A stretch of DNA of 42,968 nucleotides from a virus (lineage: Duplodnaviria > Caudoviricetes): IMG/VR virus record IMGVR_UViG_3300004213_000014, positions 1 through 42,968 of that record; one strand, given 5' to 3'. This document shows positions 1 through 42,968 of the stretch, one piece after another. Position 1 is the stretch's first letter, and each line of letters starts with the position of its first letter. Below the pieces are notes generated by a model that ran no database searches, was not told the origin of the DNA, and saw nothing but the letters and a program-made list of their open reading frames with translations. Position numbers and translations under genes: made by a program.

Positions 1-115
1 CAGCGGCGAGCTGCTTGATGCGCTCGTAGTTGGGGTGCGACGCCGCGATGGCCTTAGGGGTGAAGTCGACGATGACCGTGATCGTCGAACCGGAAATGAT
101 GTGTGCGATGCTCAT
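1..115 (-). CDS. rIIB: rIIB-like protein, N-terminal part (runs off window start)
   Basis: Manual translation MSIAHIISGSTITVIVDFTPKAIAASHPNYERIKQLAA, with an AGGA RBS. The SHPN-x-x-x-I pattern and the position downstream of rIIA fit rIIB. Confidence 0.7.
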   Translation of the reverse strand, partial: MSIAHIISGSTITVIVDFTPKAIAASHPNYERIKQLAA

Positions 116-225
116 ATTTCAGTTCCTGTTGCAGAGTCGGTTCAGTCACCCTAGAGAGGCAAGGCCGGCGAGCGGGGTGAGATACGCCCGCCGGCCTCTA
201 TCAGACGTCATCGGAGGACGCCCGA

Positions 226-729
226 ATGCAAGAACTCATATCCCGTTCAGAAGCCCGTGCCAAGGGTCTACGCCGTTATTTTACGGGTCGACCTTGTCGG
301 CGTGGGCATGTCGCTGAACGTCTTGTGTCCACACAACACTGTCGAGAGTGTAGTAATCACCACTCTCGACAGCAGTATCAGCGCAGTCCTCGAACCAGAG
401 AGGAAGTGAAAGCGAAACGATTACTTCGCGATTATGGCCTCACAATGGATGAGTTCAACGCAATGATGGTCAGTCAGGCTGGGCAATGTTTAATATGCCC
501 GAGAAAGCTGGTCGAACCTTGTGTCGATCACTGTCACACCACCGGCCGTATTCGTGGCCTGCTATGCAGCAAATGCAACTCAGGTCTTGGGATGTTTGAT
601 GATGACCCAGAGCGGTTACTCCGGGCCATCGATTACCTCAAAGGTTCTTCAGGAGGAGGGCAACATGCTTGCTGTCGTCCAGCTCCAGAACGTCGAGCAG
701 GATCTGCACGTCGGCCTGATCCTGCTTGA
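226..729 (+). CDS. Endonuclease VII-family nuclease with N-terminal Zn module
   Basis: CLIC...[24 protein letters not shown] is the EndoVII signature. GGAGG RBS. The last 92 nt overlap the rIIA 3' end antisense. Confidence 0.88.
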
Positions 730-2722
730 AGGAAGCCACCAGCTTGGCCGGCTCGATGCGAGCCGGCAGCGCCGCGGTGACGAACGGCGCTAGGTTGTGC
801 TGGTCGATGGTCAGCGGCTTGATGAACTCGCGCCACAGCTCAACGATCTTCCCGAACGGCCGCTTGGCCTGCGCGGGGGTCAGCGTCTGGTAGTCGAGCT
901 GCTTGGCGAAGTCCCAGAACGGGCGCAGCTCGGTGTTGCGATACAGCGCGATGCGCTGCGAAAGTTCAGGGTACGCAGCCAGCGCCGCCTTCAGCCGGGC
1001 GGCGAAGACGTCATCGAAATTCTGCCACGCATCCTTCAGCTTGGGCCAGTCGCCGCCGTTGACGAAGTGCAGCTCGTCATAGCGGATCAGCTTGGTCGCC
1101 ATGCGCTGGTAGAAGTCCGCCGGCAGAGCGAAGTTCTCCATAACGACCGCGATGCCGGTGGCCGGCTGGTCCTTGTACTCGACCTCGAAGACCGCCTCCT
1201 GCTTGGCATAGCCGGGCTGGAGGTTGTTGATCGTCGAGTGGGTGAAGCGATCGTTCTTGCCGTTGAAGGTGAACATGCGCACCCGCGGCCGGGTCGCGCC
1301 CGACTTGGTGGTCTTGACCGTCGTCGGCTCGGGCATGTCGGCGGTGTAGACCACGTTGCTCGGGTTGCCGAGCTGGAGCAGCATGACCCTGATCTTGGCC
1401 ATGTTCTCGCGCTCACCGGCGCGCAGAACGATGACCGACTTGGGCCGGCCGTTCTCCTCGACATAGTCGCGGACCCGCGCGCCGACCTTGGACTTCGGCG
1501 TGTCGGGCATGTTGTCGATGATGACATGGCTGATGTTGCCGGGCTGGAGCACGCCGAAGTCGACGATTGGCGTCCACGACATGGTCTTGAGCGACTTGGA
1601 CGAACGCCGGGCGTTCTCGCTCTCGATGTGCCAGATGGTGCCGACGATGCCGGTGTTGCGCAAGGACAGCTCGGTCTTCAGCTCGCTGCCGTGGTAGCGA
1701 GCGTTGGCACGCAGCAGCTTCTGCCGTGCGTTCGAGCCGTATTCGTTCTGGCCGACCTCCTTGGAGAGCGCGACCATCGCGTCCCACAGCGACGGCTGGT
1801 TGTCGAACATGGTCGAGAACGTCGCGATGACGTCGTCGATCAGCTCTTCCAGCTTGGCCTCGATGTTGGCGCTGGTCTTGCCGTCGTAGGACAGCTGCTC
1901 ACGGGACAGGGCGACGCCGCAGGCACCGATCGGCATCCACAGGTCGAGGCCGTATTCGAGCAGCGGCGACAGCCGGGTGCTGGAGCGCAGCGACCAGTCG
2001 AGGTTGGCGGTCGACACCGGATAGCGCACGCCACCAAGGATAACCCCGAGCGGGCCGGCCTCGCCGCGGATGGCCCAGCCGTTGCCCTCGTAGGCGAACT
2101 CGGGAGCGTCGATCTCGCCGTTGATGACGACCGGCAGTGGCTTGAAATACTGGAGCGCCTGCTGCGCGGCTTCGAGGAAGGTCGCGATGTCATCGACCTC
2201 AACGGGGAAACTGACCTCGACACCGTTGGGTTCGGTCGTCGGCGACCGGCCGAGACACCCGATCTCGGGCACGCCATCCTCACCCTTGTAGGCCGTGTAG
2301 ACGCCGAGCTGGCCGTTATGGACCGACCGCACGGTGAACTGCGAGGTGTAGGCGAACGGCGACCAACGCCCGATACCGAAGCCGCCGATCGCATCGTTGC
2401 TGCTGTCCTTGGTGGAGTCGGTATAGGCCATATACCGCGTCATCATGAACTCGTGGCTCATGCCGACACCAAAATCGCGGACCTTGAACACCGGGTCCAG
2501 CTCGCACGGCAGCGTGACCTCGACAGACCGATGCGGACAGCCGGCTTCGCCGTGGCTGTCGATACCGTTGGCGACCAGCTCGCGTGCGATCGCCAGCGGC
2601 TTGTTGGCATAGGTCTGATCTGCGAAGAAGTTGAACAGCTTCGGGCTAGCCTTGATGGTGGCCCGAGCGACTTCCATCACGCCCGAAGCGTGAACGACGT
2701 TCTTAACATTCTCGACAATCAT
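638..2722 (-). CDS. rIIA: rIIA-like protein (GHKL/HSP90-type ATPase N-domain)
   Basis: [29 protein letters not shown] and STK...IGGFGIG motifs. Start reassigned to ATG 2722, which has a GAGG RBS. Confidence 0.9.
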
Positions 2723-2773
2723 GGGATTTCCTCTTCGTTGACGTAGCCCTAACACATCATTATGGGCGGTTAC

Positions 2774-3268
2774 ATGGAAAAAATGACACCCCAGCAGAGG
2801 TATCGCGAAAAGAACCGAGAGCGGCTGGCTCAGGAAGCGCGCGATCGTCGCGCGAACTGCCCCGACGCCGCTCGTCAGGCCGAGGCAAACTGGAGAAAGC
2901 AAAACCCTGAAAAGCTGCGTGAGAAGGATCGTCGTCGCTATGCTGATCCAAAACGGAAAGCCTCTCAAGCAGCTTGGCGAAAGAACAATCGAGACAAATT
3001 ACGGTCGGGCGAAGCAAAACGCCGGTTGGAACACCCTGAACAGCATCGCTCGAACAATGCTAAGCGGCGTGCGGCAGAAGCTGCGGCCACCCTGCCGGGC
3101 TACGACGCTGAAATTCGGGAAATTTATCGGTCCTGTCCCGAAGGACATGAAGTCGATCACATCATCCCACTTCGAGGACGGAACGTGTGCGGTCTTCATG
3201 TTCCTTGGAACCTTCAACACCTACCCGCTCCGACTAACCGGGCCAAGGGAAACACCCTCGTGGAATAG
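2774..3268 (+). CDS. HNH endonuclease
   Basis: HEVDHIIPLRGRNVCGLHVPWNLQHL...NRAKGN, with an Arg-rich helical N-terminus. Start could be 2762. Confidence 0.88.
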   Translation: MEKMTPQQRYREKNRERLAQEARDRRANCPDAARQAEANWRKQNPEKLREKDRRRYADPKRKASQAAWRKNNRDKLRSGEAKRRLEHPEQHRSNNAKRRAAEAAATLPGYDAEIREIYRSCPEGHEVDHIIPLRGRNVCGLHVPWNLQHLPAPTNRAKGNTLVE

Positions 3269-3427
3269 CTCGCTGGTCAGAGGTTCGGAGTTGGGGTCGT
3301 CGTCAAAGTCAGGATCGACGACGTAGCTGCTGTCCACGATCCCCACCCGCTCAAGGCGGGCGAGGAAGTGGGCGGTGTTGAGGGGATGGTGACGGCCCCT
3401 CGGTTGTGAGCGAGCGGCCGTAGCCAT
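3221..3427 (-). CDS. hypothetical protein (68 aa)
   Basis: ATG coupled to the WYL stop (MATAARSQ...). The 3' end overlaps the HNH gene antisense by 48 nt. Confidence 0.5.
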   Translation of the reverse strand: MATAARSQPRGRHHPLNTAHFLARLERVGIVDSSYVVDPDFDDDPNSEPLTSELFHEGVSLGPVSRSG

Positions 3428-3810
3428 CAGACGACCAGCTCGCTGACCGGCGGCTGCTGCATCTGCTTGTCGCCCATGCTGTAGCCGTCGCGGGGCGCTT
3501 CGCTGTCGATGAAGGTCAGCGTCAGCGCCTCGATCTTGGAGACGGTGAACAGGGTCCACTGCGGCAGCGGGCGACTGGCCTCGCCGGCCACCTGGAAGCC
3601 GCGGACCACGAGCGAACCGTCCTTGGTGGACCGGCCGATCGCATGGACCTCGACGATGCGGTTCTTGCCGTCATAGATGAACGAGACGACGAGCCGGCGG
3701 CTCATGGCGCGCGAGAGGTGAGCGGCGATCTGGCTCTCGTTGAAGGCCTTGGCCAGCTCCTCGTCGCTGTCGAGGACGCTGATGGGTGCGCCTTGGAAGA
3801 CGCCCCTCAT
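3427..3810 (-). CDS. stand-alone WYL-domain protein
   Basis: AMSRRLVVSFIYDGKNRIVEVHAIG...VRGFQ...WTLFTVSKIEAL matches the WYL pattern. Confidence 0.8.
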   Translation of the reverse strand: MRGVFQGAPISVLDSDEELAKAFNESQIAAHLSRAMSRRLVVSFIYDGKNRIVEVHAIGRSTKDGSLVVRGFQVAGEASRPLPQWTLFTVSKIEALTLTFIDSEAPRDGYSMGDKQMQQPPVSELVV

Positions 3811-4100
3811 ACGTTGCGCTCCGCACGGCGGGCGGCGCGCTCCTTAAGCAGGCCCTTGCGGGCGATGTCGCCGCGCAGGGCGGCAGCGGCGGTTGTGATG
3901 GCGAGACAGGGCACCGTCTGGTGGGTCTTGGCCGTCAGATGGCTGCTGCGCACGTAGCTGGGGCGGACGTGGGGGCGGCTCTTGGAGCCGCTGTAGCCGG
4001 TGCGCTTGCGCAAGTAGCGAGTGCCCTGCTCAGCGACGCGGGGGAGGAGAGGCTGGATGTGGGCCAGCCCGTCCAGAATGCTGTGGTTCAGCGAGAACAT
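3807..4100 (-). CDS. hypothetical basic protein
   Basis: AAGGA RBS. Stop overlaps the WYL start. Confidence 0.65.
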   Translation of the reverse strand: MFSLNHSILDGLAHIQPLLPRVAEQGTRYLRKRTGYSGSKSRPHVRPSYVRSSHLTAKTHQTVPCLAITTAAAALRGDIARKGLLKERAARRAERNV

Positions 4101-4183
4101 GCGGTTCCTTTCACGAAAGAGGCCGACGCAATGCGCCGGCCCCGAGTTCTTGTCGATGTGCCGCGGCAGAAGTTGCCGGGTAA

Positions 4184-4567
4184 TTACAGCTCGACGACCT
4201 CGAGCTTGGTGGCCGGCTTGTTGTCGACCGTGGCAGCCGTGAAGGCGGCGTCGATCTTGGCGCGGGAAAGGCCCGCCTCGCGCAGCCGGGCGCGCAGCAC
4301 ATCCTGATCGAGGCGCTGGGCCGGCTCGCTGGTCTTGGCGGTCAGCACGAACGCGGCGCTGCGGTAGGCCTCGACCTCGCCCGGCCGGTATTCGGACAGC
4401 ACGAGGCCGGCGTCGAGCAACGCGGCCTTCGCCTTTTTCTTCCGCGAGTCCGCGGCGGTCGCCAGCGTGTTGGCGACCAGCAGCTCCTTGACCACCGCAT
4501 CCTTGTCGCTGCCGATCTTGGGGAAGATCGCCGCGACTGCGTCCTTGACGGCTTGCTTGCTGCTCAT
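4184..4567 (-). CDS. hypothetical protein (127 aa)
   Basis: AGGAG RBS before ATG 4567 (MSSKQAVK...). Phage-typical codon usage. Confidence 0.75.
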   Translation of the reverse strand: MSSKQAVKDAVAAIFPKIGSDKDAVVKELLVANTLATAADSRKKKAKAALLDAGLVLSEYRPGEVEAYRSAAFVLTAKTSEPAQRLDQDVLRARLREAGLSRAKIDAAFTAATVDNKPATKLEVVEL

Positions 4568-4703
4568 GTCATTTCTCCTGCGGGCATGAAGAGACAGCAC
4601 ACTGCGGCCCGCGGCGCAGGTGTTGTGTCGGAAACTGGTTGTGGTAGGGTGGTCGGGAGGGCTGCAACCCTCCCGACCCGCAACGCTGTGAAGGAGCGTC
4701 ACG

Positions 4704-5237
4704 ATGCTTGAACCTATATCTCGCAACGATGCGAAGGCCAAGGGCCTCCGCAATTATTTCACTGACGAGCCGTGTCGTAACGGTCATTTGGCCGAGCGTC
4801 GGGTCGCAAACACCAAATGCCTCACTTGCGAGGCACAGTCGAACGCGAAGCAGCGTCAATTACGCCCCGCTGATCCGGTTCGTCGAGCTAAAGATGCCGC
4901 AGATTGGCGCGCTCGAAACCCCGGAGTTTTACAAGAACAGGTACGCCGCTGGCGTTTGAAAAATCCCGAACGGTATGCAGAGCAACAGCGCGCGGCTCGT
5001 CAACGAAACCCCCACAGCGGAAGAGCCAGCTGTGCCAAGCGGCGCGCGGCCCGACTTCAAGCAACCCTGCCGGGTCACGACGAGGCGCTGCGTGAAATCT
5101 ATCGCAACTGTCCCGCTGGCTACGAAGTCGACCACGTTATTCCTCTCCGCGGTCGCGGGGTGTGTGGCCTGCACGTCCCTTGGAACTTGCAATACCTCAC
5201 ACCCAAAGCGAACCGCGAGAAGGGCAACCGCTTCTAG
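4704..5237 (+). CDS. HNH endonuclease with N-terminal Zn module
   Basis: PCRNGH...CLTC plus EVDHVIPLRGRGVCGLHVPWNLQYL...KGN. AAGGAG RBS. Confidence 0.9.
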   Translation: MLEPISRNDAKAKGLRNYFTDEPCRNGHLAERRVANTKCLTCEAQSNAKQRQLRPADPVRRAKDAADWRARNPGVLQEQVRRWRLKNPERYAEQQRAARQRNPHSGRASCAKRRAARLQATLPGHDEALREIYRNCPAGYEVDHVIPLRGRGVCGLHVPWNLQYLTPKANREKGNRF

Positions 5238-5995
5238 GGCTTGCGCTTCAGCACGCCGACGCCGGTGACGACACCGTCGGTCTTGTCGATCTGCACGAGG
5301 TGGTCGCACGCGGGGTTGCTGTCCCACGCCAGAGCGCGGTTGCCGTACAGGGTCGGGCTGATCGTGCCGTCACGCCACACCGCCCGGTAGCCGCAAGTCG
5401 CGACCGGCTTGTTGCGCAGCTTCAGCGCACTGCCCTGTCCGCCGCTCGACCGCACGAACTCGCCGTGCTTGTCGAAGATCAGCCACGACGTGCCCGACGT
5501 GACGAGGATCTTGTCATCGCTCGTCTCGGTGACAAACGTGACGGTCATCGGCACGCCGATGTTGGGCACGGCTTCGAGCGGCTTGGTGGTATCGATCAGA
5601 TGGGGCATGATCTTGGGTATCCTGTTTCTGACGTAGAACTTGTGGTTGCTGATGACGAGGCCGCCGTGACGGCGCGCGCTGCCGATGCCGAACTTGCTGC
5701 CGGGAAAGGCAGGGTGGAAGCCGGGTGCGCTCAGCATGATCTGGACGTGATGCTCCTCACCGCGATCGTCGGCGATCAGCGGCGTGCCGTCGCTCAGCTC
5801 GATCGGCAGCGTCCAGTCGACGTCGCGTTCGAGGTTCTTGGTATCGGGATAGCCGGTGCCGCCGCCGTCCCAGCGCACGACGGTGATGCAGGAGCCTTGG
5901 TAGCCGGTCACGACCCCGGTGCGGCCACGCCAGCTGCTGGTGTCGCCCTCGTGGCGGTAACGAATGCGTTCGCCGACCTCAAAGGCCTCCGTCAC
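5234..5995 (-). CDS. hypothetical protein with SH3/KOW-like N-terminal module
   Basis: GAGGAGG RBS and GTG start. FEVGERIRY...GRTGVVTG...VRWD. Confidence 0.7.
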   Translation of the reverse strand: MTEAFEVGERIRYRHEGDTSSWRGRTGVVTGYQGSCITVVRWDGGGTGYPDTKNLERDVDWTLPIELSDGTPLIADDRGEEHHVQIMLSAPGFHPAFPGSKFGIGSARRHGGLVISNHKFYVRNRIPKIMPHLIDTTKPLEAVPNIGVPMTVTFVTETSDDKILVTSGTSWLIFDKHGEFVRSSGGQGSALKLRNKPVATCGYRAVWRDGTISPTLYGNRALAWDSNPACDHLVQIDKTDGVVTGVGVLKRKP

Positions 5996-6353
5996 GATAG
6001 TCCTCCTCGTTGACGCCGATGCCCATCTTCTTACCGCTCGGCACCTGCTGGCGCATCGCGGGGTGGTAGGGCATCGACATGCGCCCGATCACCGTGCCAC
6101 CGCGGTCGCCGAACAGGGCGTCGAGGATGCGATCGGTGCGCACCTCGGGGTTGGCGGCGAGCAGCACGACCGAGTCGGTCGCGGTCGCGGTCGCCCGGTC
6201 GAGCCGAGCGAAGTGCGCCTCGATCTGCTGGTGCATGTCGATGACGTTGAGCATATTTGGGTACTGCTCGCCGCCCGTCTTCGGGCCGCTGGCGTTCCAC
6301 AGATCGCGCAGCAGGTCGCTGGCCTCGCGCAACAGATCGTCGGTGTTCTTCAT
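5979..6353 (-). CDS. hypothetical protein
   Basis: GGAG RBS, coupled to neighbouring ORFs. Confidence 0.7.
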   Translation of the reverse strand: MKNTDDLLREASDLLRDLWNASGPKTGGEQYPNMLNVIDMHQQIEAHFARLDRATATATDSVVLLAANPEVRTDRILDALFGDRGGTVIGRMSMPYHPAMRQQVPSGKKMGIGVNEEDYRDGGL

Positions 6354-6547
6354 CTCGGTATCTCCAGATAACGGATCGCGGTGTAGGGGATGACGATGAA
6401 GCCGTCGGTGTCGCTGGTGACGGCAATGCCATCGTCGAGGGCTTCGACCAGCCGCTTCTTGAGCTGGACCTGGACGCTGCCGTGGGTGGTGACAAGAACC
6501 TCCTGCGCCTTGTGGCGCAGGAGGAACTGCTTGATGCCGTCAGTCAC
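6350..6547 (-). CDS. small Sm/Hfq-like fold protein (65 aa)
   Basis: GTG start at 6547. MTDGIKQFLLRHKAQEVLVTTHG...LVEALDDGIAV...FIVIPYTAIRYLEIPR is a helix plus beta-strand pattern with an Sm2-like IPYTAI. Confidence 0.55.
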   Translation of the reverse strand: MTDGIKQFLLRHKAQEVLVTTHGSVQVQLKKRLVEALDDGIAVTSDTDGFIVIPYTAIRYLEIPR

Positions 6548-7514
6548 GCGCCAGCGTGGCGTCGGTAATCTCGCCATTCGTCGTGGTGATGTCGAGGCTG
6601 ATGATCCCGCCGGGGATGATCGCGACCTCGCGGTAAGTGCGCACGTCGTCGACCTGCACGAACTCGACGGAGCGGGCATGGTTGTCGCCGCCATAGCGCG
6701 GCACGGCGCGGCCGGTGACCGGATCGACGAACAGGATCGACGCGCCGTCGTTCTCGTGGCCGTTGACGATGTAGCCGGCAATCTGATCGGGACCGTCGCC
6801 CTCGAACGGGCTGAACATGCCCAGCACCACGAACTCACGATCGGAGCGACTGCCGGTGCGTGCCACGATCTTGCCGGTCGGGTCGAGCGGTTCGAGCTGA
6901 TCCTTCGGCGCGCTGTAGTCGGGATGGAGGTTGCTGAGCACGCAGTGGTGCGGCTCGGCACTGTCCTCGAACAGTACGGTTGCGTTGGTGTGATGCACGC
7001 CCTGCACCGTGCCGCGTCGGCCGTCCCAGACATGGCCGGACTGGCCCGGCGGCTTGAGGTAGACGATAGCGTCACCGACCTCGGCGAGCGGCGGCACGTT
7101 GGTCAGCGGCACCGGCTTGAAGCACTCGCCGAACGGAACGCTCGGGCGCGCCGGCGTGCCATCCTCGTAATACCAGCTGTCGTTCTTGCTGTGGTTTTCG
7201 GGGTCATCGGTGACCCAGCCGTACCACATCTGCCGACCCTTGTGCTCGTCGGTCAGATGTTCCGCGCCGCGGCCATAGCCGTGCTCGTTGAACACCCAGC
7301 GGCGGCCGTCCTGCGTGTAGACCGGGCGATCCCAGAACAGCGGGACCGGGCTGTGGTCGAGCAGCGTCGAGCCGGTCAGCAGCACGGTCAGCGTCTCGGT
7401 CGCCCGACCGAGCGGGTTGACGGTCGCGCTCTGCTCGTCGGCGCTGATCGTGGCGATCGAGACGTTCCCGATGCGCGGCACGTAGATGAAGTGGCCGGGG
7501 CGAAACTTGGTCAT
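6540..7514 (-). CDS. hypothetical multi-module beta-rich protein
   Basis: 324 aa with AAGGAG RBS. Internal EVGDAIVY...GRRGTV...VLFED SH3-like module. Confidence 0.75.
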   Translation of the reverse strand: MTKFRPGHFIYVPRIGNVSIATISADEQSATVNPLGRATETLTVLLTGSTLLDHSPVPLFWDRPVYTQDGRRWVFNEHGYGRGAEHLTDEHKGRQMWYGWVTDDPENHSKNDSWYYEDGTPARPSVPFGECFKPVPLTNVPPLAEVGDAIVYLKPPGQSGHVWDGRRGTVQGVHHTNATVLFEDSAEPHHCVLSNLHPDYSAPKDQLEPLDPTGKIVARTGSRSDREFVVLGMFSPFEGDGPDQIAGYIVNGHENDGASILFVDPVTGRAVPRYGGDNHARSVEFVQVDDVRTYREVAIIPGGIISLDITTTNGEITDATLARD

Positions 7515-7535
7515 GCCTTGAACTCCTTCTTGAGG

Positions 7536-8084
7536 TTAAACGGCAAGAACACGGGTATTTCTCCGATGGATGGGCTTGCCTCGACGTACCAAATTCGGAT
7601 CGCGAAGCGCCCCGGTGAGCGGATCATGAATATCTTGAACCCTCCACCGCGTGATCCGAGCGACAGTGGTGTTAAACTCTTCGGCAAGTTTAGCCGCAGT
7701 AGTTCGACGACCTTGAAGATAGCGAACACAGTATAGCGGCAGATAGCGACCGAAGTTTGGGCGATGCTCAAGTATAGCCTTCAGCATGGCGTGGCCGTCC
7801 TCCGCAGTCGCTTGCAAGTAATTTTGTTCTGCGAAAGGGGCGGCCTCGGCGTCCAACTCCTTGAGCGGATCGAGCATATAATCTTGAACATCGCGAGGCC
7901 ACTTGAGCAAGATGTCCAAGCACTCGCGGGTCATGCCCGGCGTCATTTGAAACGCTCGGATCTCGATCAGCTCGCCACGGGTGTACCGGTAGGGGTCGCG
8001 GATCAAGCGAGCGTGTCGATATTTCAGGCTCGCGTACCGCTGTTCTTGGGGCAGTATCGAGTCACAAGAATACGGCATTGGCAT
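7536..8084 (-). CDS. putative HTH DNA-binding protein
   Basis: C-terminal TAAKLAEEFNTTVARITRWR is an HTH-like motif. The segment has lower GC. Confidence 0.55.
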   Translation of the reverse strand: MPMPYSCDSILPQEQRYASLKYRHARLIRDPYRYTRGELIEIRAFQMTPGMTRECLDILLKWPRDVQDYMLDPLKELDAEAAPFAEQNYLQATAEDGHAMLKAILEHRPNFGRYLPLYCVRYLQGRRTTAAKLAEEFNTTVARITRWRVQDIHDPLTGALRDPNLVRRGKPIHRRNTRVLAV

Positions 8085-8167
8085 CGGGACAAGCCTCTGA
8101 TATGCAATCGGCAGGGCGCGCCAACGCCCTGCCGATCTATCGAGCAGGCCGTAGGAGGGCCAGTCGA

Positions 8168-8659
8168 ATGCAAGAACTCATATCCCGATCCGAGGCCCTT
8201 GCGCAAGGGCTACCGCACTATAATCGCTGTCGTCCGTGTCGGCATGGCTGCGGTCAGCTGCGTTATGCCGCCAACGGCCACTGTGTATCGTGCAATAATA
8301 AGCGAACACTCGAAGATCGCTTAGCTAATCCGGCTCTGCATGTTAGATACACCGGCGCTTGGCAGGCTCGAAACCGTGAGCGGTATTTAGCAGGCCAGCG
8401 GCACTACCGCCAAAACAACAAGGGCGTGGTGAACGCCAAACAGGCCCGCCGTCGAGCCGCCAAGCTGAACGCGACACCGGCGTGGCTGACGTCCGAACAG
8501 CTGGCGCAGATACGATGGTTCTACGACAACTGCCCGGAGGGTTGGGAGGTTGACCACATCATCCCGCTGCAGGGCGAGAACGTGTGCGGTCTGCATGTGC
8601 CTTGGAACCTGCAGCACCTGCCTGCGCCTGTGAACCGCAGCAAGGGCAACCGACTGTAG
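8168..8659 (+). CDS. HNH endonuclease with N-terminal Zn module
   Basis: Start reassigned to MQELISRS (AGGAGG RBS). ATPAWL...EVDHIIPLQGENVCGLHVPWNLQHL...KGN. Confidence 0.9.
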   Translation: MQELISRSEALAQGLPHYNRCRPCRHGCGQLRYAANGHCVSCNNKRTLEDRLANPALHVRYTGAWQARNRERYLAGQRHYRQNNKGVVNAKQARRRAAKLNATPAWLTSEQLAQIRWFYDNCPEGWEVDHIIPLQGENVCGLHVPWNLQHLPAPVNRSKGNRL

Positions 8660-8679
8660 AACTGGGAAAATTCCCAGTT

Positions 8680-9003
8680 TTATGTCGTTGAGCGCGGCCT
8701 GGTGGTGGGCGTGGTGAGCGCGGCTTGGACAGCAGACAGCCGCTGCTGCGCCTCGCGATACAGGGCCGGGTAGGGTTCGTAAGCCTCGGCCTTGTGCAGC
8801 GCGATCTTGACGGCGTTGATCGACTTGCGATCGCCGCAGATCACGTTGCCGTCCCAGCTCAAGCCGGAGGACAGGTCGCGGTCGGGGTAGCAGATCGGGT
8901 TGCGCAGGCTCTCGCGCCACGCGGCGGACAGCTCTGCCATCTCGGGTGTCACCTGATGGGCTTGGCTCAGGATGGTTTGGACGGCGCGTTCGAGGCGGGT
9001 CAT
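8680..9003 (-). CDS. hypothetical protein
   Basis: ATGA-coupled to the upstream ORF; codon usage fits. Confidence 0.65.
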   Translation of the reverse strand: MTRLERAVQTILSQAHQVTPEMAELSAAWRESLRNPICYPDRDLSSGLSWDGNVICGDRKSINAVKIALHKAEAYEPYPALYREAQQRLSAVQAALTTPTTRPRSTT

Positions 9004-9185
9004 CGGATGCAGTAGCTTTCGCGGCAGTCGTACAGCTGGCCGACCATCTGGTCGGGCTGAAGAACGTGTGGGTTGCCTTCGAGGTCACGCAGGACATGGC
9101 CGCCGAGCGATCGCTCGTGGCCACATTCCAGCTTGATCGTGGTGGAGCGCCTGTTGCGCTTGGCTTCGGTGATGGCGCGGATCAT
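9000..9185 (-). CDS. small hypothetical protein (LECGH...CxxxxC, possible metal binding)
   Basis: ATGA overlaps at both ends. Confidence 0.6.
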   Translation of the reverse strand: MIRAITEAKRNRRSTTIKLECGHERSLGGHVLRDLEGNPHVLQPDQMVGQLYDCRESYCIR

Positions 9186-9685
9186 TGGTAGATCGGCACG
9201 AAGTCAGCGTAGCAGTCGTCATCATCCTCGTCGAAGCCCTCGGGCACACCCTTGGCGAGCATGTAGCGGATGCGCTTGGCCGCACCTTGCGGGGTGTTGT
9301 CGACGTCTGACCATGCCCCACCGAAGCACCAGCTGAATGCCTCGCCTTCGACGTCAAACACGCGCCCTTGATATGCGCCCCAGTCCATGTTGCCGGCTGG
9401 CGTGAAATCCTCGGGGATCGCGAGGAACCCCGCGGCCGGGCCGTGGCCGACAGCACAAGCGACAGCGCCGCACTTGCCGACGCCACCGTTCTCACGGGCG
9501 TACTTGATCTCGACTTCCTTGGCGGCTTCGGCCGCAGCATCGAGGGCGGCGAAATTGATCTCGGCCGCCTTGCGGATGCCGCGCACCTTCAGCTCTTCGA
9601 AGAAGACTTCCATCTCGAAGCCCTTATAGTCGGCGGGCAGGCCTTCGAGGTAGGTGGCGAGGCGCTTGAGGTTGTTACGGTTCAT
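9182..9685 (-). CDS. hypothetical protein
   Basis: AGGA RBS, start MNRNNLKRLA. CGAVACAVGH motif and acidic C-tail. Confidence 0.75.
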   Translation of the reverse strand: MNRNNLKRLATYLEGLPADYKGFEMEVFFEELKVRGIRKAAEINFAALDAAAEAAKEVEIKYARENGGVGKCGAVACAVGHGPAAGFLAIPEDFTPAGNMDWGAYQGRVFDVEGEAFSWCFGGAWSDVDNTPQGAAKRIRYMLAKGVPEGFDEDDDDCYADFVPIYQ

Positions 9686-10191
9686 GTCGTTGGTCCTGTT
9701 CTGCTGGTCACCCACGTCGCGCCCCACGCCCAGTAGCGGAGCGAGTTGCAGGCGTGCTCGATGACAATCGCGTTGCTGTGGCCCTGCGAGCCGGCGCTTG
9801 CGCAGGCCTGGACATGGGCCACGGCCGCGTCGTCGTCCTCGAAGATGGCGAGTTCGTCGAGGCGCTCGATGCCGGCGTCGAGGAAGGTCGAGTTACCGAC
9901 GAGGTTGAAGATGTCCCAGCCCTCGCTGTTGGCGAGTTCCTGATACTGGGAATTTTCCCACATCGTGCCCGCGCTCTGAAGCACGGCCCGCGCGACGGGC
10001 ACGGTGTAGTAGATGAGGGCAGGGCTGACGTGCATCTTGCACTCGGGTAGCCAGATGTCACCCTCATCGTTGAGGACGAGAGGCAGGCGAAGGCCGGTCA
10101 CGAGAACTGCGCCCGGAGCCACGCCATGCGCTCCTTGGGCGGCAGGCTCAGCCAGGGGGGCGCGCAGGTCGCGGTGCTGTTGGCAGGTCAT
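9682..10191 (-). CDS. hypothetical protein (possibly two fused modules; internal ATG at 9963)
   Basis: AAGGAG RBS. The internal MWENSQ is encoded by the repeated palindrome. Confidence 0.6.
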   Translation of the reverse strand: MTCQQHRDLRAPLAEPAAQGAHGVAPGAVLVTGLRLPLVLNDEGDIWLPECKMHVSPALIYYTVPVARAVLQSAGTMWENSQYQELANSEGWDIFNLVGNSTFLDAGIERLDELAIFEDDDAAVAHVQACASAGSQGHSNAIVIEHACNSLRYWAWGATWVTSRTGPTT

Positions 10192-10236
10192 GGGAAACTC
10201 CTTGAGTCAAAGATTTTGGGTGTGTACGATGGCAGG

Positions 10237-10719
10237 ATGGATGTGATCTCTCGCCGCGACGCCAAGGCACAGGGCCTCAAGTTCTACTTCACGGGCAAGC
10301 CGTGCAAGCAGGGTCATGTTGCTCCGCGATATACCAGCGGTGAGAGCTGCACCTTGTGCATCATTGCGAAGGCCAAACAGCATCGGCTGGAGGATCCCGA
10401 GGCGCATCGTGTCGCGCTTCGTAAACACCGGGCTGGTAATCTTGAGAAGATGCGCAAGACCCAGCGTGACTGGAACCGCAACAACCGACCCAAGGTTCGG
10501 GTGCATGAGGCCAAGCGGCGCGCGGCAAAGGCGCAGCGCGTTCTGCCGGGCCATGAGGCCGAGCTGGCGCGGATATACCGCGAGTGCCCGCCCGGCCATC
10601 ATGTCGATCACATTGTGCCGCTTCACCATCCTTGTGTCTGCGGTCTGCACGTTCCGTGGAACCTGCAATATCTGACCGAGGCCGAGAACTTGGCGAAGGG
10701 CAACCGCTGGGACGGTTAG
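10237..10719 (+). CDS. HNH endonuclease with N-terminal Zn module
   Basis: MDVISRRDAKAQGLKFYFTGKPCKQGH...CTLC and HVDHIVPL...CGLHVPWNLQYL...KGN. Confidence 0.9.
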   Translation: MDVISRRDAKAQGLKFYFTGKPCKQGHVAPRYTSGESCTLCIIAKAKQHRLEDPEAHRVALRKHRAGNLEKMRKTQRDWNRNNRPKVRVHEAKRRAAKAQRVLPGHEAELARIYRECPPGHHVDHIVPLHHPCVCGLHVPWNLQYLTEAENLAKGNRWDG

Positions 10720-10982
10720 AGCCGTCCCGAAAAGATCTTGGGCGTGCGCACCGCGGCGTTGATGGTCGCGGGATCGATCTCAACCTGAAACGCACGCTGT
10801 CGACCCAGACGCCGCGTCACCTCCGCGAGGACGAGGTGCGGATACTCAGCCTGCTCGATCAGGTCGCAGAACACCGTGCGGTGCTTCTGGCGCTCGGCGA
10901 CGGCGTGGTCGGGCAGGCGGCACTCGGCGCGGGCGTGGTGCAGGGCAACAGCGACGCGCAGGGCGGTGGAGATGTGCGGCAT
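10716..10982 (-). CDS. hypothetical protein
   Basis: AAGGA RBS. A palindrome copy lies just upstream. Confidence 0.65.
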   Translation of the reverse strand: MPHISTALRVAVALHHARAECRLPDHAVAERQKHRTVFCDLIEQAEYPHLVLAEVTRRLGRQRAFQVEIDPATINAAVRTPKIFSGRL

Positions 10983-11067
10983 GGGAGGTGTCCTTCTTGG
11001 TTGCGATCAACTTGGGAAAATTCCCAGATCATGGTTGATCGGCATGACCTGGAAGGGGGCGTGGTGG

Positions 11068-11397
11068 CTAGGGCAGCTGGCCGCGGGCTACGCGGTAGAG
11101 GGCGTTCAGCCCTTTCGAGCGGTCGCCGGTGCGGATGCCGCTATCGTTGGCGCTGTACAGGTCGTCGGTTTCGGTGCTGCCGATGGCCCGATACACGCCG
11201 TGATAGTCGGAGCTGTTGAGTTCGCAGGCGAGCCGGCCGACGGCGCAGAAGCAGTCCGCAAATACGCTGGTGGGCGGTACGGACGTGCCGTTGGCGGCCT
11301 CGGCCAACCGAAACCCGATGTGCTTGTCAGGGTTGGCCTTGAGCCAGTCTGCGGCGCGCTTGGCAGCAGCGCGTGTTTCAGGCGTGAAGTAGACCAC
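11068..11397 (-). CDS. hypothetical protein (CFCAVG motif)
   Basis: GTG start at 11397 with AAGGA RBS. Confidence 0.65.
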   Translation of the reverse strand: MVYFTPETRAAAKRAADWLKANPDKHIGFRLAEAANGTSVPPTSVFADCFCAVGRLACELNSSDYHGVYRAIGSTETDDLYSANDSGIRTGDRSKGLNALYRVARGQLP

Positions 11398-11590
11398 GGC
11401 GATGATCCTTCCTGCGGGGCTTGGAATTGTCGGTGCGGCGGTACACGGCGTTCTTCTCACGCTTGGACCACCAGCTCTTGACGCGGATCGGTTCACAGTT
11501 CGGGCCGGGCTGGCCGGACGGTGCGGGGATGGCGTCGATCTCGGCCTGCTGCTGGGCGAGATAGCGGGCGCGGTCATTCCAGAGGAACAT
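11378..11590 (-). CDS. hypothetical protein (70 aa)
   Basis: MFLWNDRAR..., with AAGGA RBS. Confidence 0.55.
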   Translation of the reverse strand: MFLWNDRARYLAQQQAEIDAIPAPSGQPGPNCEPIRVKSWWSKREKNAVYRRTDNSKPRRKDHRRGLLHA

Positions 11591-11592
11591 GG

Positions 11593-11880
11593 TCAGTTGA
11601 TCCTTGCTGCGAGGCGGTCGACGCGGATGTTCAGCGTGCGCTGGACCTGCGGATGCCAGACGTCGCCCTTGGCGTACTCGCGGGCGATCCGCTCGGCGCG
11701 GGTAAGCGCCCACCAGTTGTAGCGGTCGACGGCCGCGGCGGCGGCATGATACGCGAGCAGGATCGAGGACGGTGCGACGATCAAGCACCACGCGGCGTCC
11801 CAGTGCGACAGCACGCCGGTGGCGCACGCTACGGTGATGATCGTCAGGCAGATGCAAGCGAAGAAGGCGGCGCGGATCAT
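11593..11880 (-). CDS. small membrane protein
   Basis: Two hydrophobic segments; GGAG RBS. Confidence 0.65.
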   Translation of the reverse strand: MIRAAFFACICLTIITVACATGVLSHWDAAWCLIVAPSSILLAYHAAAAAVDRYNWWALTRAERIAREYAKGDVWHPQVQRTLNIRVDRLAARIN

Positions 11881-11957
11881 CGTGCGGCTCCATGTGAAGA
11901 TTTGGGAAAATTCCCAAGAGGTCGTCGGTGACGGTTCTCTGGGCGTGGTGGAGAGTG

Positions 11958-12035
11958 AGGGCGCGCCTATCGGGCAGGGCGTGCGTGCCCGTCAGGGCGC
12001 GCCTATCGGGCAGGGCGCGCCTATCGGGCAGGGCG
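11958..12035. repeat. 18-bp tandem repeat AGGGCGCGCCTATCGGGC (3 exact + 1 variant unit + partial), iteron-like
   Basis: Units start at 11958, 11976 (variant), 11994 and 12012. Confidence 0.9.
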
Positions 12036-12071
12036 TTGGCGTGGACCAGGCCACGTCGTTAGCGCCTAAAC

Positions 12072-12197
12072 GCTCCGTTTTTATCTAATTGCCGGGTAAC
12101 TCGTATATGTACCATATACTGTATATATTTATTCATCTGGCTACCAGATATATGAATAAATACATCTCTTTACCCGGCAATTAGATAAAAACGGAGC
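12072..12197. repeat. 28-bp perfect inverted repeat enclosing an AT-rich core with nested inverted repeats; putative replication origin
   Basis: GCTCCGTTTTTATCTAATTGCCGGGTAA (12072-12099) is the reverse complement of 12170-12197. Inner pair TATTTATTCAT/ATGAATAAATA. The origin role is inferred. Confidence 0.8.
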
Positions 12198-12272
12198 CTT
12201 ACTCGCCCAAGAACGCAGTGGAAAATTTGGGAAAATTCCCAATCTCACCGGCTGCGGCGCGCAACAGACCGG

Positions 12273-12656
12273 TCAATTACCGGCCTGGAGCACGCGAACG
12301 TGATAGCCCCGCGACCGCATCTGCCGGGCGTAGGTATCGGCATTGCGCCGCGACGGCTCACCATACCGGCTGCGACCGCCGGCACCGCCACCCGTGGCGT
12401 TCTCGACGTGAATATCCCACAAGATCGGCCCACCGCTGGCGTCAGGGTGCGATCGATAGACGATCAATTCGGGCAGGCTCTCGGATGGGTCAGGCGCGGC
12501 GGCGCGCAGCTGCCCCTCGATCCATCGGTTGTGGATCACGCGCTTGCGCTGGCGCTCGATACGCTCGGCTTCGAGTCGCGCGGCGGTGGCGAGAACCAGC
12601 GCGTCGCGGGCGCGCCGCTCAAGAGCGGCGGCCTCGACAACAATGTTGCGGCTCAC
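12273..12656 (-). CDS. hypothetical protein
   Basis: GTG start (MSRNIVVE...) overlaps the stop of the upstream micro-ORF (GTGA). Confidence 0.65.
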   Translation of the reverse strand: MSRNIVVEAAALERRARDALVLATAARLEAERIERQRKRVIHNRWIEGQLRAAAPDPSESLPELIVYRSHPDASGGPILWDIHVENATGGGAGGRSRYGEPSRRNADTYARQMRSRGYHVRVLQAGN

Positions 12657-12739
12657 AGGCCGTACTCGTCGAGCAGGGCGAGAATATCCTCGTCGGGTTC
12701 GGCGGTGTCGAGCGGATAGATTTCGGACAGGTCGGGCAC
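12653..12739 (-). CDS. 28-aa acidic micropeptide MPDLSEIYPLDTAEPDEDILALLDEYGL
   Basis: GGAGG RBS, GTG start, and stop coupled to the next start. Below the ORF-track cutoff. Confidence 0.6.
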   Translation of the reverse strand: MPDLSEIYPLDTAEPDEDILALLDEYGL

Positions 12740-12814
12740 GTTGGCCTCCGTTGGGAAAATTCCCAGCCGCGTCGCACTCGCGGCCGGGCATTGGCATATG
12801 GGACGAAGCGCGGC

Positions 12815-13465
12815 TTAGGCCGCCAGCTTCAGCTGCGACGTGGTGTAGGCGTCCATGCGGTCGGCGATCGCCTTGCGGAGAGCCGCGACCGTGTCGCTGG
12901 CGGCGAGGAAAGCCGCATCATCCATGCCAGCGATGATGAGCGCGGCTTTGTTCAGAATGTCCGCGTCGGACACCACGACACCGCCGGTCGGCTCGTTCGT
13001 GCCGGTGTTGGTTTCGGCTTCCTCGCTTGGGCCCACATCCTTGGCGGCGTCGGCGCGCATCTGGTCGGCGATCGCCACGGTGAGGGCACGCAGGCTCTTG
13101 GGCGCACCTTCGGCGTCGAACACGAACGCGGTGGCGATCTTGGTGAGCGCGTCATCGCCCTTGGCGTTCTCGTGCGCCTTGAGGATGCTCTCCACCGTCT
13201 TGCGGGTGGCGTCACCGCCGACGAAGTCGCGCAGGCCGGAGAGCTTGTCCACGGGCTTGCCGCTCTTGGCCTTCGGGTTCCCGAAGGAAGCGATCACGGT
13301 GGCGACCACCTTGTCGGGGGAGGCGGCACCGGTCATGAGGGCGGCGAGGATCGAACGTGCCATCGGCGTCGCCTTGTTCTCGGCAGTCACCGCGGCCGAA
13401 CGGAAAGCCTTGATCGTCTCGCCCATGTTGTTCGCGATAGGGCTCATGTCGGTCATATCATTCAC
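12815..13465 (-). CDS. hypothetical Ala-rich protein, first gene of leftward operon
   Basis: GGAG RBS and strongly biased codon usage. Confidence 0.8.
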   Translation of the reverse strand: MNDMTDMSPIANNMGETIKAFRSAAVTAENKATPMARSILAALMTGAASPDKVVATVIASFGNPKAKSGKPVDKLSGLRDFVGGDATRKTVESILKAHENAKGDDALTKIATAFVFDAEGAPKSLRALTVAIADQMRADAAKDVGPSEEAETNTGTNEPTGGVVVSDADILNKAALIIAGMDDAAFLAASDTVAALRKAIADRMDAYTTSQLKLAA

Positions 13466-13575
13466 TCCAAAAGGATTGGGAAAATTCCCAACATCCCAGC
13501 ATCATGCTGGTGGAAACCACTGGCGTTGAGCCAGTAGTTACCACCACCATGACAAGACGCATCGCACGCGCCCTG

Positions 13576-13888
13576 GAGCATCGTAGTGGAAATGGTGACG
13601 GGACTAATGCGCCCGCTACGTCGACCCCCGTTGTTCCGCTTTCGTCTCGCCTACGCCATACCCTTGCCAAAGGGGTTAGCCATGACTGCCCTACTCGATT
13701 GCCGGACGGCTTGCGCCTCACCCGGACCCCGGAAAACTCTCGTGTCACTCGTGTCACCACGCGGCGCCACATCCGGTTTGGACCCGGATGCGGCTTGTTG
13801 TGCCGCTTCATGTCCCCACAACGCAGGGGCTGTCCACCCCACGTCGCCAGACGTCACCCGTCACCCGGATAACCACGCTACGATGTTT
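13576..13888 (-). ncRNA. candidate ~310-nt structured RNA of unknown class
   Basis: Long-range closing helices 13579-13589/13873-13885 and 13594-13602/13857-13865, plus several internal hairpins. No credible ORF. Strand is inferred from context. Confidence 0.55.
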
Positions 13889-14094
13889 CGGCCGTGCGCT
13901 CGCCTAGCCGGGCTTGGTCCGGCATGTTGGGAATATTCCCAGTATGTTGGGGTAGGCACAATGTACCTACGCCTCACCCAAGGGGAGGACTTGGCCCTAG
14001 CCCCGGAGGGGAGGGCGGCGGGGAAAGCGTTTCCGCTGACCGCCCACCAACAATGGCAGAGGGGGTGAGGTAATCCAGCACAAGGCAGGAAGGG

Positions 14095-14107
14095 TAACAC
14101 GTTGATT
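14095..14107 (-). promoter_or_regulatory. IHF consensus site
   Basis: AATCAACGTGTTA matches WATCAANNNNTTR, with A-tracts on its 5' side. Confidence 0.5.
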
Positions 14108-14224
14108 TTCCTAGGTTTTTTGCCAGTATACTATGATAGTGGGCCGTGGAATTTCGCATAATTTTTCCAGTTTTTTGAAACTTTCACCCTTGTCCGCACA
14201 GTTTTCGCGCGATAATTATGAAGA

Positions 14225-14686
14225 ATGAACCGACTTCCGCTCGAAATTCGCTACCGGCGCGATAAAGCCCTGAAATTGGGCCACGCCACCTACATGGGCC
14301 GGGCCTGCAAGCACGGGCACGACGGTCGCCGTCGAACCGCCAGCGGCGTGTGTGTCGGCTGTCAGCAGGCCGACAAACGGAAGCGGAGCGGGCGATCTGT
14401 CGCTTGGAACCGTGAAAATCGCGCCGCCCGGCTGCTGACCAAGGCCAAATCCCGCGCTCAGGCGACCGGCCGCGCCTTTGACCTGGGCCTCGACGACATC
14501 ACCATTCCCGAAACGTGTCCTGTGCTCGGCATCCCGCTCGATCAGCCGAGCCTCGATCGCTTCGACAACAGCCTCGGGTATGTGAAGGGTAACGTGCGGG
14601 TGATCTCGCTGCGTGCCAACCGGCTGAAAGGCGACGCAACGGTCGAGGAAGTCGAGGCCATCCTTCGCTACATGCGCGGAGGATGA
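14225..14686 (+). CDS. HNH-like (betabetaalpha-Me) endonuclease with N-terminal Zn module
   Basis: ACKHGH...CVGC and CPVLG...SLDRFDNSLGYVKGNVRVISLRANRLK. Confidence 0.85.
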   Translation: MNRLPLEIRYRRDKALKLGHATYMGRACKHGHDGRRRTASGVCVGCQQADKRKRSGRSVAWNRENRAARLLTKAKSRAQATGRAFDLGLDDITIPETCPVLGIPLDQPSLDRFDNSLGYVKGNVRVISLRANRLKGDATVEEVEAILRYMRGG

Positions 14687-14698
14687 CCTCGAACCCGG

Positions 14699-17182
14699 TC
14701 ACTTTTCGGGCAAAACAGGGCCAACGACCTTCATCTTGATGGCGCGATGGCGCATCACACCGGTCGCGTCCTGATACGGCTCACATTCGTGGCCCAGCTC
14801 GCCCAGCATTTGCTGGAACCGCTCATAGGACACCGAAAAACCCCGACTGACGTCCTTCATGTAGAAAACATATTGGTCAAAGACCACGCGGGCGTCGACA
14901 TGGTCGGCTTTGTCCTGCGTCGGGCGGATTTTGTCGCTCGACTGCAGGAACGCGGCCACCGAGTTGTTCGAACGCAGCACCTGATTGATGCGAACCTGAT
15001 GCGACGAAGGCAGCGTGTAGTCGCGCTGCCGCTGCAGCCGGGCCAGACCCTGCACCGCCCATGCCGCGATCGCCTCGCGCTCCTCCGCGACGAGGATCTT
15101 GTGGAAGTCGACAATTTTCTCATGCGCCAGCACGATGCGATTGAAGTCGAGGATCAGCCAGCGCCGGACGAAACCGCCCGACGTGTCGCGCGACCGCGGC
15201 AGGAAGTTGGACCCGAACCAGTTTGCGGCGATCGGCCGGAACTCGAAAGCGTCCTTCCCCTTGAATTCGGTGTGCTGACCGGTCCCCTCGATCACCTCCT
15301 TGAAGGCGCGGCCGTCGATTGTCGCCTCCTCGGGCAGCTCGCCGCAGACGTTCAGCGTTTTGCCGATCATCGCCGCCAGCTGGAACCGCTCGTTCCACAG
15401 CGTCGGCGGCACCGAGCACTGCGCAGACGGCGGCATCATGGCCTTCAGCACCTCCAGCGCCTGCGTCTTGCCGGTGCCGGGCTTGCCGTGCAGCAGGATC
15501 GCGCGCTGATACGACGGAGCGATGCCGAACATCGTCGCCGCGAACGCCTCCTGCAGCGCGGCGACCTTGTCGGCATAGTCCTCGTCGTCGCCCCACGACT
15601 GCTCCAGATATTCCAACCACTTGTGCGCCTCGGCGGCGCGCTCGGGGATGTAGTTGAAAGGCAGCGTGAAGGTCTTGCCGTATTTCGGGCTGTGGTCGTG
15701 CAGCTGCAGGTTCGCGTCGAGAAACCCGTTCGCGAAGTTGATGCCGATCTCCATCTCGGTGCCAAGCGGCGCGCGCGCCACCTTCCCGACGGTCTTGGTG
15801 ATCGCCTGATAATCGTTGTGCCGGCGCGCCAGCGCGTTGCCCTTGATGCTCTCGGCGACCGCCATGTAGACGTCGTCCTCCTCGATCGCCTGATGGCACG
15901 AGCCGGACCACTGCCAGAACTTACCCTGCGCGAAGATCAGGTCGCCGCCGCGGCTCATTTCCTCATAGATCTGACGCGCGATCGCCTCGTGATCGGCCGC
16001 CTGCTCGCTGTCACCGCGGCGCGCTTCCTTGAACAGGCGCTTCAGGTCGGGCTTCGGCACGCTGACGCCCGACATCCGCTTGATGTTATCCTTCTCGATG
16101 AAGCTGGCGAACAGCATGTCGGAGAAGTTCTCGTCCTTGGCGAGCAGCGTCACGATCTCCTCGACGCGCGCGAGCGCCCAGTCGACGTCACCCGGCTGCT
16201 CCATCACCTTGGCCTCCAGCCATTCCTGCGCCTTGGTCACGGTCCACCGCTGCTGCTCGTTCTTCTTCGACATCTCGGCGATCGCCGGGTGCGCGCGCTG
16301 GTCATCAGTCAGGCCGGTGTCCCAGCCCTCGGGCAGGGTCTTGCCCTTCTCGACGTCCTTGAGCAGAAACTCGACCAGCTTCGCCACGCCCTTGTCAGGG
16401 TCCATATCGTCACCACCCGCGGTGTGCGAAGTGAAGTTCTCGACCCAATGCGACATGTGCTTCATCGCTTCGGCGAGCGTGAACTTGGCGTTCTTGTCGA
16501 TGCCCATGACGACGCGCGCCAGATAGCCGGCGTGCCGGACCATCTGGATGTCGCGCTCACCCTGCGGCACTACGTCGAGCGGCGCGCTGCGGCCGGACTG
16601 CGCGAGCGTAAACCCCTTGGTGCCGAGGATCGGCTCCAGCGCCTGGCGCAGGATGCGCTCGACGTCGAGCGGCAGCGGCTCGATCTTGTCCAGAACCTCG
16701 TACAGGTGGGTGTCCGAGACATAGGGCCGGCCGGTGTCAGGGTGGATCGATGGCGGCATGACCATCTGGTTGCCCGCGCCGAGGAACTCGACGATGCTCT
16801 CGTTGTCGCTGTTGCGCAGCTTGAAGTTCGGCTGACCCTGCCAGCGGTAGATCAGGCCCATGCCCTTCTTGCCGACGCGCACCCACGGCGACGCGGGGAG
16901 CGCGGCGCGGATCGCAGCGACCAGATCCTCGTCCTCGGTATCGATGTCGATCGCGCACAGACCCGAGGCTTTGCCAAAGGGCAGACCGATGTTCGACTGC
17001 GGGTACGACAGCAGCCAGCTGTGACGCATCGCCTCCGACGGCATCACGTCGCCGTACTGGGTCCACTCGGACAGAATCGGGGCCTTGCCCTTGCCCTTCG
17101 ACGGGCTGTCCCAACGCTTGAGGGGCATGACGGGGATGCCCGCTGCCCAGTACAACGGGGCGTGGTCGTGGAAAATGGACAT
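14699..17182 (-). CDS. bifunctional primase-polymerase fused to D5-like SF3 helicase
   Basis: NIGLPFG...CAIDID and VMPPSIHPDTG (Prim-Pol). GKPGTGKT Walker A, VCGE, FGSNFLP and GFVRRW (helicase). GGAG RBS at 17182. Confidence 0.92.
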   Translation of the reverse strand: MSIFHDHAPLYWAAGIPVMPLKRWDSPSKGKGKAPILSEWTQYGDVMPSEAMRHSWLLSYPQSNIGLPFGKASGLCAIDIDTEDEDLVAAIRAALPASPWVRVGKKGMGLIYRWQGQPNFKLRNSDNESIVEFLGAGNQMVMPPSIHPDTGRPYVSDTHLYEVLDKIEPLPLDVERILRQALEPILGTKGFTLAQSGRSAPLDVVPQGERDIQMVRHAGYLARVVMGIDKNAKFTLAEAMKHMSHWVENFTSHTAGGDDMDPDKGVAKLVEFLLKDVEKGKTLPEGWDTGLTDDQRAHPAIAEMSKKNEQQRWTVTKAQEWLEAKVMEQPGDVDWALARVEEIVTLLAKDENFSDMLFASFIEKDNIKRMSGVSVPKPDLKRLFKEARRGDSEQAADHEAIARQIYEEMSRGGDLIFAQGKFWQWSGSCHQAIEEDDVYMAVAESIKGNALARRHNDYQAITKTVGKVARAPLGTEMEIGINFANGFLDANLQLHDHSPKYGKTFTLPFNYIPERAAEAHKWLEYLEQSWGDDEDYADKVAALQEAFAATMFGIAPSYQRAILLHGKPGTGKTQALEVLKAMMPPSAQCSVPPTLWNERFQLAAMIGKTLNVCGELPEEATIDGRAFKEVIEGTGQHTEFKGKDAFEFRPIAANWFGSNFLPRSRDTSGGFVRRWLILDFNRIVLAHEKIVDFHKILVAEEREAIAAWAVQGLARLQRQRDYTLPSSHQVRINQVLRSNNSVAAFLQSSDKIRPTQDKADHVDARVVFDQYVFYMKDVSRGFSVSYERFQQMLGELGHECEPYQDATGVMRHRAIKMKVVGPVLPEK

Positions 17183-17183
17183 G

Positions 17184-17339
17184 TCAGACTCCGGTGGGTG
17201 GCTTGGGGTTCGCACCGGCCAGCGCCAGTGCGCCGCCAGCGATGAAGAGGAAGAGGCCGAACCAGACCCCTTGGGTCCAGAGGCCGTAGCCGATGATCGC
17301 GATGAACAAGCCGTGCGCGATCGCCCGCGGGTTACTCAC
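17184..17339 (-). CDS. 51-aa two-helix membrane protein
   Basis: Manual translation MSNPRAIAHGLFIAIIGYGLWTQGVWFGLFLFIAGGALALAGANPKPPTGV. It fills the gap between its neighbours exactly. Confidence 0.6.
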   Translation of the reverse strand: MSNPRAIAHGLFIAIIGYGLWTQGVWFGLFLFIAGGALALAGANPKPPTGV

Positions 17340-17853
17340 GGTACGGCTCGATCAATTCGAGGAAACGGTGCTTGTCGGCGTCGGGCACGAGGCTCTCGAC
17401 GATGCCGAGGATCACGGTCTGGAAATCGCTCATGCGCTTCACGTTGAAGTGGCGTTCCTGCATCTTGAGCAGCTGCTCATTGAGCGACGCCTTGACCTTC
17501 ACGATCTGGATGCGCTCGGACGTCTCCAGCTTCTCGTCCTCGCCGGTGCCCATGTCGTTGAGCTGCTTGAGCAGCGCCGCAATGTTCTCGCGGACCTTGT
17601 CCATATCCTCTTCGGACAGAGCGATGTCCTTGGTCGGACGACCGCGCTTGGCCGGGCCGGCAGTGGCCGGCACCTCGACCTTCACCTCCTTCTCGATGAT
17701 CTTCGGCTCGAACAGCTTGGCCAGCACGCGCTTGGCCTCGTTGTCATAGGGAGAAGCGTCGAGGAAGTCGGGGTCGAGGTCGACCCGCTCCTTCAGATCG
17801 GCGAGGGACGCGAGCACTCCGGCTCGCAGCGGAGGAAAGGTGAAGTCGGTCAT
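17332..17853 (-). CDS. helical protein with KRGRP motif; possible terminase small subunit/DNA-binding protein
   Basis: Divergent from terL; coiled-coil C-half. Function inferred from position only. Confidence 0.5.
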   Translation of the reverse strand: MTDFTFPPLRAGVLASLADLKERVDLDPDFLDASPYDNEAKRVLAKLFEPKIIEKEVKVEVPATAGPAKRGRPTKDIALSEEDMDKVRENIAALLKQLNDMGTGEDEKLETSERIQIVKVKASLNEQLLKMQERHFNVKRMSDFQTVILGIVESLVPDADKHRFLELIEPYRE

Positions 17854-17986
17854 GGATTACCTAGACCAGTTCTTTCGATTTGGCTCAATCCGTTTTTGCC
17901 CAAGTTACCCGGTAACTTATCGCCACCGGCTTGGTGGAGCTGCAACCGCTTGAGTTCTGGGATCGCGCCAGTCATGCCCGCGTGCA

Positions 17987-19726
17987 ATGTTCGAAGACCT
18001 GTATCAGGCCGCCAAGCTGCGCTTTGGCTCTGGCGCGTCCACGCAGTCGATGGGCGACTGGATTTGCGCGAACACCACGATCAAGAAGCGCCCGTTCTCC
18101 TATGAGGGCTACCGCTTTCAGGAGGCGATCGCCTCCGACATGCACCCCGATCTCGTCTGCAAGAAGTGCTCGCAGATCGGCCTGACGGAGGTGCAGCTGC
18201 GCAAGTTCCTCGCGATCCTCGCGCGCCACACCGCGATCAACGGCATCTTCTCGCTCCCGAACGAGAAGATGTTCACCAAGGTCTACAACGGCCGTCTGAA
18301 ACCGATCCTCGAAGCGGACGACGTGTTCAATCCGCCGAACCTCAACGGCTCCAAGCCGACGCGGTCGAAGGACCAGATCCAGATCCGCGACAGCTTCGGC
18401 TACATGACCGCCTGCACCGAGGGCGACGCGACCTCGATCACCGCCGACTTCCTGTTTCACGACGAGCTGGACCTCAGCCCACAGGAAATCATCGCGTTGT
18501 ACCAGTCGCGTCTGCAGAATTCGGACATGAAGATGACGCAGGCGTTCTCGACGCCGACGTTCGTGAATTACGGCATCGACAAGAAGTACCGCCTGACCGA
18601 CCAGCGCGAGTACATCATCAAGTGCGAGGCCTGCAATCATCACCAGATCCCGCGTTTCACGCCAGATTTCGTGGTGCTTAAGTACATGCCCGAGGTCGAT
18701 GACTTCATGAAGATGTCGGCACAGGACGTGGCCAGCCTCGACCTCGAAGGCGCGCACATCGCGTGCGAGAAGTGCCGCCGGCCGCTGAACCTCGGCGACT
18801 GGGAGCGGCGTGAATGGGTCGCGACCTACTCCATGCGCACAGCCTTCCGTGGCTATCAGGTCCGGCCGTTCTCGACCTCGCGCCTGAAGCCGGCTTACGT
18901 CTTCAGCCAGCTGGGCAAGTACCTCGCCGAGGGCTACCCGCGGCGCTTCGCCAATACCGTGCTTGGCGAGGAGTTCACCTCCGAAGATGCGCAGGTGCAG
19001 GATGCCGACATCGACGCCGCGATGGCGAAGGGCGAGGCTGGCATCCCGACGATCGGCAAAGACATGCCGGTCTACCTCGGGGTAGACGTCGGCTTCACCT
19101 GCCACATCACGCTGTCAATCGACGACGCAAATGGCCTGCCCCACTTCATCCTGTTCGAGACGGTGCCGGCCGCGCAGCTGGAGAAGCGGATCGAAGACCT
19201 GCGCAAGATCTACACGATCGTGCAGGGCGCGGTCGATCGCTTCCCGTACACGCCGCAGGCCGACGCGCTGCGCGACACGACCAACGGCCTCGTCGTTCCG
19301 ATCCAGTATCGCGGCAGTCAGGCGCTGATGCCGAATTTCGAGGGCGATACCAAGATTCTGTCGCACTACAGCGCGAGCCGGACCTCGATCCTCGATCGCC
19401 TCCTCTGGATGTTTAGCCACAAGGCCATCGGCCTGTCCGGCTATACGAACCAGAAGGAGGTGCTGAAGATCCATCTCAAGGACATGGTGCGCGACGAGCA
19501 ATCGCCGGACGTCGAAGCCGAGTGGAAGAAGACCACAGGCAACGACCACTATTTCCACTCGATGGCCTTGAACCTGCTCGCCCGTCGTGTTTGCGAGCAC
19601 ATGTACCTGCACCAGACCGCCGAGCTTGCGACCACGTCGACGCTGCTCGGCACGGCGTGGGGTGGCATTCACAACCTTGGCCCGACCTCGCTGAAGGGCC
19701 TCCAACGACTTTCGAGGCTCGGCTGA
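17987..19726 (+). CDS. terL: terminase large subunit, GpA-like
   Basis: KKCSQIGLTE, LFHDELD Walker B, FSTPT, CxxC Zn pairs, LGVDVG nuclease motif and NDHYFHS. Confidence 0.92.
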   Translation: MFEDLYQAAKLRFGSGASTQSMGDWICANTTIKKRPFSYEGYRFQEAIASDMHPDLVCKKCSQIGLTEVQLRKFLAILARHTAINGIFSLPNEKMFTKVYNGRLKPILEADDVFNPPNLNGSKPTRSKDQIQIRDSFGYMTACTEGDATSITADFLFHDELDLSPQEIIALYQSRLQNSDMKMTQAFSTPTFVNYGIDKKYRLTDQREYIIKCEACNHHQIPRFTPDFVVLKYMPEVDDFMKMSAQDVASLDLEGAHIACEKCRRPLNLGDWERREWVATYSMRTAFRGYQVRPFSTSRLKPAYVFSQLGKYLAEGYPRRFANTVLGEEFTSEDAQVQDADIDAAMAKGEAGIPTIGKDMPVYLGVDVGFTCHITLSIDDANGLPHFILFETVPAAQLEKRIEDLRKIYTIVQGAVDRFPYTPQADALRDTTNGLVVPIQYRGSQALMPNFEGDTKILSHYSASRTSILDRLLWMFSHKAIGLSGYTNQKEVLKIHLKDMVRDEQSPDVEAEWKKTTGNDHYFHSMALNLLARRVCEHMYLHQTAELATTSTLLGTAWGGIHNLGPTSLKGLQRLSRLG

Positions 19727-21231
19727 TGGCAGGTATTCTTGACGGACTGGGACAGGTTCTTCTCCCCAAGGGCAAGGGGCAGAAGGGTGGCCGCGGCTTC
19801 ACGCCGACGTTCAACCCGCAGACGCCCACGATCACCGCGCCGCTCTATCGCGAGCATCTGACCGATCTGTATTCGAGCCGGGTGTCGAACGATGCGCGCG
19901 CACTGATCGCGACGCTGTGCAACCAAGACCCCGACATGTCGGCGTCGATCCACGCCTTCCTTACGATCGCCGAGAGCGTCGACCCGGTGGTCTATGCCTA
20001 CAACGAGAACGACGAGATCGACGTCGATGGCATCGCGATGGGCCAGCAGCTGCTCGCGCTGCTGACCACGACCAACGACTACACGCTGGGCTATTCCGCC
20101 AAGCCGACGGTTGATGCGCTGTGCAACGAGCACCGGTACATGATCCTGCTCCGGGGCATGACCTCGTGCGAGCTGGTGCTGGACAAGACCTACGTGCCAA
20201 CCGAGCTGCGCACGATCGACCCGGCGACGCTGGAATGGGCCGAGACGGCGAGCGGCGTGTTCAAGCCGACGCAGAAGCCGACTGGTTCGAACACGACGAT
20301 CGACCTGAACATTCCCACGTTCTTCACGTCGTATTTTCACCAGTCGCCGCTGTCGGTCTACAGCTACTCGCCATTCGTGTCCGCGATCAACACGATCGCC
20401 GCGCGCACCGCGGTCATCAATGACCTGTACCGGATCATGCAGATCGTCGGCTACCCGCGCCTTGATATTCGGGTGCTGGAAGACGTGCTCGTGTCGAACG
20501 CGCCGCCGGCCTTCCGCACCGATCAGACCAAGATCCGGGCCCACGTCGAGGCTGAGCTTCAGCGGGTGCGCGGTGCGATCTCGCAGCTGGGCAGCGCCGA
20601 TGCGTTCGTCCACTCGAACGCGATCGAGGCGAAGATCCTCAACGAGAAGAACCCAGCCGCCGGCCTGCAGATTACCGACGTGATCGAGGTGCTGAATGCC
20701 CAGAACCAGGCCGCCTTCAAGGTGATGCCCTCGGTGGTCGGCCGCGGCAGCAACGGTCAGGTCGCTTCGACCGAAGCGCGCCTGTTCGCGCTGTCAGCGG
20801 ACGCGCTGAACCGCACCGTCGCCGGTCTGTTCACCAAGTCCTTCACGCTCGCCGCCCGGCTCGCCGGCTACGCGGGCCGGATCGAGGTGGTCTTCCCGCC
20901 CGTCGAGCTGCGCCCGGCGCTGGAGCTGGAGCCGCAGCGCACGATGAAGTCGTCGCGCCTGAAGGGCGACCTGAGCCTCGGCCTCATCACCGACATCGAA
21001 TATTCGATGGAAATGTACGGTCGTCCGCCGCTTCCCGGCGCGCCGCCGCTGTCCGGCACGAACTTCATGCCGAGCACCAACGTGCAGGTCGAGGCCGCGA
21101 CGGTCAGCGCCGAGAACGACAGCCTCGGCCGCGGCCTCTCCGGCGAGGGCGGTAACGGCGTCGCCAAGGACAACGCAGCCAAGGGCGGTGGCGGCGGCGC
21201 AGCCAGTCCCTCGTCGCGGACGGCACGCTAA
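19726..21231 (+). CDS. portal protein
   Basis: 501 aa, TGATG-coupled to terL. Size and position fit a portal. Confidence 0.8.
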   Translation: MAGILDGLGQVLLPKGKGQKGGRGFTPTFNPQTPTITAPLYREHLTDLYSSRVSNDARALIATLCNQDPDMSASIHAFLTIAESVDPVVYAYNENDEIDVDGIAMGQQLLALLTTTNDYTLGYSAKPTVDALCNEHRYMILLRGMTSCELVLDKTYVPTELRTIDPATLEWAETASGVFKPTQKPTGSNTTIDLNIPTFFTSYFHQSPLSVYSYSPFVSAINTIAARTAVINDLYRIMQIVGYPRLDIRVLEDVLVSNAPPAFRTDQTKIRAHVEAELQRVRGAISQLGSADAFVHSNAIEAKILNEKNPAAGLQITDVIEVLNAQNQAAFKVMPSVVGRGSNGQVASTEARLFALSADALNRTVAGLFTKSFTLAARLAGYAGRIEVVFPPVELRPALELEPQRTMKSSRLKGDLSLGLITDIEYSMEMYGRPPLPGAPPLSGTNFMPSTNVQVEAATVSAENDSLGRGLSGEGGNGVAKDNAAKGGGGGAASPSSRTAR

Positions 21232-21266
21232 TTGACAGTTTCCAATGACCGTGCGATCGAGAGCAA

Positions 21267-21845
21267 ATGGAAGAAACTGCTCTCGATCGCCGCCGTCGTC
21301 TCGCTCGCGAGAAGCAAGCCCGATATGTAGCCAAGCACCCTGACAGGGTGAAGAAGACACAGGCGGAATATTACGAGCGCAATCGTGAAGCGCGCCAAGC
21401 CGCGGCTCGTGAAGCGGCCAAGACGCGCGAATGGACGCCCGAGCGAAACGCATGGCAGAACGCGCATCGAGCAAAGAACCGCGAGGCGCAGCGGAGCTAT
21501 AATCGGGAGTACAAAGCCAAACGTCGGAAGGAAGACCCGCAGTTCGCAATAGCCGAACGGCTTCGCACCCGCCTTTGCCAAGTGCGTCCCGGTGCACCGG
21601 GTTCGGCTGTTCGCGATCTCGGTTGCAGTTTGTCCGAACTGATTGAGCATCTGGAGCGGCAATTTCAGCCGGGCATGACTTGGGACAACCGCGGCGCCTG
21701 GCACATTGACCACCGCCGGCCGCTTGCGTCCTTTGATCTTCTCGATCGAGTGCAGCTTTTGCAAGCCTGCCACTATACCAATCTCCAGCCGCTGTGGGCT
21801 TTCGATAACCTGTCGAAAGGCAGCAAAATGGTGGTCAGCGGTTGA
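21267..21845 (+). CDS. HNH endonuclease
   Basis: LGCS...GMTWDNRGAWHIDHRRPLASFDL...CHYTNLQPLWAFDNLSKG. TTGACA at 21232. Confidence 0.88.
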   Translation: MEETALDRRRRLAREKQARYVAKHPDRVKKTQAEYYERNREARQAAAREAAKTREWTPERNAWQNAHRAKNREAQRSYNREYKAKRRKEDPQFAIAERLRTRLCQVRPGAPGSAVRDLGCSLSELIEHLERQFQPGMTWDNRGAWHIDHRRPLASFDLLDRVQLLQACHYTNLQPLWAFDNLSKGSKMVVSG

Positions 21846-21905
21846 GCCGCTTATCCTAGACCTCGAACGGCTGGTGAAGGCAAGGGCGGGTCAAGGAGAA
21901 GTCCG

Positions 21906-23066
21906 ATTAAGCAGCTGACGATGACCCCGGCCCTTGAGGCCATGATCCGCGCCGCGGTCGGCGAGGACGTCGACACGACCGGCATGGCCGTGTTCGAGGT
22001 CATCGCGCTCAACACCCTCCCGCTGCCCGGTAAGGACGGCACCATCTTCGAGAAGGCGGTCACCATGCCGCTGACGCTGAAGGAGATGATGGACTCGATC
22101 AACGGCGGGAAGCACATCCCCTTGATCGCCGATCACGAGATGTGGGGCGCGCCCAAGGGCCGCGCCTTCCACGCCGGCCTCGATTATGAGGGCGGCGCGA
22201 TGTCGCTCCGCATGCTGTTCTATCTCGACAGCACCGAGGCAACGCTCATCACCAAGCTCAACGCAGGATCGCTCGACGAAGTGTCGGTCGCATTCCTGTC
22301 GCGCGAGTTCACCTGCTCGGAATGCGGCTGGGATTATTTCTCGTTCGGCGCGCAGGAAAACATCTGGAACCGGACGTGCGGCAATGGCCACGTCATCGGC
22401 CAGAACGGCGTCCACGCCGAAATGACCGGCCTCGATAAGTTCATCGAGCTGTCGTTGGTGGCCCGTGGTGCAGCGGATACCCCTAAGATTGTCGGGAAAT
22501 CCGAGGCAAAGCTCGCGCCCGAAGATGCCCTTCGCCTCGCGGCGAGCGGGTTCACCGAACCAAACGCTCTGGTCGTCCAGGCGTCACGAGGGAAAGATAC
22601 GATGGATCTCACTGCTGCCCTGACCCAGATCAGCACCCTGTCGACCGACAAGGGCACGCTGACCGCCAATCTCGCAACGGTGACCGGCGAGCGCGACACC
22701 GCGCGCAACGACCTCGCGACCCGCACGACCGAGCTGGCGACCGCCAATGCCTCGATCGCGACGCTGACGACCGAGCGTGACAATGCCCTGTCGGCGAACG
22801 GCAATGCGGTGACCGAGGCCACCGAGGCCAAGGCGCTGCTGGGCGAGCAGCTCGACGCGCTCTGCGTCGCGCTGGGCGAGGCGAAGCTGGAGGGCGACAA
22901 GCGCCCGACCACGATCGCCGCGTTCAAGACCGAGATCGAGGCGCGCACGGGCAAGCTGACCGCGATCCTGCCGACCGGCGGGCGCGGCCAGGGTGCCGGG
23001 GGCACCGGCGACGAGACGAAGGCGACTCTGACGGCGAACCCGTCCGCGTTCGCCCTCCGCAAGTAA
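21906..23066 (+). CDS. prohead protease with C-terminal scaffold (possible ATT start at 21906; first ATG 21921)
   Basis: PLIADH, DEVSVAF and ELSLVARGA (HK97-type protease), followed by a coiled-coil tail. Confidence 0.82.
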   Translation: MKQLTMTPALEAMIRAAVGEDVDTTGMAVFEVIALNTLPLPGKDGTIFEKAVTMPLTLKEMMDSINGGKHIPLIADHEMWGAPKGRAFHAGLDYEGGAMSLRMLFYLDSTEATLITKLNAGSLDEVSVAFLSREFTCSECGWDYFSFGAQENIWNRTCGNGHVIGQNGVHAEMTGLDKFIELSLVARGAADTPKIVGKSEAKLAPEDALRLAASGFTEPNALVVQASRGKDTMDLTAALTQISTLSTDKGTLTANLATVTGERDTARNDLATRTTELATANASIATLTTERDNALSANGNAVTEATEAKALLGEQLDALCVALGEAKLEGDKRPTTIAAFKTEIEARTGKLTAILPTGGRGQGAGGTGDETKATLTANPSAFALRK

Positions 23067-23081
23067 CGGAAGGAAGAACAC

Positions 23082-23495
23082 ATGGCTTACACCCCCAACG
23101 GTGTCGTCTCGTACGGTTTCCCCCTCGACGACGACACGTTCACCTACCTCATCACGGGCCTCGCCCAGACCGATGACGCCGCGGCGTCGGCGGCCGGCAA
23201 GGCGGTGACGCAGGACAAGACCAAGGCCGCGGCTGTCAAGCTGGCGGGCGACGGCGACGAGATCTTCGGCCGCGTCTTCCAGGCCGAGAACCGCGCCGTG
23301 CAGGGCTTCATGACCGCCGCGGTGCAGCGCCGGTTCAAGGAGAAGCTGCCGGCCGCTGCCGGACACGGCATCGCGCTGGGCGACTCGGTCGTCGGTGCGG
23401 GCGCGGGTCTGGTCAAGAAGGCCGATGCCGGCGCGGGCCTCCGCACGGTGGTGGTCGAAGTTTTCAACGACGCGGTCGTGGTCGAGCGGCTTTAA
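23082..23495 (+). CDS. capsid decoration protein
   Basis: 137-aa Ala/Gly-rich protein between protease and MCP; VKLAGDGDEIFG. Confidence 0.7.
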   Translation: MAYTPNGVVSYGFPLDDDTFTYLITGLAQTDDAAASAAGKAVTQDKTKAAAVKLAGDGDEIFGRVFQAENRAVQGFMTAAVQRRFKEKLPAAAGHGIALGDSVVGAGAGLVKKADAGAGLRTVVVEVFNDAVVVERL

Positions 23496-23534
23496 GCCGC
23501 TCGACATCGAAATCTCAGAAGGGAATAAACTCAG

Positions 23535-24719
23535 ATGTCCGATCTTCTCGCCATTCTGGCCGGTGCCAAGCCCGCCAACGAGGTTCTCGCCGGTCTTCGT
23601 GACGAGAACATGCAGGCCAGCCTTGCCGCTGGCCAGAAGCTGGTGCAGCAGGCGAAGACCGCTAAGCTGTCCATGCCCGATTATCTTCGTCTGGCGGTCA
23701 AGCCCGACGGCGAGATGAAGCTGGACGGCTTCGAGTGCGCGCTCGCGTATCTGAACCTGCCCATCCGCGAGGACTTCTCCTCGGGTGTCCTGCTGCAGGC
23801 CGCCGCCGAGACGTTCACCACGTTCCCTGGCACGCGCGCCCTGTTCCCGCAGGTCGTCGACAACATCCTGCAGTGGAAGTACCGCCAGGATCAGATCGAG
23901 AACGTCGCCGGCCTCGTGTCGCAGTCGCGCACGGTCAACGGCGTTGAGGTCATCACCCAGGTGGTCGACGACAAGCCGGAGGACTACCAGCAGACCGGCG
24001 TCATCAACGAGGGTGCCCGCATCCCGATCCGCTCGCTGCGCACCAGCGAGAAGAACGTCAAGTTCTACAAGTTCGGCGGTGGCATCGAGTTCACCTATGA
24101 GTTCGAGCGTCGGGCGAGCCTGGACCTCATCACGCCGTATGCCGCGCGCATGCAGCGCGAGGTCGAGATCGGCCAGACGGCGATCGCGACCGCGATGCTG
24201 CTGAACGGCGACGGCGTGAACGGTGCAGCCCCGGTGGTCGACGCCACCGATCTGGCCGCGGCGATCCCCGGCGGTCCGACCCCGGAAGCGGGCCGGATCA
24301 ACTGGGAGATCTTCCTGAAGTGGCTGGTGTCGATGGCCCAGAAGGGCACGCCGATCGACACGATCACCGGCAACTACGACATGTACTTCGAGTGGGTGCG
24401 CATGTTCGCGACGCCGAATGCGTCGCTGGGCGGCAAGACCCAGATGGAAGTGCTGCAGGCCGCCGGTGTCAGCGTCGCGCTCCAGAACCCGCGCTTCGAC
24501 CTGAACGTGAACTTCGCGCTCAGCTCGACGGCCCCCGAGGCCAAGCTGATTGGCTTCATCAAGTCCGAAACGCTGGAAGAGCTGGTCGAGAACGGCTCCG
24601 ACATCGAGGAGTCGGTCCGCGCGATCGAGAACCAGAAGGTCCGGTACGTGAAGACCACGAACCGCGGCTACCGCCTGATCTTCAACGACACGCGGTCGGT
24701 GCTCAACCTCGACGCCTAA
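23535..24719 (+). CDS. major capsid protein
   Basis: 394 aa with HK97-like EGARIP...KFGGGIEFTYE. Highly biased codons. Followed by a hairpin. Confidence 0.88.
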   Translation: MSDLLAILAGAKPANEVLAGLRDENMQASLAAGQKLVQQAKTAKLSMPDYLRLAVKPDGEMKLDGFECALAYLNLPIREDFSSGVLLQAAAETFTTFPGTRALFPQVVDNILQWKYRQDQIENVAGLVSQSRTVNGVEVITQVVDDKPEDYQQTGVINEGARIPIRSLRTSEKNVKFYKFGGGIEFTYEFERRASLDLITPYAARMQREVEIGQTAIATAMLLNGDGVNGAAPVVDATDLAAAIPGGPTPEAGRINWEIFLKWLVSMAQKGTPIDTITGNYDMYFEWVRMFATPNASLGGKTQMEVLQAAGVSVALQNPRFDLNVNFALSSTAPEAKLIGFIKSETLEELVENGSDIEESVRAIENQKVRYVKTTNRGYRLIFNDTRSVLNLDA

Positions 24720-24743
24720 CAGCGTCGCACCGCCAAGGTGAAG

Positions 24744-24774
24744 GAAGGGCGCAGTTGACAAAACTGCGCCCTTC
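24744..24774 (+). terminator. stem-loop after MCP (13-bp stem; weak U-tract; TTGACA overlapping loop)
   Basis: GAAGGGCGCAGTT-GACAA-AACTGCGCCCTTC. Confidence 0.6.
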
Positions 24775-24836
24775 TCGCATCTGGCGTCAGGACCAAGCCG
24801 ACGTACATCAAACCGGAACCCGCTGAAGAACGCGGG

Positions 24837-25178
24837 ATGTGCCAGAAGTGCTTCGTAAAACCGCAGTCGAAGCGCGATCGACGAACCTACCGGCCGCTTT
24901 GCTACGGCTGTCATACACGCCGACACGGCCTGCGGACCTCAGCCATAAAGAGCCGGCCCTACACGTCCGCGAAGGAGGACAAGTGCCGCCGGTGCGGCTT
25001 CGTTCCCGAGCATTCATGCCAGCTGGACGTCGATCATATCGACGAAGATCACAGCAATAACGACCCGGCCAACCTCCAAACCCTGTGCGCCAACTGCCAT
25101 CGTTTGAAGACCCGAGCAGCTCATCTGAAACAACCGATGTCACCACTGCCCACCGCTCTTCCCATTGATGGTCATTAG
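24837..25178 (+). CDS. HNH endonuclease
   Basis: CRRCG...LDVDHIDEDHSNNDPANLQTLCANCHRLKT. Confidence 0.88.
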   Translation: MCQKCFVKPQSKRDRRTYRPLCYGCHTRRHGLRTSAIKSRPYTSAKEDKCRRCGFVPEHSCQLDVDHIDEDHSNNDPANLQTLCANCHRLKTRAAHLKQPMSPLPTALPIDGH

Positions 25179-25208
25179 CGGTTATGACCTCGTGAAAGGA
25201 GAACGCCT

Positions 25209-25562
25209 ATGGCTAAGTCGCCGCACACTCGCACCCCAGCTGGGGCGCGCACGCCGCCCCCGGCCGAGGTCGCCAACCCCACCCCACAGGTCGGTAGCAC
25301 GCCGGAAACGCCGGCCGTTCCCGAGCCTGCTCCCGCGCCGCCGATCGAGTTCGAGCCGCCGCCCGCGATGGTGGCCAGCGAGCCGGCCCCCGGTGCCGAG
25401 ATGATTACCGTCGAGACGACCGGCAGCTTCATGCTGCAAGACCCCGGCAATCTGCAGGTGGTCCCGCACAACCGGTCCAAGTCGATGGAGAAGACTCCCT
25501 TCATCGAGACGGCGATTGACGACGGTCGTCTGACGACCAAGATCACCAAGAAGGCTGACTGA
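25209..25562 (+). CDS. Pro-rich hypothetical virion-associated protein
   Basis: AAGGAG RBS; coupled to the next gene. Confidence 0.7.
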   Translation: MAKSPHTRTPAGARTPPPAEVANPTPQVGSTPETPAVPEPAPAPPIEFEPPPAMVASEPAPGAEMITVETTGSFMLQDPGNLQVVPHNRSKSMEKTPFIETAIDDGRLTTKITKKAD

Positions 25563-26263
25563 TGATCGTTCGCGCCGGCACGGCAGTCACGTTCCCCATC
25601 CTGTTCTCCATTGGAAAGCCGGACGGGAACGTCGACTACAAGATCTATGACCCATCGGGCCTCGTGCTCGGCAGCGGGCAGATCGTCGTGCCGGCCGATG
25701 CCGTTTCCGTCCTCCTGCAGGTGGACGCGAACAAGAACCTGCTCGCAGCCGGCGCGCTTCTTTCCTATCGCGACGTCGAGTGGAGCTACGTGGTTGGCGG
25801 GCAGGTACAGAACGGGGAGGCGCGCTACACCGTGGAGGCGCGCCTACCATTCGGCGTCAGCGCCGACGGCGTACGAGCGAAGCTCGGCGTCGACAAGACC
25901 GATCTTCCCGACAGCGACATCAGCCTCGCCAAGGCGTTCCTCGCATTCCGCGACGTGGTGACGCCCGAGGCGCTGGCGACCGTCGCGACCGACGACGTCG
26001 CGGTGACCGAGGCGATCGAAGCGCAGGCCGCTCTCGCCCTGATCCCGACGATGGCCGTGCGCGTGGCGACCAAGGAGTCGAGCGGCACCAACCAGTTTCA
26101 GCGGCAGGCGATCGACTGGGACACCGTCGCCACCTATCTGCAAAGCATCATCAGCGCGGGCTACCTGACGGTGGTGCCGACCTATGACGAGACGGCCAGC
26201 TTTGGCTCGCTGCTGCTCGTCGTCACGCCAGCGGTTGACGCGATTACGGGAGCCAGCAGTTAA
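25562..26263 (+). CDS. putative head-tail adaptor
   Basis: Position after MCP; translationally coupled. Confidence 0.55.
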   Translation: MIVRAGTAVTFPILFSIGKPDGNVDYKIYDPSGLVLGSGQIVVPADAVSVLLQVDANKNLLAAGALLSYRDVEWSYVVGGQVQNGEARYTVEARLPFGVSADGVRAKLGVDKTDLPDSDISLAKAFLAFRDVVTPEALATVATDDVAVTEAIEAQAALALIPTMAVRVATKESSGTNQFQRQAIDWDTVATYLQSIISAGYLTVVPTYDETASFGSLLLVVTPAVDAITGASS

Positions 26264-26712
26264 TGTCGAACACGATCATCGCGCCGCTGTTCAAATCGAT
26301 CCTTCGATACACCAGCGAAACGATCGAGGAGATCAACGCGGCCGGCGTCTACCCCGAGGTGCGCTATCACGATTGGGAGAGCCGCGGCGACGAGGACAAG
26401 CTGCCGCGCTGCACGCTGATCGGCGTTGAAGCGTTCGGTTTTCACGAGAACCGCGGCCTCTGGGACATCCGGTTCGGCCTCGGCGTGTCGAGCTATCGTG
26501 ACGCGAACCTGCTCGATGAGATCGAGCTGATCGACTTTCTGCACACGCGCTTCGGCGAGGGCCGGAAAGTGCCGCTGTACGCGGTCAGCGGCGACAACGC
26601 TGAGCAGATCTCCGAGTTGGTATCGACCGATTTCCAGTCGCTGCCGATGTCCCAGTCGAGCTATCGGAATTACCGCGAGATCGGCATCGAGCTGAAGCGC
26701 ACGGGCACCTGA
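26263..26712 (+). CDS. putative tail terminator/neck protein
   Basis: 149-aa acidic protein; position fits. Confidence 0.5.
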   Translation: MSNTIIAPLFKSILRYTSETIEEINAAGVYPEVRYHDWESRGDEDKLPRCTLIGVEAFGFHENRGLWDIRFGLGVSSYRDANLLDEIELIDFLHTRFGEGRKVPLYAVSGDNAEQISELVSTDFQSLPMSQSSYRNYREIGIELKRTGT

Positions 26713-26713
26713 C

Positions 26714-27688
26714 ATGACGATGCGCATCCGTTTCGTTGCCAGCCGGTCACCTGTGGTGCGCGATAAGAAGATCATTGGCTCGGTCACTGAAGTGGCACAA
26801 CAGTCCACGCGCAGTCTTGCGGCGGCGATCGCCAACGATCTTGCTTTCAGCGCCGCAGACAACATGTTCCGCAACGTCAAGAACGAGATCGCTGCTTCCT
26901 TCCAAAAGGATGCCAAACAGGAGCTGACGCACCTCGCCGCGCTGTACCGCCGGCACGTCATCGGCGCGGGCGCGGGGAAGCGCCGCCCTTCCGGCATGCT
27001 TAGCTACGCACTCGGCCCGTCCGACACCGGCGTCGGCGACGACGACAACGAGGTCGCGATCGCCGAGAGCCTACCGGACTGGGCACCGCGCAGCCCGCGC
27101 TACCTCGCGCGCAAGAAACGGATGGGCTGGTCACAGACGTGGTTCTCGGCGCGCGGCGACCTCGCGCGCGAGATGCGCGCCGACGTGCTGCTGTCCGCCT
27201 ATGGTCCGGTTCGCGTCAGCGTGGTCCGCAACGTCGAGGCGACCAACGCGCTCGGCGGCACGCGCGTCAGCGGCCGGTTTACCGGCGCGCGCCTCGATAC
27301 CTTCGGCCCGAACGCCGGACCGGCAAAGAGCGCCGCGCCTGCGGACGTCGCCGCCAGTCACATCCGACTGCAGGTTGCGACGATCCGCGTGTTCGCCATG
27401 CAGCAGATCACACCGTCGATGCTGCCGGCGCTGGCCACCGGCAATCCAGCGACCCAGAACGACGACAGCGCCTCGCGTGGCACGCGCTTCATCGAGCCGC
27501 TGCGCAGCGTGTCGCCGACGCTCGCCTACCGGCTCGGCCGCCTGTCGTGGCAGACCGGCCGTTACCGCCCGACGCTGGAGCCGTTCCTCGCGTGGTATCT
27601 GACGCGCGCCATCCCGAACGCGCTGGCTCTGCGCATCGAACAGGGCGCGATCCGCCGCGCGCGCCGGCTCAACGTCGTCAGGCGCTGA
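26714..27688 (+). CDS. putative tail completion/neck protein
   Basis: WAPRSPRYLARK motif typical of virion morphogenesis proteins. Confidence 0.5.
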   Translation: MTMRIRFVASRSPVVRDKKIIGSVTEVAQQSTRSLAAAIANDLAFSAADNMFRNVKNEIAASFQKDAKQELTHLAALYRRHVIGAGAGKRRPSGMLSYALGPSDTGVGDDDNEVAIAESLPDWAPRSPRYLARKKRMGWSQTWFSARGDLAREMRADVLLSAYGPVRVSVVRNVEATNALGGTRVSGRFTGARLDTFGPNAGPAKSAAPADVAASHIRLQVATIRVFAMQQITPSMLPALATGNPATQNDDSASRGTRFIEPLRSVSPTLAYRLGRLSWQTGRYRPTLEPFLAWYLTRAIPNALALRIEQGAIRRARRLNVVRR

Positions 27689-28061
27689 GCATCGCGTTCA
27701 TCGCGGCGATTGCCGCCTCGATGCTGGTGGCACCTTCCGTCACATCCTTCGCGCCATCGGGCGCGCCGGGCCGCGGCGTCGCGCTGCCGCCGAGGGCATG
27801 GTTCAGGACCGACACCAGCGAGTTGTGCTGGGACAGGAGCCGGGCGTCGAGTTCACCGTACTTCCGCTGGATCTTGTTGGTCAGCTCGGTGTAGCTGTGC
27901 CGCCATGTGAGGCGATCCGCTTCCTCCTCGACAACGTCGAAGGCCCAGCAGATCGCTCCCTCAAAGGTCAGGCTTCCGAACCACTTGAGGAGAGGTTCGG
28001 AAGGGCCAGCTTGAACTGCTCCCCGACCGTTCGAAGACCCAGAGTTCGTTTGGCGAAAAAA
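27678..28061 (-). CDS. -1 frameshift extension of tail assembly chaperone (gpGT-like)
   Basis: Open -1 frame entered at slippery T TTT TTC (28061-28055). No good independent start. Confidence 0.65.
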   Translation of the reverse strand, partial: FFRQTNSGSSNGRGAVQAGPSEPLLKWFGSLTFEGAICWAFDVVEEEADRLTWRHSYTELTNKIQRKYGELDARLLSQHNSLVSVLNHALGGSATPRPGAPDGAKDVTEGATSIEAAIAAMNAMLSA

Positions 28062-28357
28062 TACAGGACATGTTGCACCACCCAAGTCAGGAGTGCCTCG
28101 ACCTCGTCGATGTCCAGTTCGACCTCGCCCGGCAGGATCAGGTCGTCAACCGACATGACCGGCTTCTCCAGCGGGGTCAGCATCCGGCGCACGACATAGT
28201 CTTGTGTGATCGGATCGCTCATCACCAGCTGCATCGCCGAGGCCGGGTCGGGCAGCATGCGGCACACGTCCATCAGGAGCGCGTACGGCATCTTCAGCTC
28301 GCGATCGGCGACCTTGAGGATCTTGGGGGGCGGCAACAGGGCAATATTATCCGACAA
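27968..28357 (-). CDS. putative tail assembly chaperone (gpG-like)
   Basis: TTG start with GAGGAG RBS, 129 aa, slippery heptamer near the 3' end. Confidence 0.65.
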   Translation of the reverse strand: MSDNIALLPPPKILKVADRELKMPYALLMDVCRMLPDPASAMQLVMSDPITQDYVVRRMLTPLEKPVMSVDDLILPGEVELDIDEVEALLTWVVQHVLYFFAKRTLGLRTVGEQFKLALPNLSSSGSEA

Positions 28358-28571
28358 CGGCCGGCTCCTCGGTCATGGTGGTCAGCAGCAGATGGCGAAG
28401 CGCGTCATTCAGGGAGATGTGCTTCCCCATGCCGAGCAACACGAGCTGGGTCACCTTCTTGTTGAGATTGGTCCCCTCGTCCTGCGCGAGCTGCGCGATT
28501 TCGAGGTAGAGAGCGAGAGGGACGCGGACCGTGAAACTGCGGTGCGTGTCGGTATCGGATGACTTGGGCAT
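28347..28571 (-). CDS. Arc/HicB-like ribbon-helix-helix protein
   Basis: SFTVRVPLALYLEIAQLAQDEGTNLNKKV; GGAG RBS. Confidence 0.8.
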   Translation of the reverse strand: MPKSSDTDTHRSFTVRVPLALYLEIAQLAQDEGTNLNKKVTQLVLLGMGKHISLNDALRHLLLTTMTEEPAVVG

Positions 28572-28670
28572 AACGCTCCGCAAACGGTGGTCTTTGGTTG
28601 ACAGGGTTCTCGTTGCCGTGGTGCCCCAGAAAAGGCGAGAGGCGGCTGTGAATTATACCGCAGGAGTGCC

Positions 28671-29522
28671 GTGATGGCTGAAGTCCAGAAGTCCGCATTT
28701 TCGCTGTCCGGCGCTACCTTGATGATGGGTCGGGCATTCGTCGACGACGTGTTCGGCCTCACCCCCGACAAGCACTCGGTCGGCATGGCGCAGGAAATCC
28801 GCGTCGTGGTCGACAGCTCGCGCAACGAGCTGCTGAACGGCGTCGCCCAGTCGGTCGTCGATTCCAAGCGCACCAACGTGAAGCCGTCGATCACCGGCAA
28901 CGTGTTCGAATACACGGCACAGAACTTCATGCGGGCGCAGGGCCTGGCCGGCGCGGCGATCACGCCGAAGCGCGGCGTGCTGACCGCCGACGTAACGGCG
29001 GGTGCGGTGTCGCTGACCGTCGCGTCGGACCCCATCCCCGGCGAAACGACCTCGGCGATCACCGCGATCGGCGACATCCCGGCCGGCAGCTCGATCCTGA
29101 TCCAGCTGGCCGACGGCACCGATCTGGTCTTCCCGACCAAGTCGAGTGCCGCGGCGACGGCAGCGGCCCCGAACTTCACGATCCCGATCGCCGGCGATTT
29201 CAAGATCCCGGCGGACATGACCTTCCCGGCCGGATCGAAGGTCTGGATCGTGCAGGAGATCGGCATCGGTGCGATCACCGAGGACGACCTGTTCTGCGTC
29301 AAGGTGAGCGGCAAGCTCGCCAACTTCAACCGCCCGGTCGTGTTCGTCGCCCCGAAGGTGCGCATGGTCAAGGGCTTCGAGGTTGGCTTCAGCGAAACCC
29401 AGTACGGCTCCATGCCGTGGGAGATGTCGCCGCAGCTGATGAGCCGCGGTGAGGTCAGCTCGCTGCCGCGCCTGTCGGAGATCGGGACCAAGCGTTCCGG
29501 CGTCACCTACGTCGGCGGCTAA
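28671..29522 (+). CDS. major tail (tube) protein
   Basis: 283 aa with AGGAG RBS (start may be ATG 28674) and biased codons, followed by a strong terminator. Confidence 0.75.
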   Translation: MMAEVQKSAFSLSGATLMMGRAFVDDVFGLTPDKHSVGMAQEIRVVVDSSRNELLNGVAQSVVDSKRTNVKPSITGNVFEYTAQNFMRAQGLAGAAITPKRGVLTADVTAGAVSLTVASDPIPGETTSAITAIGDIPAGSSILIQLADGTDLVFPTKSSAAATAAAPNFTIPIAGDFKIPADMTFPAGSKVWIVQEIGIGAITEDDLFCVKVSGKLANFNRPVVFVAPKVRMVKGFEVGFSETQYGSMPWEMSPQLMSRGEVSSLPRLSEIGTKRSGVTYVGG

Positions 29523-29543
29523 CCGCTACAGCTTCGGCTGCTC

Positions 29544-29582
29544 GAAGGGCATCTGGGAATTTTCCCAGATGCCCTTCTTTTT
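29544..29582 (+). terminator. Rho-independent terminator built around the TGGGAATTTTCCCA palindrome
   Basis: GAAGGGCATCTGGGA-ATTT-TCCCAGATGCCCTTC-TTTTT. Confidence 0.85.
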
Positions 29583-29716
29583 GTCTAGTTACCGGGTAAC
29601 TTGTATATATTCACTCATCTGGCTTCTAGTTCTTATAAAAATACCCAGCAACCAGACAAAAACCAATCCACAAGGCGCTCGTGACACCCGCGGCGCGTCG
29701 AGAGCAGAGCGGTTCC

Positions 29717-30211
29717 ATGAGCGAGATCCCCGCAGAACACATTGCCGACAGCCACAAGCTGGTCGCCGACGGGCGCATCGACCTGTACCAGCTGACGCCG
29801 TCGGGCGGCACCGGCACGATCTATTTCAAGGCCGACAACGACACGCCGTGGCGCGGCAAGGATTATGAGGGCGTGCCCCTCGGCATGTCCGGCGAGAAGA
29901 AGTCGATCGACACCGGCCTGACCATGCCGAAGCTGACGATCGGTAACGGCGCGATTGACCTGTCCCCGTTCAAGCCGCTGGTGCATGACGGCTACCTCGA
30001 CAACGCTATCATCCTGCGGCAGACGCTGCTGCTCGACAACCTGCTGAACAACCGCAACATCGCGGAGCGGCAGATGTACCGGGTCAAGCGCGTGGAGCAA
30101 TATTCGCGCACCCGGATCATCCTGCAGCTGGCGACGATCTCTGACAGCCTCGGCTTCTCCATGCCGTATCGGCAGTATCTGCCGCCGGCCTTCCCCTCGG
30201 TGCAGATGTGA
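29717..30211 (+). CDS. minor tail protein, gpL-like
   Basis: IDLYQL...TPWRGKDYEGVP...PKLTIGN...PYRQY pattern. Confidence 0.72.
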   Translation: MSEIPAEHIADSHKLVADGRIDLYQLTPSGGTGTIYFKADNDTPWRGKDYEGVPLGMSGEKKSIDTGLTMPKLTIGNGAIDLSPFKPLVHDGYLDNAIILRQTLLLDNLLNNRNIAERQMYRVKRVEQYSRTRIILQLATISDSLGFSMPYRQYLPPAFPSVQM

Positions 30212-30687
30212 CCCTCGAAGATCTGAAATACGAGCACCTGCTCGGCCGCCCGTTCACGGGCCTCGGGCGCGACGATTGTTTGAAACTGTTCCGTGACTTC
30301 TTTAAGGACAACTTCGACATCTCGATCCGCGACTATGCCCGCCCGCACGACTGGTCGTCGGACGAGCTGGACCTGATGCGGCTGTGCTACGAGCGCGAGG
30401 GGTTCGACCAGATTACTGATTGGCGCGTCAAGGATTTGCGGCCGGCCGACGTGCTGTGCGTCGCGGTCGGCGAGGCCAACCCGAACCACTTCGCGATCTT
30501 CGTCGGTAACGATACGATCGTCCACCACCTCTACGGCAAGATGTCGCGCGCGGAACCGTTCCGCGACTTCTGGCGCAACCAGACGGCCTTCATCCTGCGC
30601 CACCCCGCAGTGCCGGACCTGCGGCCAACATACCCTGACACCACCATCAAGGATTTGCTCCGTGCTCGAAACGATCCTGCAGCCTGA
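30208..30687 (+). CDS. NlpC/P60 tail assembly protein (gpK C-domain-like)
   Basis: GRDDCLKLFRDF...NHFAIFVGNDTIVHH. Confidence 0.85.
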   Translation: MTLEDLKYEHLLGRPFTGLGRDDCLKLFRDFFKDNFDISIRDYARPHDWSSDELDLMRLCYEREGFDQITDWRVKDLRPADVLCVAVGEANPNHFAIFVGNDTIVHHLYGKMSRAEPFRDFWRNQTAFILRHPAVPDLRPTYPDTTIKDLLRARNDPAA

Positions 30688-30994
30688 CGACACCGTCGAG
30701 CGGTGCGGCCTCGTCCTCAAGGACGGCAGCATCGTCGAGATCAAGAACATCGCAGAAGACCCGGCCGTTGCCTACGAGATGGACCCGGTCGAGCTGCTGC
30801 CGCACGTCGAGGCCGACAACATCGAGATCATGTGGCACACCCACCCGATAAGCGATCCGGTGCTTTCTGGTGCAGATCGTGAGGGCTTCCTTTGGTGGCC
30901 CGACTTGGTCCACTGCATCATCGGGCGGCGCGATAGCCGCGTAGCGGTTGAGCGATACCGCGTCGAAGATGGATTTGTCCTCGCATGCAGCTGA
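30662..30994 (+). CDS. JAB/MPN metalloprotease (gpK N-domain-like)
   Basis: ERCGLV...WHTHP...SGAD is the JAMM motif. Confidence 0.85.
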   Translation: MLETILQPDDTVERCGLVLKDGSIVEIKNIAEDPAVAYEMDPVELLPHVEADNIEIMWHTHPISDPVLSGADREGFLWWPDLVHCIIGRRDSRVAVERYRVEDGFVLACS

Positions 30995-31530
30995 TCTTTC
31001 ACGGCGAACTGCGCAAGCTGTACGGCCCGTCGGTGACGATGGTCGTGGACACGGTCGCTGAGGCGATCGAGGGCTTCTCGCGTCAGCAGGCCAATTGGCC
31101 GCGCGAGATGCGCATCGCTGTGGTCGGGTTTGACACGAAAGAGAAGCTGCGCACCGCGGCGGACGTTGTTCATGTCATGCCGGCGGCGGCCGGCGGCGGC
31201 GGCAAGTTTGGATCGATTATTCTCGGTGCCGCTTTGATTGTTGCGGCCGTCGCTATCCCCGGCATAGGCACTGCTCTGTCGACCTCGTTGATCGTCAGCG
31301 GTGCAACCATGATTGCGCAGGGTGTGGTCAGCCTGTTTTTGAAAGCTCCCTCTCTAGGCAAGAACGCAGACCCCGACGCCTCGAAATACCTTGGCATCAA
31401 CACGAACACGACAGCTGTGGGCACGCCAATCATCATGGCATGGGGGCGAATTGCGATCGCACCCCATTGGCTCAGCTTGCAGTCGGACAGTACCAATCTG
31501 TCCTACGGCGTGTTCCCAGCGAACCCCTAA
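30985..31530 (+). CDS. tail assembly protein gpI-like (ubiquitin-like N-domain)
   Basis: HGELRKLYG...TVAEAI...VMPAAAGGG, then a hydrophobic helix and GTPIIMAWG. Confidence 0.82.
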   Translation: MQLIFHGELRKLYGPSVTMVVDTVAEAIEGFSRQQANWPREMRIAVVGFDTKEKLRTAADVVHVMPAAAGGGGKFGSIILGAALIVAAVAIPGIGTALSTSLIVSGATMIAQGVVSLFLKAPSLGKNADPDASKYLGINTNTTAVGTPIIMAWGRIAIAPHWLSLQSDSTNLSYGVFPANP

Positions 31531-31539
31531 AGGACGATC

Positions 31540-32811
31540 ATGAGCCGACCATCCATCACCGAGGAGCTGAAGCAGTGGGCTACGCCCAGCCAAGCCATCT
31601 ACATCGACGCCATCCTCGCGGCGAACGGCAATCTCCGAAAAGCCGCTCGCCACTTGGGGAAGCACCACAGCACCCTGCAGGAGTCGATGAGCACGCTGAC
31701 GGCGCGCGCAGCGTCCCGAGGGTACAGTCCTGAACACGAACTTCACCGTGTTGTTCCCGACCCCTTCCTCGTGAAGGGCCATTCGATGCTCGATCGGGTC
31801 GACCCGAAGACCGGCGAGCGCACCAAGATTCTCGAATGGACGAAGACCCGCATCGACGACGCGGTCTGGCTGGAAAACGTCCAGTCCGGCATCAAGGCCT
31901 TCATGGCCGATCAGCCGCCGGTCGCCGTCCCCACGCTCGCGCCGCGCTCGCGCGACAAGGACATCATCCCCTTCGTCCAGATCGGTGATGCCCACCTCGG
32001 CATGCTGGCGCACGAGGCCGAGACGGGCGCGAACTTCGACCTCAAGATCGCCAAGCGCGAACTGCTGGGCGGCATCATCCGGCTGCTGGACGAGAGCGAG
32101 CCGACCGAGCGCATCTTCATCAACGACCTCGGCGATTTCACCCACTACGAGAACATGCGCGGCGAGACGGAGGCGAGCGGCCACAAGCTCGACTTCGACG
32201 GCCGCTTCCCCAAGATGGTCGACACCTACGCGGAGATCATGCGCGTCATCGTCGACCATGCGCTGACCAAGGCGCAGTTCGTCGACATCGCGGTCAACAT
32301 GGGCAACCATAGCCGCACGAACGACATCTGGATGGCGACCCTGCTCAAGCACGTCTACGGCCACACCGGCCGCGTCAACGTGCTGAACAACCGCACGCCC
32401 TTCATTGGCTATCGGATGGGCAACACGTTCGTGATGACCCACCACTCGGACAAGTGCAAGCCGGCGAAGCTCGGCCACGTCATGTCGACCGACTTCGCGC
32501 AGGACTGGGGCGATACGCGGTATCGCTACTGCGACATCGGCCATATCCATCACAACATGGTGCTGAAGGAGCACCCTGGCCTCACGATCGAGAGCTGGAA
32601 CCAGCTGGCCAACAAGGACCAGTATGCGCACGACAACGGCTACCGCGCGCGGCAGGCGATCTCGCTGGTCGAGCGCAGCCGGACGTATGGTGAGCAGCGT
32701 CGGCGCATCCTGCCGATCGAGCAGATCCGCGACAGCATCGAAGCGGCAGCGGTCCGCGCGGGGCACCCGGTGCCATATCGGCCGCAACCGCTTCGCGCCT
32801 TCGCGGTGTAG
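31540..32811 (+). CDS. calcineurin-like metallophosphoesterase with N-terminal HTH
   Basis: GDAHLG, DLGDFTH, MGNH, THHSD and GHIHH motifs. GNLRKAARHLGKHHSTL is HTH-like. Confidence 0.85.
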   Translation: MSRPSITEELKQWATPSQAIYIDAILAANGNLRKAARHLGKHHSTLQESMSTLTARAASRGYSPEHELHRVVPDPFLVKGHSMLDRVDPKTGERTKILEWTKTRIDDAVWLENVQSGIKAFMADQPPVAVPTLAPRSRDKDIIPFVQIGDAHLGMLAHEAETGANFDLKIAKRELLGGIIRLLDESEPTERIFINDLGDFTHYENMRGETEASGHKLDFDGRFPKMVDTYAEIMRVIVDHALTKAQFVDIAVNMGNHSRTNDIWMATLLKHVYGHTGRVNVLNNRTPFIGYRMGNTFVMTHHSDKCKPAKLGHVMSTDFAQDWGDTRYRYCDIGHIHHNMVLKEHPGLTIESWNQLANKDQYAHDNGYRARQAISLVERSRTYGEQRRRILPIEQIRDSIEAAAVRAGHPVPYRPQPLRAFAV

Positions 32812-32818
32812 TAGATAA

Positions 32819-32838
32819 CCCTTGCCTTCGGGCAAGGG
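32819..32838 (+). other. C(UUCG)G tetraloop hairpin before the tape measure gene
   Basis: CCCTTGCC-TTCG-GGCAAGGG, with no U-tract. Confidence 0.6.
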
Positions 32839-32857
32839 CATCCACCAAGGGTAGCGG

Positions 32858-35800
32858 ATGGCAGGCCCCACCGTCGAAGAACAGGTCGTACTCGACGCCG
32901 ATCCTCGCGCGCTCAACGCCGCGATGGCTGCGATCGAGAACAAGATCAAGACCATCGGTGGGATGGTCACCAAGATCGTGCGCGATGCGGAGGCCGGCGG
33001 CAAGGCCTTCGACAACACCCTGATCCAGACGCTGCGCCAGTACCAGAAGGCGCAGGGCGCGCTGTCGACGCTGGCCAACGCCAGCAACACGCCGTCGGGC
33101 CGCATCCAGGATCTGAACGGCAACCGCGCGTTGGCGCGGCAGACCATTCAGGCGACCGAGTACGCGCGCGAGCTGAATGTCGCGCGCAACGCCGTTGAGG
33201 CGTTGCAGGCCAAGATCAACAACCTGAATAAGGCCGCAGCAGCAGGCGGCACGATCACAACCAAGCAGCGCGATCAGCTCAACAACTACCAGCAACAGCT
33301 GACCGTCCTCAAGCAGCTGGACAAGCAGTTCAGCGCGATGACTGACAAGGCGCGTCGCATGAGCGGCGTCGACCTGAGTGCCGAGATCAAGGCCGTCGCT
33401 GATGCGCGCGATCGCGTCGCCAAGGCGGCGCTGTCCGGCCGTCGCGTCAACATTGGCACCGAGCTGAACGGTCTATCCGATGCACAAGCCGCGCTCGCTG
33501 ACCGCATCGCCGCCGCGCGCCGCGCCGAGACGCAGGCGCTGCGCACTTCGCTCCAGGCTCGCAAAGAGCTGGCGATCGCTGACGTGTCGAACCTCAAGGA
33601 GGTTGACGCGCTGGAGCGCGCGCGCACGAACAACGCACGTAAGATGGCGGAAATTCGTGCCGAGCTGCGCACGGCCAACGCCGCTGAGCGCGTCGGTCTG
33701 CTGGAGAACCTGCAGATCGAGAAGGCGCGCGGCGCGCAAATCCGCTCGAACCTGTCGGAAGCGCAGCGCCTCGCGCGCGCCGAAGGCGGTGGTGGAGCGG
33801 GCGGTGGCAGCGCGCCCGGCCGCACCGGCATCGCCAAGTACCTGCCGGCCGGCGGCCTCGCCGCGGTCGGCGTTCGCACGCTCGCCTACGGCGGCATTGC
33901 CGGGGCGGCGTTCGGCGCGGTCAACACCGTTACCGAAGGCGTCGGGTTCGGCATCCAGTTCGAGGATGAGCTGGCCAAGCTGCAGGCGATCGCGAACGCG
34001 ACCACGTCGCAAATGCAGACCCTCAAGGCGTCGATCCTCGACGTCGGCACGTCGTCGCGCTTTTCGGTCATTGATCTGACCAAGATCAGCCAGACGCTGG
34101 CGCAGGCCGGCGTCAGCGCGGGTGAGATGAAGACCGTGCTTGAAGCGGTCACCACCCTCGCCACCGCTTCCGGCTCGACGCCGGATGAGGCCGTAAACCT
34201 CGTCACCGGCGCGCTCGGTGCGTTCCAGCTGCAGGCCAGCGAGACGGCGCGCGTTGCCGACCTGATGACCTCGGCCCTGAACCGCACCAAGCTGACGGTG
34301 CAGCAGGTTGGTCAGGCCATCCAGTACGTCGGTGCAACCGCGTTCGAGCAGAACGTGACGCTTGAAGACCTGCTGGCCACCGTCGGCGCGATGGCGCAGG
34401 CGGGCATCAAGTCCGGTTCGACCATCGGCACCGGCCTGCGGCAGCTGCTGGTCGACTTGGCCGACCCGAGCAAGAAGCTGGTCGAGCAGCTGAAGGCCGT
34501 CGGCCTGACCGCGGCCGACGTGAACGTGTCGGTCCACGGCGAAGCTCAGGTGCTGGAGACGCTGAAGACGGCGGGCTTCGGCGCAGGTCAGGCGTATGCC
34601 GGCCTGGAGACGCGCGCCGCCGCGGCCTATCTCGTTCTGAAGAACAACGTCGACGTGATGGATCAGCTGAAGTTGTCCTTCGCAGAGCAGGGTGCCGCTG
34701 CGACCGCCAACGAGCGCGCGATGGACTCGCTCACCGCCCAATGGCAGCGGTTCAAGAATATCCTCGCCGACGGCTTCTCGGACGACCTCGACGGCCTGCT
34801 GGTCCGCGCGAAGGACTTCCTGCGCTGGGTCAACGACACCATGTCGCAGAAGAAGGGGGCCGATGCTTTCTCCTTCAGCGTCAGCGACCCGATCGGCACG
34901 GGCTACGGCAGCGACCGGTACAAGAACAACTGGGGCGAGATCGGTCGCTTCTTCGCCTACGAGAACGAGAACCTTCTCCCTGACACCCTGAAGTCGATCT
35001 ATAAGATCCAGAACGCTGCGCTCGATCTAATGACGCCTCGCTTCTGGATCGGCGGCGAGGGCATGGGGCAGGCGCTCGATCGCTATAACAAGAACCTCGG
35101 CCAGACCCATGACAGCATGGAGAAGCTGCAGACCAAGCTGACCGGCTTCAATGAGAAGGCGGACAAGCAGCGCGGCCTCATCAGCGAGGTCGACAAGGAG
35201 ATGTCGCGGCTGTCCGTCCAGCACGGTAGTCTGGAGGGTCACACCACGCGCACGACCGCGGAGACGGTCACGCTCATGTCGAAGTTTGAAGGGCTGTCCA
35301 AGTACCTCGTCGGCGTGACGGGCGACTACGGCTCGCTGATGAACGCCATGCGTCAGTACCGCGCCGAGGCGTCCGGCACGATGCAGACGATCCTGTCCGG
35401 CCAGATTTCGGCGCAGGGTCAGGTCGCGTCGGCGGCGCTCGCCGCCGGGCGCGGTGTCCGCTCGCGCATCTTCGGCAACTCGGCTCTCATGAGCCAGCTG
35501 CGCCCGAACGAGCGCGCCGCGCTCCAGCAGCCGCGTGACCCCGCGAACGCCCGCATCATCGCCGAGGCCGGTGAGCGTCTGAACAACAACGATCTGCGTG
35601 AGCTGTCCAAGCAGCTCGGCATTAACGCGCAGGCGCTGGGCGAGCAGCGGGTCGCCACGTCGCAGCTGAATGCGACGATGACGCAGAACACCGCCGCTGG
35701 CCAGAGCCTGACCGATCGCACGGCCAAGGCTGAAGCCGGTCTGGCCGAGCTTGCCGGTCTGAATGGCAAGGCGCGCACGTCGAAGGCCAACGAGGCGCGC

Positions 35801-37837
35801 GAGAGCGCGCGGGCAGTCGTCGCAGAGGTCGATCGCCGGCTGGCGCGCGGTGGCCCGAACGATCCGGCAGTCGCGCAGCTGAACGAATGGAAGAGCCGGG
35901 CGCAGGCCGTCGTCACCGGCGTTGCCGCCGCGCTCGCGCCGACCAAGGACGAGATCAAGGAAGCCAACAAGGTCGAGAAGCAGCCCAAGATTACGCAGGC
36001 TGACATCGACGGGCTGGGCAAGGCGCTGGGCCTTGCGATGGGTCGTGGCCATGACGACAGCCCGGCGGCGCGCGCGCGGCAGGACGCCATGCATCGGCGC
36101 GGGCTGACCCCGGCGACGGGTAACACCTCCGGCCATACCGCGCCGGGCGGTGTCGCGCGCGACTTCCGCACGGGTCCGATCAGTAACGAGCAGGGCGCGC
36201 GTCTTGAAGCGGCGGCCAAGAAGTATTTCGCCGATAACGGTATCACCGGGCTGTTCATTCAGTATGAGAACGGCAAGGGCAAGGGGCAGGGTACTGGCCC
36301 GCATCTGCATGTCAGCGCCCGTCGTAATGCGCGCCGCACCGGCCCCGCGTCGGACGGCGGCGATGCGCTCGCCATTCAGGACGCGCTGAACCAGTCGCAG
36401 ACCCAGATCGACCAGCGCACCTATTCGACGGCGCTCAAAAACATCAAGGGCACCGCGACGCAGGAGCTGTTCCAGTCGACGGTCACCGCCGCGCAGACGG
36501 CGCTCGACAAGCTGTCGGCCGACCTGATGCGCGACGCGCTGAACGACCTCGCCAAGCAGGGCATCGTCAACGATGCCGACCCGCGCTTCCAAGAGCGGAT
36601 GACGCAGGTCAAGGAAGCGATCGCCCAGAACAAGGAGCAGTTCCAGCAGGCGGTTGCCGACGGTCTCATCAAGTCGACCGAGCGCCAGATCAAGGCGGCG
36701 CAGACGGCGTTCGACCTGTCGATGAAGCCGTTCGACGACCGGCTCGCCGCCGCGCAGGGGTCGGTCGCCGGCCTCGGTCTGTATTCGAACCGCTTCACGC
36801 CCGACTACGTCACCCAACTGGCCCAGAGCCGCGTCAGCCAAGCGCAGGAGGCGCAGGTCCGCGCGCGCGCCGCGTCACTGCCGACGCTGATCTCGAACGA
36901 CGAGGGCACGCTCGCCAGCCTGCAATCGCAGATGGCCAGTGGTTTCGGTAAGGACGGCACCCCGCTGGAAGGCAACGCGCTGGAGACGGTGCGCCAGAAG
37001 GTGCAGGAGCTGACCAAGTCGATCGCCGACCTGCGGACCGAGAAGTCGAACCTCGACGCGCAGCTGGGCGCGAGCGGGCTGGTGCCGACGACGTTCAGCG
37101 ATGGCCTCACGCAGGCGATCGAGAACTTCCGTCAGGCGCACAACCTGACGCAGACGTTCAAGCAGGACGTGATCGACAACCTCGGCGGCGCGATCGACAT
37201 GGTCGCGAGCAGCCTGACCGACATGTTCACCGGCATCCTGACCGGCACGCAGTCGGCAATCGGCGCGTTCGCGAACTTCGCCAAGTCAATCATCCGGTAT
37301 ATTCAGGAAATGGTCGCCAAGATCATTGCCTCGAAGATCCTCGGCATGCTCATCAATCTCGTTGGCTCGTGGGTGGGTAGCAACGTCGGCCCATCGACCA
37401 GCACCACCGTACCGGGCAATCCCGAGGGGTCGAGTTCTTTCTTCGATTTCGGATCACTTGGCAGCTTCAACGGTGGACCGGCTGGTGCGCCGATTGGTCG
37501 CTTGCAGGGCGGGATCGTTGCCAACGGCAGCGAGGCTCGCGACAGCGTCCAGACGCGTCTTGCCAAGGGTGAGTGGGTGATCCGCAAGAAGGCTGTCGAC
37601 AGCGTCGGTAACGACTTCATGGCTCAGCTCAACGCGCACGGCGCGGGCGCGCTAAAGGCAATGCAGACCGTGCCGGCGCTGCCCAAGCCCGCGCATCAGG
37701 AGACGAATGTCTGGGTGGTCAAGCCCGATCAGCTCCCGCAGCCGGGGCCGCGCGACTTCATTGTCGCGGTGCAGGAAGATATTCTGAGCGGCGGCGAGAC
37801 GGCGAAGCTCATCAAGCACGTCTCGCACGGGGGCTGA
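32858..37837 (+). CDS. tape measure protein (TP901-type core) with possible embedded M15-like peptidase
   Basis: 1659 aa, Ala-rich and helical. FEDELAKLQAI...LAQAG...GTGLRQ core; SGH...ARD...GPHLHV; C-terminal LAKGEWVI. Confidence 0.92.
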   Translation: MAGPTVEEQVVLDADPRALNAAMAAIENKIKTIGGMVTKIVRDAEAGGKAFDNTLIQTLRQYQKAQGALSTLANASNTPSGRIQDLNGNRALARQTIQATEYARELNVARNAVEALQAKINNLNKAAAAGGTITTKQRDQLNNYQQQLTVLKQLDKQFSAMTDKARRMSGVDLSAEIKAVADARDRVAKAALSGRRVNIGTELNGLSDAQAALADRIAAARRAETQALRTSLQARKELAIADVSNLKEVDALERARTNNARKMAEIRAELRTANAAERVGLLENLQIEKARGAQIRSNLSEAQRLARAEGGGGAGGGSAPGRTGIAKYLPAGGLAAVGVRTLAYGGIAGAAFGAVNTVTEGVGFGIQFEDELAKLQAIANATTSQMQTLKASILDVGTSSRFSVIDLTKISQTLAQAGVSAGEMKTVLEAVTTLATASGSTPDEAVNLVTGALGAFQLQASETARVADLMTSALNRTKLTVQQVGQAIQYVGATAFEQNVTLEDLLATVGAMAQAGIKSGSTIGTGLRQLLVDLADPSKKLVEQLKAVGLTAADVNVSVHGEAQVLETLKTAGFGAGQAYAGLETRAAAAYLVLKNNVDVMDQLKLSFAEQGAAATANERAMDSLTAQWQRFKNILADGFSDDLDGLLVRAKDFLRWVNDTMSQKKGADAFSFSVSDPIGTGYGSDRYKNNWGEIGRFFAYENENLLPDTLKSIYKIQNAALDLMTPRFWIGGEGMGQALDRYNKNLGQTHDSMEKLQTKLTGFNEKADKQRGLISEVDKEMSRLSVQHGSLEGHTTRTTAETVTLMSKFEGLSKYLVGVTGDYGSLMNAMRQYRAEASGTMQTILSGQISAQGQVASAALAAGRGVRSRIFGNSALMSQLRPNERAALQQPRDPANARIIAEAGERLNNNDLRELSKQLGINAQALGEQRVATSQLNATMTQNTAAGQSLTDRTAKAEAGLAELAGLNGKARTSKANEARESARAVVAEVDRRLARGGPNDPAVAQLNEWKSRAQAVVTGVAAALAPTKDEIKEANKVEKQPKITQADIDGLGKALGLAMGRGHDDSPAARARQDAMHRRGLTPATGNTSGHTAPGGVARDFRTGPISNEQGARLEAAAKKYFADNGITGLFIQYENGKGKGQGTGPHLHVSARRNARRTGPASDGGDALAIQDALNQSQTQIDQRTYSTALKNIKGTATQELFQSTVTAAQTALDKLSADLMRDALNDLAKQGIVNDADPRFQERMTQVKEAIAQNKEQFQQAVADGLIKSTERQIKAAQTAFDLSMKPFDDRLAAAQGSVAGLGLYSNRFTPDYVTQLAQSRVSQAQEAQVRARAASLPTLISNDEGTLASLQSQMASGFGKDGTPLEGNALETVRQKVQELTKSIADLRTEKSNLDAQLGASGLVPTTFSDGLTQAIENFRQAHNLTQTFKQDVIDNLGGAIDMVASSLTDMFTGILTGTQSAIGAFANFAKSIIRYIQEMVAKIIASKILGMLINLVGSWVGSNVGPSTSTTVPGNPEGSSSFFDFGSLGSFNGGPAGAPIGRLQGGIVANGSEARDSVQTRLAKGEWVIRKKAVDSVGNDFMAQLNAHGAGALKAMQTVPALPKPAHQETNVWVVKPDQLPQPGPRDFIVAVQEDILSGGETAKLIKHVSHGG

Positions 37838-37838
37838 C

Positions 37839-38258
37839 ATGTCTGACACGATCTTCGATTTCTGCCCTGACAGCTATGTGCCGACGACGCTTCCGCCCGA
37901 TGTCGGCACCGGCTTCACGTCCACGACGGGCTGGAACTTCACCTCGCGCCCAACCGCGCCGTACCAGCGCCGGTTCAAGCTGAAGCTGTATGGCCTGCGC
38001 TGGTTTCTCGACGACGCCACCGGTCTGTACGATGCTGACGAGACGCCGAAGATCAATGCCCGCGCGCTGGAAATTTTCTATGCGAAGCACCAGACGTGGC
38101 TCTCGTTCGTCTTCAACCATCAGCACCTCGGGCCAATGATCTGTCGCTTCGCCAGCGCCGTGCAAGTGCCGGAGGCCGAGCAGAACTCCAACGGGTTGAT
38201 CGCCAACCCGGTCGAGGTCACGCTGATCGAGCACAATCCGGGGTATGGCACATGGTGA
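37839..38258 (+). CDS. putative distal tail protein (gpM-like)
   Basis: 139 aa directly after TMP; LEIFYAKHQTWLSFVF. Confidence 0.65.
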   Translation: MSDTIFDFCPDSYVPTTLPPDVGTGFTSTTGWNFTSRPTAPYQRRFKLKLYGLRWFLDDATGLYDADETPKINARALEIFYAKHQTWLSFVFNHQHLGPMICRFASAVQVPEAEQNSNGLIANPVEVTLIEHNPGYGTW

Positions 38259-38803
38259 GTTTGGCGAGCGTCGGCGAGCGGTTTGAGATCCCCTTCGCGG
38301 TGGTCGAGGGTGGGCAGGGCGTTGTCACCGGCATCCTGTCGGAGACGGACCAGAACGCGCAGCCCTCCTACATCTTCGTGCAGCCGCGGCACGTCTTCCG
38401 CACCAGTTTTCCGACAGCCGCGCGCAACGGCATGGTTCTGCGCTCGCCCAGCGGGTCGCTGTTCATCGTCGGCGCGAACGGCCCCTCCGAGACGTACCGT
38501 GGGTCGATCTGGCAGAGCTTCCGCCTGTTCGAGCCGACCGCCAAGGTGCTGTGGCAGCGCCGCAAGAAGCGTATTGATCCCGTAACGAAGCGCGAGCGTG
38601 AGGACGGTTTGGAAACAATGGGCGAAATTTGGGTCGCGATCGAGCCGATCGATCGCGAGGCTTTCGACGTGACGCTGCGCACCAGCTTCGAGCAGACGCG
38701 CTTTATCACCGGCGCGCCGGTCCAGTCTGACGATCTGGTGGACAACCGGGCCATCACGAAGGTGGACAAGCAGCTCGGACTCTCGATAGGGGTGTTGACG
38801 TAA
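38252..38803 (+). CDS. hypothetical virion protein
   Basis: Start MVSLASVGERF overlaps the previous stop. Confidence 0.65.
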   Translation: MVSLASVGERFEIPFAVVEGGQGVVTGILSETDQNAQPSYIFVQPRHVFRTSFPTAARNGMVLRSPSGSLFIVGANGPSETYRGSIWQSFRLFEPTAKVLWQRRKKRIDPVTKREREDGLETMGEIWVAIEPIDREAFDVTLRTSFEQTRFITGAPVQSDDLVDNRAITKVDKQLGLSIGVLT

Positions 38804-38852
38804 TCCCCAACCACGCCTGGGAAAATTCCCAGGTTCTGCCTAGCGAGAACCA

Positions 38853-41800
38853 GTGGGTCACGTCACGATCAAAGGCGCAAAGGGCGGTGGAAGCAACAGC
38901 TTCAAGCAGACGCCCGACAACCTCCGCTCGAACGACACGTTCGAGGGTGTCCTTGGCGTGTGCATTGGCCCGATCAAGGGGCCAACCCGCGGCCTGAAGT
39001 CGATCAAGCTCGACGGCACCGCGGTTGAGAACGAGACGGGCCAGCTCAATTTTACCGAGTTCGTCGCGACGTTCGGCAACGGCGACCCTGCGCAGTTCCC
39101 GCAGGTCGTGCAGCTGAAGCTCGGCGCGGGCGCTGCGCCGACACAAGTCGGCACTACGCTGGTCAACACCGATGGCGTCGCCGTGCCGGCGACCAAGACG
39201 CTCAACAACACGAACGCCGAGTTCGTGGATCTGCGCTTCATCGTCAACCAGCTGTTCCGGCAGGATGCTAAGGGCATCTACGATCTGACGGCGACGCTCA
39301 AGATCGAGCTGAAGCCGACCGGATCGACGACGTGGATCAACCCGACGATTGGGACGGCCAACGGCAACTACAACCCGACCGGCATCAGCATCCCCAGCCT
39401 GTTCGGCGCGGTGCTGAAAATGCTCGTTCCCGAGACTTATTACGACAAGTACGGGAACCCCAAGGCGGGTCGAGAGAATTACGGGATCACCGGCAAGACC
39501 ACCGGCCCGGCGGTCTACGAGCTGCGCATCGCACTGCCCAACACCGGTGTCTATGCCGATACGGCGTGGGACATCCGCGTTACGCTGCTGGAGCGTGACA
39601 AGTACACCGGCGGCAAGGACAACGCCGACAGTGAGGTCCGGTCGATCCAGTGGGAATCGATCGCTGCCGTCTACGGCAAGACGATGTTTGACCACGAGGA
39701 CACACGCGGCGTCGCGTGGCTGCAGCTCTATGGCAAAGCGAGTGACCAGCTGACTGGCGTGCCCGAGGTGATCGGCGAGTTCGACACCAAGATCGTGCAG
39801 GTGCCGCCGTCGAACATCTTCAACCCCGACACGCGCCAGTACACCAACGAGACGTGGGATGGTTCGTGGGCCAAGGCTTACACGAACGACCCGGCGTGGG
39901 TGATCTCCGACGCGATCAGCGACAGCCTCGCGGGCATCAGCCTCATCGCGCCCGGCTCTTACCTGAACAAGTGGGACGCCCTCGAAATGTCGAAGTGGTG
40001 TTCGCAGCTGGTGCCGGATGGCACCGGCGGCACGCACCCACGCTATAGCCTGAACCTCGCCATCAAGGAGGCGATGAAGGCCGAGGACTTTATCCGCTAT
40101 CTCGCAGGCGCGGTCGGCGGCCTCGCATGGGATCAGGGCGATGGCGAGTGGCGCGTGAAGATGGACAAGCCGGACGTCCCGGTGGACCTGTTCACGCTCG
40201 ACAACATCGAGGGCGAGTTCGTCTACGCGAACACCGACGTCGACACCCGCTACAACGACATCACGATGACCTTCCTCAACGAGGAGATGGACTATCGTGA
40301 GGACCGCGTCCGCGTCTACAACAACGCCTCGATCGCCGCGATCGGCCGCAAGCCGACCACGCTGGTCGCGGTCGGCTGCACCAACCGTCAGGAGGCCATG
40401 CGCCGCGCGCTGATGCGCCTGCTGTCGGCCACCGGCGAGACGCGCGTCGTCAACTTCACCACCAACCGCCGTGGCCGGAACGTCGAACACCTCGACATGA
40501 TCCTCGTCGCCGACAGCGACCTCGGTGACCTCGACAAGCGCACCAACGGCCGCACCATTGCGCTGTCGGCCGATCGGCGCACGATCACCCTGCGCGACCC
40601 GGTCTACCTCGCGCCCGGCATCCAGTACGCCATCCGCTTCGCGGTGCCGAACCCGACATACTCGCCCGCGACCGCGACGCAGCCGACCAGCTCGGACTGG
40701 AAGAAGCCGACGATCACGCAGACGCGCGCCGTTGTTGCGCCGACCGCCACCGGCATGACGGCGACAATCGTGCTTGACACGCCGCTGCCTGAAAATGCGC
40801 CCGATAACCTAGCCGTGGCGCTCGAAGCCGCGAATCTCGTCACGCTGCCCAAGCTCTATCGCGTCACCAACGTCACCTACGACGATGACGGCGAGCGGGT
40901 CGCGATCAGTGCCCTTGAGGTCAAGACCGACAAGTGGCTGCTGTCGGACAACGTCACCAAGCAGGACACCGTCTTCCAAGACACGCGCGGCGCGGTGCCG
41001 GTGCCGTCGCTGGTCGCAGGCAACAACCTACTATCGCTGTATCGCGTGCCGCTAGAGCAGGGCAGTCAGGTAAACCTGCAGGCTAGCTGGGTGCGGCCGG
41101 CAGGCGCGTTCATCAGCGGGTTCCGTGTCCAGTATAGCGTCAACGGCGGTGCGCTCCAGACTGCGGTCGAGCGCCAACAGCTGACTGAATGGGAGCTGCC
41201 CAATGCCGGGCCAGGCTTCTATCATGTTGAGATTACTTCGATTGATCGTCGTGGTGGTTACAGCCTGACGCTGACCGGCGATCTTGAAGTTACTCAGTCT
41301 CTGATCGATGCTACGCAGGTTCGATACAGCACGGGCGAAACTCTTGACGAGATGAAGCCCGCCACGCCCCACGCCACCGAGGGGGCCCCCGACGGCACTG
41401 AAGTTGGTGGCGTGAATGCTGGGGATCTTACCAACCCCGACATCATCACCGGCAAGGAGAAGGCAGAGAGCCTCATCCCGCGCGGCAACGAAGCGCAGGC
41501 TTGGTACAACTCGCTGTCGCTGGCGTTCTCGGCCTTGCAGTCGCCCCCTGCGGCGCTCGGCGCTGGTTTCGCGGCTTTGGTCACCGCCCGCGACTTCTAC
41601 GTGCAGTTCCTTGTTGCCATGCAGCCCGCTTGGGATGACGTGACGCAATCGACCCCGGTCGATCGTGATGACCTGAATACGCTGTGGGAAGCGTACCAGC
41701 AGCACCTGTCCGAGTTCGACACGCTTATGAAGGCAGGGTACGTCGACAACGTACCCGCAGCGGAGCTGGTCGGCAGCGGGTTCGCCAGCTGGCCGGAGAA

Positions 41801-42968
41801 GATCGCCTCGCTGCTTCCGCGCGACCGAGCTATCCAGTCGCGATACGACGAACTGTCGCTCCGCTATGCGGAGGTAATGCCTCGGCTCGGCTATCCACCA
41901 GAGCTGAAGGTGGCTTCCGATCGCCTGGGCGAGGCGATGCGGGCAAAAGGTGCCTACGTCGAGGCACTGGTGCCCTCCATCTACGACATCACCCAGACGA
42001 CGCCGATCGACCGCACGAAGCTGGATGGCCTCTATGACGCGGTCGTGGCCGCCCTCGACGCCCTGGAGACTGCCCTCACGACCGAGCTGACGCGCAAGGT
42101 CGAGGCGTCGTTCTCTGACCTGACCAACCTCGCGAAGGGTGACGACGCCGCAATCGCGAACGGTTCGATTGACACCGAGACTGAGGCGGTGATCGTCACC
42201 GCAGCCGTCGGCACACTGAACCGCGAGCTGGAGAAGCTCGCCGCGCAGGCCGCGCTGCTCAACATTCAGACTGTTGAGCCCTACGGCGCGACCGCCAAGG
42301 CGAAGGCGTGGTCGGACTTGGTCGCGGCCGCGACCGGCCCCGGCGTGTATCCGGCTCCCATCAACAAGGCCGACTATGCAGCGAGGAAGGCGGCGGCGAT
42401 CGCCGCGCGCGACGCTCTCGCGACGAAGATCAACGCCTATGTCGCGGGTGGTGTCGCGACCGGCATCGAGACGCTGAAGACAAATGGCGCGGTCGCACTG
42501 TCGGGAGAAGCGGGCGGTGCGACCGGCACCGGTCAGGGCGTCGTCTACACCACGCTCGCCTACAAGACGCCCAAGCTCGAGGTTGCCTTCCTGCCCGGCG
42601 GTGCGACCGACGCGGGCTTCGTCGATCAGCTGCTCTACGCCCCCAGCAGCGATCGCGGCACGATCAGCTATGGCCTGCGCTACGGCAAGGACACGCAGGG
42701 CGTCTATCGGCTGTGGACCAAGGTCAACGGCGCGATCACGCTATGGAGCAATGAGGCGTTCCCGAACGGGATCGGCGCGCGCATCTCGCTGCTCAGCGAC
42801 GGCACCACGACGACGCTGCTGTTCGAAGTGCCTGAGTCCGCGGTGAGAACGTCGGGCGTGCAGGGCATCCCTGCGGGCACGGCCTATGCCACGAAGGTCA
42901 TCACGCTGGAGGCGGGCTCCAAGTTCTCGCACCTGCGGCTGAGCGGCAGCGACGCTACGCCGTATGAG
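38853..42968 (+). CDS. central tail tip/host-specificity protein, gpJ-like (partial; missing from the ORF track because it has no stop in the window)
   Basis: GTG start MGHVTIKGAKGGGSNSFKQTPDNLRS. YTNDPAWV, VGCTNRQEAMR and an FnIII-like LQASWVRP. The same frame reads sensibly at spot checks to the window end. Confidence 0.88.
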   Translation, partial: MGHVTIKGAKGGGSNSFKQTPDNLRSNDTFEGVLGVCIGPIKGPTRGLKSIKLDGTAVENETGQLNFTEFVATFGNGDPAQFPQVVQLKLGAGAAPTQVGTTLVNTDGVAVPATKTLNNTNAEFVDLRFIVNQLFRQDAKGIYDLTATLKIELKPTGSTTWINPTIGTANGNYNPTGISIPSLFGAVLKMLVPETYYDKYGNPKAGRENYGITGKTTGPAVYELRIALPNTGVYADTAWDIRVTLLERDKYTGGKDNADSEVRSIQWESIAAVYGKTMFDHEDTRGVAWLQLYGKASDQLTGVPEVIGEFDTKIVQVPPSNIFNPDTRQYTNETWDGSWAKAYTNDPAWVISDAISDSLAGISLIAPGSYLNKWDALEMSKWCSQLVPDGTGGTHPRYSLNLAIKEAMKAEDFIRYLAGAVGGLAWDQGDGEWRVKMDKPDVPVDLFTLDNIEGEFVYANTDVDTRYNDITMTFLNEEMDYREDRVRVYNNASIAAIGRKPTTLVAVGCTNRQEAMRRALMRLLSATGETRVVNFTTNRRGRNVEHLDMILVADSDLGDLDKRTNGRTIALSADRRTITLRDPVYLAPGIQYAIRFAVPNPTYSPATATQPTSSDWKKPTITQTRAVVAPTATGMTATIVLDTPLPENAPDNLAVALEAANLVTLPKLYRVTNVTYDDDGERVAISALEVKTDKWLLSDNVTKQDTVFQDTRGAVPVPSLVAGNNLLSLYRVPLEQGSQVNLQASWVRPAGAFISGFRVQYSVNGGALQTAVERQQLTEWELPNAGPGFYHVEITSIDRRGGYSLTLTGDLEVTQSLIDATQVRYSTGETLDEMKPATPHATEGAPDGTEVGGVNAGDLTNPDIITGKEKAESLIPRGNEAQAWYNSLSLAFSALQSPPAALGAGFAALVTARDFYVQFLVAMQPAWDDVTQSTPVDRDDLNTLWEAYQQHLSEFDTLMKAGYVDNVPAAELVGSGFASWPEKIASLLPRDRAIQSRYDELSLRYAEVMPRLGYPPELKVASDRLGEAMRAKGAYVEALVPSIYDITQTTPIDRTKLDGLYDAVVAALDALETALTTELTRKVEASFSDLTNLAKGDDAAIANGSIDTETEAVIVTAAVGTLNRELEKLAAQAALLNIQTVEPYGATAKAKAWSDLVAAATGPGVYPAPINKADYAARKAAAIAARDALATKINAYVAGGVATGIETLKTNGAVALSGEAGGATGTGQGVVYTTLAYKTPKLEVAFLPGGATDAGFVDQLLYAPSSDRGTISYGLRYGKDTQGVYRLWTKVNGAITLWSNEAFPNGIGARISLLSDGTTTTLLFEVPESAVRTSGVQGIPAGTAYATKVITLEAGSKFSHLRLSGSDATPYE

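What the first reader, a model, noticed from the sequence alone, without database searches (positions are those of the whole stretch)
13576..13888. Candidate large structured ncRNA at the head of the early operon
Seen: an ORF-poor block whose ends pair over ~300 nt (CATCGTAG-TGG 13579-89 with CCA-CG-CTACGATG 13873-85; GGTGACGGG 13594-602 with CCCGTCACC 13857-65). Internal hairpins on the - strand include CCCC/GGGG, GCGGC/GCCGC, CATCCGG/CCGGATG and CCGG..GGC-GCAA-GCC..CCGG, and there is a tandem GTGACACGA. The block is bracketed by palindrome copies at 13477 and 13928. I cannot assign it to tRNA, tmRNA, RNase P, hammerhead or intron classes. Inference: a phage-encoded RNA or leader (antiterminator, sponge, anti-defence decoy or ribozyme) made at the start of infection.
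Basis: partly seen in the sequence, partly recalled or inferred. Interest (0 to 1): 0.82.

Follow-up and report, generated by a model that had tools for sequence, protein, structure and literature searches.

The report
Orphan structured RNA in phage early slot
One branch of Seuss-like phages carries a 450-base insert, absent from its cousins, at the spot where their first early gene starts; mutations in related phages preserve its base pairs, so it is likely a folded non-coding RNA of an uncatalogued type, predicted to act early in infection by binding a host protein.

Summary
The window is half of an 83-kb Seuss/JWF-like siphophage. Between two copies of the phage's 14-bp palindrome (13477, 13928) lies a 450-nt insert. 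In 11 relatives read at this spot, the first early gene starts there directly. Five other sequencing runs hold diverged copies, whole or in part. In four helices predicted from the window alone, 15 of 15 listed substitutions keep the pair, including four double changes and a matched deletion on both arms. All five strand-informative sites favour the minus strand. A 1-nt deletion shared by three runs breaks the overlapping ORFs. The closing helix holds. The second long-range pair is not supported: 13592-99 pairs with 13753-60. The structured unit extends to 13501. Folding energy alone is unremarkable (z -2.15, reached by 27 of 104 control windows), and the inner 150 nt remain unresolved. Rfam, ARAGORN and motif scans found no known class. 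No transcript data exist. Best reading: a stand-alone early ncRNA acting in trans as a protein decoy or scaffold (0.35). A cis-acting leader is the main rival.

The parts
14092..14110 (-). Family-wide motif (A-run then GTGTTACCC) that opens the early leader; inferred to lie just inside the right end of the terminal repeat
   Evidence: Present in L001, L002, L006, L007, L162, L165, L166. In Seuss the annotated 1,748-bp repeat ends about 30 nt upstream of a similar motif. The genome end is inferred.
13942..14091 (-). Ancestral early leader, collinear with the leaders of L006 and L007
   Evidence: Alignment
13928..13941 (.). Upstream palindrome copy; in relatives the single copy is followed directly by SD and ATG. 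Its centre could serve as a -10 box, with TTGTGC 17 nt upstream (read by eye; below the threshold of the promoter scan)
   Evidence: not listed
13890..13923 (-). Two small 5' hairpins (13923-13907 and 13904-13890), predicted
   Evidence: the second is kept in X5 with a changed closing pair (loose end)
13579..13885 (-). Core domain closed by P1 (13885-78 with 13586-79); a five-way junction of P1, H2, H3, H4 and P5
   Evidence: variants
13853..13873 (-). H2 hairpin
   Evidence: Probability 0.91-0.94; the X5 deletion at 13863 falls in its loop
13812..13852 (-). H3 hairpin, loop GGACA; no listed change in X3 or X5, so no covariation evidence
13761..13806 (-). H4: 5-bp and 11-bp stems with a 7-nt bulge; loop GUCCAAA could kiss the H3 loop (4 bp, untested)
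   Evidence: Probability 1.0; 3 of 3 stem changes keep the pair and 3 changes fall in the bulge
13592..13760 (-). P5 (13760-53 with 13599-92) enclosing a 152-nt inner domain whose fold is unresolved; it holds the GCAA hairpin, the GTGACACGA tandem and the CCCUU/AAGGG hairpin
   Evidence: P5 probability 0.68-0.89; X3 has a substitution plus a 1-nt deletion on both arms and keeps 7 bp; X7 replaces 112 nt by 85
13553..13575 (-). H7 hairpin
   Evidence: Predicted; double change 13560/13568 in X3, X4, X5; G-U to A-U at 13571 in X3, X4, X5, X7
13501..13553 (-). H8, a 24-position stem with two mismatches and no U-tract; candidate processing or stability hairpin
   Evidence: Local z -8.6; three double changes and one G-U to G-C in X3
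13469..13497 (-). Downstream palindrome copy (13477-13490) extended into a hairpin followed by four U; candidate 3' end. Its arm 13477-97 is also complementary (21 nt, 90%) to 13921-41
   Evidence: not called by the terminator scan
12815..13456 (-). First early gene (213 aa, all-helical, no known family or fold); it has homologues in relatives that lack the RNA

Best explanation
The 450-nt insert between the two palindromes is likely a stand-alone non-coding RNA gene, predicted to be transcribed from the minus strand right after the phage DNA enters and to act in trans by binding and sequestering a host protein. SHOWN: the insert occupies the position where relatives start their first early gene; its outer helices are kept through compensatory changes; its reading frames are not kept. 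INFERRED: it is transcribed from the leader or from a promoter overlapping the 13928 palindrome. It is cut or terminated at H8 or at the 13477 hairpin, leaving a stable RNA of about 330-450 nt. It folds as a five-way junction with a distal domain. It moves as a cassette by recombination between palindromes, like the small protein genes around it. GUESSED: the role is host takeover or counter-defence, as a decoy or scaffold. No partner protein is identified.
For: Slot: motif-to-start distance is 644 nt in the window against 212-280 nt in six relatives computed (L006 is 212 to its SD-led start). Short single-palindrome leaders were also read by eye in L168, JWF and Lumi, and a short leader without the insert in Seuss. 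The leader is collinear up to the 13928 palindrome. Structure: 15 of 15 listed substitutions in H4, H7, H8 and P5 keep a canonical pair (against the pair table), where 117 of 564 random single changes would. Five strand-informative sites (13501, 13571, 13766, 13769, 13772) all favour the minus strand. Sequence constraint: X5 differs at 21 of 339 positions in 13540-13878 against about 40 of 303 in the flanks, which include coding DNA (Fisher p 0.003; approximate). Non-coding: a 1-nt deletion at 13725 in X3, X4 and X5; no homologue of the 117-aa ORF. Independence from the downstream gene: the gene keeps its ancestral palindrome-SD-start context (compare L168), and two stable hairpins separate it from the core.
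Against: No transcript, no ends and no binding partner are shown. Only five diverged copies are known, all as difference tables: one search printed 40 of 149 substitution rows and 12 of 31 indel rows, 34 of X4's 42 changes were not seen, and X4 and X5 have depth under 5. The copies are related, so the changes are not independent events. Folding energy is not exceptional for this genome. Predicted helices of the inner domain and the outermost extension of P1 are broken by variants. The strongest covariation lies in H7 and H8, which could be ordinary processing hairpins. The trans-acting role rests on position alone.
Confidence: 0.35

Rival explanations
1. Cis-acting leader: the RNA is the 5' part of the first early transcript and controls elongation or read-through into the early genes, either as a put-like antiterminator or as a two-state switch in which the 3' strand of P1 pairs instead with the 5' arm of H8.
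For: It sits first in the early operon on the same strand. The alternative helix 13589-83/13547-41 has probability 0.91 in the truncated fold and stays pairable with the 13585/13586 changes seen in X3, X4, X5 and X7. A hairpin with four U lies just before the SD of the first gene.
Against: Eleven relatives run the same early layout without it. H8 has no U-tract. The alternative helix faces G residues that accept C or U, so its retention is weak evidence. At over 300 nt it is far larger than HK022 put (size recalled, not from a call). No riboswitch family matched.
Confidence: 0.25
2. A patchwork: H7, H8 and the palindrome hairpin are processing or stability signals of the early mRNA, and the rest is a loosely folded spacer, perhaps left from a lost gene, with no function of its own.
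For: The core z-score is ordinary. Most double changes are in H7 and H8. The inner domain tolerates a 112-to-85-nt replacement.
Against: P5 is kept through matched changes on both arms 160 nt apart. P1 is kept in X5. All H4 stem changes are pair-compatible. The core is more conserved than its flanks.
Confidence: 0.15
3. A selfish or catalytic RNA element (an unknown ribozyme or ORF-less intron-like unit) inserted at the palindrome, the two copies being a target duplication, and removed from the transcript by self-cleavage or by RNase III cutting the 21-bp duplex between its ends.
For: Flanked by direct copies of a 14-bp site; the ends are complementary over 21 nt; multi-branched fold with GNRA loops; lineage-restricted.
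Against: Single copy in the window. No Rfam ribozyme or intron match. No hammerhead, group I, group II or RNase P core motif. A group I P7-like pairing found by eye loses its key G in X8. The palindrome flanks many ordinary early genes.
Confidence: 0.12
4. A DNA-level element (single-strand or cruciform structure used in ejection, replication or end processing near the genome end).
For: Inferred to lie a few hundred bases from the genome end; DNA-parameter folding gives z -3.3 for 13495-13927.
Against: G-U wobble changes on one strand only and GNRA loops fit RNA; relatives with the same end layout lack it.
Confidence: 0.05
5. One of the overlapping ORFs (117 aa on the minus strand, 122 or 160 aa on the plus, or a 10-aa peptide at 13683-13651) is the functional product.
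For: The 117-aa ORF has a purine-rich stretch before its ATG.
Against: A 1-nt deletion at 13725 in X3, X4 and X5, with further 1-nt indels in X3. No homologue or Pfam match. Not in the protein collection. The peptide's start codon is lost in X8.
Confidence: 0.03

Closest known systems
Large phage-encoded ncRNAs of unknown function: GOLLD, ROOL (bioRxiv 10.1101/2024.12.08.627333, search listing only) and phage K lnc001/lnc002 (PMC9241854, passages read)
   Same: [quoted passage not shown]
   Different: Shorter (core 307 nt, against 635 and 1,154 nt for the phage K RNAs). No tRNA neighbours in the window. No Rfam match. Narrow distribution. Expression not shown.
PeSL cassettes of T4-type phages RB49/phi1 (PMC2839356, abstract and one results section read)
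   Same: A repeated intergenic motif flanks accessory early genes and allows modules to be gained and lost by recombination.
   Different: Here the repeat is a perfect palindrome that differs from phage to phage and has no shared sigma-70 boxes; the cargo is an RNA, not an ORFan; mini-circles and promoter activity are not tested.
HK022 put RNA and Bacillus EAR antiterminator RNAs (recalled; a search gave no paper on them that I read)
   Same: Structured RNA directly after an early promoter, in only some members of a phage family.
   Different: Much larger and multi-branched; no sequence or Rfam similarity; no antitermination data.
Phage RNA decoys against host defence: viral sgRNAs (bioRxiv 10.64898/2026.06.01.729453, abstract read); Racr and pseudo-ToxI (recalled)
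   Same: Early phage ncRNA proposed to sequester a host protein.
   Different: No CRISPR-repeat, tracrRNA or antitoxin-repeat character was detected; several times longer; no target known.
RNase III signals of T7 and SPO1 early transcripts (recalled)
   Same: H8 is a long imperfect hairpin between units of an early transcript.
   Different: Explains only H8, not the core; cleavage not tested.

Membership tests
Any Rfam 15 family (incl. GOLLD, ROOL, OLE, riboswitches, ribozymes) | Covariance-model score at or above the gathering threshold | tested here: not met
   0 matches in the window; at E up to 10 only 8 sub-threshold hits, the best a miRNA model on H8 at 29 of 90 bits
tRNA / tmRNA (one- or two-piece) | tRNA-like domain with T-loop and CCA end; tag ORF | tested here: not met
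   ARAGORN 0 genes; RF01849 no match while the Caulobacter control rang; no T-loop motif
Group I intron | R and S core elements, P3-P7 pseudoknot with invariant G-C of the G-binding site | tested here: not met
   No R or S motif within 1-2 mismatches; the candidate P7 G (13681) is A in X8; not inside a gene
Group II intron | Domain V with catalytic triad | tested here: not met
   No D5 motif, no Rfam match
Hammerhead / twister and other small ribozymes | Conserved catalytic core | tested here: not met
   No hammerhead core; no Rfam hit; a twister-like look of 13924-13908 lacks the downstream core, judged by eye against a recalled consensus
RNase P RNA / SRP RNA | P4 consensus; helix-8 symmetric loop | tested here: not met
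   Motif scan negative; no Rfam match
Retron / DRT ncRNA | Adjacent reverse transcriptase | tested here: inconclusive
   Neighbours are an endonuclease and an unknown helical protein; the other half of the 83-kb genome could not be searched
put/EAR-type antiterminator RNA | Cis-acting suppression of downstream terminators | not testable with these tools
   Needs a transcription assay
PeSL cassette | Repeated motif flanking variable early modules | tested here: met
   8 of 10 palindrome copies lie in the early region; the insert is bounded by two copies and missing in relatives
PeSL cassette | Consensus sigma-70 promoter within each repeat | tested here: not met
   No promoter-like site called at the five copies in 11500-15000; no shared boxes upstream of the ten copies
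Structured ncRNA (general) | Pairs preserved by compensatory change | tested here: met
   15 of 15 listed stem substitutions in H4, H7, H8, P5; P1 kept in X5; counted by hand on partial tables, no R-scape test
Structured ncRNA (general) | Discrete transcript | not testable with these tools
   No RNA holder listed; X8 is probably DNA

The most novel reading that the evidence does not exclude
A new class of large phage RNA: a five-way-junction fold with a kissing-loop contact, carried as a swappable gene cassette in the first-injected terminal repeat. It works as an RNA-only effector, disarming a host defence or taking over a host RNA-binding machine before any phage protein is made.
Probability: 0.3. 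Interest if true: 0.8.

Novelty: new variant of a known kind. Interest (0 to 1): 0.55.

Why it matters
Phage early regions are read as rows of small host-takeover proteins. An RNA gene in the very first slot, with a fold matching no catalogued family, would be an RNA effector available sooner than any protein. Gene-centred searches would miss it. It gives a defined 330-450-nt construct for probing, cryo-EM and pull-downs. The phage-specific palindromes also mark the Seuss-like family as a second case of cassette shuffling.

Tried and rejected
Homologue searches that found nothing beyond the same phage: blastn against phages and plasmids; four DNA patterns in IMG/VR (matches did not extend; the scan stopped after 34 of 64 parts); one pattern in GTDB genomes; DNA search of 10 records, 9 of them related phages; single-sequence covariance models over 30 sources and 5 genomes (such models are insensitive). 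Protein-led locus searches with the first early gene gave only the same phage (L129, L130) or nothing. No RNA holder was listed, which says nothing about expression; X10 laid nothing and X6 covered only the leader. The first early protein folded confidently (pLDDT 86) but matched nothing in PDB or BFVD at E 0.001, so it gives no clue to the RNA. Literature searches showed no paper on an ncRNA in this phage group. The supplementary tables of PMC10690425 (candidate RNAs of 29-151 nt from IMG/VR) were not checked and could hold a sub-domain.

Full report
CONTEXT. The window is part of a siphophage genome: rIIA, primase, terminase, portal, capsid and tape measure are recognised. The primase's best matches are Caulobacter phage Seuss, Achromobacter phage JWF and Xylophilus phage Lumi at 35-40% identity. 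The same phage is on an 83,046-bp metagenome contig (L129). Seuss has a 1,748-bp terminal repeat holding its first early genes (PMC4591317, whole text read). A homologue of the first early protein is recorded from a Sphingomonas MAG, so an alphaproteobacterial host is likely but not shown.

OBSERVATION. All quoted motifs are present. The palindrome TGGGAAWWTTCCCA occurs 10 times against 0.11 expected, 8 of them in the early region. The 313-nt block folds with z -2.15 on the minus strand and -1.58 on the plus. That is not unusual here: 27 of 104 control windows of equal length reach -2.15 or lower (14 shuffles each, positions 100 to about 37,200). With the 3' hairpins included (13495-13927) z is -3.66, driven largely by H8. 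Energy therefore does not carry the case. Rfam gives no match at gathering threshold and only chance hits at E up to 10; ARAGORN finds nothing.

A CASSETTE IN A GENE SLOT. Relatives were fetched by primase (7 loci) and terminase (18 loci). Eight IMG/VR loci showed the early leader (L001, L002, L006, L007, L162, L165, L166, L168). L167 repeats L168. L003-L005 were uninformative, and the other terminase loci were screened by blastn and covariance model only, not read. In these eight, and in Seuss, JWF and Lumi, the order is: leader motif, 200-280 nt of leader, SD, first early gene; in all but Seuss, where I noted none, a single palindrome stands before the SD. In the window the distance is 644 nt and there are two palindromes. 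The window's leader aligns with those of L006 and L007 up to the 13928 copy, after which they start the gene. The first early gene itself is homologous in L006, L007 and L168. So 13927-13478 is an insert of 450 nt bounded by palindrome copies, 0 of 11 relatives have it, and the downstream gene keeps its ancestral context. None of the searches listed under Tried and rejected found the insert in another record.

NATURAL VARIANTS. The run search listed 11 holders, two of them possibly the source of this DNA. I laid 7 of the 9 others. Five cover the block in whole or part: X3 (13300-14125, 87 differences), X5 (13300-13941, 61), X4 (13517-13858, 42), X7 (two pieces) and X8 (13639-13722). X6 covers only the leader and X10 gave nothing. 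These are difference tables, not sequences. One search printed 40 of 149 substitution rows and 12 of 31 indel rows; X4 and X5 are below depth 5. I compared the listed changes by hand with helices predicted from the window alone.

H8 (13553-13501): X3 changes both partners at 13516/13538, 13519/13535 and 13520/13534, turns a G-U into G-C at 13501, and changes one loop base. H7 (13575-13553): double change 13560/13568 in X3, X4 and X5, and G-U to A-U at 13571 in four runs. H4: 13766 (G-C to G-U), 13769 (G-U to G-C), 13772 (U-A to U-G), plus three changes in the 7-nt bulge. P5 (13760-53 with 13599-92): X3 carries a substitution and a 1-nt deletion on each arm (13756/13757 and 13595/13596), and seven pairs remain. 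In these four helices 15 of 15 substitutions keep a canonical pair. The random rate is 117 of 564 for any change and 106 of 188 for transitions (that table included one mis-set 3-pair helix and two mismatches). P1: 13582, 13585 and 13586 change in four runs. The partner arm is read in full only for X5 (loose end), where six Watson-Crick pairs form in a shifted register. H2: the X5 deletion lies in the loop. Five sites are G-U on the minus strand but A-C on the plus in one allele; all favour a minus-strand RNA, the sense of the early genes.

RESULTS AGAINST. Two predicted helices of the inner domain and the outer extension of P1 are broken by variants, X7 replaces 112 nt of that domain by 85, and the GTGACACGA tandem is not conserved. 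H3 shows no listed change, so it has no covariation evidence. The copies are close relatives, so shared changes are single events. No formal covariation statistic was possible.

NOT CODING. A 1-nt deletion at 13725 is shared by X3, X4 and X5, and X3 has five more listed 1-nt deletions in the block. The 117-aa ORF has no homologue, none of three overlapping ORFs has a Pfam match, and the two looked up are not in the protein collection. X5 differs at 21 of 339 positions in 13540-13878 against about 40 of 303 in the flanks (p 0.003; the two counts come from separate alignments).

HOW IT MOST LIKELY WORKS. Shown: position, strand bias of the pairing, outer architecture, absence in cousins. Inferred: transcription begins in the leader or at a promoter overlapping the 13928 palindrome (a -35/-10 pair read by eye, not called). 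Two small 5' hairpins and H7/H8 protect the ends. The RNA is released by termination at the 13477 hairpin with its four U, or by RNase III in H8 or in the 21-bp duplex the two ends can form. The core is a five-way junction in which the H3 and H4 loops could kiss; both loops show no listed change. Because the element behaves like the protein-gene cassettes around it and cousins express the same early genes without it, I favour a trans-acting product over a cis leader. For the first slot of an early region the likeliest job is to bind a host protein in takeover or counter-defence. That last step is a guess from position (0.35). My confidence that the block is a functional structured RNA of some kind is about 0.75-0.8. 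The cis model remains open because the 3' strand of P1 can pair instead with the 5' arm of H8 in all alleles seen.

COMPARISON WITH KNOWN SYSTEMS. It works like, at most, the large phage ncRNAs of unknown function (phage K lnc001/lnc002, PMC9241854, passages read; GOLLD and ROOL, listing only). Its carriage resembles PeSL-mediated shuffling (PMC2839356, abstract and one section read), but the repeats here lack shared promoter boxes. It fails the membership tests for tRNA/tmRNA, group I and II introns, hammerhead, RNase P and SRP (the motif patterns were recalled). The published survey of viral structured RNAs covers 29-151-nt motifs from IMG/VR (PMC10690425, passages read, supplements not checked), where I found no copy of this element. 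Six literature searches showed nothing on an ncRNA in Seuss-like phages.

VERDICT. A real, lineage-restricted, minus-strand structured RNA cassette of uncatalogued type, with a corrected fold and extended boundaries (13927-13470). Function is inferred from position only. Novelty: new variant of a known kind. Interest 0.55; 0.8 if it proves to be an RNA-only early effector.

Noticed in passing
window 12069-12200 and 11957-12035: A 31-bp, 97% inverted repeat around an AT-rich core (z about -9) followed by four 18-bp tandem copies; about 2 kb from the inferred genome end, so a candidate origin or left edge of the terminal repeat.
   Followed up: no
window 8663-13941, 29554, 38818; L001, L002, L006, L007, L162, L165, L166, L168, L142 (JWF), L143 (Lumi): Each Seuss-like phage has its own 14-17-bp palindrome before and after the first early gene, some copies inside ORFs and some at the tip of terminator-like hairpins. 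Exact copies within a genome and a different sequence per lineage suggest an operator for a co-evolving phage protein; L006 lies in a provirus.
   Followed up: partly
window 8422, 8707, 10931, 11057, 11941: Five exact copies of GGGCGTGGTG, all on one strand in the early region; three lie 30-40 nt upstream (minus strand) of a palindrome copy.
   Followed up: no
window 12815-13456 and homologous slots in L001, L002, L006, L162, L165, Seuss: The first early protein ends in two alanines in most relatives even where the rest is unrelated, like a ClpXP degradation tag (recalled); the window's protein has a confident all-helical model with no structural match.
   Followed up: partly
window 226-729, 14225-14686, 21267-21845, 24837-25178: Four free-standing endonuclease VII/HNH-type genes in 25 kb, one of them next to the inferred genome end and opposed to the primase.
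   Followed up: no
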